From Thermoanaerobaculia bacterium (lineage in GTDB: Bacteria; Acidobacteriota; Thermoanaerobaculia; Multivoradales; SZUA-115): a DNA stretch of 64,000 nt. Shown here one piece after another: positions 1 to 64,000 of the stretch. Below the pieces are notes generated by a model. It was not told the origin of the DNA. It saw only the letters and a list, made by a program, of their open reading frames with translations, and did no database searches. The stretch is from positions 216,207-280,206 of the forward strand of contig JAXLQX010000004.1 in the NCBI GenBank assembly GCA_046331405.1. Direction: 5' to 3'. Position numbers and translations under genes: made by a program. Each line of letters starts with the position of its first letter. Within the stretch, counting starts at the first letter, position 1.

Positions 1-235
1 TAATTCCAGCGCCCTACGGCTTCCATCTGTTCAAGGTGGAAGCTCGCCTTGCCGGCCGAGCAGCTGAGCCTCGAGGACGCCTCGGCCGAGATCCGCCGAC
101 GCCTTGGCCGACCAGGCATCTGACCAGCGCCTCGAGAGCCTCCTCGGCGAGGCCCGCAGCCGCTACAATCTGGAGCTCTATGCGCAGAACCTGCCGTTCG
201 ACTACCGTCGCTATCTCCGCAATCCGCCGGCCTGA
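1..235 (+). pseudogene. 3' end of a parvulin-type peptidyl-prolyl isomerase gene; reading frame changes twice (frame 3 -> 1 -> 2) within 235 bp
   Basis: Translations across three frames concatenate to ...PAPYGFHLFKVEARL | LPAEQLSLEDASAEIRRRLG | DQASDQRLESLLGEARSRYNLELYAQNLPFDYRRYLRNPPA*, a typical PPIase C-terminus (GFHLFKVE parvulin motif). Single-base indels near nt ~50 and ~109 would restore one frame; TGA stop at 233-235. Confidence 0.3.
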
Positions 236-1325
236 GCGGCTGCGCTCCTGGCTGGCGGGGCTCGTCCTGGCCCTGTTGGCGGCGCCATGGGCGCGGGCCG
301 AGGTGCTCACTCGGGTGGTGGTGCGGGTCAACGATCGCATCACCACGCTCGAGCAATTCAATCGCCAGCTCGACGAGCGCAATGCGGCCATCGAGCACTC
401 CCAGCTTCAGCCCGATGAGCAGGAGCGGGCGCGCAAGCGGGCTCCCGGCGAGGTGCTGCGGTCGATCCTCGAGGAAATGCTGCTGCTGAGCCGTGCCGAC
501 CAGCTTCATGTGCGAGCGAGCGAGAGCGATCTCGAGGGCGTGATCTCGGATATCCAGAGCAACAACCAGTTCGCTTCCCGTGAAGAGCTGATGCGAGCCG
601 TGGCCCAGACCGGCGAGACCTGGGACGCCTTCAAGCGCCGCCTCGGCGACCAGCAGCGCATCCAGGAAGTGGTGGGTCGAGAGGTCAACGGCCAGCTGAA
701 GCTCGACGAGGACAATCTGCGGATCTACTACCGCGACCACGCCGAGCAGTTCCGGGTTCCCGAGGAGCGCAAGCTGGCCGAGATCGTGGTGCTCGATTCG
801 AGCCCCTTGACCGCAGCGGAACGCACCACGCTCGCGAACGATCTCTCGCGCCGTCTGAGCGCCGGGGAGAAGGCGGATGAGATCGTCAAGAACACCTCCG
901 AGAAAGGGCTCACCAGCGGCGTGATCGCCCTCGATTGGGTGCCCAAGGGGGACCTCGACCCCGGGCTCGAGGCGGCCATCGAGGGGCTCGGCCCCGGCAA
1001 GGCCAGCGCACCGGTCGCCGGTCGAGGCGGGCTGCACATCGTGCAAGTCCTGGAGAGCCGGGCGAGCCACCTGAAGACCTTCGACGAAGTGAAGGATCAG
1101 ATCTGGCGGCGGGAGCGCGAGCGCCTGTTCGAGAAGGAGTTCCCCAAGTATCTGCAGACCCTCGAACAGCGCTCTTACGTGGTGATCAACCCGCCTGCCG
1201 GAGCCGAGAACTTCCGCCGCGCGGCGGCCGAGCACGGCGCCGAGGATGATCCGCTTTCCGTCTTCAAGCGCAAGCAGCCAGCCGGCAAGCACTCCACCAA
1301 GGACGCGACTCCGCCCAAGGGCTAG
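180..1325 (+). CDS. SurA-like periplasmic chaperone / peptidyl-prolyl cis-trans isomerase (SurA N-terminal domain plus degenerate parvulin domain)
   Basis: ATG at 180 gives n-region plus hydrophobic LAGLVLALLAAPWARA signal peptide (AxA cleavage), then VLTRVVVRVNDRITTLEQFNRQLDE (SurA_N-like) and GGLHIVQVLE parvulin-like motif near the C-terminus. Start overlaps the upstream gene's 3' end. Confidence 0.65.
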   Translation: MRRTCRSTTVAISAIRRPERLRSWLAGLVLALLAAPWARAEVLTRVVVRVNDRITTLEQFNRQLDERNAAIEHSQLQPDEQERARKRAPGEVLRSILEEMLLLSRADQLHVRASESDLEGVISDIQSNNQFASREELMRAVAQTGETWDAFKRRLGDQQRIQEVVGREVNGQLKLDEDNLRIYYRDHAEQFRVPEERKLAEIVVLDSSPLTAAERTTLANDLSRRLSAGEKADEIVKNTSEKGLTSGVIALDWVPKGDLDPGLEAAIEGLGPGKASAPVAGRGGLHIVQVLESRASHLKTFDEVKDQIWRRERERLFEKEFPKYLQTLEQRSYVVINPPAGAENFRRAAAEHGAEDDPLSVFKRKQPAGKHSTKDATPPKG

Positions 1326-1376
1326 CCGGTCTTCGAGCTCGAGGGTCGGCTGCGGCAAGCTCAAGAGAGGAACGCT

Positions 1377-1676
1377 GTGGCCGAGCTAGGGCTTTACCTC
1401 TGCACCACCCTGGGCCTGGCTGCCCTGCTCTGGCACAGCGCCGCCGGTGGTCCGGAAACCGGCATGCGCCTGGCTTATTGGAGCGAAGGGCTGCTGCTCG
1501 GCGCCTTCCTGGCCTTCTTCGCCGTGCGCTGTGCGGTCTCCTGGCCTAGCTGGCCGGAGCCGATTCGCTGGCTCGCCGCACTCACGCTCACCAACCTGGT
1601 CGTTTCGATCCTCGTTCTCTGCGTCAACTGGCTGCGCGCCGGCGCACGCCCAGCGCAACGCCCCGGGCTCGACTAA
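1377..1676 (+). CDS. small hypothetical membrane protein (about 3 TM helices)
   Basis: GTG start preceded by AGAGAGG; hydrophobic segments LCTTLGLAALLW, LLLGAFLAFFAV, LVVSILVLCVNWL; no recognisable domain. Confidence 0.4.
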   Translation: MAELGLYLCTTLGLAALLWHSAAGGPETGMRLAYWSEGLLLGAFLAFFAVRCAVSWPSWPEPIRWLAALTLTNLVVSILVLCVNWLRAGARPAQRPGLD

Positions 1677-1829
1677 GCCCGGCCTCTCTCGCCCGGAAAA
1701 ACCCTTTCCTCTCACCGAGCTCTAGGCCGCCGCTCCCGGCATCGGGGGCAGTGTTATGCCCTGTTTTCGACGCGATTTTGCTTCGCGGCAGAGCTTTCCC
1801 GGCGAGTTGGTGGCGGGTTGAGGAATAAA

Positions 1830-1855
1830 GTGGAGGAAAATGGACACAAGTGGAC
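1830..1855 (+). promoter_or_regulatory. candidate MraZ operator: three direct (G)TGGA repeats at exact 10-bp periodicity upstream of mraZ, with possible dcw promoter elements (TTGCTA / TAAGAT) just downstream
   Basis: gTGGAggaaaaTGGAcacaagTGGAccaaa at 1830-1859, ~50-75 bp upstream of the mraZ start. Architecture (3 direct repeats, one helical turn apart, overlapping the promoter) matches known MraZ boxes. Confidence 0.45.
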
Positions 1856-1904
1856 CAAATTGCTAAGATGTGATGCAAACGCCTGAGGTCAGTGGGCGAG
1901 GCCA

Positions 1905-2354
1905 ATGTTCCGGGGTAGTGCACCTGCCACCATCGACGACAAGGGTCGTCTGAAGATCCCGGCCGATTTCCGTCGGGTGCTCGAGGAGCGCTTCGGCAAC
2001 GAGCTGCCGGAGTTCTTCGTCACCTCGATCCTGGGAGATCGGGCGCTGCTCTATCCCTTGCCGGTGTGGGAGCAAGTGGAAGAGCGGCTGGCCAAGATGC
2101 CGGCCACCGATCCCACTCGCAGCCGGTTCCTCGAGCGGGTGAACTACTACGGCCAGCAAGGCCGGCCGGACAGCCAGGGGCGGCTGCTCCTGCCCCAGAT
2201 CCTGCGCGACAAGGCGGGGATGAATGGTGAAGTGGTGGTCAACGCCCAGCTCGACCACCTGGTGGTGTGGAACCGCGAGCGGATCGGCCTGCGTCTCGAG
2301 GGCGATCCCTTCACCGAGGACGATTTCCGGGCTCTTGCCGAGCACGGGATCTAG
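1905..2354 (+). CDS. mraZ: transcriptional regulator MraZ
   Basis: 149 aa; duplicated MraZ/SpoVT-AbrB domains (DDKGRLKIPADFRRVL ... DSQGRLLLPQILR); first gene of dcw cluster. Confidence 0.95.
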   Translation: MFRGSAPATIDDKGRLKIPADFRRVLEERFGNELPEFFVTSILGDRALLYPLPVWEQVEERLAKMPATDPTRSRFLERVNYYGQQGRPDSQGRLLLPQILRDKAGMNGEVVVNAQLDHLVVWNRERIGLRLEGDPFTEDDFRALAEHGI

Positions 2355-2360
2355 CTGCCG

Positions 2361-3308
2361 GTGGACCCAGATGCCAGCGCTTTCCACCAACCCGTCCTGC
2401 TCGCCGAAGTCGTCGAGCTGCTCGCTCCCGAGCGGGGCGGGCTCTTCGTGGATGCCACCCTCGGGCTGGGCGGCCACGCCGAGGCCCTGCTCGAGGCCGG
2501 TCGCGAACTGCGGCTCCTCGGCATCGACCAGGACCCGCAGGCCCTCGAGCTCGCTGCTCGGCGCCTCGCCCGCTTCGGCGAGCGCGTGCGCCTGGTGGCA
2601 GGCAACTTCCGCCACCTCGGCGAGCTGGTGGCGGGCGCCCGGTGGGGGGCTCCGGCCGGCATCCTGGCGGATCTCGGCGTCTCCTCGCTGCAGCTCGAGC
2701 GGGGCGAGCGCGGCTTCTCGTTTCGTCGTGACGGACCCCTCGACATGCGCATGGGCGCGGTCGGCAAGACGGCAGCGGACGTGGTGAACACCTACTCGGA
2801 GGCGGCGTTGGCTGAGATCTTCCAGGAGTTCGGCGAGGAGCGAGAGTCGAAGCGGGTGGCCCGGGCGCTGGTTGCGCGCCGCAAGGTGGCCCCTTTCGCC
2901 ACCTCCGCCGAGCTGGCGGAGACGGTGCGGCGGGCCAAGCGCTTCGACCACCCCGGCCCCGGGCGCGAAGGGCGGATCGACGCCGCCACCCGCGTGTTCC
3001 AGGCCCTGCGGATCGAGGTGAACCAGGAGCTCGCGGCCCTGCCCGAGATGCTCGACGAGGCGGTGCGCCTGCTCTCGGCCGAGGGCCGGCTGGTGGTGAT
3101 CTCCTACCACAGCCTCGAAGACCGCATCGTCAAGCACACCCTGCGGGACCTCGCCCGCGGCGAGGTGGACGAAGTCACCGGTCGCCCCCGCGCCGAGACC
3201 CAGCTGATCGAGGTGCTCACCCGCAATCCGGTCCGCCCCTCGGAAGAGGAGATGCTGGCCAACCCCCGTTCTCGATCCGCGCGGCTGCGTGCCGCGCGGC
3301 GACTGTAG
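2361..3308 (+). CDS. rsmH: 16S rRNA (cytosine1402-N4)-methyltransferase RsmH (MraW)
   Basis: HQPVLLAEVVELL...FVDATLGLGGHAEALL SAM-MTase motif; position after mraZ. Confidence 0.95.
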   Translation: MDPDASAFHQPVLLAEVVELLAPERGGLFVDATLGLGGHAEALLEAGRELRLLGIDQDPQALELAARRLARFGERVRLVAGNFRHLGELVAGARWGAPAGILADLGVSSLQLERGERGFSFRRDGPLDMRMGAVGKTAADVVNTYSEAALAEIFQEFGEERESKRVARALVARRKVAPFATSAELAETVRRAKRFDHPGPGREGRIDAATRVFQALRIEVNQELAALPEMLDEAVRLLSAEGRLVVISYHSLEDRIVKHTLRDLARGEVDEVTGRPRAETQLIEVLTRNPVRPSEEEMLANPRSRSARLRAARRL

Positions 3309-3315
3309 AGGGCGC

Positions 3316-3666
3316 GTGCGCACCCCTTACGCTCTGACCCCGCCGCGAGCTGGCGCCAACGCCTTCTTGCGGCGCGAGCGGGACCGCAAGCGGCGGCTGG
3401 AGCTGCTGCTGGTGGTGCTCGCCGTGCTGCCGCTGCTGGTGGGGCTGCTGGCCTACACCTCCATCCAGGTGCAGACCCTCGCCGCCGGCTACCGCATCTC
3501 CGAGCTCGAGCGCCAGGCCAAGGAGCTCGCCCGCCGCCGCCAGCAGCTGGAGCTCGAGGCCGCCGAGCGCAGCCGGCCGGCTGCCCTCGAGAAGTTCGCC
3601 AGCGAGCAGCTGGCCATGGTGCCGCAGGATCCCGCCCGAACGCTCTACTCCGAGGAGCTGCCGTGA
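3316..3666 (+). CDS. ftsL: cell division protein FtsL (single TM plus coiled coil)
   Basis: Small ORF between rsmH and ftsI; TM LELLLVVLAVLPLLVGLLAY followed by coiled-coil ELERQAKELARRRQQLELE. GTG at 3316 chosen as first start after the rsmH stop; ORF-track start 3289 is also possible. Confidence 0.6.
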   Translation: MRTPYALTPPRAGANAFLRRERDRKRRLELLLVVLAVLPLLVGLLAYTSIQVQTLAAGYRISELERQAKELARRRQQLELEAAERSRPAALEKFASEQLAMVPQDPARTLYSEELP

Positions 3667-5507
3667 GAGGGCGGGTAATCTTCCTCTTCGTGGGCCTCCT
3701 GGGCTGGATCCTGGCGGTGGCTCTGCGGCTCGCCTATCTCCAGGTGGAGCGACACGACCACTACACCGAGCTCGCCGAGCGCCAGCAGCAGCGAGTGGTG
3801 GAGCTCGCGCCGCCGCGCGGAGCGATTCTCGACGCCCGAGGCCGCCAGCTTGCGGTCTCGGGCCCGGCGGACTCGATCTACGCCGTGCCCCGCGACGTCA
3901 AGGACAAAGCCGCTGCCATTCGCCAGTTGGCGCCCCTTCTCGGCGTTCCCTCCCCCGAGCTGCTGAGCCGCCTTTCGGGGGATCGGTGGTTCGTCTGGCT
4001 GCGCCGGCAGATCCCCCACGAGACGGCCGAGGCCGTGAAGAAGCTCAATCTGGCCGGGATCGGCGTTCGCGAGGAGAGCCGGCGGTTCTACCCGCAGGGC
4101 GAGCTCGCCGCCCAGGTGGTGGGCTTCGTGGGCACCGACTTCCACGGCCTGGCCGGCCTCGAGCGGGGCTTCGACACCGAAGTCGCCGGCAAGACCGGCC
4201 GGCGGGTGGTGCTGCGCGACGCCGGCGGCCGCTACGCCTTCGATGCCGACCTCGACTGGACCGACGCCGAGCCCGGCCAGGAGCTGCACCTCACCCTGGA
4301 CCTCGGCCTGCAGTACCTGGCCGAGCGGGAGCTGCGCCGCTCGGTGGAGGAGTTCGACGCCGCAGGGGGCAGCGCAGTCCTGCTCGACCCGGCGACGGGT
4401 GCCGTGCTGGCCATGGCATCTCTGCCCACCTTCGATCCCAACAATTTTAATGAATACGGAGACCTCAAGGAGCGGTGGACTAACCGCGTGATCGCGGACG
4501 CCTTCGAGCCCGGCTCCACCTTCAAGATGGTCACCGTCTCCGCGGCCCTCGAGGCCAACCTGGTCGACGCCAACGACGTCTTCGACTGCGGTATGGGCAA
4601 GTTCGTGATGGGTGGCGTCACCATCCGGGATCACAAGCCCTTCGGCATGCTGACGCTGCGTGACGTGATCGCCAAGTCCTCGAACGTCGGGGCGATCCGG
4701 GTGGGCCTCTTGGCCGGCGAGGATCGCCTCTGGAAGCAGATCGTGGGCCTAGGCTTCGGCCGCAAGACGGGCATCGAGCTGCCCGGGGAAAGCCCTGGCA
4801 TCCTGCGCCCCCGCGAGCACTGGCAGCCGATCACCAAGGCCTACGTTTCCTTCGGCCAGGGCGTGGCCGTCACCGCCTTGCAGCTCGCCGCCGCCTTCGG
4901 CGCGGTGGCCAACGGCGGCCAGCTGCTCAAGCCCTATCTGGTCGAGTCGATCGGCCAGCCGGGCGAGCTCAGCCGCCTCCACCCGCAGCCCGAGCTGGTG
5001 GGCCGGGCGATGTCCCCCTCGACCGCGCGGGAGATGGAGCGGCTGCTCGAGGCGGTGCTCGCCGAGGGTGGCACGGCGTCCACCTCGGCCCTGCCCGGCT
5101 ATTACCTGGCCGGCAAGACCGGCACCGCCCAGATGGCCGATGGCAAGGGTTACTCGGCCACCGACCACATGGCCGTCTTCGCCGGCTTCGCCCCGGGCCG
5201 GAACCCGCGTCTGGTGGGGGCGGTGGTGGTGGACCGGCCCCGCAAGGACTACCACGGTGGCCAGGTGGCCGCGCCGGTCTTCGCCCGCATCGTGAGCCAG
5301 GCCCTGCTGCACGAGGGCATCCGCCCCGAGCGCGACCGGCCGGAGAGCTGGCCGGGCGAGGGCCCGAAGAAGGACGACGGCCTGCGCCTGGCGAAGACCC
5401 AGCCTACTCCGGCCCTCGCCGGGCGGGAGCCGGTGACCACGGCGGTGGGCGAGGCGCGCAAGCTCGCCCAGGCGCGGGCGCCGCGCGAGCGGGGGGCGCC
5501 GCGATGA
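3663..5507 (+). CDS. ftsI: peptidoglycan D,D-transpeptidase FtsI (PBP3)
   Basis: N-terminal TM, PBP dimerisation domain, active-site motifs STFK (GSTFKMVT), SSN (KSSNVGA), KTG (AGKTGTA). GTG start overlaps the ftsL stop. Confidence 0.93.
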   Translation: MRGRVIFLFVGLLGWILAVALRLAYLQVERHDHYTELAERQQQRVVELAPPRGAILDARGRQLAVSGPADSIYAVPRDVKDKAAAIRQLAPLLGVPSPELLSRLSGDRWFVWLRRQIPHETAEAVKKLNLAGIGVREESRRFYPQGELAAQVVGFVGTDFHGLAGLERGFDTEVAGKTGRRVVLRDAGGRYAFDADLDWTDAEPGQELHLTLDLGLQYLAERELRRSVEEFDAAGGSAVLLDPATGAVLAMASLPTFDPNNFNEYGDLKERWTNRVIADAFEPGSTFKMVTVSAALEANLVDANDVFDCGMGKFVMGGVTIRDHKPFGMLTLRDVIAKSSNVGAIRVGLLAGEDRLWKQIVGLGFGRKTGIELPGESPGILRPREHWQPITKAYVSFGQGVAVTALQLAAAFGAVANGGQLLKPYLVESIGQPGELSRLHPQPELVGRAMSPSTAREMERLLEAVLAEGGTASTSALPGYYLAGKTGTAQMADGKGYSATDHMAVFAGFAPGRNPRLVGAVVVDRPRKDYHGGQVAAPVFARIVSQALLHEGIRPERDRPESWPGEGPKKDDGLRLAKTQPTPALAGREPVTTAVGEARKLAQARAPRERGAPR

Positions 5508-6982
5508 CCCTCCACGAGCTTCTCCGCGGCCTGCCGGCATCGCTACCTCCCGGCGCCACGGACCCCGAGGTCCGGGGCGTTCGCCACGATTCCCGGCGCG
5601 TCGAGCCGGGGGATCTCTACGTCGCCCTGGTGGGCCAGAAGTTCGACGGCCGGAGCTTCCTGCCGGAGGCCGCGGCGCGTGGCGCGGTGGCGGCCCTCGG
5701 CGCCGGGCCGGCCCCGGCGGGCGCTCCGCTGCCCTGGGTGGAGGCAGCCGAGCCGCGGGCTCTGCTCGCCCCGCTCGCGGCTCGCGTCTACGGCCATCCG
5801 GACCGCGAACTCAAGCTGGTGGGGGTCACCGGCACCAACGGCAAGTCCACCGTGGCCACCCTGGTGACGGCGATGTTCGAGCGTGCGGGTCGGCCGGCCG
5901 GTTTCATCGGCACCCTCGGCTACCGGTTCGGCGGGCGGGATTTCGGCGGCGAGCGCACCACCCCGGAGGCCTCGGACTTCTACGCCCTGCTTCGGACGAT
6001 GCGTACGGCTGGAGCCGAGGCGGTGGCGATGGAGGTCTCTTCCCATGCCCTGGCCCAGGGGCGGGTGGCCGGGGCCCAATTCCAGGTGGCGGTGTTCACC
6101 AACTTGACCCGCGACCACTTCGACTATCACCCGGACTTCGAGCACTACTACTGCACCAAGCGCCAGCTCTTCTCGATGCTGGCCCCGGGCGGCAAGGCGG
6201 TGCTCAACCGGGACGACGCCTACGGCCGGAGGCTCATCGAGGAGCTTCGGGGCGAGGTGCCGATTTTGACCTTCGGCGAAGGTGGCGATGTCCACCTCGC
6301 CCGGGTGGAGCTGGCTCGTAGCGGCTCGCGCGGGGAGATCTCGACCCCGCGCGGCCGCCTTTCTTTCTCCACCCCCCTGCTCGGCCGCTACAACCTGGCC
6401 AATGCCCTCGCGGCAGTGGCCGCGGCCGAGGCCCTCGAGCTGCCTCACGCGGCGATCGCCGAGACTCTGGCCGCCCAGCAGCCGCTGCCCGGCCGGCTCG
6501 AGCCGGTCGACCGCGGCCAGAGCTTCTCGGTGTTGATCGACTACGCCCACACGGACGCCGCCCTGGCCGCCGCGCTCTCCTCGCTCAAGGAGCTCTCGGG
6601 CAAGAAGGTGATCCTGGTCTTCGGCTGTGGCGGCGACCGGGACCCCGGCAAGCGACCCCTGATGGGCCGCGTGGCGGGCGAGCTCGCGGACCTGCCGATC
6701 GCCACTTCGGACAATCCGCGCAGCGAAGACCCGCTCGCCATCCTCGAAGCGGTGGAAGAGGGTCTCAAGGCCAGCGGCAACCGGGCCTACCGCATCGTGC
6801 CGGATCGCCGCGAGGCGATCCGCCTGGCCATCGAGCTCGCCGACGCGGACTGCGCCGTGCTCGTGGCCGGCAAGGGCCACGAGCAGGTGCAGATCTTCCG
6901 CGACGGGCGGGTACCGTTCTCCGACTACCAGGAAATCCTCGCCGCTCTGGAGGCGCGTCTTGGTCACGCGGCGCATCGTTGA
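5504..6982 (+). CDS. murE: UDP-N-acetylmuramoyl-L-alanyl-D-glutamate--2,6-diaminopimelate ligase MurE
   Basis: P-loop VGVTGTNGKST; Mur ligase middle and C-terminal domains; DNPR motif (SDNPRSEDP) typical of meso-DAP-adding MurE; ATGA overlap with ftsI. Confidence 0.95.
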   Translation: MTLHELLRGLPASLPPGATDPEVRGVRHDSRRVEPGDLYVALVGQKFDGRSFLPEAAARGAVAALGAGPAPAGAPLPWVEAAEPRALLAPLAARVYGHPDRELKLVGVTGTNGKSTVATLVTAMFERAGRPAGFIGTLGYRFGGRDFGGERTTPEASDFYALLRTMRTAGAEAVAMEVSSHALAQGRVAGAQFQVAVFTNLTRDHFDYHPDFEHYYCTKRQLFSMLAPGGKAVLNRDDAYGRRLIEELRGEVPILTFGEGGDVHLARVELARSGSRGEISTPRGRLSFSTPLLGRYNLANALAAVAAAEALELPHAAIAETLAAQQPLPGRLEPVDRGQSFSVLIDYAHTDAALAAALSSLKELSGKKVILVFGCGGDRDPGKRPLMGRVAGELADLPIATSDNPRSEDPLAILEAVEEGLKASGNRAYRIVPDRREAIRLAIELADADCAVLVAGKGHEQVQIFRDGRVPFSDYQEILAALEARLGHAAHR

Positions 6983-6995
6983 GGCGGCCGAGGCG

Positions 6996-8368
<1,373 letters not shown>

Positions 8369-8369
<1 letters not shown>

Positions 8370-9454
8370 TGCTCTACTGGCTGCTCTATCCGCTGGCGGA
8401 CCACTTCTCGGTCTTCAACGTCTTCCGCTACATCACCTTCCGGGCGGCGGGAGCCACGGTGACGGCGCTTGCGCTGTCCCTGCTGCTGGGCCGGCCGTTC
8501 ATCGCCTGGCTGCGCCAGATGTCGATGGGACAGAGCATTCGCGACGTCGGCCCGGCCTCGCACCAGGTGAAGGCCGGCACGCCCACCATGGGCGGCCTCC
8601 TGATCCTCTTCGCCCTGACGGTGCCCACCCTGCTCTGGGCCAACCTCACCAACGTCTACGTCTGGCTGGTGTTCGGCACCACCCTGGCCTTCGGCGCCGT
8701 GGGCTTCTGGGACGACTTCGTCAAGGTGAGGAAGAAGCGCAACCTGGGCTTGACCGCCCGGGCCAAGATGCTGCTGCAGATCGTGGCCGCGCTGGCCTTC
8801 GCCTGCCTGCTCTACTCCCTGCGCCAGGAGCTCGGCTTCAGCGATACCCTGGCCTTCCCGTTCTTCAAGAAGGCGGTCTTCAACCTCGGCCTGCTCTACG
8901 TACCGCTGGTGGTCTCGGTCCTGGTGGGGGCCTCGAACGCCGTCAACCTGACCGACGGCCTCGACGGCCTGGCGATCGGTGCCACCCTGATCGCCGCCGG
9001 CACCTACGCGGTGTTCAGCTACGTGGCCGGCAACAGCGTGGCCGCGCGCTACCTGCAGGTGCCCTACGTGCCGGGAGCCGGCGAGCTCGCGGTGTTCTGC
9101 GGTGCGATGGTGGGGGCGAGCCTCGGCTTCCTGTGGTTCAACGCCCACCCCGCCGAGGTCTTCATGGGCGATGTCGGCTCGCTCGCCATCGGCGGGGCGA
9201 TCGGCAGCGTGGCGGTGGTGGCCAAGCAGGAGCTGGTGCTGGTGCTGGTGGGCGGGCTCTTCGTGCTCGAGGCCCTGTCGGTGATCGTGCAGGTGGTTTC
9301 GTTCAAGCTGCGGGGCAAGCGCGTGCTGCGCATGGCCCCGCTTCATCACCACTTCGAGCTGGGCGGCTGGGCCGAACCGAAGATCATCGTGCGGTTCTGG
9401 ATCCTGGCGATCCTCTTCGCCCTGCTCTCGCTCTCCACCTTGAAGCTGCGATGA
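8369..9454 (+). CDS. mraY: phospho-N-acetylmuramoyl-pentapeptide transferase MraY
   Basis: MLYWLLYPLADHFSVFNVFRYITFRAAGA...; 10-TM glycosyltransferase 4 family; ATG overlaps the murF TGA (ATGA). The 668-aa ORF in the track is an N-terminal over-extension in the same frame. Confidence 0.95.
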
Positions 9455-10866
9455 GCGCCGGCTATCCCACACCGAGCCCCTACCGGGACTGGACCGCCGC
9501 TGGCTGGCGGCGGGTGCTGGTGCTGGGCCTCGGCCTCTCTGGCCGGGCGGCGAGCCGCCTGCTCTTGACCCGCAGCGTGGAGGTTCTCGGCGCGGATCAG
9601 AAGAGCTCCGGCGAGCTCGACCTGGGAGAGCTCCAGGGCGTGCCCGGCTTCACCCTGCTCGCCGGCGGCATGCCGGCGGATCTCCCCGCCGGCCTGGATG
9701 GCGTGGTGGTGTCGCCCGGCGTGCCCCTGGCCTCGCCGCTGGTGGCCCAGGCCCGGGCTCGGGGCGTGCCGGTGATCGGCGAGATCGAGCTCGCTTTCCC
9801 CCTGCTCCAGGGCCCGGTGGTGGCGATCACCGGCTCGAACGGCAAGAGCACCACCACCGCACTCACCGGCGCCATGATCGCCGCCTCGGGCCGCCGGGTG
9901 GAGGTCTGCGGCAACATCGGCAAGCCGCTCGCGAGCCTGGTTCCGGGGCCGCCGGGCCGCACCTTCGTGGTGGAGCTCTCGAGCTTCCAGCTGGAGTCCA
10001 TCGCCCTGTTCCGGCCGGCGGCGGCGGCTCTGCTCAACCTGGCGCCGGACCACCTCGACCGCTACGCCGGCCTGGAGCAGTACGGCGCTGCCAAGCGGGC
10101 GATCTTCGCCAACCAGGGCGCCACGGACGTGGCCGTGCTCAACGCCGACGACGCCTGGGTGAAGCAGACCCAAACCCGTTCGCGGCGGCGCTTCTTCTCC
10201 CGCCAGGGGCCGGTCTCCGACGGCTGCTACCTCGACGGCGGCAAGGTGGTGGAGGTGTTCCCGGGCCGGCCGCCGCGGGAGCTCTTCACCGCGGAGCAGG
10301 TGCCGCTCGCCGGCCTGCACAACCTGGAAAACGCCATGGCCTCGGCCCTGCTGGCCCTCTCGGTGGGAGTGGCCCCGGCCGAGCTCGCCCGCGGGCTCGA
10401 GGGCTTCCGCGGCTTGCCCCATCGGCTGCAGCGGGTGGGCGAGGCGGCCGGCGTGGTGTGGTTCGACGACTCCAAGGGCACCAACCCGGCGGCCACGGTG
10501 AAGTCCCTCGAGGGCTTCCGGGACCATTCGGTGCACCTCATCCTGGGCGGGCGCAACAAAGGTGCGGACCCGCGCGAGCTCGCCAAGTCGGTGGCGGCGA
10601 AGACGGTGCGGGTGTACTACATCGGCGAGGCGGCCGGCGAGTTCGCCCGCGTGCTCGGGCCTTACGCGCCGGCCGAGATGAGCGGCACGCTGCCCCGGGC
10701 GGTGGACGCCGCGGCCCGCTACGCCCGCTCGGGCGAGGTGGTGGTGCTGTCGCCGGCCTGCGCCAGCTTCGACCAGTTCCAGAGCTACGTGGACCGCGGC
10801 GAGCAGTTCCAGCGCCTGGTGCGCGAGCGTCTGGGAGCCATCTGGCGGGAGGGCCGCCATGGCTAA
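9451..10866 (+). CDS. murD: UDP-N-acetylmuramoylalanine--D-glutamate ligase MurD
   Basis: Real start MSAGYPTPSPYRDW at 9451 (ATGA overlap with mraY); P-loop ITGSNGKSTTT; Mur ligase domains. Confidence 0.95.
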   Translation: MSAGYPTPSPYRDWTAAGWRRVLVLGLGLSGRAASRLLLTRSVEVLGADQKSSGELDLGELQGVPGFTLLAGGMPADLPAGLDGVVVSPGVPLASPLVAQARARGVPVIGEIELAFPLLQGPVVAITGSNGKSTTTALTGAMIAASGRRVEVCGNIGKPLASLVPGPPGRTFVVELSSFQLESIALFRPAAAALLNLAPDHLDRYAGLEQYGAAKRAIFANQGATDVAVLNADDAWVKQTQTRSRRRFFSRQGPVSDGCYLDGGKVVEVFPGRPPRELFTAEQVPLAGLHNLENAMASALLALSVGVAPAELARGLEGFRGLPHRLQRVGEAAGVVWFDDSKGTNPAATVKSLEGFRDHSVHLILGGRNKGADPRELAKSVAAKTVRVYYIGEAAGEFARVLGPYAPAEMSGTLPRAVDAAARYARSGEVVVLSPACASFDQFQSYVDRGEQFQRLVRERLGAIWREGRHG

Positions 10867-11938
10867 GAAGCTCGCCTGCGACAAGGTGCTGTTCACGGTG
10901 ATCCTGCTGCTGCTCACCTTCGGCCTGGTGATGGTGTACTCGGCCAGCGCGCCGCTCGCCCGCGGCAAGGCGGGCAACCCGCTGTTCGTGCGCCAATGCG
11001 CCGCGGCGGCCCTGGGTCTCCTCGCCATGACGGTGCTGATGCACCTGCCCTACCGGCTGCTGCGCGAGCCACGGGTGATCTGGACCCTGCTCGGCGGCAC
11101 CCTGCTGCTCCTGGTGGCGGTGCTCTTCCAGCCCTCGCTCAACGGCACCCGCCGCTGGTTCTTCTTCGGGCCGCTCTCGCTGCAGGCCTCGGAGCTCGCC
11201 AAGCTGGCGGTGCTGCCGTTTCTCGCCTACCAGATCGACCGCAAGAACGAGCAGGTGAACCAGCGGGACTTCCTGCTGCCCACGCTGCTGGTGGTGGGGG
11301 TGGTGGCGGCGCTGATCCTGGCCGAGCCAGACCTGGGCACCGCCGCCCTGTTGGTGCTGGTGGCCGCGGTGCTGATCTTCCTCGCCGGGCTCTCGCTGCG
11401 CTACGTGGCCGGGGCCGGTGTGGTGCTCGGGGCCCTCCTGGTGGTGGCGGTCTTCTCGGCGGACTACCGCCGCGCCCGGCTGCTCGCGTTCCTCTCGCCC
11501 GAAAGCGACCCCCTGGGCAATGGCTACCAGGCCCTGCAGTCCTTGATCGCGGTGGGCTCGGGCGGCCTCTTCGGCCTTGGCCAGGGGCGCAGCGTGCAGA
11601 AGCTCTACTTCCTGCCCCATCCCGAGTCGGACTTCATCTTCTCGATCGTCGCCGAGGAGCTGGGCTTGCTGGGCGCCCTGGCTCTCCTCGCCGTCTTCGG
11701 CGTGCTTGCCTGGCGGGGCATCCGCGCGAGCCTCGCCGCGCCGGACCGCTTCGGCCGCTACCTCGGCCTCGCCATCACCTGCCTCCTGGTGGTGCAGGCG
11801 CTGATCAACTCGGCGGTGGCGGTGGCCCTCTTGCCCACCAAGGGGATCCCGCTGCCGTTCATCTCCTACGGCGGCTCGTCGTTGATCGTGGCCCTCACGC
11901 TTTCGGGTGTGCTGCTGAACATTTCGGAGCACGGATGA
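10859..11938 (+). CDS. ftsW: peptidoglycan glycosyltransferase FtsW (SEDS family)
   Basis: Polytopic membrane protein with SEDS-family C-terminal motifs (GLLPTKGIPLPFISYGGSSL); dcw position. Confidence 0.93.
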   Translation: MAKKLACDKVLFTVILLLLTFGLVMVYSASAPLARGKAGNPLFVRQCAAAALGLLAMTVLMHLPYRLLREPRVIWTLLGGTLLLLVAVLFQPSLNGTRRWFFFGPLSLQASELAKLAVLPFLAYQIDRKNEQVNQRDFLLPTLLVVGVVAALILAEPDLGTAALLVLVAAVLIFLAGLSLRYVAGAGVVLGALLVVAVFSADYRRARLLAFLSPESDPLGNGYQALQSLIAVGSGGLFGLGQGRSVQKLYFLPHPESDFIFSIVAEELGLLGALALLAVFGVLAWRGIRASLAAPDRFGRYLGLAITCLLVVQALINSAVAVALLPTKGIPLPFISYGGSSLIVALTLSGVLLNISEHG

Positions 11939-11942
11939 GGCC

Positions 11943-13043
11943 ATGGCGACTCCCGCTCCGCTTGCGATTCTCGCCGGGGGCGGCACCGGCGGCCACGTGT
12001 TTCCGGCCCTGGCTGTGGCGCAGGGCCTGGTGGCCCGGGGGTGGCGCGTGAGGCTGGTGGGCAGCAACCGCGGCCTCGAGGCCCGGCTGGCCGCCGAGCA
12101 CGGCGTGCCGTTCTCGGCGCTGCCGGCGGAGCCTTTCCTCGGCCGGGGGCCGCTCGCTCGCCTGCGCTCGCTCGCCACGCTGCTGCGCTCGGCCCGGGCG
12201 GCGCGCAACCTGGTGGCCAAGGAGGGCGCCCGGCTGGTGCTCGGCACCGGCGGCTACGCGGCGGCCCCGGCCATGCTCGGCGGCTGGATGGCCGGCCGGC
12301 CGCTGCTGCTGCTCGAGCCGAACGCCCGCTCCGGCGTGGCCAACCGCTGGCTCTCGCGGCTGGCGGACGAGGCTCTGGTGGGCTTCGAGCGCACTGCCCG
12401 CGAGCTCGCCTGCCCGGCCACCGTCACCGGCGTGCCGGTGCGGGGCGAGTTCCATCAGGTGGCGCCCTTCCCCCTCGAGGGACGCGGTCATTCTGTGCTC
12501 GTCCTGGGCGGCAGCCAGGGGGCTCGCCAGCTCAACGAGCTGCTACCCCCGGCCCTCGCCGCGCTCGCGCCTTCGCTGCCGGGCCTCCAGGTGCTCCATC
12601 AATGCGGCGCTGCCCATGTGGCAGCCACCGAGGAGGCCTATCGCCGCTGCGGCCTTGCGGCCGGGACGGTGGAGGTGGTGCCGTTCCTCCAGGATGTGGC
12701 CGGGACGATGGCGCGAGCCGACCTGGTGGTGAGCCGGGCCGGCGCGATCACCGTGGCCGAGATCGCCGCCGCCGGCCGCCCGGCCCTGTTCCTGCCGCTG
12801 GGCATCGCCGGCGGCCACCAGGTGGCCAACGCCCTGGAGCTGGTGGAAGCCGGCGCCGCGGCCCTGCTGGACCCCTCCGAGGCGACGGTTGAGGAGCTCC
12901 GCGAGCGCCTCTCGGTGCTCCTGGCCGACCGCGGCCGCCTGGCGCTGATGGCGGAAGCCGCCCGCCGGCTCGCCCGCCCGGAGGCCCTCGAGGCGATCCT
13001 CGAGCGGGTGGAGCACTGGGCGAAGGAGGAGGCGGCGGCATGA
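11943..13043 (+). CDS. murG: UDP-N-acetylglucosamine--N-acetylmuramyl-(pentapeptide) pyrophosphoryl-undecaprenol GlcNAc transferase MurG
   Basis: LAGGGTGGHVFPALAVAQ glycine-rich N-terminus; GT28 family. Confidence 0.95.
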   Translation: MATPAPLAILAGGGTGGHVFPALAVAQGLVARGWRVRLVGSNRGLEARLAAEHGVPFSALPAEPFLGRGPLARLRSLATLLRSARAARNLVAKEGARLVLGTGGYAAAPAMLGGWMAGRPLLLLEPNARSGVANRWLSRLADEALVGFERTARELACPATVTGVPVRGEFHQVAPFPLEGRGHSVLVLGGSQGARQLNELLPPALAALAPSLPGLQVLHQCGAAHVAATEEAYRRCGLAAGTVEVVPFLQDVAGTMARADLVVSRAGAITVAEIAAAGRPALFLPLGIAGGHQVANALELVEAGAAALLDPSEATVEELRERLSVLLADRGRLALMAEAARRLARPEALEAILERVEHWAKEEAAA

Positions 13044-14434
13044 TGTTCCGCACCTTCGCCGGGCTTTCCCGGGTGCATTTCGTGGGCATCGGCGGCGCCG
13101 GCATGAGCGGCATCGCCGAGGTGCTGCTGGACTATCAGCTGGAAGTCTCGGGCTGCGACGCCGCGGCCAACGAGGCCACCGATCGCCTCGCCCGGTTGGG
13201 TGTGGCGATCCACTTCGGCCACTCGGCGGAGCACCTCGAGGGCGTGGACCTGGTGGTGAAGTCCTCCGCCGTACCGGACGACAACGTGGAGATCGCCGCC
13301 GCCCGGAAGCGGGGCATCACCGTGGCCCGGCGCTCGGAGATGCTGGGCGAGCTGATGCGCCTGAAGTACGGCATCGCGGTGGCCGGCACCCACGGCAAGA
13401 CCACCACCACCTCGATGGTGGGGGCGATCCTCACCGAGGCGGGCCTGGACCCGACGGTGATCGTGGGTGGGCGGCTGCGGGTTTCCGGTACCGGGGCCCG
13501 GCTGGGCAAGAGCGATTATCTGGTGGCCGAGGCGGACGAGTTCGACCGCAGCTTCCTGCGCCTGGCGCCGGTGATCGCGGTGATCACCAACATCGACGCC
13601 GACCACCTGGACACCTACGGCGATCTGGCGGCGATCAAGAAGGCCTTCGTGGACTTCGCGGACCGCGTGCCTTTCTTCGGGCGGGTGATCCTCTGCCTGG
13701 ACAACCCCAACATCCAGGCGGTGTTGCCGGAGCTGGCAGGTCGGCGCCTCTTCACCTACGGCCTCACTCCCCAGGCGGACCTCTCGGCCGTGGTGCTCGA
13801 GACCCGCACCACCGGCAGCCGCTTCCTGGTGAAGCGCCAGGACGGCGGCGAGCTCGGCGAGCTCGAGGTGCCCATGCCGGGCAGCCACAACATCGCCAAC
13901 GCCCTCGCTGCCACGGCGGTGGGGCTGTCCCTCGAGGTGCCCTTCGCCACCATCGCCCGGGCGCTCTCCGGCTTCGGCGGGGTGCACCGGCGCTTCGAGC
14001 TGGTGGGCAGCTTCCAGGGTGCCTCGGTGATCGACGACTACGCCCATCACCCCACCGAGGTGGCCGCGACTCTCGAGGCGGCGCGCCAGAGCTGCCCCCG
14101 GGGCCGGGTGCTGGCAATCTTCCAGCCCCATCTCTTCAGCCGCACGCGGGACCACGCCGGCGCCTTCGGCCGCGCCCTGCTCTCGGCCGACCGCGCCTGG
14201 GTGACGGACATCTACGCCTCGCGCGAGAAGGCGATCCCCGGCGTGAGCGCCGAGCTGGTGGTGGAGGCGGCCCGGGCGAGCGGCCACCACAACGTGGAGC
14301 TCTGCCCGAACTGGCGGGAGCTGCCGTCGCGCCTCGCAAGCGTCGCCGAGCCGGGGGATTTGATCATCACCCTGGGAGCGGGGGACATCTACCAGCTCGG
14401 CCGCGCCCTGGCGGCGAGCGGGGAGGCCGCGTGA
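13040..14434 (+). CDS. murC: UDP-N-acetylmuramate--L-alanine ligase MurC
   Basis: HFVGIGGAGMSGIAEVL and GTHGKTTTTSM motifs; Mur ligase domains; ATGA overlap with murG. Confidence 0.95.
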   Translation: MMFRTFAGLSRVHFVGIGGAGMSGIAEVLLDYQLEVSGCDAAANEATDRLARLGVAIHFGHSAEHLEGVDLVVKSSAVPDDNVEIAAARKRGITVARRSEMLGELMRLKYGIAVAGTHGKTTTTSMVGAILTEAGLDPTVIVGGRLRVSGTGARLGKSDYLVAEADEFDRSFLRLAPVIAVITNIDADHLDTYGDLAAIKKAFVDFADRVPFFGRVILCLDNPNIQAVLPELAGRRLFTYGLTPQADLSAVVLETRTTGSRFLVKRQDGGELGELEVPMPGSHNIANALAATAVGLSLEVPFATIARALSGFGGVHRRFELVGSFQGASVIDDYAHHPTEVAATLEAARQSCPRGRVLAIFQPHLFSRTRDHAGAFGRALLSADRAWVTDIYASREKAIPGVSAELVVEAARASGHHNVELCPNWRELPSRLASVAEPGDLIITLGAGDIYQLGRALAASGEAA

Positions 14435-15351
14435 GCCACGCGAGCCCGCTGCCCGGCGCTCTGCCCGCCTCGGTGCTCGAGCCGGCGGTGGCTCCCTATC
14501 GCCGGGGCGGCACGGTTCCACGCCGACGGCGCCGGGGCCGTCAGCTCTGGGCCTTCGCCCGCCGGGCCGTGACGCCGATCGCGGTGGTGGCCTCGGGAGC
14601 GGCGGTCTCGGTGTGGGTGCTCTCCTCGCCCAGCTTCGCCGTGAGCGAGGTCCGGGCCCTGGGCACGGGGCGAGTCTCCGAGCGCTGGGTGCGCCAGGCC
14701 CTCGCACCCCTGGCGGGTCGCAACCTTCTTCTGCTGCCCCTCTCGGAGGTGCGCGAGCGCCTGGCGGCGAACCCCTGGGTGGCGAGTGCGGGCATCGCCA
14801 AGGAGCTGCCGGGCCGGCTCGAGGTCTCGCTGGTGGAGAAGAAGCCCGCCGCCCTGGTGAAGCTCGGCAGCCAGGGCTACTGGGCGGAGGCAGACGGCAA
14901 GCTGATCGCGCCGCTCGCCGTGGGAGAAGAAGCCCTCGGGCTGCCCACGCTGGTGGACCGGACCCCGGCCCTGAGCTCCGGCAGCGGAAGCTCCGCCGAG
15001 GTGCCCCGAGCCCTGGCGCTCCTGGCCGGGCTGGGCAAATTGCGGCCGGATTGGACCCGCGAGCTGGCGGCGCTCGCCCTGCTCGGCGGCGGCGACTTCT
15101 CCCTCGAGACTCGCGCCTTGCCCTTCCCTCTACTGCTCGAGGACCAAGGCTATGCCGCCAAAGTGGAGCGGCTGGGCCGGCTGCTACCGGAGATCGAGAA
15201 GCGCTATCCGCACCTCGCGGCCGTCGATCTCCGCTTTTCCCGACGCATCATCCTGGTGCCGGCGGCCGAAGAGCCAGCCGGCGAGGCCGCCGCGACGCCG
15301 GCGGCGGCTGTCAACGACGCAACAGCAACGCAACCATCGGAAGCGTTTTGA
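14431..15351 (+). CDS. ftsQ: cell division protein FtsQ/DivIB (POTRA domain)
   Basis: GTG start overlapping the murC stop; N-terminal TM (VTPIAVVASGAAVSVWVL); POTRA-like region; conserved position before ftsA. Confidence 0.75.
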   Translation: MSHASPLPGALPASVLEPAVAPYRRGGTVPRRRRRGRQLWAFARRAVTPIAVVASGAAVSVWVLSSPSFAVSEVRALGTGRVSERWVRQALAPLAGRNLLLLPLSEVRERLAANPWVASAGIAKELPGRLEVSLVEKKPAALVKLGSQGYWAEADGKLIAPLAVGEEALGLPTLVDRTPALSSGSGSSAEVPRALALLAGLGKLRPDWTRELAALALLGGGDFSLETRALPFPLLLEDQGYAAKVERLGRLLPEIEKRYPHLAAVDLRFSRRIILVPAAEEPAGEAAATPAAAVNDATATQPSEAF

Positions 15352-15370
15352 AGGAAGATCTGGAGACGAG

Positions 15371-16612
15371 ATGGCCAAACCGCGCCAACAGTATTACGTG
15401 GGAATCGACATCGGCTCCTCCAAGGTCGGTGTGCTGGTGGGCCAGCGCGACGACCGGGGCAACCTGGAGGTGGTGGGCCGCGGGCTCGCCGACAACCGCG
15501 GCACTCGCAAGGGCAACATCGTCAACGTCGAGGCGACGGTCGAAGCCCTGAAGCAGGCCGCCGAAGAGGCCGAGGTGATGGCCGGCGTGGAGATCTCGCG
15601 CGCCTACGTGGGCATCGGCGGTGCCGATGTGCGGAGCGTCAACTCCCGCGGCATGGTCTCGGTGGCCCGCAAGGACCGCGAGATCGGCCGGCAGGACATC
15701 AAGCGCGTGCTCGACGCCGCGCAGTCGGCGGCCCTGCCCACCGACCGCGAGATTCTCCACGCCATCCCCCAGGAATTCGTGGTCGACGAGCAGGGCGGCA
15801 TCGCGGACCCGGTGACCATGCTGGGCAGCCGCCTGCAGGTCACCGTGCACCTGGTCACCGGCTCGACCGCCCGCTCGAAGACGCTCTTGACCTGCGTCAA
15901 CCGGGCCGGCATCGAGGTGGTGGAGCTGGTCTTCGAGCCGCTGGCCACCGCCGAGGCCGTGGTCACGCCGGACGAGCGGGAGCTCGGCGTGGTGCTGATC
16001 GACATCGGCGCCGGCACCGCCGGCTACTCGCTCTTGATCGAAGGGGAGGTCTACCACAGCGGCGTGCTGCCCTTCGGCGCCGGTCATTTCACCAACGACC
16101 TCGCCATGGTGCTGCGCACGCCGTTCACCGAGGCCGAGAAGATCAAGGTCAAGAACGGCTGCTGCCTGGCCTCCCTGGTGGGCGACGAAGAGGGAGTCTC
16201 CGTGCCCACGGTGGCCGGCGGCACCACGAGGGTGGTGCCCCGGCGCGAGCTGGCGGCGATTCTCCAGCCCCGCGCCGAAGAGATGTTCAGCCTGATTCGC
16301 GAGGATCTGCGCAAGCATGGCTTCGAGGAGAGCCCGCGCGGCGGAGTGGTGCTGACCGGCGGTGGCGCGAAGCTCGACGGCCTGCTGGAAGTGGCCGAGC
16401 AGATCTTCGACGCCGGGGTGCGCTATGGCCTGCCGCGTGGCCTGGGTGGACTGGTCGATGTGATCAGCTCGCCGGCCTGGGCCACCGCTTCGGGCTTGCT
16501 AATCTACGCGGCCAATGCCGACAACCGAGACAGCCGGATGCACTCCCGAAAGGGCTTTTCCATGCGCGGCATGATGAGCAGCCTGAAGGGAATGTTCTCC
16601 GACTTGCTGTAG
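15371..16612 (+). CDS. ftsA: cell division protein FtsA (actin-like ATPase)
   Basis: Real start [24 protein letters not shown] (ATG 15371); actin-fold phosphate-1 motif; ORF-track start 15152 is an upstream extension. Confidence 0.93.
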
Positions 16613-16637
16613 GAAACGAGAAACCAAGGGGGGCAAG

Positions 16638-17909
16638 ATGATTCTTTTCGACGAGGAGAAGGGCACCACCCGGCCCACCGCCGTCGCCGTGCCGGAAGCG
16701 GTGAACGTGCCGGCGAAGATTCGTGTGGTGGGTGTGGGCGGGGGCGGCGGCAACGCCGTCAACCGCATGATCGATGCCCAGCTGGGTGGCATCGAGTTCA
16801 TCGCGGCCAACACCGATCTGCAGGCCCTGGTGAAGTGCCGGGCGCCGCTCAAGCTCCAGATCGGCGACCTCTTGACCAAGGGCCTCGGCGCCGGCGCCGA
16901 CCCGGAGATGGGCCGCAAAGCCGCCCTCGAGGACACCGAGAAGATTCTCGAGCTCTTGGACGGCGCCGATATGGTGTTCTTGACCGCCGGCCTGGGCGGC
17001 GGTACCGGCTCGGGCGCAGCGCCGATCATCGCCTCGCTCGCTTCCGAGATCGGCGCGCTCACGGTGGCCGTGGTCACCAAGCCCTTCGCCTTCGAGGGCC
17101 GGCGCCGCATGCAGATCGCCGAGCAGTCGATCGAGGAGCTGCGCGGGGCGGTGGACACCCTGATCACCATCCCCAACGAGCGGCTGTTGTCGTTCGTCGA
17201 GCGCGGCACGCCGCTTTCCGAGGCGTTCCGCATCGCCGACGACGTGCTGCGCCAGGCGGTGCAGGGCATCTCGGACCTGATCACCATCCCCGGCGAGATC
17301 AACGTCGACTTCGCCGACGTGCGCACCATCATGACCGGCATGGGCATGGCCCTGATGGGCACCGGCGTGGCCAAGGGCGAGAACCGAGCCCTCGAGGCGG
17401 CGCAGCGGGCGATCTCCTCGCCGCTTCTGGAGGAGACCTCCATCCAGGGCGCCAAGGGCGTGCTGCTCAACATCTCCGGCGGTCGGGACATGACTCTCCA
17501 CGAGGTGGCCGAAGCCGCGCGGATCATCTCCGAGGCGGTCGATACGGACGCCAACATCATCTCCGGCATGGTGATCGACGAGGCCCTCGAGGACGCCATG
17601 AAGGTGACCGTGATCGCCACCGGCTTCGAGCCGGCGAGCCACCACGTCACCACCTCGGCCACCCTGCGGCCGCGGATCGCCCCCCCGGCTGCTTCGGTGG
17701 CCCCCCTGCGCCCGGCCGCGATGCCGATGCGCAGCGCCCCCGAGCCGGCTCCCTCCCGCCACGAGCCGGAGGACGCGGCGGCCGAGACGCCGTTCTACCG
17801 CAAGGCCATGGCCCAGTCCCGCAACGACGACTCCGGCGGCTTCGGCCCCAACTGGTCGAACGTGGACGACTACGACATCCCCACGGTGCTGAGGAAGCAG
17901 ATGGACTGA
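16638..17909 (+). CDS. ftsZ: cell division GTPase FtsZ
   Basis: [17 protein letters not shown] and tubulin signature [10 protein letters not shown]; Pro/Ala-rich C-terminal linker and conserved C-terminal peptide ([12 protein letters not shown]). Confidence 0.97.
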
Positions 17910-18048
17910 GGCAGGCCGTTTCTCCCTGCGTCGTACCCGGCTCCAGTCGAGCCCTGGCGCAAGCCCCCCTTCGCCACGCCCGGCTGGAGCCGTCCTGTCT
18001 TGATGCCCACCCTCAGATCTTCATCTTCGTTTATACTCCTCTCTTATC

Positions 18049-20511
18049 GTGGCCAACAGCAGCCAGGAACCCGCCCCTGGTTCCTCGCTCGCCGACTTCG
18101 TGGAGCAGGCTCTGCAGCTCGAGGGACGCTCCGGCGTGAGCGAGATGCTTCGGCTGCTGGTGACGAAGGTCCGGGCCTACGGGGCGATCTTGTGGGAGGA
18201 GTCTGACCCAGGTGAGGGCGGAGAGGGGAAGGAGACCTCCCTCTATGTGCTGTCCCAGTGGTTTCCCACAAGCCAGTGCGTGATTCACAACCTGCCGCTC
18301 GACTCGCTCACCGGCGACGCGATTGCCAGTGGAAGGCCCGTCAACGTGCCGGACTGGAGGCAGTACCCACGCACCTTCCGAAGCCACCCATTTCTTGATG
18401 AACACGGAATTGGTTCCCTGTGCTCGATTCCGCTCCTCTACGCCGATGGCAAGCGGGGTGCCCTCAACTTCTATCGCCAAGCAGTGGATCGGTTTACCCC
18501 AAGCGAGCAGCAGCTTCTAGAAAAGGCTGCTCGCCTCTTACCGGGGCTCTACCAGGCGCTGGTCCACCGTTTCGGCTTCGACCTCCTGGGCCAGGCGGCG
18601 AAGGTACTCCTAGGGGCGGCGGTGGCCGAGGCAACCGCCGCCCCAGCTGCGCAGAGTGCAGCTATCGGATGCCTCGAGGAGTTCTGTCTCCTCTTGGCGC
18701 AGGCATTTGGCGCGCTAGAAGTGAGCTTGGTGCTCGAGAACGACTGGGAACATCCGGGGCGCTTCCCAGTGGTCGCTGCCACTTGGGAGCGATGCAAGGC
18801 TTGGCCGGCCTTTGAGAGAGGGAAAGGCCAGGGTGTCACAGGTTGGGTGATCGACAACGATGAAAGCCAAAGAATTTTCAATCTCGCGTCGCTGACCGGC
18901 AAGACCACCAGGAGGGGGAGGCGCCCGCCGCGGCCTTTGAAACGTCTGCTGGAGCAGCTGGTGGTCGCCGCGCAGGAGACGCTGAAGGAGGACCTGGACC
19001 CGACCATCCCGGCCCTGAGCTGTATCGTCTCCCCGGTGCGAGGAGGGGGGCGAGTGTTGGGAGCCCTCCGGTGCAGCATTCTCCGGAGAGACCCCTTCCT
19101 TTTTGCCCGGCGTGAGCTTGTCTTGCTTGAGCTCCTCGCCAGCCAGGTGGGCTCCTTCTGGCTGAATGCAATGAAGCACGCAGAGTCCTTACGGGAGAAC
19201 GAGTCCTGGAAGTCCCTTGTCGAAAGCGTGGGCTCACTGAATCACTTTGTCTACTCGGAGCTCAAGGGCGCACGGGCGGATGAGCACTCGGTCTTCGAGC
19301 GAGCTCTCAAAGTTGTCGGTTCAGCAATCTCCGGCGCTGAGATACTAGATATCCGCCTGATCGACCCGACTGGGCAGTTCTTGTACTTTTTCCACACTGC
19401 CGGCGAGGCCTGGACTCAGGGTGACCCAGACCTTGTCGCGCGCCGGAAGGACAGGAAATTCCCATTGGGGCCTGGGAAGCCCCAGTCCGCAGGAGCCTAC
19501 GCTGTTCAGCACCGGGATGTGTACGTGATGGAGGACGTCACTCGAGACCCTTACTACAACGAGATCTTTCCGAACACTCGGCGAATGATCATCGCCCCGA
19601 TCCGGGTGGAAGACGAGATCTACGGCGTACTCGACATCCGAGGTACTGGCCCGAGGCCGTTCCATCGCGACGCCAAGCTCATGGCCGATCTTCTCGGCCG
19701 CCAGCTCGGTCTCTATCACTACCTGGGAACGAGTCTTACCCAGCTCAGGAAGGCGGAGAGTAAGCTGAGCGCATCAGTTGATGTGTTGAAGCTGCGACGC
19801 AAGAAGGAAGCTCAGACTTTCGAGGACTTCGCTCATCAGTTGAAAGGTTCACTGCACATGGCGCACTGGCGAGCCAGAGCCGCTCTAGATGAAGACCCAC
19901 TGAGCCCTCGCCACAAGCGAGGCCTGAGAGCGATTCGGGGGCAGTGTGGCAAGGCTCGCCGAGCCACTCACTCGATGGCCTTCTTTGCCGATCTCGTGGC
20001 GGAACGCGAGCCTGAGGTGCGTCTGCAGAGACTAGAGACAGGCAATCTAGTTCGGATGTTGATCGAAGCTGCAGACGACCAACAGTCTCTCCTCGATCCA
20101 GACCTCAACTTGCGTTTTGATATTGTGAGAGACTCGTTTGGCGTTCTCGGAACAGTTGCGGTGAATGCCGACATAGGACTCTTGGAACAGGCAGTGGGCA
20201 ATCTACTAGACAACGCGGCGAAGTATAGCCAACCTCGCACAGCAGTTGTCGTCTATGGTGGGCGTACAGGAAGCGATCGATTTCACATCTCTGTCCAGAA
20301 CAAGGGGCTGCCGATTCGTCCCAGCGAAGTGTCGCGTCTCAAGGAACGCGGGTTTCGAAGTGAAGAGGCCCAGCTTGTAACAGGGGAGGGGTCAGGAATT
20401 GGTCTCTGGATTGTGGACCACATCATGCGAGCCCAGGGCGGCGAGCTGATCGTTCAGCCAACTGCTCCTTCGGGGTTGAACGAAGTAAAGCTTGTGCTCC
20501 CTGGCAAGTGA
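18049..20511 (+). CDS. cytoplasmic multi-GAF-domain sensor histidine kinase
   Basis: 820 aa, no TM segments; GAF-like N-terminal regions; H-box FAHQLKGSLHMAHW; N-box NLLDNAAKYS; G2-box GEGSGIGLWIVDHI (HATPase_c). Start at GTG 18049 is uncertain (weak RBS). Confidence 0.75.
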   Translation: MANSSQEPAPGSSLADFVEQALQLEGRSGVSEMLRLLVTKVRAYGAILWEESDPGEGGEGKETSLYVLSQWFPTSQCVIHNLPLDSLTGDAIASGRPVNVPDWRQYPRTFRSHPFLDEHGIGSLCSIPLLYADGKRGALNFYRQAVDRFTPSEQQLLEKAARLLPGLYQALVHRFGFDLLGQAAKVLLGAAVAEATAAPAAQSAAIGCLEEFCLLLAQAFGALEVSLVLENDWEHPGRFPVVAATWERCKAWPAFERGKGQGVTGWVIDNDESQRIFNLASLTGKTTRRGRRPPRPLKRLLEQLVVAAQETLKEDLDPTIPALSCIVSPVRGGGRVLGALRCSILRRDPFLFARRELVLLELLASQVGSFWLNAMKHAESLRENESWKSLVESVGSLNHFVYSELKGARADEHSVFERALKVVGSAISGAEILDIRLIDPTGQFLYFFHTAGEAWTQGDPDLVARRKDRKFPLGPGKPQSAGAYAVQHRDVYVMEDVTRDPYYNEIFPNTRRMIIAPIRVEDEIYGVLDIRGTGPRPFHRDAKLMADLLGRQLGLYHYLGTSLTQLRKAESKLSASVDVLKLRRKKEAQTFEDFAHQLKGSLHMAHWRARAALDEDPLSPRHKRGLRAIRGQCGKARRATHSMAFFADLVAEREPEVRLQRLETGNLVRMLIEAADDQQSLLDPDLNLRFDIVRDSFGVLGTVAVNADIGLLEQAVGNLLDNAAKYSQPRTAVVVYGGRTGSDRFHISVQNKGLPIRPSEVSRLKERGFRSEEAQLVTGEGSGIGLWIVDHIMRAQGGELIVQPTAPSGLNEVKLVLPGK

Positions 20512-20531
20512 CTAGGTTTGTGGAGCAGAGA

Positions 20532-20993
20532 ATGAGAGTTGTTTTGGTGGAGGACGACTACCCACAAGGTATGGCTACAAGGGAGGAGATCTTTTCCCTT
20601 TTCCCCCAGGCGCAGATTCTGTGGATCAAGTCGGAGTCCGCATTTCGCCTGGCCCTCAGCGACCTGGCAGCAGAACCCCCAGATCTGTTCATCCTCGATG
20701 TGATGGTCCGGTGGGCTGGCACAGAGCGACCGATACCAGAGCCACCGATGGAAATCAAGAGGGAGGGCTTCTTCCGGGCAGGTCTCCGGTGTCAGAGGCT
20801 ACTGGCAGCAGAGCCTCGCCTTCGAAGCGTGCCAGTGTTACTCCTCTCAGTTCTCGAGGAACGAGATCTGTCGCTATCCTTGCGACAGTTGGACCCTGCC
20901 ATACCGACAGTCCGCTTCTTGCAAAAGGGGAGAGAGAGCGTCGTGGAGGCGATTGAGAAGATTCTCCATGCGCGCTCTTCGAGACCCAACTGA
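20532..20993 (+). CDS. single-domain (CheY-like) response regulator, no output domain
   Basis: MRVVLVEDD..., phospho-acceptor Asp in DLFILDVMV, conserved S/T (LLSVLE) and Lys (RFLQKGRE); ATG 20532 preceded by GGAG; reading frame overlaps the HK stop (GTGA). Confidence 0.7.
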   Translation: MRVVLVEDDYPQGMATREEIFSLFPQAQILWIKSESAFRLALSDLAAEPPDLFILDVMVRWAGTERPIPEPPMEIKREGFFRAGLRCQRLLAAEPRLRSVPVLLLSVLEERDLSLSLRQLDPAIPTVRFLQKGRESVVEAIEKILHARSSRPN

Positions 20994-21005
20994 GCCCCGA
21001 ACCAG

Positions 21006-22340
21006 CTACGCTGCAAGCGCATGCTCCAGGGCCGCGAGGTTCGCAGGATCGAGGCCGCGGACGAGCTGGAGTTCCTCGAGCACACCGCCTGGGAAGTCCT
21101 CTTGCAACAGTTCCTTCCCCACAAGCAGCTGTAGGGCGAACGTAGCTTCTTGCCCCAAAGTTTCTAGAGACCTCGCCAGCAGGAGGATTGACTTTTCGAG
21201 AGCCTCCGGGTCCGGTTCCCTGGCGGGCCATCGCTCCACGGAGCTCCGCGCTGCAGCGATCAGGCCTTGGAGCTTGAGCTCGCCAGAGTGGAGGACATCC
21301 ACGAGGTCCGCTACGGTGTGCTTCAGGCTGGCTTCGGTGGAGTGGTCACTCGCAAAAGGGTTGCTGGAGCGAGTGGCTTCCAGAACCTGAGCGATCGTCT
21401 CGACCAGAGCTCGGGCTTCGCTGGGTACATGAACACGCACGGCTTGGCCATCGCAAAGCACTTCAAGGCACTCAACCGCAGCCTGACTCGGGAGCAGGGC
21501 AAAGGCGTAGTGCCAGAGGATAGCCTCGTCGTTGCCAGTCCAGAAGAAGAGCCGAGGCAAGCATTCCGTCGCCCAGGCTGGCCAGCTCTGGCGGTGCGCC
21601 ACCAAGAGCATCTCGAGATCGGGCTGGGCGACGTTGAATACCGCCTGGCAGGTGTTCGCAACGAGAGCGCGAAAGGACTCGCGGCGATCAGGTCGATCGC
21701 GGTAGCGGTCCGCTATGAGCCGAAGGCCGTAACCCAGGGCCTCGAGGTCTGGTTGCGCCGGGCGAGCACCTTCCACCAAGGTGTTCCGCAGCCCCCAGAG
21801 TCCTCGTTCTGGGTCTCCGGGAAGCCTGGCAGTACCGTCGTCGGCTACCATCGCCAGCCACTCGGACTCAAGGCGGCTGTCTAGCTGGTTCTCCATCAGA
21901 GCATCTCGGAGAACAGCTTGGAGCGGAATTCCCAGGTACTGGCCGGAAAGGCCTGCCAGCCGAGCGGGAGTCGAGTAGATCTCGAACAGCGGGCCCGCCA
22001 GGGCTTCGGGGCAGCGCAAACCCGCCGCCAGCATCAGTGCGTTGTAGAGCAGATCCTGTTGTCGATGAGCCAGGTCCCTAAGCTCAGGCTGGGCATGGAG
22101 CAGTCGAGCCAACCGCTTGGCCAGTTTCAGCTCGGTCTTCTGTCGCTGGCCATCCAGGGGAAGCGCTCGCAGAAGCCAGAGGTAGGGTTCGTCTCCGTCC
22201 CCCGACTGAACCGGCAGCCCGTAGCCTTCGAGCAAGTCGGCGAATTCCTCGAGCGACCAGTCTCTTCGGCGGAGGAACGCATCAAGCGCAGCGCGCACTC
22301 GCTGAACGCAGTCGGGAATTGCCGGTTCCTGTTCCTGCAT
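21006..22340 (-). CDS. hypothetical protein (444 aa), no recognisable domain; acidic and Leu-rich
   Basis: Clean minus-strand ORF with ATG preceded by GGGGAG; protein-like composition in the low-GC island; no P-loop, nuclease or other motifs recognised by eye. Confidence 0.55.
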   Translation of the reverse strand: MQEQEPAIPDCVQRVRAALDAFLRRRDWSLEEFADLLEGYGLPVQSGDGDEPYLWLLRALPLDGQRQKTELKLAKRLARLLHAQPELRDLAHRQQDLLYNALMLAAGLRCPEALAGPLFEIYSTPARLAGLSGQYLGIPLQAVLRDALMENQLDSRLESEWLAMVADDGTARLPGDPERGLWGLRNTLVEGARPAQPDLEALGYGLRLIADRYRDRPDRRESFRALVANTCQAVFNVAQPDLEMLLVAHRQSWPAWATECLPRLFFWTGNDEAILWHYAFALLPSQAAVECLEVLCDGQAVRVHVPSEARALVETIAQVLEATRSSNPFASDHSTEASLKHTVADLVDVLHSGELKLQGLIAAARSSVERWPAREPDPEALEKSILLLARSLETLGQEATFALQLLVGKELLQEDFPGGVLEELQLVRGLDPANLAALEHALAA

Positions 22341-22370
22341 GGTGACTCCCCGCCCGAGGCGTGGGGTGGC

Positions 22371-23465
22371 TCAGTATAACGTGCTGGGCATCCAGCGGTC
22401 GATGTGTGCGGGACCGTAGGTATCGGACAACCTCTTGTGGTGTGCCCTTCGTGCGGACAACAGGTCCCCGGAGACTCCTGTTCCGAGTCTCGCGATCGCC
22501 CAGCCGGCCCGCCTCCAGTCGGAGATCCTGTAGTCGATCTCGGTATGAAGCCACTCTGGGAGGAGAGGCTCCCGGCGCGAGAAAGAACGCAGGGCCATAG
22601 GATGGCCGCCGTCTCGGGCTTCCAGATGGTCGGGCGAAGGGAAGTGGAGGTAGTTCCAGGTTCCCGCATCGAGCAACGTCGGTCGCGCGAGGGTGCCCAC
22701 TCTGCCCGCTTCGTAGCAAAGCATGACCAGCCAGCGACCGGGAGCCTTCTCCATGCCGAGAACCTCGGCCCAGACCTCTGGAGGCTGGCTCAGGTACGGC
22801 TCAAACTGAATCCAGGAGGTCACCCAGGCCGGTTGAAATGGATGCTTTGCGCGGAAGCGAGCCATAAGGGCAAAGAGGGCTCTGAGGAATCGGCTCTGTT
22901 CATCGCGGCTCTTGCCGAGGAGGTAGGAATCCAGCCAGGATTCAAGGCTCCTGGCGCCGGTCAAGCTTGGCCTCATGAGCTTCAGCCGTCGGTACAGAGC
23001 GTTGCGGGGAGCTTCTCCCGCCCATTTGAGTACGGGCGCGAGCCCATTCAGATCGAGTAACCGGGCCAGGAGAAGCTTCTTGCTCACTCTGCCCCGCGCT
23101 GCAAAGCCTCCCAGAACAATGTTGCCGCCGGGCCCGCCGTTAAGGGGCTCGAGAGCAAAGTCAGGGTCATACCTCCTGCGCACTCGGCTCTCGAAGTTCT
23201 CTTTCAGCGCATGTCGGAGTTCCCTCGGAGTCCGCGGTTGTTCGCTGGCAAAGCGGAGCAGGCCAGACCGAGCCGGGCTCACCCGATGGTCGTAGCGGAT
23301 GCTCTCGGCCACGGCCTTGTCCTGATCGTTGCCTCGCGCTGACAACTCGGTGAGCGGGACATCCAACACCCGGCCAGTAGCGTTGTCCAGGCGACCCCAG
23401 ACCGGCAGTTTCGACAGGTCCGTCCCCATGAGCCTAGAGATACGAATGAGATTGTAACTTCGCAT
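22371..23465 (-). CDS. hypothetical protein (364 aa), no recognisable domain; first gene of a two-gene minus-strand operon
   Basis: Start set at MRSYNLIRISRLMGTDL (ATG 23465) because the upstream ORF-track extension (to 23591) has noncoding-like composition. Ends 30 nt before the next gene. An AT-rich promoter-like region lies at 23466-23523. Confidence 0.5.
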   Translation of the reverse strand: MRSYNLIRISRLMGTDLSKLPVWGRLDNATGRVLDVPLTELSARGNDQDKAVAESIRYDHRVSPARSGLLRFASEQPRTPRELRHALKENFESRVRRRYDPDFALEPLNGGPGGNIVLGGFAARGRVSKKLLLARLLDLNGLAPVLKWAGEAPRNALYRRLKLMRPSLTGARSLESWLDSYLLGKSRDEQSRFLRALFALMARFRAKHPFQPAWVTSWIQFEPYLSQPPEVWAEVLGMEKAPGRWLVMLCYEAGRVGTLARPTLLDAGTWNYLHFPSPDHLEARDGGHPMALRSFSRREPLLPEWLHTEIDYRISDWRRAGWAIARLGTGVSGDLLSARRAHHKRLSDTYGPAHIDRWMPSTLY

Positions 23466-23523
23466 AGAACGCCGTGCAATAGGGCCAAAGCAATGTACTC
23501 CATTTGCATGACAACATGACCCC

Positions 23524-24099
23524 ATGCCCCTCTTCCACACCTCCCGCGAGCGCTGGCTTTGGCTCGCGGCCCTGGGGTACACGCTTCTCATCTACAGCAC
23601 CCTGGTAGTGGCCAAGCAGGCCACGATCTTTCTGCGCGAGCGCAATCTGCTGCGGCTCACGGTGGGGCTGGCGTTCGGGGTGGTGGCCGTGGTGGCGGTG
23701 GTGCTGCTCGCCCGGCTGCGCCTTCCGGGGCGAGCGTGGCTCGCGCTTCTCGGCATCGCTCTGGGCTATGCCGCGGTGTTCCCGTTCGCGGTGGCTCCCG
23801 AGGAGCGGCTGCATTTGATCGAGTACGGTGGGCTCGCTCTGTTGATCTTCGGGGCGCTCTCGGAGCGTTCTCGGGCGCGGGTCGGCGCCGGCGGCCGGCC
23901 CTGGCCGCTCAGGCTCCGCGCCCTGGTGGCGCTGCTCTTGACCTCGCTCTTGGGCTTCGGGGACGAGCTGATCCAGGGCTTGCTGCCATCGCGGGTCTAC
24001 GACCTGCGCGACGTGGCCTTCAACGCTGCGGCAGCGGCTCTCGCCCTGGCGGCTGCGGGCCTACTCGAGTGGAGCCGGGGAGTTTCTGGAGTGCGCTGA
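23524..24099 (+). CDS. VanZ-like family membrane protein
   Basis: 4 TM helices plus VanZ motifs ERLHLIEYGGLALL and GFGDELIQGLLPSRVYDLRDVAFNAAAAALA. Confidence 0.6.
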   Translation: MPLFHTSRERWLWLAALGYTLLIYSTLVVAKQATIFLRERNLLRLTVGLAFGVVAVVAVVLLARLRLPGRAWLALLGIALGYAAVFPFAVAPEERLHLIEYGGLALLIFGALSERSRARVGAGGRPWPLRLRALVALLLTSLLGFGDELIQGLLPSRVYDLRDVAFNAAAAALALAAAGLLEWSRGVSGVR

Positions 24100-24102
24100 G
24101 GT

Positions 24103-24937
24103 TCAGGCCGCCTGGCGGATCGAGCTGAGGATGGCCGACTGAGTCTGCTCGGTCTCGAAGCGCAGCAGGGCGAGAAACGGCTCTTCGAAAACCACCGCCC
24201 AGCCCTGGCCCTCGCTCGCCACCAGGGCGGAACGACAATCGCCCCCTACCGGCGCCCCTTCTGCCCCTTTCGCGAGCAGGCGCCGAGCCTGGTCGGCCAG
24301 AGCCTGGGCCTCGAGGAGGGCGAGCTTCTTCTGGCCGTGGGCCGCCACCGGCAGCAGCTCACCCTCCAGCTCGAGAAAGCAGAAGCGAACCGGAACCGCG
24401 CCCGAGAGCTCCTCGAACCAGTCCGGCAGGGGGCCGAGGTCCACCACCAGCTCCGGGCAAGCGGCCTGCGCTTCCGCGATCAGCTCGAGAGCCAGGAAGG
24501 CGTGACGGGCGTTGATCCGGCCACCAGCCAGGGGGCTCGGGCGCGAGAGCCTGCCCCGGCCCTCGGCGATCGCCCGGGCGAGGGAGCCCAGGGATTCGGC
24601 CACGTGGCGCCTCAGGGCGGCTTCGAGCTCGGCCTCGTCGATGCCACCGGCGCCGCGCAGCCCTTCGAGAGTGGGGTAGCCCTGGGCCAGGCTGTGCCGA
24701 CAGAGCTCGCCGAGTCGATGCGGAGAGAGACCGCCCAGCTCGGCCAGCTTCGCCCCCAGCTGGTGGCTGCCTCGGGAGTTGGCCCAGCAGATCCGCTGGT
24801 CCTCCACCAAGATCTCGCCGAGCACGGAGTTGCCCGGATCGGCCAGCGCCTGGAAGGCCACCGCCTGGTGCGGCGCGCAGCGCTCGGTGGCCGCCACCAC
24901 CTCGCAGAGGCTACGCAGAAGCCTCACGCCGGCCACC
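24103..24937 (-). CDS. hypothetical protein (~278 aa); either a separate gene translationally coupled to the upstream 145-aa gene or the frameshifted continuation of it
   Basis: Protein-like frame begins at GTG 24937, 27 nt inside the upstream gene. The track ORF 24103..25266 has a noncoding-like N-terminal extension in this frame. Confidence 0.4.
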
Positions 24938-25348
24938 TTCCAGCTGCCCCAGCTGAGCCGGAGCGAGCTCGAGCACCGCCTCGAAGGCAAAGCGGGCGCA
25001 GTAGAGGAAGGTATCGGAGTCGATCTGAGGGGTGGCCACGCTGAGCAGCCCGAGCTTGCCGTCTCCGACGGCCAGCATCTGCCACTCGCCGCCGAGGAGC
25101 ACCATGTCCCAGATCTTCTGGCTCTGAGCCTCGGGCTCTCCCGTGAGCTCCGAGAACAGCAGGTCCAGGCCCCGCGCGGCCGGCAGGGTGTCTCGCAGCC
25201 TGCGCGCGTGGTTGCGCAGGGGCGAGAACCAATCGACTCGCGTGGCGGTGGAAACCAGATGCTCACCGGTCTCGAGATCCAGGAGGCTCACCGCACGGCA
25301 GAACGGGCTCACGCTCATCAGGTCTTCCAACAAGGGTGCAAGTGCCAT
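24911..25348 (-). CDS. hypothetical small protein (145 aa), loosely roadblock/LC7 (MglB)-like
   Basis: MALAPLLEDLMSVSPFCRAVSLLDLETGEHLVSTATRVDW...; alpha/beta pattern and length resemble roadblock/LC7 by eye only. Confidence 0.4.
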   Translation of the reverse strand: MALAPLLEDLMSVSPFCRAVSLLDLETGEHLVSTATRVDWFSPLRNHARRLRDTLPAARGLDLLFSELTGEPEAQSQKIWDMVLLGGEWQMLAVGDGKLGLLSVATPQIDSDTFLYCARFAFEAVLELAPAQLGQLEGGRREASA

Positions 25349-25559
25349 GTCGCCTCCTAGTGCCAGTCACTTCAAGAAAAAGAAATCATATAACATTGAT
25401 ATTGATGCACAGCTCATTGCTGTCTGAAGGGTAGCACGAAACGATCGCTGTTGGAACGTGGTTTTGGGGAAGCGATCACGAAAAGGGGAATGGCTCCGTC
25501 GCAGACTCATTGGGAGAGCTAAGGATGCTTGGCAAGGCCGAGTCGACGGCGAAGAATCG

Positions 25560-27215
<1,656 letters not shown>

Positions 27216-27281
27216 AGAAAGAGCCGCCCGGATGCTACGCTGTCCCGAACCCCGGAACAAGGGAGATGGGAGGAGCCCCTG

Positions 27282-27869
27282 ATGAGCGTTCTCTCTCTAT
27301 GTCGCAGCTGGCTCGATCTCCTCGAGCGGCGCACGTTGGCCCGCTGGCTCCTGCTGGGGGTCCTGTACTTGTTGATGACCGCCCTGGGCCGGCAGAGTGT
27401 GGGGCTTCCTGGAGTGCGCTGCGAGGACCCGGGTGCGTTTCTCTCTCGCCGCTACCAGACGCCCATTCTGGCCTTCGAGCTGGTGAGCACTTCGGCCTGT
27501 GCGGAGAAGTTCCACGCCGCCTGGAGCCCTCTCGAGCCGCAGGGGCGCAACCAGGTGCTGCTGGATTTTCCGTACATCCTGGCCTATTCGTCCCTGCTCT
27601 GGCTGTGCTGCCGGGGAGCTTCGCGGGGGCTGGGCCGTGCGGGCCATGCTCGGCTCGCCCGCTTCGGCGAGTTGCTCGCTCGGGGGCAGCTTCTGGCCGG
27701 GGGTTGCGACGTGGTGGAGAACCTCGGCCTGCTCGCTATTCTCGCCGGGGCGACGGCCCAGCCGGTGCCGCTTCTCACCACGGCCTTCTCCCTCGCCAAG
27801 TGGCTGCTGGTGCTGGCCGGCATCCTCTACTCGCTGGGCGGGGCCTACGAGTCCACCCAGAAGAGCTAG
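27282..27869 (+). CDS. hypothetical membrane protein (195 aa)
   Basis: ATG 27282 preceded by GGGAGG; several hydrophobic helices (WLLLGVLYLLMTAL, ILAYSSLLWLCC, KWLLVLAGILYSLGGAY). The track start 27162 would overlap the riboswitch on the other strand. Confidence 0.5.
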   Translation: MSVLSLCRSWLDLLERRTLARWLLLGVLYLLMTALGRQSVGLPGVRCEDPGAFLSRRYQTPILAFELVSTSACAEKFHAAWSPLEPQGRNQVLLDFPYILAYSSLLWLCCRGASRGLGRAGHARLARFGELLARGQLLAGGCDVVENLGLLAILAGATAQPVPLLTTAFSLAKWLLVLAGILYSLGGAYESTQKS

Positions 27870-27939
27870 GCCGCCGGGCTGTTAACGCCTCTCGAAGCCT
27901 CTCCGTTCTGGCAACGGACGACGTACGAAGGAGATCGAG

Positions 27940-28473
27940 ATGGCGGTGAACCTGGAAGAACTGGCGCTGATCGTAGGAATTTTCTTGCTGAGCTCGCTCG
28001 GCGTTCTGGTGTGGCGAAGAGCGCTGCGGGTGCGGGCTCAGCTGCAGATGCGGCGGCTGGAAGTGCTGGAGAAGGTGGTGGAGAGGCTGGGCACGGCCGA
28101 GGAGTTCGTGGCCCTCGCGCGCACCGAAGAGGGCAAGGAGCTGCTGGCCTCCGGCTCGCCGGCTTGGGACCTGCGCGGGCGGCTGGTGGCTCTGCTCGCT
28201 CTGGGCGTGGTGCTGCTCGCGGTGGGCGTGGGGCTGCACCTGAACGCAGCGAGCCTCGCCACCGCCCGGCTGCCGGCGGAAGTAACCACTCCGGCCCTGG
28301 TGGAGGCCATGGCCCAGAATCTGGCCGCCCACCGCGAAGACGCCTCCTGGTGGGGCAATGTCACGATGGCAGTGGGCGTGGGCTTGACGGGCCTTGCCGG
28401 GCTGCTGCTGATGCTCGGTGAACGCTGGGGGCTCCTGTCCGGCACGGCGTCCCACGCTCGCTCGGCCGAGTAG
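27940..28473 (+). CDS. hypothetical membrane protein (177 aa, about 4 TM)
   Basis: Clean ORF with hydrophobic helices (LALIVGIFLLSSLGVLVW, LVALLALGVVLLAVGVGL, MAVGVGLTGLAGLLLML); upstream of an ECF sigma factor gene. Confidence 0.45.
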   Translation: MAVNLEELALIVGIFLLSSLGVLVWRRALRVRAQLQMRRLEVLEKVVERLGTAEEFVALARTEEGKELLASGSPAWDLRGRLVALLALGVVLLAVGVGLHLNAASLATARLPAEVTTPALVEAMAQNLAAHREDASWWGNVTMAVGVGLTGLAGLLLMLGERWGLLSGTASHARSAE

Positions 28474-28477
28474 GGCG

Positions 28478-28990
28478 ATGCCGGAAGCGAACGACCTCGA
28501 GGCCTTCTACCAGGCCTACTACGCTTCGCTCTGGGCCTTCCTCGCGCGCGCGAGCGGCGACCCGGCGCTGGCCGAGGACCTTGCCCAGGAGGCGTTCCTG
28601 CGCCTCCTGGGCAGCCGTGCCGAGCACTGGCCCTGGGCCACTCGGAGGCCGTACCTCTACCGCATCGGCCTCAACCTGCTGCGAGACCGCCAGCGCCGGG
28701 ACTGGCGCGAGGCCCCGCTCGAAGCCGTGGCCGAGCCGGCCGCTCCGGCGCCGGGGCTCTCGCTTCTCGGACGCGGCCTGGCGAGCGCCCTCGGCCGGCT
28801 GCCCGAGCGGCAGCGTTCGGCGCTGTGGCTGGCGCATGTCGAAGAGATGGATCACCAGGCGATCGCCACGGTCCTGGGTCTTAACCCCTTGAGTGTCCGG
28901 GTGGTGCTCCACCGAGCTCGCAAGCGCCTGCGCGTGGAGCTCGGGGGAGCCCCGGAAGAGGAGCCGCACCATGAGCAAGCCCGAGCCTGA
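28478..28990 (+). CDS. RNA polymerase sigma-70 factor, ECF subfamily
   Basis: Region 2 (LAEDLAQEAFLRLL...YLYRIGLNLLRDRQRR) and region 4 HTH (LPERQRSALWLAHVEEMDHQAIATVLGLNPLSVRVVLHRARKRLR). Start at MPEANDLEAF (ATG 28478). Confidence 0.8.
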   Translation: MPEANDLEAFYQAYYASLWAFLARASGDPALAEDLAQEAFLRLLGSRAEHWPWATRRPYLYRIGLNLLRDRQRRDWREAPLEAVAEPAAPAPGLSLLGRGLASALGRLPERQRSALWLAHVEEMDHQAIATVLGLNPLSVRVVLHRARKRLRVELGGAPEEEPHHEQARA

Positions 28991-29312
28991 CCCGATCGCC
29001 GCCGCCCTGGCCGAGCTGGGCCGGGTCACCCGCCAGGCCGCCCCCTCCCCGCCGCCCTTCCGGCAGCTCCTGGCCCGCGCTCGGCAGCACCGCGAGGCCG
29101 AACGGGAGCGCCGCCTGCGGTGGGCCACGGCGGCCGGAACGGCATCGCCGGCGCTCGCTCTCGCCCTCGGCTTGTTGTGGCGCGCGCCCCAGAGCCTGGC
29201 TGGCTTCGCCCTCTGCGCTCTGCTCGCGGCGCCGCTGGCCCTTTCGCTCGGCGTGGCGGTGGCGGAGGCGGTGGACCTGCGTGGCGAGGCTAGCCGCCGA
29301 GCGCCTGGCTGA
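28971..29312 (+). CDS. putative anti-sigma factor (single TM)
   Basis: ATG at 28971, 20 nt before the ECF sigma stop (overlapping ORFs); 113 aa with central TM/hydrophobic segment (ASPALALALGLLW...FALCALLAAPLALSLGVAVA). Confidence 0.45.
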   Translation: MSKPEPDPIAAALAELGRVTRQAAPSPPPFRQLLARARQHREAERERRLRWATAAGTASPALALALGLLWRAPQSLAGFALCALLAAPLALSLGVAVAEAVDLRGEASRRAPG

Positions 29313-30411
29313 GGTCCTCGATCAAGTCGTCCGCGTGCTCGAGGCCTACCGAGAGGCGGAGCAAGCCTTCGGGGGCCCCTGAGCCGGGTGCCTCCACGGA
29401 CTGGCGGTGCTCGATCAGGCTCTCCACGCCGCCCAGGCTGGTGGCGTTGACGAACAGCTTCACCTTCGAAGCCACGGCCAGCGCCGCCTCTCTCCCGCCC
29501 CGGATGTTCAAGGAAAGCATGCCGCCGAAAGCCTTCATCTGCCGGCGGGCGATCTCGTGCCCCGGGTGGGAGGCGAGGCCCGGGTAGTACACGGCTTCCA
29601 CCCGAGGGTGGCCCTCGAGAGCCTGGGCGATCCGGAGCGCCGCAGCCGAGTGGTGGGCCACACGGCAAGCGAGCGAGCGCAGGCCCCGCAGCACCAGCCA
29701 GCTCGAGAACGGCGAGGCCGTGGAGCCCAGCACCTTGCGCACCCGCCAGATCTCCTCCACGCGTTCGCCGCCGTGCTTGAAGACCAGCGCTCCGCCCAGC
29801 ACGTCGCTGTGCCCGCCGAGGTACTTGGTAGTCGAGTGGAACGCCACATCGGCCCCCAGCTCGAGGGGGTTCTGCAGCGCCGGCGAGGCGAAGGTGGAAT
29901 CCACCACCAGCTCGGCTCCGGCCTGCCGAGCGAGGCCCGCGAGGGCCGCGATGTCGGCGATCTTGATCAGCGGGTTCGAGGGTGTCTCGATCCAGATCGA
30001 GCGCGTGTTGGGCCGCAGCGCGGCCTCCACCGCCGCGAGGTCCCCGGTGTCCACCAGGGTGGTTTCGACTCCCCAGCGGGGCAAGAACTCCCGCGCCATG
30101 GTGCGGAAGTCCCAATAGCTGTTCTCCTGGAGCAGGATGTGCGAGCCAGCCGGCAGGGTCTGCCAGTAGGCCGCGCCGGCAGAGAGGCCAGAGGCGAACA
30201 CCAACGCCCGCTCGCCTCCCTCCACGGCGGCGAGGGCGGTTTCCAGGCGGTCCTGTGTGGGGTTGCCGTAGCGGGCGTAGACGAAACCGTGGGGAGACTC
30301 CCCGGCCGGGCCGTGCTCGAACGTGGTGGAAAGGTGGATGGGCGGGGCGACGGCGCCGGTCTCGGCGTCGACCTCGGCTCCGGCGTGGACGGCGATGGTC
30401 TCGAAGCGCAT
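29290..30411 (-). CDS. PLP-dependent Cys/Met metabolism enzyme (cystathionine gamma-synthase / beta-lyase family)
   Basis: MRFETIAVHAG...; PLP-Lys motif STTKYLGGHSDVLGGALV; C-terminal LLRLSVGLE characteristic of the MetB/MetC/MetY family. Confidence 0.85.
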   Translation of the reverse strand: MRFETIAVHAGAEVDAETGAVAPPIHLSTTFEHGPAGESPHGFVYARYGNPTQDRLETALAAVEGGERALVFASGLSAGAAYWQTLPAGSHILLQENSYWDFRTMAREFLPRWGVETTLVDTGDLAAVEAALRPNTRSIWIETPSNPLIKIADIAALAGLARQAGAELVVDSTFASPALQNPLELGADVAFHSTTKYLGGHSDVLGGALVFKHGGERVEEIWRVRKVLGSTASPFSSWLVLRGLRSLACRVAHHSAAALRIAQALEGHPRVEAVYYPGLASHPGHEIARRQMKAFGGMLSLNIRGGREAALAVASKVKLFVNATSLGGVESLIEHRQSVEAPGSGAPEGLLRLSVGLEHADDLIEDLSQALGG

Positions 30412-30549
30412 GGGGCGGATCTCCAGCAGAGAGAGCCGGAGTCTATCCTGTCGCCCCGGCCCGGCGGCTCGGCGCTGCTAAGATCCGCGCTCAGGACACC
30501 GCCTGATCTTCGAGGCCCAGAGCGGAACTGCACCAGCTGGAGGAGCACC

Positions 30550-32421
30550 GTGGCCCCGACAAGCGCGCAGGCCGAGACGCGGTATCGGCTCCGGGGGCAG
30601 GTGGGATCGCGCCTGCGGACGTTCCCCCTGCAACCCGGTGAGAACACCCTCGGCTCGCTCGAGGGCAACGACATCTGTCTGCCGGTTTCCGAAGTCTCGC
30701 GCCAGCACGCGATTCTCAGGGTGGGCCGCGGAACGGTGCGGGTGGAGGACTGCAACAGTCTCAACCACGTGTTCGTCAACGGCGCGCGAGTGCAGCTGGC
30801 GCCGGTGCATCCGGGGGACGTGATCTCCTTCGGACCGGTGGCCCTGGCCCTCGAGGAGCTCGCCCCCGGGGACGATCAGCTGGCGATCCACCTGCTCGAG
30901 CCGGAGGAGCCGGCGGCCGCCGCGGAGCCGGCCCGGGTACTGCCCGGCCAGGTGACCGCAGCGCACAAGCGCCCTGGGGACGACGGGCCGATGGCCTTGC
31001 TCGAAGAGTGGCTGAGTCGGCTCACCGCGGGGCCGGTGCACGGCGTCGAGCCGCTGCTCGAGGCGCTCGCCCGCACCCTCTGGGCAGAGGGCGCGGTACT
31101 GCTCGAGGGGCCTCCCGGCCGGGAGCCGGTGGTGAGAGCGAGCCACGGAGCGCTGCGGGACCTCGGGCCGGACTCTGCCCTCGCCCGCCAGCTCGCTCAG
31201 CGCGAAGCCCGCGAGGCAGGGCCGCTTTCGACCGGCAGCCTCCAGGAGCCGGGGGAGGTGGCCTTCGCCTGCTACCGGCCAGCCGGTGGGCCGCCTCTGT
31301 GGCTGTTGGTCTTCGCGCCCTTCGAGCTCGCCTCGGCGAGCCGGATTCTCGCCTTGAGCCTCCTGCTGCTCTCCTGGGCGAGCCAGCTCGAGGTCGTCGC
31401 CGGAGGCGGGCCCGGTGAGCGGGAGCTCCCGGGCCTGCATTTGCCGGAAGGCTTCGTGCGCGGCCCGAACGCCGCCATGCGCCTTCTGCTCGAGCAGCTG
31501 CCGCACTTCGCCGAGGGCGATTCGGCGATCCTCATCCTGGGCGAAACCGGAGTGGGCAAGGAGCTGATCGCCAAGGCGGTCCACCTCTCCTCGCGCCGGG
31601 CCGCCGGGCCGTTCGTGCAGCTCAACTGCGCCACCCTCCCCGAGGGCCAGGTGGAAGCCGAGTTCTTCGGCGTGGCCAAGGGCGCGGCCACCGGCGTGGA
31701 CGCCCGCTCCGGTGTGCTCCAGGAAGCCGACGGCGGCACCCTGTTCCTGGACGAGATCGGCGAGCTGCCTCTCACGTTCCAGGCCAAGCTGCTCACCGCC
31801 CTCGACCACCAGCGCATCCGCCCCCTGGGTGGCAAGGAGATCAAGGTCAACGTGCGCATCGTGGCGGCCACCAACCAGAACCTCCTCGCCGCCATGCAGG
31901 AAGGCAAGTTCCGGCCGGATTTCTACTTCCGGCTGAGTGGCGCCGAGCTGCGGGTGCCGCCGCTGCGCGAGCGAGTCGACGACCTGCCCGCCCTGGTGAG
32001 CCACTCCCTCCGCCTCTCGGCCCTCGCCCGCCAGAAGGGACTCCGGGGCGTCACGGCCGCGGCGCTCGAGCGCCTGCGCCGCTACGGTTGGCCGGGAAAC
32101 GTCCGGCAGTTGAAGCAGCTGCTCGAGCGCCTGGTGCAGCGCTGCCCCGCGGGCGAGGCGATCGAGCTCGCGCTGGTGCGGGAGGAGATCGACTCCGCCC
32201 CGGCCATGCCGGAGCCGGCCGCCGAGCCCAACTTCGACCTCAACCTGCCACGCCGGGTGGGGGCGCTCGAGCGAGAGCTGATCCTCGCAGCCCTGGAGCG
32301 TGCAGGCGGCAGCCGCAGGCGGGCCGCCTCGATTCTCGGCATCGCCCGCAACACCTTGATGCGCAAGCTCCAGGAGCTCGCCATCGAGGCTCCGGCCGAG
32401 GTGGCTCCGGAAGCGGATTGA
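30550..32421 (+). CDS. sigma-54-dependent transcriptional activator with N-terminal FHA domain, central uncharacterised region and C-terminal Fis-type HTH
   Basis: GTG 30550 preceded by GGAGG. FHA motifs (GSLEGNDICLPVSEVSRQHAIL...NSLNHVFVNGARV). AAA+ sigma-54 interaction domain (Walker A GETGVGKE, Walker B GGTLFLDEIGE, R-finger RVPPLRER). HTH RRRAASILGIARNTLMRKLQEL. GAFTGA position reads GAATGV. Confidence 0.85.
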   Translation: MAPTSAQAETRYRLRGQVGSRLRTFPLQPGENTLGSLEGNDICLPVSEVSRQHAILRVGRGTVRVEDCNSLNHVFVNGARVQLAPVHPGDVISFGPVALALEELAPGDDQLAIHLLEPEEPAAAAEPARVLPGQVTAAHKRPGDDGPMALLEEWLSRLTAGPVHGVEPLLEALARTLWAEGAVLLEGPPGREPVVRASHGALRDLGPDSALARQLAQREAREAGPLSTGSLQEPGEVAFACYRPAGGPPLWLLVFAPFELASASRILALSLLLLSWASQLEVVAGGGPGERELPGLHLPEGFVRGPNAAMRLLLEQLPHFAEGDSAILILGETGVGKELIAKAVHLSSRRAAGPFVQLNCATLPEGQVEAEFFGVAKGAATGVDARSGVLQEADGGTLFLDEIGELPLTFQAKLLTALDHQRIRPLGGKEIKVNVRIVAATNQNLLAAMQEGKFRPDFYFRLSGAELRVPPLRERVDDLPALVSHSLRLSALARQKGLRGVTAAALERLRRYGWPGNVRQLKQLLERLVQRCPAGEAIELALVREEIDSAPAMPEPAAEPNFDLNLPRRVGALERELILAALERAGGSRRRAASILGIARNTLMRKLQELAIEAPAEVAPEAD

Positions 32422-32533
32422 CCGCTCTTTCGCCTTGGTGGGCGATGGCAAGAAAGCTCCGTTCCGAGGCCGCGCCGTGAGGAGGCACGGCCCGGCCTCG
32501 AAACGGAGGCTGGTGAAACCTCGAGCGCCCTGA

Positions 32534-33187
32534 CTAATGAACCGTCAGCGAGTCGTTTTGGAAATCGTCGGAAAGGCGGTAGTGGCTGCTGAGCTGGACC
32601 ACGCAGTCCAGGTTGCTGGCGATGTAGTGATCGAGCTCGCCGTCCTCGCGAACGTAGAGCTCCAGGGTGTCGCTCGAATTCGGATGGTCGAAGTGCACTT
32701 CCAAGACCCTGAATCGCTCCCCCCGCACCACCTGGTCTTCGAGTCGGCGAAGCTGGCAGCTGCCGCCGGGGACGCCGCGGAAGGTCTGGGTGAAGGGACT
32801 GGCGAAGTCGAAGCGCTGTACCAGGAGGAGCGGGAAGTAGAGGCCGCCCTCGAGGGCGAAGTAGACGTCCCGCCGAGGGATGGCGAAGCGGCCCTTCTCC
32901 GTGCCGGACTCGTCCGCCGCCACCACCACGGTTTCCTCTTCGGTGAAGTTGGCCATCACGGCGGTTTCGCCCACCGCGGCGATCAGGCGGCGGGGAGTCC
33001 AGTCGGCGTCCAGCCAGAAGGTGGAAGCCTGCTCCGCTTCCGGGCGGCCAAGGGTGGTTTGCCGGGCCTGCACCACGATGGTTCCGGCCTTCTTGAGCAC
33101 CGAGAACTCTTCGCAGGCGAGTCGGGCTCCGGTGCTGCGATCGGTGGCGAGGTACCAGCCGCGACTCAGGATCTGTGCTTGCTCCAT
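32534..33187 (-). CDS. hypothetical protein (217 aa)
   Basis: Clean ORF with balanced composition; no recognised motif. Confidence 0.5.
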   Translation of the reverse strand: MEQAQILSRGWYLATDRSTGARLACEEFSVLKKAGTIVVQARQTTLGRPEAEQASTFWLDADWTPRRLIAAVGETAVMANFTEEETVVVAADESGTEKGRFAIPRRDVYFALEGGLYFPLLLVQRFDFASPFTQTFRGVPGGSCQLRRLEDQVVRGERFRVLEVHFDHPNSSDTLELYVREDGELDHYIASNLDCVVQLSSHYRLSDDFQNDSLTVH

Positions 33188-33434
33188 GGCCCCCCCTTGG
33201 ATGTCGTCGGTCGTCTTCGCAGTCGTCGGTGAAGCGATGGCTCGGTGTTACAGCAAGGGTAATGCCAGGACTCCGAAGCATAGGCCACCCCCGCGGATTG
33301 GGCCTCGAGGCGTGGGGAGGTAGGCATCCGGTCCGTTCGCCGGCTGCTTGGGAAGCGTTTCCCCTGGCTCCAGATTGGAGCCAGCTGGCTTCAGCTTGGA
33401 GCCAGCCGAGCCGGCGAGGGTCGCGCCGGGTGGA

Positions 33435-34757
33435 TCAGAAGCGAGTGGGGCTGAAAGGCGTGAGGTCGAGGGGCGGGGTCTCGCCCAGGATCTGCGCCGC
33501 GAGAATCTCCCCGGTGGCGGTGCTCAAGCTCACCCCCAACATGTTGTGGCCGGCGGCCAAGTAGAGGCCCGGGATCTTGGGGGCGGGCCCGAGCAGGGGG
33601 AGGTCGTCGGGTGTCATCGGGCGCCAGCCGTACCACTCCTCCCGCGCGTTCTGGGGCACCAGGCCCGGTAAATACACCTGCGCGCCGCGCCAGAGAGCTT
33701 CCAGCCGCACGCGGTTGAGCCGGGTGTCGTAGCCGGCGAACTCCATGGTGCTGCCCACGCGGATCTGGCTGGCCCAGGGAGTGACGGCCACCTTGTGTTC
33801 CTCGAACAGCAGCGGGATGCGCGGAGCCGCCTCCGGCCGGGCCACCGTGATGGTGTAACCCTTGCCCGGCTGGATGGGAATTCGGAGACCCAACTGTTGA
33901 GAAAACCGCGGAGACCACGAGCCGAGGGCCAGGATGCCGTAGCGCCCCCGCCGGAGTCCCTTCGAGGTCGCAACCTCCAGGCCGTCCGCTGCCGCGGCGA
34001 TGCTGTGGACCTCGCAGCCCTCTTCGATTTCGCCGCCCTGCTCGCGTACCCGTCGGGCGAGCTCGACCACCAGGCGGTCCGGCCTCAGATGGGCGTCGAT
34101 GGGGAAGAAGCGGCCTCCCGCGAGGCCCTCGCACAGGGCCGGCTCGAGGCGCCGCAGCTCGCTTCCGGCCACCGCCTGGATCTCGATACCGTGCTCGGCG
34201 AGGGCGGAGTCGAAGGCCCTGCTCTCGGCGAGTCCCGCCTCGGTCTGGTAGACCATCAAGAGGCCGGCGGCGGCGAATTCGCAGTCGAGGCCCTCGCGCT
34301 CGATGAGCTCGCCCAGGAGCTGCCGCGAGAGGTTCAGCAGGGCAGCCTTGGCGGCAAGGCCGCGGGCCACGTCCCGGGGGTTGCAACGGCGGAAGAAGTC
34401 GAGTCCAAAGCGAGCGAGAGCCGGGTCCAGCCGCGGCCGCACGTAGAACGGCGAGTCCCTGCGGAACATGGAACCGAGGGCCTTCGCCACCATGCCCGGC
34501 TGGGCCAGGGGCGGGGCATGGCTGGGGGTGATCAGCCCGCAATTGGCCCAGGAGCTGCCGGCCCCCACCGTGGCCTTCTCGAGCACCGTCACGCGGGTCC
34601 CGCGCCGCAGCAGGGAGACGGCGCACGACAGGCCGATCACCCCGCCGCCGAGAATCAGAACCTCCGCCTTGCTACCCTGGCTCACGCCACCGCCTCCGCC
34701 GGGCGCCCGGTCCTCGCATTTCGTTGTCCTCTGAAGAGGGCGAGCTTCTGGTGACAC
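33435..34757 (-). CDS. FAD-dependent oxidoreductase (DAO family; D-amino-acid dehydrogenase / glycine oxidase-like)
   Basis: Rossmann dinucleotide motif VLILGGGVIGLSCAVSLLRRGTRVTVLE near the N-terminus; DAO-family length. The true start may be a GTG downstream of the annotated ATG. Confidence 0.75.
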   Translation of the reverse strand: MSPEARPLQRTTKCEDRAPGGGGGVSQGSKAEVLILGGGVIGLSCAVSLLRRGTRVTVLEKATVGAGSSWANCGLITPSHAPPLAQPGMVAKALGSMFRRDSPFYVRPRLDPALARFGLDFFRRCNPRDVARGLAAKAALLNLSRQLLGELIEREGLDCEFAAAGLLMVYQTEAGLAESRAFDSALAEHGIEIQAVAGSELRRLEPALCEGLAGGRFFPIDAHLRPDRLVVELARRVREQGGEIEEGCEVHSIAAAADGLEVATSKGLRRGRYGILALGSWSPRFSQQLGLRIPIQPGKGYTITVARPEAAPRIPLLFEEHKVAVTPWASQIRVGSTMEFAGYDTRLNRVRLEALWRGAQVYLPGLVPQNAREEWYGWRPMTPDDLPLLGPAPKIPGLYLAAGHNMLGVSLSTATGEILAAQILGETPPLDLTPFSPTRF

Positions 34758-34855
34758 TAGGACGGTTCGCCCTCCCTGTCAAAGCTCGGCCGGCCTGCTA
34801 GATCATCCACGGGCCTTCTTTGTATGCTTCGCTTGGTTTTCGGAGGGTGTCAGCC

Positions 34856-35248
34856 ATGGAGATTCAGCAGGCTCGAATCGTTCTGCGGGCCAAGGATTTC
34901 GACCGCACGACGCAGTTCTACGGGGAAACCCTGGCCCTGCCGCGGCTGTCGAGCTGGGAGCGGGAGGAGGGCCGAGGTGCCACCTTTCTCGCCGGCGCGA
35001 TGGTGATCGAGGTGCTCGGGCGTACCCGCGACGAGTTGGGCGACCTGCGCGACGAGGTGTACGACTACGAGGGCCCGGAACAGAAAATGATGGTCGCCCT
35101 GCAGGTGCCGTCGGCCCAGAAGTCCTACGAGGAGCTGCAGTTCCGCCAGAAGAACATCCCCGGCGGGCTGCGCCGGGATGTGGACGGCTCCCTGCTCTTC
35201 GAGACTCACGACCCCGACGGCGTGAAGATCCAGTTCCGCGAGAGCTAG
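34856..35248 (+). CDS. VOC-family (glyoxalase/bleomycin-resistance-like) protein
   Basis: 130 aa from MEIQQARIVLRAKDFDRTTQFYGETLAL...; beta-alpha-beta(3) VOC-like pattern; call by eye only. Confidence 0.5.
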   Translation: MEIQQARIVLRAKDFDRTTQFYGETLALPRLSSWEREEGRGATFLAGAMVIEVLGRTRDELGDLRDEVYDYEGPEQKMMVALQVPSAQKSYEELQFRQKNIPGGLRRDVDGSLLFETHDPDGVKIQFRES

Positions 35249-35476
35249 CCGGAAGGCAAGAGAGCCGGGGCCCGGAGGCCCCGAGCCCTGGGGGGAAGGG
35301 GCCCGCGCCAGGGCGCGAGCGGGGGAAGGGTGCCTGGCGAGCTGGTTGGGCCCGCAAGCCCGAGCGCGAATGCGCTCGGCCCGGGCCCGGCAAGCCGGGC
35401 CACCGGTGGTGGCCCTGGTTTCTAGAGATACGAGCCAGCTCGCCTGCCCGTTCATTCCTTGAATCGAACCCGCGCC

Positions 35477-35710
35477 ATGCCCGAAGAGCCGACTCCCCCC
35501 CTCGAGCAAGACCCCGAAGCCTGGCAGCGCCTCGGCCAGGCCCCAGGCCAGTGCCGCACCTGCCAGCACGCCCGCCTCCTCGCCTCCGCCCGCAGCACCT
35601 TCCTGCGCTGCAGCCGCTCCGACACCGACCCCCGCTTCCCCCGCTACCCCGGCCTGCCGGTGCGGGGGTGCGAGGGGTATGAGGCCTATCCCTCCTCTGA
35701 GCAGGCCTGA
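35477..35710 (+). CDS. small Cys-containing hypothetical protein (putative Zn-ribbon-like, CxxC...C...C)
   Basis: 78 aa: ...GQCRTCQHARLLASARSTFLRCSRSDTDPRFPRYPGLPVRGCEGYEAY; four Cys in a CxxC-X17-C-X21-C arrangement. Confidence 0.35.
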   Translation: MPEEPTPPLEQDPEAWQRLGQAPGQCRTCQHARLLASARSTFLRCSRSDTDPRFPRYPGLPVRGCEGYEAYPSSEQA

Positions 35711-35979
35711 GCTACGAAGGCGGAGCTCCCGAACGCCCGAGATCCGGTAGCCGCTCGAAGTCCGCGTCCTCACCCGCTTCGGGCATGGCTAGGAGAAGCT
35801 CTTTCAGCCCGCGGGGGGGCTGGGCCGCGGCCCCAGGCTGCTCAGGCAGGCCTCCGTCTTGGTCTAGGGCACTCGGATGGGCCACGGGCCCCTCCTTTCG
35901 CGAGTGAGCCAAGAATAGAACGTCTCAGGGCTGGCCCGGGCCCTCGAGGCGCCCGCTGCCCTGGTACACTCCCGCCGCC

Positions 35980-39189
<3,210 letters not shown>

Positions 39190-39294
39190 GCCAGTCCTCT
39201 GGGGGGCGGCACCCGGTAGCAGTCGGGGCCACCTTATGCTATAAAAGCATCACTCGGAAACGCTCCAGCTTCTGTTCCGACCGGAGGTTCGACC

Positions 39295-41475
39295 ATGGTA
39301 GGGCGCGCTTTCGCCTCGCTCGGTCTGTTCACTGCGCTGGCTCTCGCTCAAGCTCCGGTCGCTCGAGCCGGCGCCCGGCTGGTAAAGGACATCGACACCA
39401 CCCACCAGCCCACGGTGGTCTTCGGCTTCTTCGGCGAGCCGTATTTCTTCTACGGCTCTTTGCCGGAGCAGCTGACCGCCGTCGACGGGCGCCTCTTCTT
39501 CGCTGCGAACGATCGCGTGGCCGGCCTCGAGCTCTGGCAGAGCCAGGGCAGCGAAGGCAGCACTCGCCTGGTGGCAGACGTCTGCCCCGGCCGCTGTGAC
39601 GCCAGACCGAGGATTCTCGGTGAGTCCGGAGGCTTTCTCTACTTCTTTGCGGACGACGGCACCCATGGCTTCGAGCTCTGGCGGACCAACGGCGCCGCGG
39701 GCGGTACCAAGAGGGTGGCGGATCTCTGCCCCGGCCCCTGCGGGCAGGTGGAGTTCCTGCCGCCGACCCGGCTGGCAGCCCCACTCGCCGGCGGGCTCTA
39801 CTTTCCGGCCCGCACTGCCGTCGGTGCGGACCAGAGCCTGTGGCGCACGGACGGCACGAGCGAAGGCACCGTGCCGGTGTTCGAGCGACCGCCGGCGGGA
39901 GGGAGAGCGCTCAGCATCGATCGGCTGACGGTCGAGGCGGGGCAGCTCCTCTTCGTGGTCAACCTGGGCTCGCAAGAGGAGCTGTGGGCGAGCGATGGCC
40001 GGCCGGGAGGCGCCCGGCGAGTGTGGCAGGCCTGTGGCGGAGGCTCGGGTACCATCGCCGGCATCGCTGTCGCCCGCGGAGCCTGGTACTTCGCCGAGCA
40101 TTGCCAGGCGGGGGGCAGTGCGCTCTACCGGGTTTCCGGCGAGGACGCGCCACAGCAGCTGTTCCAGGTGGCTTCCGAGGGGCTGGCCCCGGTGACCCTC
40201 GCCCTGTCCGGGGATCGGCTGTTCTTCACGGTGTACCCGCCCCACCTCGGCCTCGCGGAGCTCTGGGTGAGCGACGGCACTCCGGGAAGCGAGCGGATGC
40301 TGCTGCGCCTGGGGTTCATCGAATGGCTGACCCCGGCCGGGAACAAGCTGGCCTTCGCCGGCACGGAGCTGGGCGTAACGCGGCTCTACGAGAGCGACGG
40401 CACGACGACCGGTACCCGAGCGGTTTCGGACCTGCCCTTGGTCTGGAGTCGGAACCTCCCGGGCGCGTTCACGCCGTCGCCGCTCGCCTTCGTGGACGGC
40501 AAGGTGCTCTTCCCGGGCTGCGGTAGCGCCGACGACTGCGAGCCCTGGAGCTACGACCCGACCACCCGAGAAACCCGACTCTTGGCCGATATCGCGCCGG
40601 GGCCGGTTCCCTCCCTGCCGGCCCAGTACGTGGCCGTGGGCGAGCAAGTGTTCTTCACGGCGACGCATCCGGAGACCGACCAGGAGCTTTGGGCTCTCGA
40701 TCGCCACGACCTCGACCCGCGCCGCTGCCAGCCGAGTGCCGAGCGGCTCTGCCTCGGGGACGGTCGCTTCAGCGCCGAGGTGCGCTTCCTGGGGCCGGCA
40801 GGCGAGGCGAGCGGCCAGGCCGTGCCGCTCTCCGGTGAAGCCGGCGCCTTCTGGTTCTTCGACCGCGAGCTGCCGGAGCTGACGGTGAAGATCCTCGACG
40901 GCCGCGACTTGAACGGTGCCTTCTGGGTGCTCTGGGGCAGCCTTTCGGATCGGGCCTACACCCTGGAAGTGACCGATCTCTCGACCGGCGCTCGCAAGCG
41001 CTTCACCAACCCGGCCGGCAACCTCTGCGGCGGGGCGGACGTGAGCGCCTTCCCGGCCGCGGGTCGAAGCCAGAGCCGCGCCGAGTTCCCGCCCGAGAGG
41101 TCGCTCTCGGGCCGCGGCTCTTCTCTGGGCTGCGCGCCGAGCTCGGAACGGCTCTGCCTGGGGGAGAACGGCACGATCGCCGTGAGCGTGACCTGGAGAG
41201 TGCCCGGCTCAGGCCTCGCCGGCACCGGCACGGTGTTCGAGGCGGGAGAGCGAGGCGGGTTCTTCTCCTTCTTCGCTCCCGGCAACCTCGAGCTGGCGGT
41301 GAAGCTGGTGGACGGCCGGGGCCTGAACGGCAAGCTGTGGTTCTTCTGGGCGGCGCTTTCGGACGTGGACTACACCCTCACCCTGGTGAACACCGAGACC
41401 GGCGAAGAGCGCCATTACACCAACCCCGCCGGCCAGCTCTGCGGCGGGGCGGACGTTCAGGCGCTCACGCCCTGA
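39295..41475 (+). CDS. secreted ELWxxDG-repeat protein with two tandem copies of a Cys-flanked ~110-aa C-terminal module
   Basis: Signal peptide MVGRAFASLGLFTALALAQAPVARA. At least 7 ELWxxDG-type repeats (ELWQSQGSEGSTRLVADVCPG, ELWRTNGAAGGTKRVADLCPG, ELWVSDGTPGSERML, ...). C-terminal modules CQPSAERLCLGDGRFSAEVRF...NPAGNLCGGADVSAF and CAPSSERLCLGENGTIAVSV...NPAGQLCGGADVQAL. Confidence 0.7.
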   Translation: MVGRAFASLGLFTALALAQAPVARAGARLVKDIDTTHQPTVVFGFFGEPYFFYGSLPEQLTAVDGRLFFAANDRVAGLELWQSQGSEGSTRLVADVCPGRCDARPRILGESGGFLYFFADDGTHGFELWRTNGAAGGTKRVADLCPGPCGQVEFLPPTRLAAPLAGGLYFPARTAVGADQSLWRTDGTSEGTVPVFERPPAGGRALSIDRLTVEAGQLLFVVNLGSQEELWASDGRPGGARRVWQACGGGSGTIAGIAVARGAWYFAEHCQAGGSALYRVSGEDAPQQLFQVASEGLAPVTLALSGDRLFFTVYPPHLGLAELWVSDGTPGSERMLLRLGFIEWLTPAGNKLAFAGTELGVTRLYESDGTTTGTRAVSDLPLVWSRNLPGAFTPSPLAFVDGKVLFPGCGSADDCEPWSYDPTTRETRLLADIAPGPVPSLPAQYVAVGEQVFFTATHPETDQELWALDRHDLDPRRCQPSAERLCLGDGRFSAEVRFLGPAGEASGQAVPLSGEAGAFWFFDRELPELTVKILDGRDLNGAFWVLWGSLSDRAYTLEVTDLSTGARKRFTNPAGNLCGGADVSAFPAAGRSQSRAEFPPERSLSGRGSSLGCAPSSERLCLGENGTIAVSVTWRVPGSGLAGTGTVFEAGERGGFFSFFAPGNLELAVKLVDGRGLNGKLWFFWAALSDVDYTLTLVNTETGEERHYTNPAGQLCGGADVQALTP

Positions 41476-41525
41476 AGAGAACCCCCCGGGGCCGAGACCC
41501 CGGGGGAATGCTGTTGCCCCGAGCG

Positions 41526-50099: not shown

Positions 50100-51518
50100 T
50101 TGAGCGAGACCCGAATCGAGAAAGACAGCCTGGGACCGATCGAGGTTCCGTCGAAGGCTTATTACGGCGCCCAGACCGAGCGGGCGCGGCGCAATTTCCC
50201 CGTTTCCGGCCTCACCTTCCCGCCGCGGTTCTTGAACGCTCTCGCGCGGATCAAGCGCGAGGCCGCGACGGTGAACGAGGAGATGGGGATCGTCCCGGCC
50301 GAGCTCGCGGCGGCCATCCGCGGGGCGGCCGACGAGGTGATCGCCGGCCAGAGGAACGGCGACTTCCCCCTCGACATCTTCCAGACCGGCTCCGGCACCT
50401 CCACGAACATGAACGCCAACGAGGTGCTGGCCAACCGGGCGATCGAGATCCTGGGCGGGGTGATGGGCTCGAAGTCCCCGGTGCACCCGAACGATCACGT
50501 CAATGCCGGCCAATCCTCCAACGACACCATCCCCACGGCCATCCACGTCTCGGCCTACAGCGCCATCGCCGAAGACCTCGAGCCGGCCCTCGTCCGCCTC
50601 GCCGAGGCGCTCGAGAAGAAGGCCGCGGAGTTCGACGACGCCGTGAAGATCGGCCGCACCCACCTGCAGGACGCCGTGCCTGTGCGCCTGGGCCAGGAGT
50701 TCTCCGGCTACGCCCAGCAGGTGAGAAACGGCATCGCCCGACTCGAGGCCGCCCAGCCCCGGCTGGCCGAACTCGCGCTCGGCGGCACCGCGGTGGGCAC
50801 CGGCCTGAACGCCCCGCCGGGCTTCGCCGATAAGGTGATCGAGCGCCTCGCCCAGGCCACCGGCCATCCCTTCGTGCCGGCCCCCAACCGCTTCGAGGCC
50901 CTGGCCGCCAAGGACGCCTGCGTGGAAGCCTCCGGGGCCCTGAAAACGGTGGCTACCTCGCTCGCCAAGATCGCCAACGATCTGCGCTGGCTGGGCAGCG
51001 GGCCGCGCTGCGGCCTGGGCGAGATCCTGCTGCCGAGCCTGCAGCCGGGCAGCTCGATCATGCCCGGCAAGGTGAACCCGGTGATTCCCGAGATGGTGTT
51101 GATGGTGGCCGCCCAGGTGGCCGGCAACGACACCACCATCACCCTGGCCGGCATGGCGGGCAACTTCGAGCTCAACGTGATGATGCCGGTGCTCGCCTAT
51201 AACCTGCTGCAGTCGATCGAGATCCTCGCCAACGCCGCCAAGCTGCTGGACGAGCGCTGCGTGCGGGGGCTCGAGGCCGACCGCGACCGCGCCCGGGAGA
51301 TGGTGGAGAAGTCCCTCGCGATGTGCACGGCGCTCGCCCCCAAGATCGGCTACGACGAAGCGGCGGCGATCGCCAAGGAGGCCTACGCCACCGGCCGCAC
51401 CGTGCGCGAGGTGGCCCGGGAGCGCAAGGTGCTGCCGGACGCCGAGCTCGACGAAGTGCTGGATCCGTGGTCGATGACCGAGGGCGGCGTGCTGGGCGAG
51501 GGGCTCCTCGGCGGCTAG
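50100..51518 (+). CDS. fumC: class II fumarate hydratase (fumarase C / aspartase superfamily)
   Basis: TTG start (MSETRIEKDSLGPIEVPSKAYYGAQTERARRNF) after GGAGAGAG. Fumarate-lyase signature GSSIMPGKVNP; ~470 aa. Aspartate ammonia-lyase cannot be excluded by eye. Confidence 0.8.
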   Translation: MSETRIEKDSLGPIEVPSKAYYGAQTERARRNFPVSGLTFPPRFLNALARIKREAATVNEEMGIVPAELAAAIRGAADEVIAGQRNGDFPLDIFQTGSGTSTNMNANEVLANRAIEILGGVMGSKSPVHPNDHVNAGQSSNDTIPTAIHVSAYSAIAEDLEPALVRLAEALEKKAAEFDDAVKIGRTHLQDAVPVRLGQEFSGYAQQVRNGIARLEAAQPRLAELALGGTAVGTGLNAPPGFADKVIERLAQATGHPFVPAPNRFEALAAKDACVEASGALKTVATSLAKIANDLRWLGSGPRCGLGEILLPSLQPGSSIMPGKVNPVIPEMVLMVAAQVAGNDTTITLAGMAGNFELNVMMPVLAYNLLQSIEILANAAKLLDERCVRGLEADRDRAREMVEKSLAMCTALAPKIGYDEAAAIAKEAYATGRTVREVARERKVLPDAELDEVLDPWSMTEGGVLGEGLLGG

Positions 51519-51521
51519 GTC

Positions 51522-52418
51522 TTGGAACGACGCGCGCTCGGCGCCACCGGCATGGAGGTTTCCGTTCTCGGGCTCGGCGCCTGGGAGATCGGGCTCGAGC
51601 GTCGCTCGCTGGCCGAGGTGGAGGCCATCCTGGGCGGCGCCCTGGACGCCGGCCTGAACGTGGTCGACACCGCCTCGGCCTACTTCGACAGCGAGGAGCT
51701 GCTCGGCCGCGCCCTGGGAGCTCGCCGCGCGCAGCTCTACCTCTTCACCAAATGCGGCCCCACGGACGGTTTCTCGCGCTCGGATTGGAGCGCCGCGGGC
51801 CTGCGCCGGCAGATCGAGCAGAGTCTGCGCCGGCTGCGCACCGATCGCCTGGACCTGATCCAGCTGCACAGCTGCAGCCTCGAAGTGCTCGCCCGCGGCG
51901 AGGCGATCGGCGCCCTGGAGCAGGCGCGACGCGACGGCCTGGTGCGTTTCCTCGGCTACGCCGGCGACGGCGAACCGGCCCGCTGGGCGGTCGCGAGCGG
52001 GCGCTTCCAGGTGCTCCAGACCTCGCTCTCGATCGCCGACCAAGAGGCCTTGAGCCTCACCCTGCCGCTCGCTCGAGAGCGCGGCATGGGCGTGGTGGCC
52101 AAGAGGCCGATCGCCAACGTGGTCTGGCGGCTGCCGGCCGAGAAGGTGGAGCCCTACTACCGTGGCTACTGGCAGCGGCTGCGCAAACTGGCCTATCCCT
52201 TCCTGGCGGCAAGCCTCGACGAGGCGGTGGGTACCGCCCTGCGTTACACCCTGAGCTGGCCCGGAGTGGCCACCGCCCTCGTCGGCACCGGCAAGCCAGG
52301 GCGGTTCGAGCAGAACGCGGCCCTCCTCGCCGCCGGGCCCTCGCCGGAAGCCGAGCAGGAGGCTATCCGCCGTCGCTGGCTCGAGGTGGCCGGGCCGGAT
52401 TGGGTGGGCGAGGTTTGA
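51522..52418 (+). CDS. aldo/keto reductase family oxidoreductase
   Basis: MERRALGATGMEVSVLGLGAWEIG...LDAGLNVVDTASAY AKR N-terminal pattern; TTG start; 298 aa. Confidence 0.8.
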   Translation: MERRALGATGMEVSVLGLGAWEIGLERRSLAEVEAILGGALDAGLNVVDTASAYFDSEELLGRALGARRAQLYLFTKCGPTDGFSRSDWSAAGLRRQIEQSLRRLRTDRLDLIQLHSCSLEVLARGEAIGALEQARRDGLVRFLGYAGDGEPARWAVASGRFQVLQTSLSIADQEALSLTLPLARERGMGVVAKRPIANVVWRLPAEKVEPYYRGYWQRLRKLAYPFLAASLDEAVGTALRYTLSWPGVATALVGTGKPGRFEQNAALLAAGPSPEAEQEAIRRRWLEVAGPDWVGEV

Positions 52419-52558
52419 GCCGCGCCGCGCCGATTCAGTAACGACGGCTGGGTTGCCGTCGCCTTCGTTCTCAGCGGTGCCTCGCGCCGCTGGCTGTGAT
52501 TTCCCGGATCTGTCAAGATGATAGAGAAACGCCTTACGGCTGAAGGGAGGCTGTTGCC

Positions 52559-53644
52559 ATGATTTCGCAAAGACCTCGAGTGTCCCGAGGAGTGCTGACC
52601 CGTTCCTGGCTGGCCGCGGCCGCGCTGCTTCTCGCCGGCGCCGCGCCGACCCTGGCCCAGCCCTTCGGGGTGTGGGTGAACACCAGCGGCCCCACCCAGA
52701 CCGGCCGCATCTCCATCCCCCACAGCGCCGCTCTCAACCCCACCACCGCCACCACGGTGGAGGCCTGGGTGCTGTTCAACTCCGAGGTCGCGGGCGAGGA
52801 TTGCCGCAGCATCGCCGGCAAGGACTACACCGCCGCCTGGTGGATCGGCCGCTGCGGCGGCCAGCTGCGCTCCTACTTCCGGGGCGGCGGCTCGGCCCAT
52901 ACCGGCGGCGTGATTCCCCTCCACCAGTGGACCCACGTGGCGGCCACCACGGACGGCAGCCGAGTGAAGCACTACATCAACGGTGAGCTGGTGCTCGATC
53001 AGCCCGCCGGCGGCTCGCCCACCACCAGCACCGCCGAGATGCGCATTAGCAGCGACGTCTCCTGGGAGCACCCGCCCTCGGGCTCGCTCGATGAGATCCG
53101 CCTGTGGAGTGTGGCCCGCACCGAGGCGCAGATCCGCAGCACGCTCAACGTGCGGGTGAACAGCGCGATGACCGGCCTGGTGGGCGTGTGGCCGCTCGAG
53201 GCCAACGCCAACGACATCATCGGCGGCCACAACGGAGCCGTGGTGGGTACGGGAGTGGTGTTCTTCACCTCGCCCGTCACCCTGACCTGCGGTGCCTCGA
53301 CATCCACGTCGCTGTGCCTGAACGGCCATTTCGCGGTTTCCGCCCGCTTCCGCACCGGGGCCCCAGGAACGGCGGAGAGCCAGGCGCACACGGTGAACTG
53401 CCCCAACCCCGGCTCGGGCCTGTTCTACTTCTTCGCTCCGGACAACTGGGAAGTGATGGTCAAGCTGATCGACGGCTGCGGCCTGAACAGCCGCTTCTGG
53501 CTGTTCTCCGCCGCCACCACCAACGTGTTCTACCGCATGGAAGTCACCGACGTCCGGGCCGGTGAGAACAAGGTGTACTTCAACTACCCCGGCCCGCCGG
53601 CCCCCGCCGTCACCGACGTCAGCGCTTTCGCCACCTGCCCGTAG
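52559..53644 (+). CDS. secreted LamG (concanavalin A-like lectin) domain protein with one copy of the Cys-flanked C-terminal module
   Basis: Signal peptide (LAAAALLLAGAAPTLAQP). Laminin_G_3-like motifs (ATTVEAWVLFNS..., LDEIRLWSVARTEAQI). C-terminal CGASTSTSLCLNGHFAVSARF...FYFFAPDNWEVMVKLIDGCGLNSRFWLF...AFATCP is homologous to the tandem modules of the 39295 gene. Confidence 0.7.
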   Translation: MISQRPRVSRGVLTRSWLAAAALLLAGAAPTLAQPFGVWVNTSGPTQTGRISIPHSAALNPTTATTVEAWVLFNSEVAGEDCRSIAGKDYTAAWWIGRCGGQLRSYFRGGGSAHTGGVIPLHQWTHVAATTDGSRVKHYINGELVLDQPAGGSPTTSTAEMRISSDVSWEHPPSGSLDEIRLWSVARTEAQIRSTLNVRVNSAMTGLVGVWPLEANANDIIGGHNGAVVGTGVVFFTSPVTLTCGASTSTSLCLNGHFAVSARFRTGAPGTAESQAHTVNCPNPGSGLFYFFAPDNWEVMVKLIDGCGLNSRFWLFSAATTNVFYRMEVTDVRAGENKVYFNYPGPPAPAVTDVSAFATCP

Positions 53645-53701
53645 GCCCGGCGGAACGAGCTCGGCGAGCGGAGTCCTTCCGCTCGCCGAGTCGGTTGGCG
53701 G

Positions 53702-56092
53702 CTAGGGGAAGCTCGAAGCCCAGGCCGAGGTGTTCCCGCTCTCGAAGCCGTCCAGGAAAATCGACGACACCGAGGTGCCCACGATCCCCACCGGCATGTG
53801 GGTATCCGGCACGGCGGCGTTGTTGGGCGTAAGCACCAGCTGGCCGAACTGGTAGCTGCCGAGGGGCAAGAGGTAGCTCACGAAGGCGTCGACGGTGATC
53901 GTCTGCGTGGCCCCGGCGGCGAGAGTGAAGCTCGAGGGGGTGGCGCGGATCACCAGGCCTGCCGGGCCCAGCTTCGAAGCGGTCCAGGTGAGGCTGCCGG
54001 TGGTGGCGTTCTTCACCGTGCGGGTCCAGGAGCAATGCCCGGCGCAAGCGCTGTGGTCGAAGCTCGCGATGTTGAGCGTGCGCGGGTTGCCGCCCATGCC
54101 CGGATCGGCCGCCAGGAAGTTGGCCTGGGTCTCGTGGAGGATCAAGCCGGCGCGCCCGGCCCGGGTGAGCTCCACTCGGCCGGCGCCCATGTCGTTGGGG
54201 TCGGCGGGGGTCAGCCCATCCTCCTTGAGCACGGTCAGATCCGAGGTGGTCATCAGCGCCGACTTCACCTCCGGAGGCGTCCAGCTGGGGTGGAGCGAGC
54301 GCACCAGGAGGGCCGAGCCGGCGGTGTGCGGGCTCGACATCGAGGTGCCGGAGAGCAGGCCGAAATCCGGCGTGAAGTTGGCCACCGAAGCCTCGTGGAC
54401 GGCGGCGATGATGTTCACGCCCGGGTTGGCCACATCGGGCTTGAGCACGTCGAAGGAAGTGTTCGGGCCGCGGGAGCTGAAGGAGGCCAGGATGTCGGCC
54501 ACCGCCGGGTCGGTAACGATCGCCGAGGCGGTGATGGTGCCGGTATGGCCGCTGCCCGAGGCGAGCCAGGTGCGCAGCGCGTTGGCCGGGGCCTGGTCCA
54601 CGTGGATCGCCGGCAGGATGTGCGGGTCGGCCACGGTGCCGGTCTCGGTCAAGTTGCCGAGGATGCAGCCGGAAGCGCTGCCGGCGGCGACGTTGGCGCA
54701 TTTGGTCACCCGCGCGATGCCCTGGCCGCGGTCGCACATCACGATCTTGCCGGTGAAAGTGCCGCCGGCGAAGGGCGCGCTGCACTGGCCGTCCAGCGGG
54801 TCCCCCGGCGGGAAGGCGTCGAAGTCGCGGGCGTGGACGATCGGCAGCGGGCCGATGGCGCCGGTTCTCGAGGTGCCCTGCATGTCGGCCGGAGGCGAGG
54901 TGCCGCCGGTCATGCCGGTCAGGTTGTTGAACACGTTGACCCGGTCGTGGGTGGCAGCCGCCACGGTGATCACCCAGGGGCCGAGGTGGCCCACGGTGGA
55001 GGCCGTGGGGCCCGAGTTGCCGGCGCTCGCCGAGACGAAGACGCCGGCCGCCACGGCGTCGAGGAAGAAGGTGTCGATGTCCCCGCTCCACGGCGTGCCG
55101 CCGCCGCCGATCGAGTAGTTGATCGCGTCCACACCGTCGAGGATCGCCTGATCGGCCGCCGCGGAGGTGGCCGCGAAGGGGCACAGGCCCTGGCCGGAGG
55201 AGTTGGTGTAGCAGGCGTCGTAGGTGATCAGGCTGGCGTGAGGGGCCACGCCGGAGAGGGCCGGGCTGGTGAGGATATTGCCCACCGCCGTCGAGGCGGT
55301 GTGGCTGCCGTGGCCGTTGTCGTCCTCGGGGCCGTCCGCTTCCGAGCAGGTTCCGGGGTTCGCCGTGCAGTAGGCGTCGGTGTAGTCCCAGGCCGCGTAG
55401 AGCTTGTCGTTGCAGGCGTAGGAGGGGTTGTAGTTCGGGTTGGCGGGGTCGCACCAGCCGCCGTAGACGCCCGAGCCCAACGGGTTGACGTAGGTGTAGC
55501 CGTCGCTCGGCGTGGCCGAGTAGGAGGGGTGGTGCATGTTCACGCCGGTGTCGATGTCGCCCAGCACCATGCCTTCGCCCTTGGTCCCCGGCAGGCCGCC
55601 GGTCTGGCTACCGTCCCAGATGGTCGGGGCGCCGATCCAGGTGGGGCCGCGGTCGGTGTCGACGGGCACCTGGTAATCCGGCACCACGCTGCGCACGAAG
55701 CTCTGCTCGGCCACCTGGGAAGCCTCGGCGGGCGAGAGGCGGATCGCCACGCCGTTGCCGGCGGCCCGGTAGGCGAAGAGCACGGGCATCGACCGCGCCA
55801 GCAGATGCTCCAGCGAATCGAGGTGCTGGCGCTGGAGGGTGGCGAGATAGTCGAGGTAGGCGCGGCTCGCCGGGCTCTTGGCGTCGAGTTTCACTTCGCC
55901 GCGGGCCGCGGGGTTGGTGGCCTCCAAGCCTGCCACGCCGCCGGTGTAGCGGGCGAGCGGCGGCTCGCTGAAGAGCACCACGTAGTAGCCCGAGGGCGAT
56001 GCCTGGATGGGGCCGGCCTGAGCGGGCGAGCCGGCGAAGAGGGCCAGGAGAGAGAGAACGACGGAGAGGACCACACGTCTCGGAGTCATCAC
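53702..56092 (-). CDS. secreted subtilisin-like serine protease (peptidase S8) with N-terminal I9 pro-domain, PA-like insert and C-terminal extension
   Basis: Signal peptide MMTPRRVVLSVVLSLLALFAGSPAQA. Catalytic triad motifs VLGDIDTGV (Asp), HGSHTASTAVGN (His), GTSMSSPHTAGSAL (Ser); 796 aa. Confidence 0.88.
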   Translation of the reverse strand: MMTPRRVVLSVVLSLLALFAGSPAQAGPIQASPSGYYVVLFSEPPLARYTGGVAGLEATNPAARGEVKLDAKSPASRAYLDYLATLQRQHLDSLEHLLARSMPVLFAYRAAGNGVAIRLSPAEASQVAEQSFVRSVVPDYQVPVDTDRGPTWIGAPTIWDGSQTGGLPGTKGEGMVLGDIDTGVNMHHPSYSATPSDGYTYVNPLGSGVYGGWCDPANPNYNPSYACNDKLYAAWDYTDAYCTANPGTCSEADGPEDDNGHGSHTASTAVGNILTSPALSGVAPHASLITYDACYTNSSGQGLCPFAATSAAADQAILDGVDAINYSIGGGGTPWSGDIDTFFLDAVAAGVFVSASAGNSGPTASTVGHLGPWVITVAAATHDRVNVFNNLTGMTGGTSPPADMQGTSRTGAIGPLPIVHARDFDAFPPGDPLDGQCSAPFAGGTFTGKIVMCDRGQGIARVTKCANVAAGSASGCILGNLTETGTVADPHILPAIHVDQAPANALRTWLASGSGHTGTITASAIVTDPAVADILASFSSRGPNTSFDVLKPDVANPGVNIIAAVHEASVANFTPDFGLLSGTSMSSPHTAGSALLVRSLHPSWTPPEVKSALMTTSDLTVLKEDGLTPADPNDMGAGRVELTRAGRAGLILHETQANFLAADPGMGGNPRTLNIASFDHSACAGHCSWTRTVKNATTGSLTWTASKLGPAGLVIRATPSSFTLAAGATQTITVDAFVSYLLPLGSYQFGQLVLTPNNAAVPDTHMPVGIVGTSVSSIFLDGFESGNTSAWASSFP

Positions 56093-56254
56093 CTGCTCCT
56101 TCCGGGTCAGGAGAGGCTCCGTGACTCTCGCCTCAGAGCCTCACGGGTGCACGGCGTCGCTGCAGCCGAAGCGGTTGCTGGCGGTTGGACGTTGACTCCA
56201 GCAATGTACTACAGCCTCTCCGGGACTACCAGCAGGCGAGGGGCGGGTTCTGGT

Positions 56255-57133
56255 TCAGCGCTTGCGGTTGCCGTCGTCGTCGTAGTCGTAGATGCCGCGG
56301 CCCGCTTTGCGGCCGATGCGGCCGGCGCGAACGTACTGCACCAGCAGGTTGTTGGGGCGATAGGCCTCGCCCAGGGTGCGGTGCAGGAACTCGAGAATCG
56401 ACAGCCGCACGTCGAGCCCCACCAGGTCCACCATCTCGAAGGGACCCATCGGGTGGTTCAGGCCCAGCTTCAGGGCCTTGTCGATGTCCTCGGCGCTCGC
56501 CACCCCTTCCTGCAGCATGCGGAAGGCCTCGTTGCCGATCAGGGCGTTGATCCGGCTGGTGACGAAGCCCGGGGATTCGTTCACCAGCACCGTCTCCTTG
56601 CCCATGCGATGGGAAACCGCCTTGGCCATCTCCACCGCGCTCTCGGAGGTCTCCAGGCCGCGAATCACTTCCACCAGGCGCATCAGGTGCACCGGGTTGA
56701 AGAAGTGCATGCCGATGAAAGAGCGCGGTCGGTCGGTGCCGGCCGCCATCTCGGTGATCGAGAGCGCCGAGGTGTTGGAGGCGAAGATGGCGCCGGCCGG
56801 GCAGTGTCGGGCCACCTTCTGGAAGATCTCGATCTTCAGGTTCATGGACTCCGGCACCGCCTCGATCACCAGGTCGGCGGCGCCCACGGCATGGCTCAAG
56901 TCGCTCGAGAAGGACAGGCGGCCGGTGGCCGCTGCGGCCACCTCGGCGGCGAGCTTGCCGAGCTCCACACCCTTGTCCAGGTTCTTGCGGATGCGCTTGT
57001 CCGCGCTTTCGAGGGCGGAGGAGTTAACGTCGAAAAGACTGGTGGTGTAGCCGGCCACGGCAGCCACCTGGGCGATGCCCCGGCCCATGGTGCCGGCACC
57101 GAGCACGGCGATGCGGGAGAGGTCGTGACTCAT
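56255..57133 (-). CDS. hbd: 3-hydroxybutyryl-CoA / 3-hydroxyacyl-CoA dehydrogenase
   Basis: IAVLGAGTMGRGIAQVAAVAGY NAD-binding motif; 3HCDH N- and C-terminal domains; 292 aa. Confidence 0.85.
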   Translation of the reverse strand: MSHDLSRIAVLGAGTMGRGIAQVAAVAGYTTSLFDVNSSALESADKRIRKNLDKGVELGKLAAEVAAAATGRLSFSSDLSHAVGAADLVIEAVPESMNLKIEIFQKVARHCPAGAIFASNTSALSITEMAAGTDRPRSFIGMHFFNPVHLMRLVEVIRGLETSESAVEMAKAVSHRMGKETVLVNESPGFVTSRINALIGNEAFRMLQEGVASAEDIDKALKLGLNHPMGPFEMVDLVGLDVRLSILEFLHRTLGEAYRPNNLLVQYVRAGRIGRKAGRGIYDYDDDGNRKR

Positions 57134-57151
57134 GGTTTCGGTGTCCTGGGC

Positions 57152-57811
57152 TTACGAAACGGGAAGGGCCTGGAGGCCGGTGGTTTTTTCGGAGAGCGTG
57201 CGCAGCTCGTCGGCGATGGCGAGAGTGGTGCGGGTGGCGCTCGCCACCAGCTCCTGCAGCTCCGGCGTGGTGGCGTAGCGCTCGAGGATCTGCTGGCCGA
57301 GGGCGCAGTGGTGGGCTTCCTCGGGCTGGATCACCTCGCGGTAGAGCTTTGCGGTTTCCGTGTCCCCCACGGACTCGCAGAAGGCGATGAACTGGCGGTT
57401 GCGCACCTGGGCGATCGCCTCGCTGGTGAACGGGCCGGCGGCGATGCGCTCCACCATGGTGCGCAGGCCCCGCATGTACTGGTAGAGCGGGCTGTGGCCC
57501 TCGGCCAGCGGGTCGAAGTCCGTGAGGTCGACTCCCAGCTCCTCGAGGCGGCGGGCGATCAAGGCGTAGTGGCGCATCTCGTCGCCGCATTGGGCAGCGA
57601 AGACGTGCTTGGCGTCGATCTCGGAAGTCGAGGGCATCCAGGAGCCGGCGAGTTCGCTCGCTTCGAGCTCGCTCGCCAGGGCCAGCTTGAGCAGGGTGAT
57701 CACGTCCATCTGCCCGCCCGATTCGGACTCCAGCGTTTCGTGCTGTCCGAGGTAGGAGAACAGGCGGTCCATCTCGTCGACCAGGCTGGCCACAAAGTCT
57801 TGGCTGTTCAC
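57152..57811 (-). CDS. ferritin-like (diiron, ExxH x2) domain protein
   Basis: GTG 57811 preceded by GAGGAG. DEMRH and EEAHHCALG ExxH motifs, ~220 aa. The ORF-track 905-aa extension upstream of this start is rejected. Confidence 0.5.
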   Translation of the reverse strand: MNSQDFVASLVDEMDRLFSYLGQHETLESESGGQMDVITLLKLALASELEASELAGSWMPSTSEIDAKHVFAAQCGDEMRHYALIARRLEELGVDLTDFDPLAEGHSPLYQYMRGLRTMVERIAAGPFTSEAIAQVRNRQFIAFCESVGDTETAKLYREVIQPEEAHHCALGQQILERYATTPELQELVASATRTTLAIADELRTLSEKTTGLQALPVS

Positions 57812-57858
57812 GGCAGCGGGCTCCTCGGGCGGCGACGGATTGCGCCCGGGGAGGGATT

Positions 57859-60189
57859 CTACCGCGCGGGGCTGCGAGGGCCGGGAGGGGGCAGGGCGAG
57901 GGCGACGACGGCCGTGAGCGCAAGCGCGGCGAGCGCCAGGGCGGGGAGCCAGCTCGAGGGCAGGTAGCGCAGCCGAACCTCGCCGGTCTCGGCCGGCGCC
58001 TCGAAGCCGAGGAAGGCGCTGTCCACCCGCAACGGCTGGAGCCTTCGGCCCTGCGCCACCACTCGCCAGCCGCGGCTCGCGGTGACGCTGCTCGCCACCA
58101 GGCCGGCCCCTGCCGTTTCCAGGCGGAAGCCGTTGGGCTCGACCCTCAGCACCTCGGCCCGGGCCCCGGCGGTGGCCGGGCGAGCCCCCGGCGGCTCCAC
58201 CAGGGCAGCCGTGCCGAAGTCCTCGAGGGTGGTCAGCTCGGTGAGGGCCTGGGCCGAGTCGGCGGCGAGCCGCACCTCCCGCGGGCGGAAGAACAGCGGC
58301 AGAGGCGCCGGGTGTCGCCAGAGCCAGCTGCCCGAGTGCCGGAAGGCGAGCTCCCAGGGCGGGCCGGGCGGGTCGCTGCGGGCGGTGAGCAGGTAGCCCA
58401 CGCGCAGGAAGGGCAGCACCTCGTTCTGGCGGTCCACGGCACCGCGGCGGGCTACGAAGCCGAAGCGGAAGTAGGTGGGTGGCAGCAGCCGCTGCTCGAA
58501 GCGGTCCACCGCGGCCGCGGCCATCGGGTCCCCGGTGCGCGGATCCCACAACCCGTAGAGGGTGTTGAGATGGGGAAGGAAGTTGAAGCCGCGCGCGACC
58601 ACCCGCAGCGGAGCGGGCTCGCTCGCGGCGGCGCGCTCGAGCCATTGGAGGGCGGGAGGTGGAGCCAGGGCGTACTGCGGGGCCACCCGCGGGTTGTAGC
58701 GCAGGCCCAGGAGGCCGAGGTCTACGGCGAGAGCGAGAACGGCGAGCCGCGGCGCCCAGGGCCGCAGGCGGGGCAGGGCGAGGGCCAGGAAGAGGGCCGC
58801 CAGCCCCGCGAGCGTGGCCCACCACCAGGCCTGCTGCCAGCTGACGTGCTCGGGCGGAGGCAGCGCGCCAAGGGCCAGCGTCGCGAGGCCCAGGGCGGCG
58901 AGAGCCGCCGCCCGCTCCCGCCCCAACTTCAGGCGGTCGAGGCCGAAGCCGGCGAGGATCGCCACGGCCAGCACCCAGAGCAGCCGCAGCCGGGCATGGG
59001 GTGCGTGGCCCAGCAGCGGCAGGGCCGTCACCAGCGAGAAGAGTGGCGGTAGCCGGAGCGACACCGCGAGGGCGGCGAGGCCCCCGAGGAGAATCAGCGC
59101 CCCTCGCCGCGAGAAGCCGCCCACCAGCGCCAGGGCCAGCACCAGAAGGCCGGCGTAGCCGGAGGCCATCTCGTTGAAGTTCGAGGGCCCGTTCCAGTTG
59201 CCGTCTCGCGGGCTGCCGAGGTGCAGCGGGTCCACCAGCAGGGCGAGGAGGCCGGGCTCGAAAGGCGGCGGGGCCACGGCCAGCGGGTTCTTCTCGATCG
59301 CCGACCACCGCTGGCTTTCCGGGATCGCCTCGAGCACAGGGAGCAGGGCCGGCGCCGCCAGGGCGAAGGCCAGGGCCGCGCCGGCGGCCAGGCGAGCGAG
59401 CAAGCGGAAGCGCTCTCGGCCCGCTCGGGCCAACAGGCCGAGGCCGGTGAGCCCTCCCACCAGGGCGCCGTAGACGAGAGTCTCCGGATGCCCGGATAGA
59501 GCCATTCCTGTGGCCGGCAGAGTGAGGCCCAGGAGAGCCCGTCCCGCCGCCGAGGAGGCGACGCCCAGAACCCCCAGCACCACCGCCGGCAGCCACATCG
59601 CCGCCATGCCCATGGGGTAGTAGAGCCAGACGACCGAGAAGGTGGAGAAGGCAAAGCTCAGCGCGGCGAGCGCCGCGGCAGCGCCCGAGCCGCCCAGCCG
59701 TCGCAGCAGCAGATGCATGCCCAGGAGCCCCACCAGCAGCTGCCAGGAGGCGGCGAGGCTCATGGCCGCGAGCGGCGGGCGGGGCAGGGCCAGCAGGTGG
59801 AGAGGCGAGAACGGCGCGGACTGGGCGTTGCCCAGGAGGGGCTCGCCGGTGGCGAGCTCGTGGGACCACAGCGGCGGCGAAAGCGCCAGCAGGCGTTCGC
59901 GCACCAGAGCGCGATCCGGCAGCATCTGCAGCAGAGGGTCCGAGAGCAGCTCGTTCTGGGGCCTCAGCTTCTTCTCGAGGGTGCCGCGATAGGGCAGCCA
60001 GGAGTAGGCGATGTCGGTCGCCACGCCGTGGGCCGGAGTGAGCAGCACCGGCGAGAGGAAGGCCAGCACCACCAGCACGTAGGCCGCCCAGGTGCGCCCG
60101 GCGAGCTCCGGCCAGAGCCAGCGAAAGCCGAGGCCCAGAAGCGTCGCGCCGAGCAGGTAAAGAGCCGCGTCGGCGGCGACGCCGGCCAT
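57859..60189 (-). CDS. large polytopic membrane protein (YfhO-like / glycosyltransferase-like, ~13 TM plus periplasmic C-terminal domain)
   Basis: ATG 60189 (MAGVAADAALYLLGATLLGLGFRW...) immediately after the upstream TAG; many hydrophobic helices in the first ~550 aa, then a soluble C-terminal region. Family assignment is tentative. Confidence 0.5.
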   Translation of the reverse strand: MAGVAADAALYLLGATLLGLGFRWLWPELAGRTWAAYVLVVLAFLSPVLLTPAHGVATDIAYSWLPYRGTLEKKLRPQNELLSDPLLQMLPDRALVRERLLALSPPLWSHELATGEPLLGNAQSAPFSPLHLLALPRPPLAAMSLAASWQLLVGLLGMHLLLRRLGGSGAAAALAALSFAFSTFSVVWLYYPMGMAAMWLPAVVLGVLGVASSAAGRALLGLTLPATGMALSGHPETLVYGALVGGLTGLGLLARAGRERFRLLARLAAGAALAFALAAPALLPVLEAIPESQRWSAIEKNPLAVAPPPFEPGLLALLVDPLHLGSPRDGNWNGPSNFNEMASGYAGLLVLALALVGGFSRRGALILLGGLAALAVSLRLPPLFSLVTALPLLGHAPHARLRLLWVLAVAILAGFGLDRLKLGRERAAALAALGLATLALGALPPPEHVSWQQAWWWATLAGLAALFLALALPRLRPWAPRLAVLALAVDLGLLGLRYNPRVAPQYALAPPPALQWLERAAASEPAPLRVVARGFNFLPHLNTLYGLWDPRTGDPMAAAAVDRFEQRLLPPTYFRFGFVARRGAVDRQNEVLPFLRVGYLLTARSDPPGPPWELAFRHSGSWLWRHPAPLPLFFRPREVRLAADSAQALTELTTLEDFGTAALVEPPGARPATAGARAEVLRVEPNGFRLETAGAGLVASSVTASRGWRVVAQGRRLQPLRVDSAFLGFEAPAETGEVRLRYLPSSWLPALALAALALTAVVALALPPPGPRSPAR

Positions 60190-60191
60190 GG

Positions 60192-60806
60192 CTAGCCCCG
60201 CAGCACCGCCCGCACCGGCGAGGCGTCGAGCCCCGCGAGCTTGAGCGGCAGGGCGATGAGCTCGTAGTCCCCCGGCGGCACGGCGTCGAGCACCAGGCCT
60301 TCGAGGATCACCACCCCGGCCCCGGCGAGCGCATGGTGGGCCGGCAGCTCCTCGCTGCCGTACGGGTCCACCGAGGGCGTGTCCAGCCCCACCAGCAGCG
60401 GCCCCTGGCCGGCGAGCCAGGCGGCCAGGCGGGGCGAGAGCGCCGAGAACTGCGGCGAGAAGCGGTGGCGATCGGCCACGCTGCCGGTCCTGAGCAGGAG
60501 GCGGGGCGGGGGCGCCGGGCCCAGGCTGCCGAGATGCTCTGGCTCGAGCAATGGCACCGGGGGCACCGCCAGAACGCGGCAGGGGCCGAGGAAAGCCTCG
60601 AGCGGCAGATCGCCGATGCCGGCGGCCCCGGCCTCGGTATGAAGCGGCGCATCCACGTGCGAGCCCAGGTGCAGGGTGGTGCGAATCACCCCCACGTTGG
60701 CAGCGGCACCCGCCTCGAGGGCGTACTGGAATTCGCCGGAGAACGGCTCGTCCCCGGGCCACACGGCGAGCTCCGGGCTGATCGCAGGAGAGATGTCGTA
60801 GAGCAT
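60192..60806 (-). CDS. cyclase-family protein (kynurenine formamidase / arylformamidase-like)
   Basis: HxGxHxDAPxH motif (LHLGSHVDAPLH) characteristic of the putative-cyclase (KynB) family; 204 aa. Confidence 0.75.
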   Translation of the reverse strand: MLYDISPAISPELAVWPGDEPFSGEFQYALEAGAAANVGVIRTTLHLGSHVDAPLHTEAGAAGIGDLPLEAFLGPCRVLAVPPVPLLEPEHLGSLGPAPPPRLLLRTGSVADRHRFSPQFSALSPRLAAWLAGQGPLLVGLDTPSVDPYGSEELPAHHALAGAGVVILEGLVLDAVPPGDYELIALPLKLAGLDASPVRAVLRG

Positions 60807-60887
60807 CGCCCCAGTCTACGGTTCCTGGCAGGGGGATGTTGGGGGCCCCGGCGGGGCGTTTTGCTATCCTGACTGTCGAGAAACCCC

Positions 60888-61496
60888 ATGGCTCTCGCCG
60901 AACAGCTGCTCCCCCTCGAGGCCGAGTACGACCTGCGCCCCGGTTTTGCCGGGCCGGTGCCGGCCGAGCAGTTCGAGCGCTGGCCTCAAGAGCCAGCGCG
61001 CCCGTTCGAGCTGGTGGAAGGATGGGTCGTGCCGATGAGCCCGGGGACGGTTCCCACCGGCGCCGCGCTGGTGTCGTTGATCTCGGTGCTCGCACCCCTG
61101 GCCCAGAAGAGGGGCTGGCAGCTGCTGGCGGACGCCCGCCACCGGCTGCCGGCTCCGCCCCAGACGGTGCTCTTTCCGGACCTCGCACTGCACTGCACCG
61201 GCGAGGGCTTGACCACTTCTGCCGAAGGAACGGCGCTGCGGCCGCCCGAGCTGGTGATCGAGCTGCTCTCGCCGGAGACCGCGGAGCGGGATCGCGGCCC
61301 GTTCGGGGCGAAGTTCCTGGCCTACCAGATGAGCGGTGTCCGCGAGTATTTCTACGGCTTGCCCGGTGGCGACGAGGCCGCGGGCTTCGTGCTCGATTCG
61401 GGCGTCTATCGCCGGCTCGAGCCGGATGCCGAGGGCTACTTCCCGAGCCAGGTTCTGGCTGCCGCCCTGCGACTCGCCCCGGCCGGTCTGCGCTAG
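60888..61496 (+). CDS. Uma2-family (DUF820) restriction-endonuclease-like protein
   Basis: PELVIELLSPETAERDRGPFGAKFLAYQMSGVREYFYGLP matches the Uma2 core (P-x-lviEVlSPsT...D...K...Y...GV.EYw). Confidence 0.7.
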   Translation: MALAEQLLPLEAEYDLRPGFAGPVPAEQFERWPQEPARPFELVEGWVVPMSPGTVPTGAALVSLISVLAPLAQKRGWQLLADARHRLPAPPQTVLFPDLALHCTGEGLTTSAEGTALRPPELVIELLSPETAERDRGPFGAKFLAYQMSGVREYFYGLPGGDEAAGFVLDSGVYRRLEPDAEGYFPSQVLAAALRLAPAGLR

Positions 61497-62035
61497 CGGC
61501 GGGTCCAGGGGGCCAGGCGGCTCTGCAGCTGGCCGCGGCAGCGCTTCACGGTCTGGCGCACGCTCGAAGCCTGATAGCCGAAGAGCTGCTGCAGCTGCTC
61601 CGAGTTCGGCTCCTCGAGCCAGCAGAGGAAGAAGGCCCGCTGCTTCGGCTTGAGCGTCGCCACCGCTGCGTCCAGGTCCACGCAGAGCTCGCGGTAGGCC
61701 TGCTCGCCGGCGACCGGCTCGGCCATCTCGTCGAGGTCCGGCGAATCCACCTCCACCAGCCAGCTGCGCCGCCGCCGGCTGCGCCAGTACATGCCGCAGA
61801 GTTTGCGCAGGGTGCCCACCAGCCAGCCCTGCGGCGAGCTCACCTCGCCCCATTTGTAGACCAGCCGGAGCAGCGCCTCCTGCACCAGGTCCTCGGCATC
61901 CTCGTAGGGAATGCGATAGTGGGCGAGCACGCGGCGCAGCTCCGGCCGCACCACCTGGAGCAGGTACGACAGATCCTCTTGCTCGGCGACTTCCTGCGAG
62001 AGGGTGGGCGATGTTTCGTTCCTCGAAGACGTCAT
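61493..62035 (-). CDS. RNA polymerase sigma factor, ECF subfamily
   Basis: Region 2 (YEDAEDLVQEALLRLVYKW...GWLVGTLRKL) and region 4 (LKPKQRAFFLCWLEEPNSEQLQQLFGYQASSVRQTVKRCRGQL); 180 aa; convergent 4-nt overlap with the Uma2 gene. Confidence 0.75.
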   Translation of the reverse strand: MTSSRNETSPTLSQEVAEQEDLSYLLQVVRPELRRVLAHYRIPYEDAEDLVQEALLRLVYKWGEVSSPQGWLVGTLRKLCGMYWRSRRRRSWLVEVDSPDLDEMAEPVAGEQAYRELCVDLDAAVATLKPKQRAFFLCWLEEPNSEQLQQLFGYQASSVRQTVKRCRGQLQSRLAPWTRR

Positions 62036-62071
62036 AAAGACTCTTTCGAGGAAAGATCTTACCTCAGAGGA

Positions 62072-62758
62072 TCACTCCTGCGCAGGCTCCAGGGCTTCCA
62101 CGCAGCGGGGCGAGTCGTTCGCGGGGCTGTTGACGAAGCGGGAGACCGGCCGCGCCTCCATCGCGTCGGCCGGATAGGGCGCCAGGAGCGTTTCCAGGCG
62201 GTCCTTGTCGGAGACGCCGGGGTCCAGCCAGAGTTCGTAGCACGCCGGGTCGAGAATCACTGGCATGCGGTCGTGGATTCCCGCCATCAAGGGGTTGGGC
62301 TCGGTGGTCAGCAGCGTGCAGGATTCGACCGGCTCGCCCTCCTTGTCCCAATGCTCCCAGAGCCCGGCGAAGGCGAAGGGCTCACCGCTTTTCAGTCGCA
62401 CATAGAAAGGCTGCTTGGTGCCGTCCGGGTTCTTCTTCCACTCGTAGAAGCCGTCCGCCAGCACCAGGCAGCGCTGGCGCTTGAACGCCGAGCGGAACGA
62501 AGGCTTCTCCGGCGCGGTTTCGGCGCGGGCGTTGATCAGCCGGCTGCCGATCGAGGGATCCTCCGCCCAGCGCGGCACCAGGCCCCAGCGCAGCAGCACC
62601 ATCTCCCGGCCGCTCTTGGCCCCCTTGGGCCGCCGCACCGCCGCCACCTCCTGGGTGGGCGCCACGTTGTAGCGGGGCCTCAAGCCCGGGATCTCCGGCG
62701 TCTCGAAGCGCTCGGCCAGCACATCCCCCGGCGTCGACAAGGTGTAGCGTCCACACAT
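62072..62758 (-). CDS. SOS-response-associated peptidase (SRAP; YedK/HMCES family) abasic-site processing protein
   Basis: N-terminal MCGRYTL (catalytic Cys2), conserved WGLVP, FYEW blocks; 228 aa. Confidence 0.9.
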   Translation of the reverse strand: MCGRYTLSTPGDVLAERFETPEIPGLRPRYNVAPTQEVAAVRRPKGAKSGREMVLLRWGLVPRWAEDPSIGSRLINARAETAPEKPSFRSAFKRQRCLVLADGFYEWKKNPDGTKQPFYVRLKSGEPFAFAGLWEHWDKEGEPVESCTLLTTEPNPLMAGIHDRMPVILDPACYELWLDPGVSDKDRLETLLAPYPADAMEARPVSRFVNSPANDSPRCVEALEPAQE

Positions 62759-62782
62759 CCCGGCCTCCTCTCGGCGAGGGCT

Positions 62783-64000
62783 TCATTCTAGTGCCGGCTG
62801 CTCCTGGCCCTTGCGGGGGGCGAAGTAGATCTCGGGCGAGAAGGCGTCCACCTCGATGGCGTCCCGGCGGGCGCGGGCGGCTTCCTGGAGGGCCTCGGCC
62901 TCGGCAGGTTCGAGGAGGCCGGCGGCGAGCCCCGCCTCCAGGGGGTCGCCGCCCCTGGGCAGGCGCCCCTCGCGCCGGGCCGCCTCGAGCTTCGCCTCGA
63001 GATGCGCCGTGGCGGAGGTCAAGGCCAGGGCGCGCTCCAGCCGGCCGAGCGGCTCCTCTTTGGAGGTGGGCAGGTAGATGCCCTCGGTCAGCCGCTCCCG
63101 GCCCTCGCCGGGCTGGCAGAGCAAGTGGGCGAGGCGGGCGTTGGTGGCGTCCGCCGGCGGCGCCGACAGGCGGTTGGCGCGCAGCCACAGGGCCAGCGGC
63201 GCCCGCAGCCAGCCGGGCAGGCCCAGGCCGGCCACGGCTCCTTCCGCCGCCTGCTGGATCTGGGCGAGCGCCTCGGCTCCGGCCCATTCGAGCCAAGGTC
63301 GATCCCCGTCGCGCCGGCCCTCCGACTCGAAGCGTTTGACCACCGCGGCGCCCAGGTAGAGCCAGCCGAGCATGTCCGCCAGGCGGCCGGTGAGCCGCTC
63401 GCGGCGCTTGAGCCGGCCGCGATAGAGCAGCAGGGCGAGGTCCGCCAGCACGGCGAAGCGGGCCGAGGCCCAGCCCAGGCGCCGGGCCAGCCGGGCCGAA
63501 GGGCCGGAGTAGGGAGGCAGCGCCAGCGCGCCGCGGGAGAGCTCCAGCCGGGCAAGGCGGGCGAGCTTCCCCAGGAAGGCGCCGAGCTGGGCGAGGGCTG
63601 CGGTCAAGAGGCGAGCACGGTCGCCGCTTGCCAGGGCCTCGAAGCTCCGGCGGGCCCGCGGGTCGGCGCGGAGCGCCCCCTGGCCGAAGACGATCAGCGT
63701 GCGGGTGAGCAGGTTCGCGCCCTCCACCGTGATGCCGATCGGCACGCCGGTCCAGGCGTCGGCCAGAAAATTCCGGGGGCCGCGCATCAGGGCGGCGCCG
63801 GCCACCACGTCCATGCCCAGGGCGGCCACCCGCCGGGCGAGCTCGGTGGCGTGGAGCTTGAGCATCGCCGCGGCCAGGGCCGGCCGCTCGCCGTCCTCGA
63901 GGGCGCCCAGGGTGGTGAGCCGCGCGGCGTCGAGCAGGTAGGCGAGGCCGGCAATCTCGCCCAGCTTCTCGGCCACCCCTTCGAGCTCGGCGAGCGGTAC
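62783..64000 (-). CDS. C-terminal part of a FadE-like acyl-CoA dehydrogenase (DUF1974-type C-terminal domain); 5'-truncated by the window edge
   Basis: ORF runs off the window end; sequence ...GITVEGANLLTRTLIVFGQGALR... and C-terminal IYLPTSKEEPLGRLE block resemble the FadE C-terminal domain by eye. Confidence 0.5.
   Translation of the reverse strand, partial: VPLAELEGVAEKLGEIAGLAYLLDAARLTTLGALEDGERPALAAAMLKLHATELARRVAALGMDVVAGAALMRGPRNFLADAWTGVPIGITVEGANLLTRTLIVFGQGALRADPRARRSFEALASGDRARLLTAALAQLGAFLGKLARLARLELSRGALALPPYSGPSARLARRLGWASARFAVLADLALLLYRGRLKRRERLTGRLADMLGWLYLGAAVVKRFESEGRRDGDRPWLEWAGAEALAQIQQAAEGAVAGLGLPGWLRAPLALWLRANRLSAPPADATNARLAHLLCQPGEGRERLTEGIYLPTSKEEPLGRLERALALTSATAHLEAKLEAARREGRLPRGGDPLEAGLAAGLLEPAEAEALQEAARARRDAIEVDAFSPEIYFAPRKGQEQPALE

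Follow-up and report, generated by a model that had tools for sequence, protein, structure and literature searches.

A block of four genes that is very probably foreign directly follows ftsZ in the 64-kb window, the whole stretch of Thermoanaerobaculia DNA analysed here. The best explanation is that a 5.6-kb copy of a self-contained signalling cassette, apparently undescribed so far, was acquired horizontally by one Thermoanaerobaculia lineage and entered at the ftsZ-vanZ site. The block comprises a histidine kinase gene (gene D), a lone receiver gene (gene C), and two genes of uncharacterised families (genes B and A), and it probably represents a conserved unit in which the kinase–receiver pair controls the A–B pair.

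Insertion of the block between ftsZ and vanZ

The GC content was 0.55-0.64 across 17750-23750, compared with 0.66-0.78 in the flanks (500-nt windows). The GC3 values of the block genes (D, 0.69; C, 0.64; B, 444 aa, 0.70; A, taken as 364 aa, 0.72) were lower than those of the neighbours ftsA, ftsZ, vanZ, thiC, a 274-aa gene, and a 145-aa gene (0.83-0.94), and A/T-ending codons were 3-20 times commoner in the block genes than in the flanking genes. When GC3 was resolved by reading frame along the full 64 kb, only 17.7-23.7 kb displayed a best-phase GC3 below 0.80 over multiple kilobases. The low-GC block after ftsZ named in the original prediction was borne out, as sliding GC and GC3 both drop over the four genes, and GC, GC3, and codon usage all differ from the flanks.

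The native left flank, ftsZ (16638..17909, forward strand; Pfam Tubulin and FtsZ_C; GC3 0.94), is the end gene of the dcw cluster and remains collinear with relatives to its stop codon, the synteny with L008 and L015 ending at 17909. On the right side, synteny with relatives picks up again at 23476-23515, followed by the native gene of a VanZ-like membrane protein (23524..24099, forward strand; GC3 0.86), recognised by a Pfam VanZ match (E=1.1e-6, slightly below the gathering score) and located in relatives by tblastn; thiC is also retained downstream in L008 and L015. Among 80 related Acidobacteriota genomes retrieved via FtsZ, including relatives with 85% identical FtsZ, none (0/80) carried any of the four block genes within 10 kb of ftsZ, and about 19 had vanZ downstream of ftsZ, most with a gap of only ~30-260 nt. 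Considering this absence near ftsZ and the ftsZ-vanZ adjacency in relatives, the block is an insertion, and horizontal transfer accounts for it with high probability. The proposed horizontal acquisition is backed by composition and, independently, by the synteny with the 80 relatives, in which clade-wide conservation of the four genes after ftsZ was not found.

The left boundary falls somewhere within 17910..18048, the intergenic DNA 5' of the kinase gene, which gave no alignment to relatives and contains an imperfect hairpin, CGGCTCCAG...CTGGAGCCG; the right boundary falls within 23430..23523, which separates the divergently transcribed genes A and vanZ. In agreement with the original prediction that no integrase or tRNA marks the island, no tRNA was found in the 64-kb window and no integrase-like domain among the genes checked within and adjoining the block; there were likewise no meaningful flanking repeats and no target-site duplication marking the insertion. 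Such a site without mobility marks, together with the low identity of 25-41% to each other sampled cassette, which points to no donor, would suit an ancestral block that acquired its low GC through weak expression or relaxed selection and was lost in relatives. This origin is very improbable and already largely refuted, since it needs loss in all 80 sampled relatives, even those with 85% identical FtsZ, plus repeated restoring of the ftsZ-vanZ adjacency; furthermore, the block GC3 lies 20-30 points below every neighbouring gene, and the same cassette occurs in unrelated contexts of other phyla.

Recurrence of the four-gene cassette

The order A->B-> <-C<-D was found in about 15 independent loci (L084, L090, L092, L095, L098, L102, L105, L109, L111, L112, L113, L116, L118, L119, and L120), and a collinear version, D->C->A->X->B, was found in L108. 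The hosts are distantly related soil bacteria, among them MAGs labelled Acidobacteriota and Planctomycetaceae. Their contigs span GC values of 0.37 to 0.70, with the cassette usually 4-13 points lower than its flanks. The flanking genes are different at every locus and the genomic contexts unrelated, the neighbours being mostly ordinary chromosomal or housekeeping genes rather than defence islands; searches of the IMG/VR viral contigs and the PLSDB plasmids found no copy of the cassette. Tn7-like tniQ/tnsA/tniB genes adjoin the cassette in L113, a HigB/HigA-like pair in L102, and a PadR regulator in L116 and L118, while in L120 the cassette is inserted between ffh and the rpsP operon. An AAA_14/DUF4143 gene adjoins one cassette and an HTH_3-Peptidase_M78 gene adjoins one.

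In the loci with coordinates read, the A-B and D-C gaps are at most 50 nt and the B/C stop-to-stop distance runs from a 49-nt overlap up to ~60 nt; the two stop codons are 12 nt apart in the window copy. Gene A always lies directly upstream of B in the loci that carry it. Throughout the cassettes, D is a soluble 3xGAF histidine kinase and C a divergent lone receiver, and both orthologues are specific to the cassette type, C by its conserved insertion and D by the same 3xGAF architecture, with D present in every cassette at 28-41% identity. Among cassettes, the pairwise identity of each of the four proteins correlates with that of the other three (Spearman 0.57-0.86). In L115, an HD-CE protein (PF24391, E=1.5e-21) that also carries an HD-type motif takes the place of A, and B, C, and D are retained. 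Since A and B are members of conserved families, the block is a single instance of a cassette that recurs elsewhere; the island of the original prediction thus stands as a foreign block but not as a one-off.

In all likelihood, the four genes form one functional unit. The alternative is that the two genes A and B are a module of their own, for example toxin-antitoxin-like, which merely tends to lie beside an unrelated GAF-kinase/receiver pair. The two pairs are indeed convergent and hence separate operons, and L107 and L110 have A-B without C-D inside 10 kb, which makes the kinase arm optional. However, C-D accompanies A-B at all other loci where the sequence extends far enough, about 15 independent cases from different phyla, which confirms the co-occurrence sought in the neighbourhood check. 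Together with the close B/C stops, the single-strand arrangement of L108, the correlated divergences, and the cassette-specific C and D orthologues, this makes a chance neighbourhood improbable, at slightly under one chance in ten.

The kinase, the receiver and two uncharacterised families

Gene D (18049..20511, forward strand) encodes a histidine kinase of 820 aa, in which Pfam matched three GAF domains and HATPase_c (708-810). Its H-box His596 (codon 19834-19836), N box (residue 719), and G2 box (residue 779) are conserved in the family alignment, and hydropathy analysis detected no transmembrane segment (max KD19 1.74), so the soluble multi-GAF kinase was correctly foreseen. Gene C (20532..20993, forward strand) encodes a divergent stand-alone receiver of 153 aa, or 161 aa from an alternative upstream GTG start at 20508. 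The window protein had no Pfam match even at E=10, and its orthologues gave faint or weak Response_reg matches, yet every top match of the family profile against the PDB was a receiver (PleD, E=4e-4). The receiver D/D/D/S-T/K residues are conserved across the C family; C itself retains E-D-D in the acidic pocket, Asp56 (codon 20697) as the phospho-acceptor, Ser106, and Lys132, and a ~25-residue insertion after beta3 is conserved as well. The bare response regulator was therefore recognisable only by family profile and active-site alignment, and, as read from the sequences, D and C keep intact catalytic and phospho-acceptor residues.

Gene B (21006..22340, reverse strand), convergent with C, encodes a 444-aa protein of a family with 444 cluster representatives, in which N151, Q152, and W161 are invariant. 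Its structural model is confident and shows an ARM/HEAT-like alpha-solenoid plus a small beta element, a helical scaffold without a catalytic signature. An N-terminal extension of ~130-160 residues occurs in about 7% of the 150 top-ranking B relatives, and an XRE-type HTH was found in the extension of all six extended relatives scanned (at least six in total); one relative is fused to a cold-shock domain (CSD) and one to HATPase_c. Neither the window B nor most of its relatives have a recognisable DNA-binding domain.

Gene A (22371..23429, reverse strand) encodes a putative enzyme or effector of another uncharacterised family, which was defined with homologue P0003 and a 22-sequence alignment. 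According to the alignment with homologues, the start at 23429 (352 aa) is likelier than that at 23465 (364 aa). R261, T263, D266, H274, E304, and H307 (364-aa numbering) are invariant in its C-terminal domain, and the motifs RPTxLDAG, HFPSP, GGHPM, and PExxH are coded at 22545-22685. No sequence match to A was found in Pfam, NCBIfam, PADLOC, or the PDB, and its AF2 model is poor (pLDDT 54). An ART lead was not reproduced by Foldseek. The A, B, and C families are all absent from Pfam, NCBIfam, and PADLOC, which leaves no anchor for function, and PADLOC gave nothing past generic HATPase/REC/HTH similarity. The profile and structure checks thus identified C as a receiver and B as a predicted alpha-solenoid and left A without a match; the A-B pair, originally regarded as motif-less, has no domain-database match and is convergent with D-C as described, but belongs to conserved families rather than being motif-less singletons.

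Possible signalling order and related systems

Protein-protein contact is a known signalling mode of output-less single-domain receivers. In the specific order that we tentatively propose, with chances slightly below even, soluble D would sense an intracellular ligand or state via its three GAF domains, autophosphorylate at His596, and pass the phosphoryl group to Asp56 of C. Phosphorylated C would then act through protein-protein contact on B, a presumed adaptor of the alpha-solenoid type to which some relatives add an XRE DNA-binding domain, and B would control A, the putative enzyme in a swappable effector slot filled in one relative by the HD-CE protein, presumably an HD-type phosphohydrolase. 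The suggested action of the receiver on its two neighbours is supported as a link by the co-travel of the four genes in about 15 loci and their correlated divergences; the protein-protein mechanism itself we infer.

The D-C pair resembles canonical two-component systems with single-domain response regulators (CheY-type, DivK, Spo0F, and SdrG-type) in that a kinase whose H, N, and G boxes are present lies beside an output-less receiver keeping all its phospho-acceptor residues. It differs in that C is too divergent for Pfam Response_reg, has the conserved ~25-residue insertion, and has presumed partners from uncharacterised families, and in that the whole set travels as a four-gene mobile cassette. 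Detocs is a defensive two-component system of the kinase DtcA, the lone receiver DtcB, proposed as a phosphate buffer, and DtcC, an effector fused to its own receiver domain (Rousset et al., 10.1101/2023.01.24.525353). Both systems are mobile, pair a histidine kinase with a stand-alone receiver without a DNA-binding response regulator, and have an effector position swappable between unrelated enzymes. In contrast to DtcC, A and B have no receiver domain, so the sole receiver C must carry the signal; the cassette also has a 3xGAF instead of a TPR sensor, an extra alpha-solenoid protein, no Detocs-type PADLOC matches, and a defence role that is putative. The likeness to actinobacterial conservons (cvnA-D; e.g. 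PMC13343842) is conceptual only, as conservon domains are absent from A, B, and C, and conservons have no receiver domain. Compared with Xre-RES or DarTG-type toxin-antitoxin systems, the cassette has no sequence match to the RES, DarT, or ART families and no Foldseek match, B greatly exceeds typical antitoxins in size and in most cases has no HTH, and any toxicity is putative.

An anti-phage or conflict role, which would be a special case of the best explanation rather than an alternative, is possible but rather unlikely. As an abortive-infection module gated by two-component signalling with Detocs-like logic, D would sense infection, C would relay or buffer phosphate, and B would restrain toxic A, so that release of A (or HD-CE) stops growth. 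The patchy, cross-phylum, mobile distribution at a GC lower than the host, the swap of A for HD-CE, which recalls Detocs effectors (10.1101/2023.01.24.525353), and the adjoining Tn7-like, AAA_14/DUF4143, HigBA-like, and HTH_3-Peptidase_M78 genes all point in this direction. Against it stand the merely generic PADLOC similarity, the mostly housekeeping or ordinary flanks, the ART lead that Foldseek did not reproduce, the lack of a REC domain in A and B, unlike DtcC, and the lack of copies in IMG/VR and PLSDB.

Less probable, at about one chance in five, is a plain two-component system that controls transcription through a split response regulator. Phosphorylated C would bind B as the DNA-binding output or its recruiter, A would simply be an enzyme or accessory factor under shared regulation, and the cassette would tune expression to a GAF-sensed metabolite. 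The XRE-type HTH in all six scanned extended relatives, the cold-shock nucleic-acid-binding domain in one, the helical, apparently non-catalytic scaffold of B, and the PadR regulator in two loci agree with this, but no DNA-binding domain can be recognised in the window B or in most of its relatives. Moreover, A is linked to B as strictly as C and D are and can be replaced by an unrelated HD-CE protein, so the role of an effector suits it better than that of a regulated target, and a cassette that moves among unrelated contexts can have no fixed local regulon. GAF domains classically bind small molecules and cyclic nucleotides, and HD domains are typically phosphohydrolases, nucleotide phosphodiesterases among them. 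A (or HD-CE) might thus make or degrade a nucleotide-like molecule sensed by the three GAFs of D, in a second-messenger circuit rather than a kinase-to-effector chain; the invariant His, Asp, Glu, and Arg of A are compatible with nucleotide chemistry, and its replacement has the HD-type motif and HD-CE match. This loop is improbable, roughly one chance in ten, as it is pure conjecture, A resembles no cyclase, synthetase, or phosphodiesterase family, and the role of B and the output-less C are left unexplained.

For the kinase-to-effector order from D to A, the solenoid model of B and the XRE HTH, CSD, and HATPase_c fusions argue for B as an adaptor or regulator, and the replacement of A by HD-CE with B, C, and D kept argues for an effector slot. 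The Tn7-like genes, the HigB/HigA-like pair, and the ffh-rpsP insertion are hints of mobility for the cassette family, one copy of which the Thermoanaerobaculia lineage would have received after ftsZ.

Insertion of a four-gene block at the ftsZ-vanZ junction

The segment following ftsZ (16638-17909, +) differs sharply in composition from its surroundings. Between 17.75 and 23.75 kb, sliding-window GC was 0.55-0.64, down from about 0.69-0.75, and the island has a GC of 0.61 versus 0.69-0.71 outside it. Four genes occupy the block: D, encoding an 820-aa kinase (18049-20511, +); C, a small receiver-like gene (ending at 20993, +); and, on the opposite strand, B, encoding 444 aa (21006-22340, -), and A, encoding 352 or 364 aa depending on the start (22371-23429/23465, -). 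The VanZ-like gene follows at 23524-24099 (+), so that the arrangement matched the gene map of the original prediction. GC3 was 0.69 for the kinase, 0.64 for the receiver, 0.70 for the 444-aa gene and 0.72 for the 364-aa gene, against 0.83-0.94 in ftsA, ftsZ, vanZ, the two small genes past vanZ and thiC, and codons ending in A or T were several-fold commoner in the block. When GC3 was scanned frame by frame over the full 64 kb, the best-phase value stayed below 0.80 over several kilobases in the block alone, the remaining dips being gene boundaries or intergenic regions. The predicted low-GC block after ftsZ was therefore borne out by sliding-window GC, per-gene and frame-resolved GC3, and codon usage. 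A second region of lower GC3 (0.72-0.78) at 1326-2400 comprises an intergenic gap of about 580 nt, a 149-aa ORF (1905-2354) and, after it, the first part of a 315-aa ORF (2361-3308); from their position the ORFs are probably mraZ and rsmH, where the dcw cluster begins, and the region looks ordinary.

Related genomes, 80 in all, were fetched via FtsZ (71-85% identity) and searched with all ten local proteins. The ftsA-ftsZ pair was collinear in every relative with enough upstream sequence, and the kinase, receiver, 444-aa and 364-aa genes were found within 10 kb of ftsZ in none of the 80. vanZ lay downstream of ftsZ in about 19 of them, mostly only about 30-260 nt away, and thiC was located downstream in L008, L015 and L083, as in the window. 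In tblastx comparisons, synteny extended to position 17909 and resumed at 23476-23515, which shows that the four genes were inserted where ftsZ and vanZ ancestrally met. The left and right ends of the insertion lie within 17910-18048 and 23430-23523, respectively; the intergenic DNA downstream of ftsZ was too diverged from that of the relatives for a base-exact placement by nucleotide alignment.

The composition and codon usage, the broken synteny and the patchy distribution all fit a horizontally acquired island, and horizontal acquisition, as proposed originally, is upheld by the composition, by the interruption relative to the 80 relatives and by the presence of the cassette in other phyla. 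Marks of mobility were not found. The window contains no tRNA, and neither the four island genes nor the scanned flanking genes encode a recombinase domain, in agreement with the predicted lack of a tRNA or integrase. Direct or inverted repeat pairs bracketing the block did not exceed chance, nor did any promoter or terminator signal at its borders. Only in a relative (L113) do Tn7-like genes flank the cassette.

The two closest relatives, L004 and L005 (FtsZ 85%, FtsA 87%), carry neither vanZ nor the cassette after ftsZ and have other genes there instead, so this site is variable in the clade. Beside the island, the vanZ-thiC interval of the window holds genes for 274 aa (24103-24927, -) and 145 aa (24911-25348, -), both without a Pfam match, followed by a low-GC intergenic stretch (0.58-0.60) at 25349-25559. 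Both genes are absent from L008, where vanZ and thiC are only about 0.6 kb apart; 24103-25559 is a second variable segment, of host-like GC. Directly upstream of thiC (25560-27005, -) is a TPP riboswitch (RF00059, 60.8 bits; 27106-27213, -), an ordinary element and the sole Rfam match in the 64-kb window.

A recurrent cassette in other genomes

NCBI lists the block proteins as hypothetical, in a Thermoanaerobaculia (Acidobacteriota) MAG, and the locus is also present, identical, in three other metagenome assemblies. The same layout recurred at the loci of B relatives: an A homologue directly upstream of B, the pair convergent with a receiver (about 145-165 aa) and a GAF kinase (about 805-857 aa). 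The full arrangement was observed at L084, L090/91, L092/93, L113/114, L116/117, L118, L119 and L120; of the other B look-ups, the contigs of L085-L089 end too early and L115 has a different gene in the A position. JGI metagenomes, scanned independently with the A alignment as query, yielded 19 loci, in which B followed A wherever downstream sequence sufficed and C and D were present at L095, L098, L102, L105, L109, L111 and L112. At L108 the genes are collinear in the order D-C-A-X-B. The A-B pair occurred without C-D within 10 kb only at L107/L110, which suggests that A-B forms the core and D-C a regulatory add-on. Downstream of the pair there (10001-12145) are genes for a 253-aa protein without a Pfam match and an aldo-keto reductase. 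The gene-neighbourhood search thus revealed a recurrent association of A-B with a GAF kinase and a receiver, at B-relative and JGI loci alike.

The flanking genes were different at every locus, including those for PFOR and peptidases, MacB-type permeases, beta-lactamase and Kdp proteins. At L120 (1191-8682) the cassette sits between the rpsP-KH-rimM operon and ffh; ffh and the rpsP-operon genes are usually adjacent in bacteria, and the cassette thus separates housekeeping neighbours a second time, as it does ftsZ and vanZ in the window. At L113 (8852-19714; GCA_038322995.1) the full cassette is immediately followed by Tn7-like genes for TniQ, a TnsA-like protein, an HTH protein and TniB, and may be transposon cargo. 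A HigB/HigA-like pair abuts the cassette at L102. Named hosts include Pyrinomonadaceae, 'Acidobacteria bacterium' and Planctomycetaceae MAGs. Cassette GC ranged from 0.37 to 0.64 and was typically 4-13 points under that of its own flanks. Across 11 loci the four proteins showed correlated pairwise identities (Spearman 0.57-0.86), as expected of a unit inherited together. The window copy shares just 25-41% identity with each of the others, and its donor is therefore unsampled.

Taken together, the insertion and the recurrent four-gene linkage support the original interpretation overall and extend it, since the island is a single copy of a four-gene module that is conserved, mobile and uncharacterised. 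The description of A and B as two unknown proteins held in part: neither has a Pfam, NCBIfam or PADLOC model, but both belong to conserved families.

The kinase, the receiver and proteins A and B

D contains three GAF matches and a HATPase_c domain (E=4.7e-13, Pfam) and has no transmembrane segment. It shares the H-box FxDLxHQLKxP (His596), N-box LLDNAxKYS and G2 box GEGSGIGLW with the other cassette kinases, and the H-box histidine together with a HATPase_c domain bearing N and G boxes marks D as a two-component kinase. No HisKA match was obtained in Pfam, indicating that the DHp region is divergent. Alignment placed the true start of C at 20532 (MRVVLVEDD), leaving a D-C gap of 20 nt. C from the window did not match Pfam Response_reg, and some orthologues gave faint or weak matches. 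All four aligned orthologues nevertheless share an E-D-D pocket, the phospho-acceptor Asp56 (153-aa numbering), Ser106 (Ser/Thr) and Lys132, as well as a conserved insertion of about 25 residues after beta3, and a C profile retrieved only receiver domains from the PDB (PleD, E=4e-4). With its acidic pocket, phospho-acceptor Asp, Ser/Thr and Lys, C is an atypical receiver, and D may transfer a phosphoryl group to it, as their adjacency and co-inheritance suggest.

When compared singly and member by member with Pfam, NCBIfam, PADLOC and PDB sequences, A, B and C gave nothing specific. A word-indexed search of 5.8 billion proteins matched the 444-aa protein B to itself alone, against 444 relatives at E<=1e-3, 70 of them at E<=1e-30, in a HMMER scan of 1.84 billion cluster representatives; a profile search with the B alignment recovered at least three proteins from the indexed 5.8-billion-protein database. 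The family representatives and a confident fold ruled out an orphan or non-coding ORF. Orphan status from word-indexed searches can thus be an artefact (no relative versus 444 by HMMER), and calls from such searches alone are unreliable for families at about 30-35% identity. B is an alpha-solenoid of the ARM/HEAT class, built of stacked helical repeats. About 7% of the best 150 of the 444 relatives carry an extra N-terminal segment, which was an XRE-type HTH in all six tested. Cassettes of this XRE-B sub-type, represented by L090 (9619-11470), L108 (11027-12569) and proteins P0045, P0108, P0120, P0124, P0130 and P0152, have an additional 132-aa gene between A and B without a Pfam or PADLOC match. 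One further B relative carries a cold-shock domain. In P0008 (L089, 683-2260) the B domain is fused in frame to the kinase HATPase_c (approximately kinase residues 636-819) without the H-box; coming from a single 2.8-kb contig at about 3x coverage and needing an inversion relative to the usual layout, this is a hint only, either a real B-kinase fusion or an assembly artefact. On the basis of these variants, B appears to be a scaffold for binding, with nucleic acid among its contacts in some lineages.

A word-indexed search found a single relative of the 364-aa protein (36% identity). Alignment of 22 A sequences showed a C-terminal domain with invariant R261, T263, D266, H274, E304 and H307, near-invariant S277 and H288, and the motifs AGTxxRPTQLDAG, HFPSPP, GGHPMDL and PEFIHxQI. 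Such conservation is typical of a site of catalysis or ligand binding, and A may be an enzyme. R261, S277 and E304 stand in R-S-E order with spacings of 16 and 27 residues; ADP-ribosyltransferases combine an R-S-E (or H-Y-E) catalytic triad with a split-beta-sheet fold, and in classical R-S-E toxins the triad is spaced more widely. A gave no Foldseek match and no Pfam or PDB sequence match. A weak motif match to CopM/DUF305 (E=0.05) was judged not significant.

At L115 (106-6691; GCA_975000045.1) the A slot is held by a 572-aa protein with an HD-CE domain (PF24391, E=1.5e-21) and an HD-type motif. B, C and D are retained, B being 655 aa with a long N-terminal extension lacking a Pfam match. 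An AAA_14/DUF4143 ATPase gene adjoins the kinase there. hhalign found the A family unrelated to the HD-CE protein and ruled out that the two are diverged relatives, and the HD-CE protein therefore represents a replacement rather than a divergence. With B, C and D kept, the A position behaves as an exchangeable effector slot.

Proposed protein-mediated output and possible roles

We place the cassette among two-component systems, with an output that is non-canonical and mediated by proteins. In the best-supported model, the GAF kinase D would pass a phosphoryl group to the lone receiver C, C would engage B by protein contact, and through B it would act on A. The analysis establishes that the block is inserted, that its genes are linked and inherited together, that the catalytic residues are intact and which fold class B has; the phosphotransfer, the protein contacts, an enzymatic nature of A and the purpose of the cassette are inferred.

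A literature search for GAF-kinase/receiver defence or for the four-gene cassette returned only Detocs and conservons as analogies, and not the cassette itself. In Detocs, the effector DtcC is fused to its own receiver domain and the sensor is TPR-based (10.1101/2023.01.24.525353). The present cassette resembles it in combining a kinase with a stand-alone receiver (D and C) and in swappable effectors, but A and B are without a receiver domain (Pfam, NCBIfam and PADLOC), so that the defining fusion is absent, and the sensor of D is GAF rather than TPR. Conservons are four-gene kinase-centred cassettes with roadblock and GTPase partners (PMC13343842), whereas roadblock/MglB and small Ras-like GTPase domains were absent from A, B and C.

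A role of the module in defence or conflict would fit its mobility and low GC, the swapping of its effector and the mobile elements that occasionally lie next to it, yet PADLOC matches are lacking, the neighbours are mostly ordinary genes, and relatives of A or B were not found on viral contigs or plasmids; such a role is possible, if somewhat unlikely. The main alternative, in which the cassette would serve transcription alone and B would be a split output domain, appears improbable. A broader reading would make the cassette an undescribed, widespread mobile class of two-component-gated effectors in soil bacteria, joining a GAF kinase, an atypical lone receiver, the alpha-solenoid adaptor B (at least 444 clusters) and an exchangeable effector (A or HD-CE); it would serve immunity or conflict, insert between housekeeping genes (ftsZ|vanZ, ffh|rpsP) and be a module distinct from Detocs and comprising two new protein families, one possibly an ART-like toxin. 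We regard this full reading as doubtful.

Bacteria have many single-domain receivers and cytoplasmic GAF kinases, but to our knowledge most of their outputs have yet to be identified. For the present pair, strict cross-phylum gene linkage singles out the putative output partners, which offers a concrete, testable four-protein circuit and a context for two sizeable families without a Pfam, NCBIfam or PADLOC model. If its role lies in defence or growth control, the cassette would extend the precedent that Detocs set for two-component signalling in immunity and add a new adaptor family and a new effector family. Should the immune or conflict reading be true, it would represent, besides Detocs, a second and architecturally distinct recruitment of phosphorelay to defence.

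What the first reader, a model, noticed from the sequence alone, without database searches (positions are those of the whole stretch)
40720..41475. Cys-flanked ~110-aa C-terminal module shared by two unrelated secreted proteins (tandem in 39295-41475; single in 52559-53644)
Three copies share C-x5-7-LCL ... F-x-FF-x-P-x-N-x-E-x-x-VK-L-x-DG-x-x-LN-x-x-FW-x-x-x-A-x-x-S/T-x-V-x-Y-x-x-x-V-x-D-x-x-x-G ... NP(A)G ... A-x-x-D-V-x-A-F. The carriers are an ELWxxDG beta-propeller-like protein and a LamG lectin-like protein. I cannot name the module. It could be a C-terminal sorting, anchoring or secretion signal domain, or a carbohydrate-binding module.
Basis: seen in the sequence. Interest (0 to 1): 0.55.

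Follow-up and report, generated by a model that had tools for sequence, protein, structure and literature searches.

The report
Unnamed secreted-protein module of Acidobacteria
The three copies are real members of a very large, uncatalogued family of about 115-residue, disulfide-bonded, all-beta domains that Thermoanaerobaculia-type Acidobacteria attach, mostly at the C-terminus, to many unrelated secreted proteins; it most likely acts as a binding or retention module, but its function is untested.

Summary
The three copies are at 40726-41064, 41131-41472 and 53288-53641. Pairwise BLASTP gives E = 4e-31, 7e-22 and 1e-16. There is no fourth copy in the window.

The carriers are an ELWxxDGT-repeat protein and a LamG protein. 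The LamG protein is 100% identical to a Thermoanaerobaculia MAG protein. Both have signal-peptide-like N-termini.

The module matches nothing in Pfam-A, NCBIfam or PDB sequences. An exhaustive profile search found 10,460 cluster representatives, 5,176 of them at E <= 1e-30. Every hit that carries an organism name is from Acidobacteriota.

Two AlphaFold models (pLDDT 94 and 96) give the same roughly ten-strand beta domain. Foldseek found no PDB match (best E 0.12, TM <= 0.36).

The module is mobile:
- It occurs with 51 different Pfam families among 63 carriers scanned.
- It usually ends at the stop codon (90 of 94 genomic cases), as one copy or a tandem pair.
- It also sits directly after the signal peptide or internally, in at least 16 unrelated carrier families.
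- It also exists as a stand-alone "signal peptide + module" gene.

The internal and terminal copies of a pair are equally conserved. This argues against a strictly C-terminal sorting signal and for an autonomous binding or retention module. The ligand is unknown. I rate it a new domain family, possibly a new fold, of moderate interest.

The parts
39295..41475 (+). Gene for protein A (726 aa): signal peptide, ELWxxDGT repeats, then two tandem modules.
   Evidence: ORF. NCBIfam TIGR04534 ELWxxDGT_rpt, E = 2.3e-61, 8 stretches. GC3 0.87. A JGI homologue with the same architecture is named 'ELWxxDGT repeat protein' (P0162).
39295..39369 (+). Probable Sec signal peptide of protein A (about aa 1-25, MVGRAFASLGLFTALALAQAPVARA). 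The cleavage site is not determined.
   Evidence: Crude hydropathy test: 12-residue window mean 2.0 with an upstream Arg. The A-x-A sites come from my own reading. No dedicated predictor was available.
40726..41064 (+). Module copy 1 (aa 478-590 of protein A).
   Evidence: HMM envelope. BLASTP to copy 2 E = 4e-31 and to copy 3 E = 1e-16. It departs from the family consensus at N53L and V80R.
41065..41130 (+). 22-residue linker between the two modules (RSQSRAEFPPERSLSGRGSSLG).
   Evidence: Sequence. Family-wide inter-module linkers have a median of 34 aa and are Ala/Ser/Pro/Gly-rich.
41131..41472 (+). Module copy 2 (aa 613-726 of protein A), ending at the stop codon.
   Evidence: HMM envelope. 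AlphaFold2 model m25a2e4ecfce7 has pLDDT 94.2, pTM 0.87, about ten beta strands and one short helix. It departs from consensus at R16T, F17I and D88N.
52559..53644 (+). Gene for protein B (361 aa): signal peptide, LamG domain, then one module.
   Evidence: ORF. It is 100% identical to the NCBI protein 'MAG: LamG domain-containing protein [Thermoanaerobaculia bacterium]' (P0223). At least 918 homologues at E <= 1e-10 were found. The 120 listed are full-length, 54-68% identical, and carry only PF13385 as precomputed annotation.
52559..52657 (+). Probable Sec signal peptide of protein B (aa 1-33, ending TLA|QP).
   Evidence: Hydropathy test: mean 2.28 with 4 upstream Arg. The cleavage site is my own reading.
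52700..53134 (+). Laminin_G_3 (concanavalin A-like) domain, aa 48-192 of protein B.
   Evidence: Pfam PF13385, E = 1.8e-21.
53288..53641 (+). Module copy 3 (aa 244-361 of protein B), the four-Cys subtype, ending ...AFATCP then stop.
   Evidence: BLASTP to copy 2 E = 7e-22 and to copy 1 E = 1e-16. It contains the DGC / ATC Cys pair that co-varies across the family.

Best explanation
The three segments are copies of an autonomous, extracytoplasmic, disulfide-stabilised all-beta domain of about 115 residues. It forms a large, so far uncatalogued domain family.

Shown here:
- The family is confined, as far as named sequences show, to Acidobacteriota of the Thermoanaerobaculia/Holophagae type.
- The domain folds on its own, joined to its carrier by flexible Ala/Ser/Pro/Gly linkers.
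- It has been shuffled onto dozens of unrelated Sec-exported proteins: proteases, beta-propellers, LamG, PKD/fn3 arrays and beta-helices. It usually appears as the last one or two domains.
- Position (C-terminal, N-terminal, internal, alone) and copy number vary while the sequence stays conserved.

Inferred:
- Its role is non-catalytic and generic rather than tied to one enzyme.
- It most likely acts as a binding module that targets or retains exported proteins on a common ligand, such as a cell-envelope or matrix glycan of the producer or an environmental polymer.
- It would do so through the near-invariant polar residues (R16, N53, E55, K59, D62, N67, D88, N99, D110) and the conserved aromatic residues (W23, F46-F49, W71, F73, Y82, Y97).
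- Tandem copies would add avidity.

In protein A it would tether an ELWxxDGT propeller, and in protein B a LamG lectin-like domain.
For: Homology and family size:
- Pairwise E-values are 1e-16 to 4e-31.
- The profile search found 10,460 cluster representatives at E <= 1e-3 and 5,176 at E <= 1e-30.

Autonomous fold:
- Two independent AlphaFold2 models have pLDDT 94.2 and 95.7 and pTM 0.87 and 0.88, with the same strand order.

Extracytoplasmic location:
- 99 of 131 carriers that start with Met, and both window proteins, have signal-peptide-like N-termini.
- The C3/C11 pair is present in 97-98% of instances.
- A second Cys pair (columns 64 and ~117) co-varies: 176 instances have both, 92 have neither, 8 have one.

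Mobility:
- 51 Pfam families occur among 63 carriers.
- 116 C-terminal carriers fall into 43 unrelated families.

Position independence:
- 19 N-terminal and 9 internal cases among the best 150, spread over at least 16 families.
- The two copies of a pair are equally constrained (148.9 vs 150.1 bits) and no position distinguishes first from second.
- Real stand-alone 'signal peptide + module' genes of 148-151 aa exist in two assemblies.
- Linkers have a median of 34 aa and are A/S/P/G-rich.

Conserved polar and aromatic positions.

Lineage restriction:
- All 79 genome loci kept are from Acidobacteriota or unnamed MAGs.
- All named protein hits are from Acidobacteriota.
- There is no match in 72,556 plasmids.
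Against: - No binding has been shown and no ligand can be named.
- Foldseek finds no similarity to any lectin, CBM or other solved fold, so the binding role rests on architecture alone.
- No glycoside hydrolase appears among the 25 most frequent carrier families listed. This is unlike classical CBMs.
- About 96% of genomic instances end within 15 residues of the stop codon. A purely position-independent binding module would not obviously need that.
- I had no model coordinates, so I could not check that the conserved polar and aromatic residues cluster on the surface. They may be structural.
Confidence: 0.45

Rival explanations
1. The module is a C-terminal export or sorting domain. A lineage-specific outer-membrane translocation or attachment machinery would recognise it, functionally like the T9SS C-terminal domain of Bacteroidota. 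It may then be cleaved or used for covalent surface attachment.
For: - 90 of 94 genomic instances end at the stop codon, as do 122 of the best 150.
- The carrier spectrum is the one typical of sorted cargo: S8, M12B and M23 proteases, PKD, fn3, propellers, LamG, beta-helix.
- The family is lineage-restricted and multi-copy per genome, with up to 4 loci per MAG found by only two narrow peptide patterns.
- The domain ends precisely at ...AF or ...ATCP followed by the stop codon.
Against: - N-terminal and internal placements occur in at least 16 unrelated families with full conservation.
- Tandem pairs are common (27 of 94), and the internal copy is as conserved as the terminal one.
- Stand-alone signal-peptide-plus-module genes have no cargo.
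- No recurrent neighbouring gene suggests a dedicated machinery.
- There is no HMM match to any known sorting domain.
Confidence: 0.2
2. The module is a protein-protein docking or oligomerisation unit, dockerin-like in logic. It would assemble many different exported proteins onto a common scaffold or onto each other, through the conserved aromatic strands (LFWFF, FWVF).
For: - Three central strands carry conserved hydrophobic or aromatic residues on both faces. This fits an interaction surface.
- The carriers are diverse and mostly carry the module C-terminally.
- Copies within one protein are more alike (65%) than copies in different proteins (54%).
Against: - No partner (cohesin-like) family was identified.
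- No neighbour is enriched.
- The majority of genomic cases are single copies (63 of 94).
- The nine near-invariant polar residues fit a small-ligand or glycan site at least as well.
Confidence: 0.15
3. The module is a folding or stabilising accessory, like a PPC-type pre-peptidase C-terminal domain or an intramolecular chaperone, and is removed on maturation. It would have no binding role of its own.
For: - Some carriers are secreted peptidases: S8, reprolysin-like, M23, M64.
- It is usually C-terminal, in one or two copies, as PPC domains are (my own knowledge of PF04151).
Against: - Most carriers are not peptidases.
- Stand-alone genes exist.
- The very strong conservation of polar surface-type residues across 627 instances exceeds what a passive stabiliser usually shows.
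- There is no HMM match to PPC.
Confidence: 0.08

Closest known systems
T9SS C-terminal sorting domain (Por_Secre_tail; TIGR04183 / PF18962) of Bacteroidota
   Same: Both are small all-beta domains that end at the C-terminus of many unrelated exported proteins (proteases, PKD/fn3 arrays, propellers, LamG). Both are lineage-restricted and occur many times per genome.
   Different: There is no sequence match. This module occurs in tandem, N-terminally, internally and alone. The host phylum is Acidobacteriota, not Bacteroidota. Foldseek found no resemblance to any solved structure.
Carbohydrate-binding modules and lectin-type accessory domains of secreted enzymes
   Same: Both are autonomous beta domains of about 100-120 aa joined by flexible linkers. 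Position and copy number vary, aromatic and Asn/Asp/Glu/Arg residues are conserved, and stand-alone forms exist.
   Different: No CBM or lectin HMM or structure matches. Glycoside hydrolases are not among the 25 most frequent carrier families listed. The ligand is unknown.
Bacterial pre-peptidase C-terminal domain (PPC, PF04151)
   Same: Both are C-terminal beta domains in one or two copies on secreted proteases.
   Different: There is no HMM match. Most carriers here are not peptidases. Cleavage on maturation is untested.
Dockerin / SLH-type attachment modules
   Same: The logic is the same: one module appended, N- or C-terminally and often repeated, to many different exoproteins of a lineage to localise them.
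   Different: The fold class is entirely different (all-beta, disulfide-bonded). There is no Ca-binding repeat signature, no identified receptor, and no HMM match.

Membership tests
T9SS C-terminal sorting domain (TIGR04183 / PF18962) | Matches the family HMM. | tested here: not met
   Pfam-A and NCBIfam scans of both window proteins, and Pfam-A scans of 19 module sequences, give no hit at E <= 1.
T9SS C-terminal sorting domain (TIGR04183 / PF18962) | A single copy, strictly at the extreme C-terminus of a cargo protein. | tested here: not met
   Tandem pairs occur in 27 of 94 genomic frames. N-terminal and internal cases occur in at least 16 families. Stand-alone genes exist.
T9SS C-terminal sorting domain (TIGR04183 / PF18962) | The host genome encodes T9SS components (PorU/PorV/SprA and others). 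| not tested
   Only 64 kb of the source genome was available. The hosts are Acidobacteriota MAGs. No search for T9SS genes was made.
Carbohydrate-binding module / lectin families | Sequence or fold similarity to a catalogued CBM or lectin family. | tested here: not met
Carbohydrate-binding module / lectin families | Demonstrated binding to a carbohydrate. | not testable with these tools
   This needs purified protein and glycan or polysaccharide binding assays.
Carbohydrate-binding module / lectin families | Preferential association with carbohydrate-active enzymes. | tested here: inconclusive
   No glycoside hydrolase appears among the 25 most frequent of 51 Pfam families in 63 carriers. The other 26 families were not listed. 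LamG, lactonase-type propellers and Vgb_lyase are present.
PPC pre-peptidase C-terminal domain (PF04151) | Matches the family HMM and sits on secreted peptidases. | tested here: not met
   There is no Pfam hit. Peptidases are a minority of carriers.
Dockerin (PF00404) / SLH (PF00395) | Matches the family HMM, with the duplicated Ca-binding segment (dockerin) or the SLH motif. | tested here: not met
   There is no Pfam hit. The predicted structure is all-beta.
ELWxxDGT repeat proteins (TIGR04534), carrier A only | Matches the repeat HMM above its cutoff. | tested here: met
   203.7 bits against a cutoff of 65, with 8 stretches. This applies to aa ~60-470, not to the module.
Laminin_G_3 (PF13385), carrier B only | Matches the domain HMM above the gathering score. 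| tested here: met
   77.3 bits against 27.6, aa 48-192. This applies to the N-terminal half, not to the module.

The most novel reading that the evidence does not exclude
The module is a previously undescribed protein fold. It serves as the common address tag of a Thermoanaerobaculia/Holophagae-specific system for displaying or assembling exoproteins, an acidobacterial counterpart of the T9SS C-terminal domain or of dockerin-cohesin. A still unidentified receptor or machinery would recognise its invariant R/N/E/K/D/N/D/N/D and aromatic surface.
Probability: 0.15. Interest if true: 0.75.

Novelty: new variant of a known kind. Interest (0 to 1): 0.5.

Why it matters
Thermoanaerobaculia and related Acidobacteriota are abundant in soils and sediments and are almost entirely uncultured. 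How they export, position and use their many large extracellular proteins is unknown.

A single, highly conserved module marks thousands of their exoproteins and is invisible to Pfam, NCBIfam and PDB. That has three uses:
- It is a ready-made marker for predicting the exoproteome of the lineage.
- It is a candidate new domain family, and possibly a new fold, for the databases.
- It gives a concrete handle (one small, well-predicted domain) for testing what anchors or targets these proteins.

For the window itself, it explains the unannotated C-terminal third of two 'hypothetical/LamG/ELWxxDGT' proteins.

Tried and rejected
Searches that found nothing:
- Pfam-A, NCBIfam and PDB-sequence searches of the module: only noise at E >= 0.012.
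- Foldseek of two models against PDB and of one model against the viral BFVD library: no match at E <= 0.001. Weak, inconsistent similarity (TM <= 0.42) to levivirus coat proteins, PilZ/Cap15 small barrels and a phage tail was rejected as noise.
- tblastn of a stand-alone module against 72,556 plasmids: no match.
- Three literature searches: no description found.

Tools that could not run:
- The search for related loci with the broad alignment A2 failed because no stretch was conserved enough. A narrower alignment, A4, worked but biases the loci towards one subtype.

Context analyses that gave no lead:
- Synteny around orthologues of protein B: no conserved operon.
- Neighbour enrichment over 79 loci: no recurrent partner gene.

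Ideas rejected:
- Short two-module proteins P0079 and P0144 as 'stand-alone' evidence. They lack signal peptides and are probably truncated gene calls. They were replaced by P0453, P0445 and P0454, which are genuine.
- An outer-membrane beta-barrel. The domain is too short, has short strands and has conserved disulfides.
- My recollection that similar 'LCL...FWFF...FWVF' domains occur in other phyla. Every named hit here was from Acidobacteriota.
Full report
**1. What is in the window**

The window is 69.6% G+C. Protein A is encoded at 39295-41475 (+) and is 726 aa long. Protein B is encoded at 52559-53644 (+) and is 361 aa long. Both have the codon-position G+C pattern of real genes.

Protein A matches the NCBIfam ELWxxDGT repeat model (TIGR04534, E = 2.3e-61, eight stretches). 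Protein B has a Laminin_G_3 domain at aa 48-192 (PF13385, E = 1.8e-21). Neither library covers the last ~250 aa of A or the last ~118 aa of B.

Both N-termini look like Sec signal peptides: basic residues, then a hydrophobic stretch, then an A-x-A-like site. This rests on a crude hydropathy test and my own reading, because no dedicated predictor was available.

**2.

The three segments align over their whole length. Their positions are:
- Copy 1: nt 40726-41064.
- Copy 2: nt 41131-41472.
- Copy 3: nt 53288-53641.

Pairwise BLASTP gives the following:
- Copy 1 vs copy 2: E = 4e-31, 48% identity.
- Copy 2 vs copy 3: E = 7e-22, 41% identity.
- Copy 1 vs copy 3: E = 1e-16, 35% identity.

A profile of the three, run with all filters off over the six-frame translation of the window, finds only these three copies. 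The next hit has E = 3.3.

**3. It is a very large, uncatalogued family**

A 19-sequence profile (A2) was read against 1.84 billion cluster representatives. It matched 10,460 proteins at E <= 1e-3 and 5,176 at E <= 1e-30.

None of the module sequences matches Pfam-A. The window proteins match no NCBIfam model over the module. Profile searches of all PDB chain sequences give only noise. Carrier proteins scanned against Pfam never show a family covering the module. Source databases call these proteins 'hypothetical protein', 'LamG domain-containing protein' or 'ELWxxDGT repeat protein'. Three full-text literature searches found nothing on it.

**4. Who has it**

Protein B is 100% identical to an NCBI protein from a Thermoanaerobaculia MAG (P0223).

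Every protein hit that carries an organism name comes from Thermoanaerobaculia, Holophagales or Acidobacteriota.

A scan of one genome per GTDB species with two peptide patterns gave 376 confirmed sites. All of the 79 loci kept are from Acidobacteriota (Thermoanaerobaculia, Holophagae, 'Candidatus Multivoraceae') or unnamed MAGs. Up to four loci come from one MAG.

There was no match in 72,556 plasmids.

Two caveats apply. The patterns favour one subtype, and only the best 80 of the 376 sites were shown. Presence in other phyla at lower similarity is therefore not excluded.

**5. Structure**

Two AlphaFold2 models were made. One is of window copy 2 with 19 aligned sequences. The other is of a consensus-like member, P0028, with 86 aligned sequences. 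They have pLDDT 94.2 and 95.7 and pTM 0.87 and 0.88. Both show the same order of about ten beta strands plus one short helix after the longest strand.

Foldseek against 350,542 PDB chains gave no hit at E <= 0.001 for either model. The best values were E = 0.12 and 0.38, with TM no higher than 0.36. The viral structure library also gave nothing.

**6. Sequence anatomy**

This rests on 627 unique instances. These positions are near-invariant: C3, C11, L12, R16, F17, W23, G44, F48, F49, N53, E55, K59, N67, W71, F73, A76, V80, Y82, D88, G92, Y97, N99, G102, D110, A113.

The C3-x7-C11 pair is present in 97-98% of instances. A second Cys pair, the C of 'DGC' at column 64 and a C at the very end ('ATC-P'), is either present together or absent together. 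Both occur in 176 instances, neither in 92, and only one in 8. This is the signature of a disulfide.

Two main subtypes follow from this:
- The four-Cys subtype ('AATTNV...TD..AFATCP'), to which copy 3 belongs.
- The two-Cys subtype ('GALS.V.YT...DT.AF' then stop), which copies 1 and 2 resemble.

Copies 1 and 2 also carry a rare Cys at column 106 ('LCGGAD'), seen in 6 of 627 instances. They also deviate at a few otherwise >= 95% conserved positions. Copy 1 has N53L and V80R. Copy 2 has R16T, F17I and D88N. They are thus somewhat divergent members.

Conserved disulfides together with signal peptides place the domain outside the cytoplasm. This is an inference.

**7. Architecture across the family**

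Among the best 150 representatives (a set biased towards multi-copy proteins), 122 end with the module, 19 have it directly after a signal peptide, and 9 have it internally.

In the less biased set of 79 genome loci, 94 reading frames carry the module:
- 63 have a single copy ending within 15 residues of the stop codon.
- 27 have a tandem pair ending there.
- 3 are not C-terminal.
- 1 runs off the contig end.

The 63 carriers scanned contain 51 different Pfam families. These include PKD, fn3, lactonase-type and other beta-propellers, Peptidase_S8, reprolysin-like, M23 and M64 peptidases, Laminin_G_3, Vgb_lyase, FG-GAP, Beta_helix and Chlam_PMP.

By BLAST single-linkage clustering, 116 C-terminal carriers fall into 43 unrelated families. 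The 28 N-terminal or internal carriers fall into at least 16.

Linkers between tandem modules have a median of 34 aa and are rich in Ala, Ser, Pro and Gly.

In 122 two-copy proteins, the first and second copies score the same against the profile (148.9 vs 150.1 bits). No column distinguishes first from second. Copies within one protein are 65% identical, against 54% between proteins.

Proteins consisting only of a clear signal peptide and one module exist: P0453, P0445 and P0454, of 148-151 aa. Two of them are shown to be independent genes in a conserved setting, between a methyltransferase gene and a lipid A acyltransferase-family gene, in two assemblies.

**8. What this implies for function**

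Shown: the module is an independently folding, mobile, exported unit. Its sequence constraint does not depend on its position in the protein or on the nature of the carrier.

Inferred: its role is generic and non-catalytic.

A strictly C-terminal sorting signal does not fit three findings:
- The N-terminal and internal cases.
- The equally conserved internal copies of pairs.
- The cargo-less stand-alone genes.

I therefore rank a binding or retention module first (about 0.45). In this reading it targets exoproteins to a shared ligand, with tandem copies adding avidity. The nine near-invariant polar residues plus the many conserved aromatics are what lectin and CBM sites look like. I could not map them on coordinates.

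The strong C-terminal bias keeps a sorting or attachment tag alive as a rival (about 0.2). A protein-docking unit (about 0.15) and a PPC-like maturation accessory (about 0.08) follow.

Genomic context gives no help. Orthologues of protein B have no conserved operon. Across 79 loci no neighbouring gene family recurs, although 7 loci hold 2-3 module genes side by side.

**9. Comparison with known families**

In logic the module resembles the T9SS C-terminal domain, CBMs and lectins, PPC domains, and dockerin or SLH attachment modules. It fails the testable membership criteria of each: an HMM match, and for T9SS also strict terminal single-copy placement. I do not file it under any of them. The carriers themselves are ordinary members of the ELWxxDGT and Laminin_G_3 families.

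**10. Verdict**

It is a new domain family, possibly a new fold, within a familiar category: accessory modules of exoproteins. It is large and lineage-restricted. Interest is moderate (0.5). It would be higher if the module turned out to be the address tag of a lineage-specific display system.

Noticed in passing
window 41526-48719 (-): Directly downstream of protein A, on the opposite strand, lies a 2397-aa Tc-toxin/Rhs-type polymorphic toxin. Its Pfam domains are SpvB, FG-GAP, TcdB_toxin_midN, RHS_repeat and PT-HINT. The last ~125 aa after the HINT domain match no Pfam family and contain 'IQDGRHRF'. From memory this resembles a ParB/sulfiredoxin-type nuclease motif, which I did not test. The longest-ORF start is probably too far upstream, because a signal-peptide-like 'MRFRSTLLLLCLL' begins at aa 67.
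   Followed up: partly
window 48613-49536 (-): A 307-aa Vps62-domain protein (PF06101, E = 7e-21) lies immediately upstream of the toxin gene. It may be part of the same toxin locus.
   Followed up: no
window 53702-56092 (-): A secreted-looking S8 subtilase with PA and fn3_6 domains converges on protein B. It does not carry the module. It ends in 'FLDGFESGNTSAWASSFP', a short tail of unknown meaning.
   Followed up: no
window 41029-41046 and 41437-41454 (both module copies of protein A): Both copies carry an extra Cys in 'LCGGAD' (profile column 106). This is found in only 6 of 627 family instances. Each copy therefore has three Cys, and an inter-module disulfide between the two copies is conceivable.
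   Followed up: partly
window 40726-41472 and 53288-53641: The window's copies deviate at positions that are >= 95% conserved family-wide. Copy 1 has N53L and V80R. Copy 2 has R16T, F17I and D88N. Copy 3 has R16H. If those residues form the functional site, the copies in protein A may be weakened or retuned.
   Followed up: partly
L082 8001-8447 and L083 1410-1865: The stand-alone 'signal peptide + module' genes sit between a class I methyltransferase gene and a convergent Lip_A_acyltrans (lipid A acyltransferase family) gene in two assemblies. This is a faint hint of a link to the cell envelope.
   Followed up: no
window 56255-57133 (-) and L080 9117-9995: A 3-hydroxyacyl-CoA dehydrogenase gene lies downstream of the LamG+module gene in the window and in an orthologous locus. 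In the window the S8 peptidase gene is inserted between them.
   Followed up: no
L044 / L071 (contig JAAELT010000636.1), L021, L035, L038, L041, L055: Some genomes carry two or three module-bearing genes side by side. This suggests local gene duplication or clustering of exoprotein genes.
   Followed up: no
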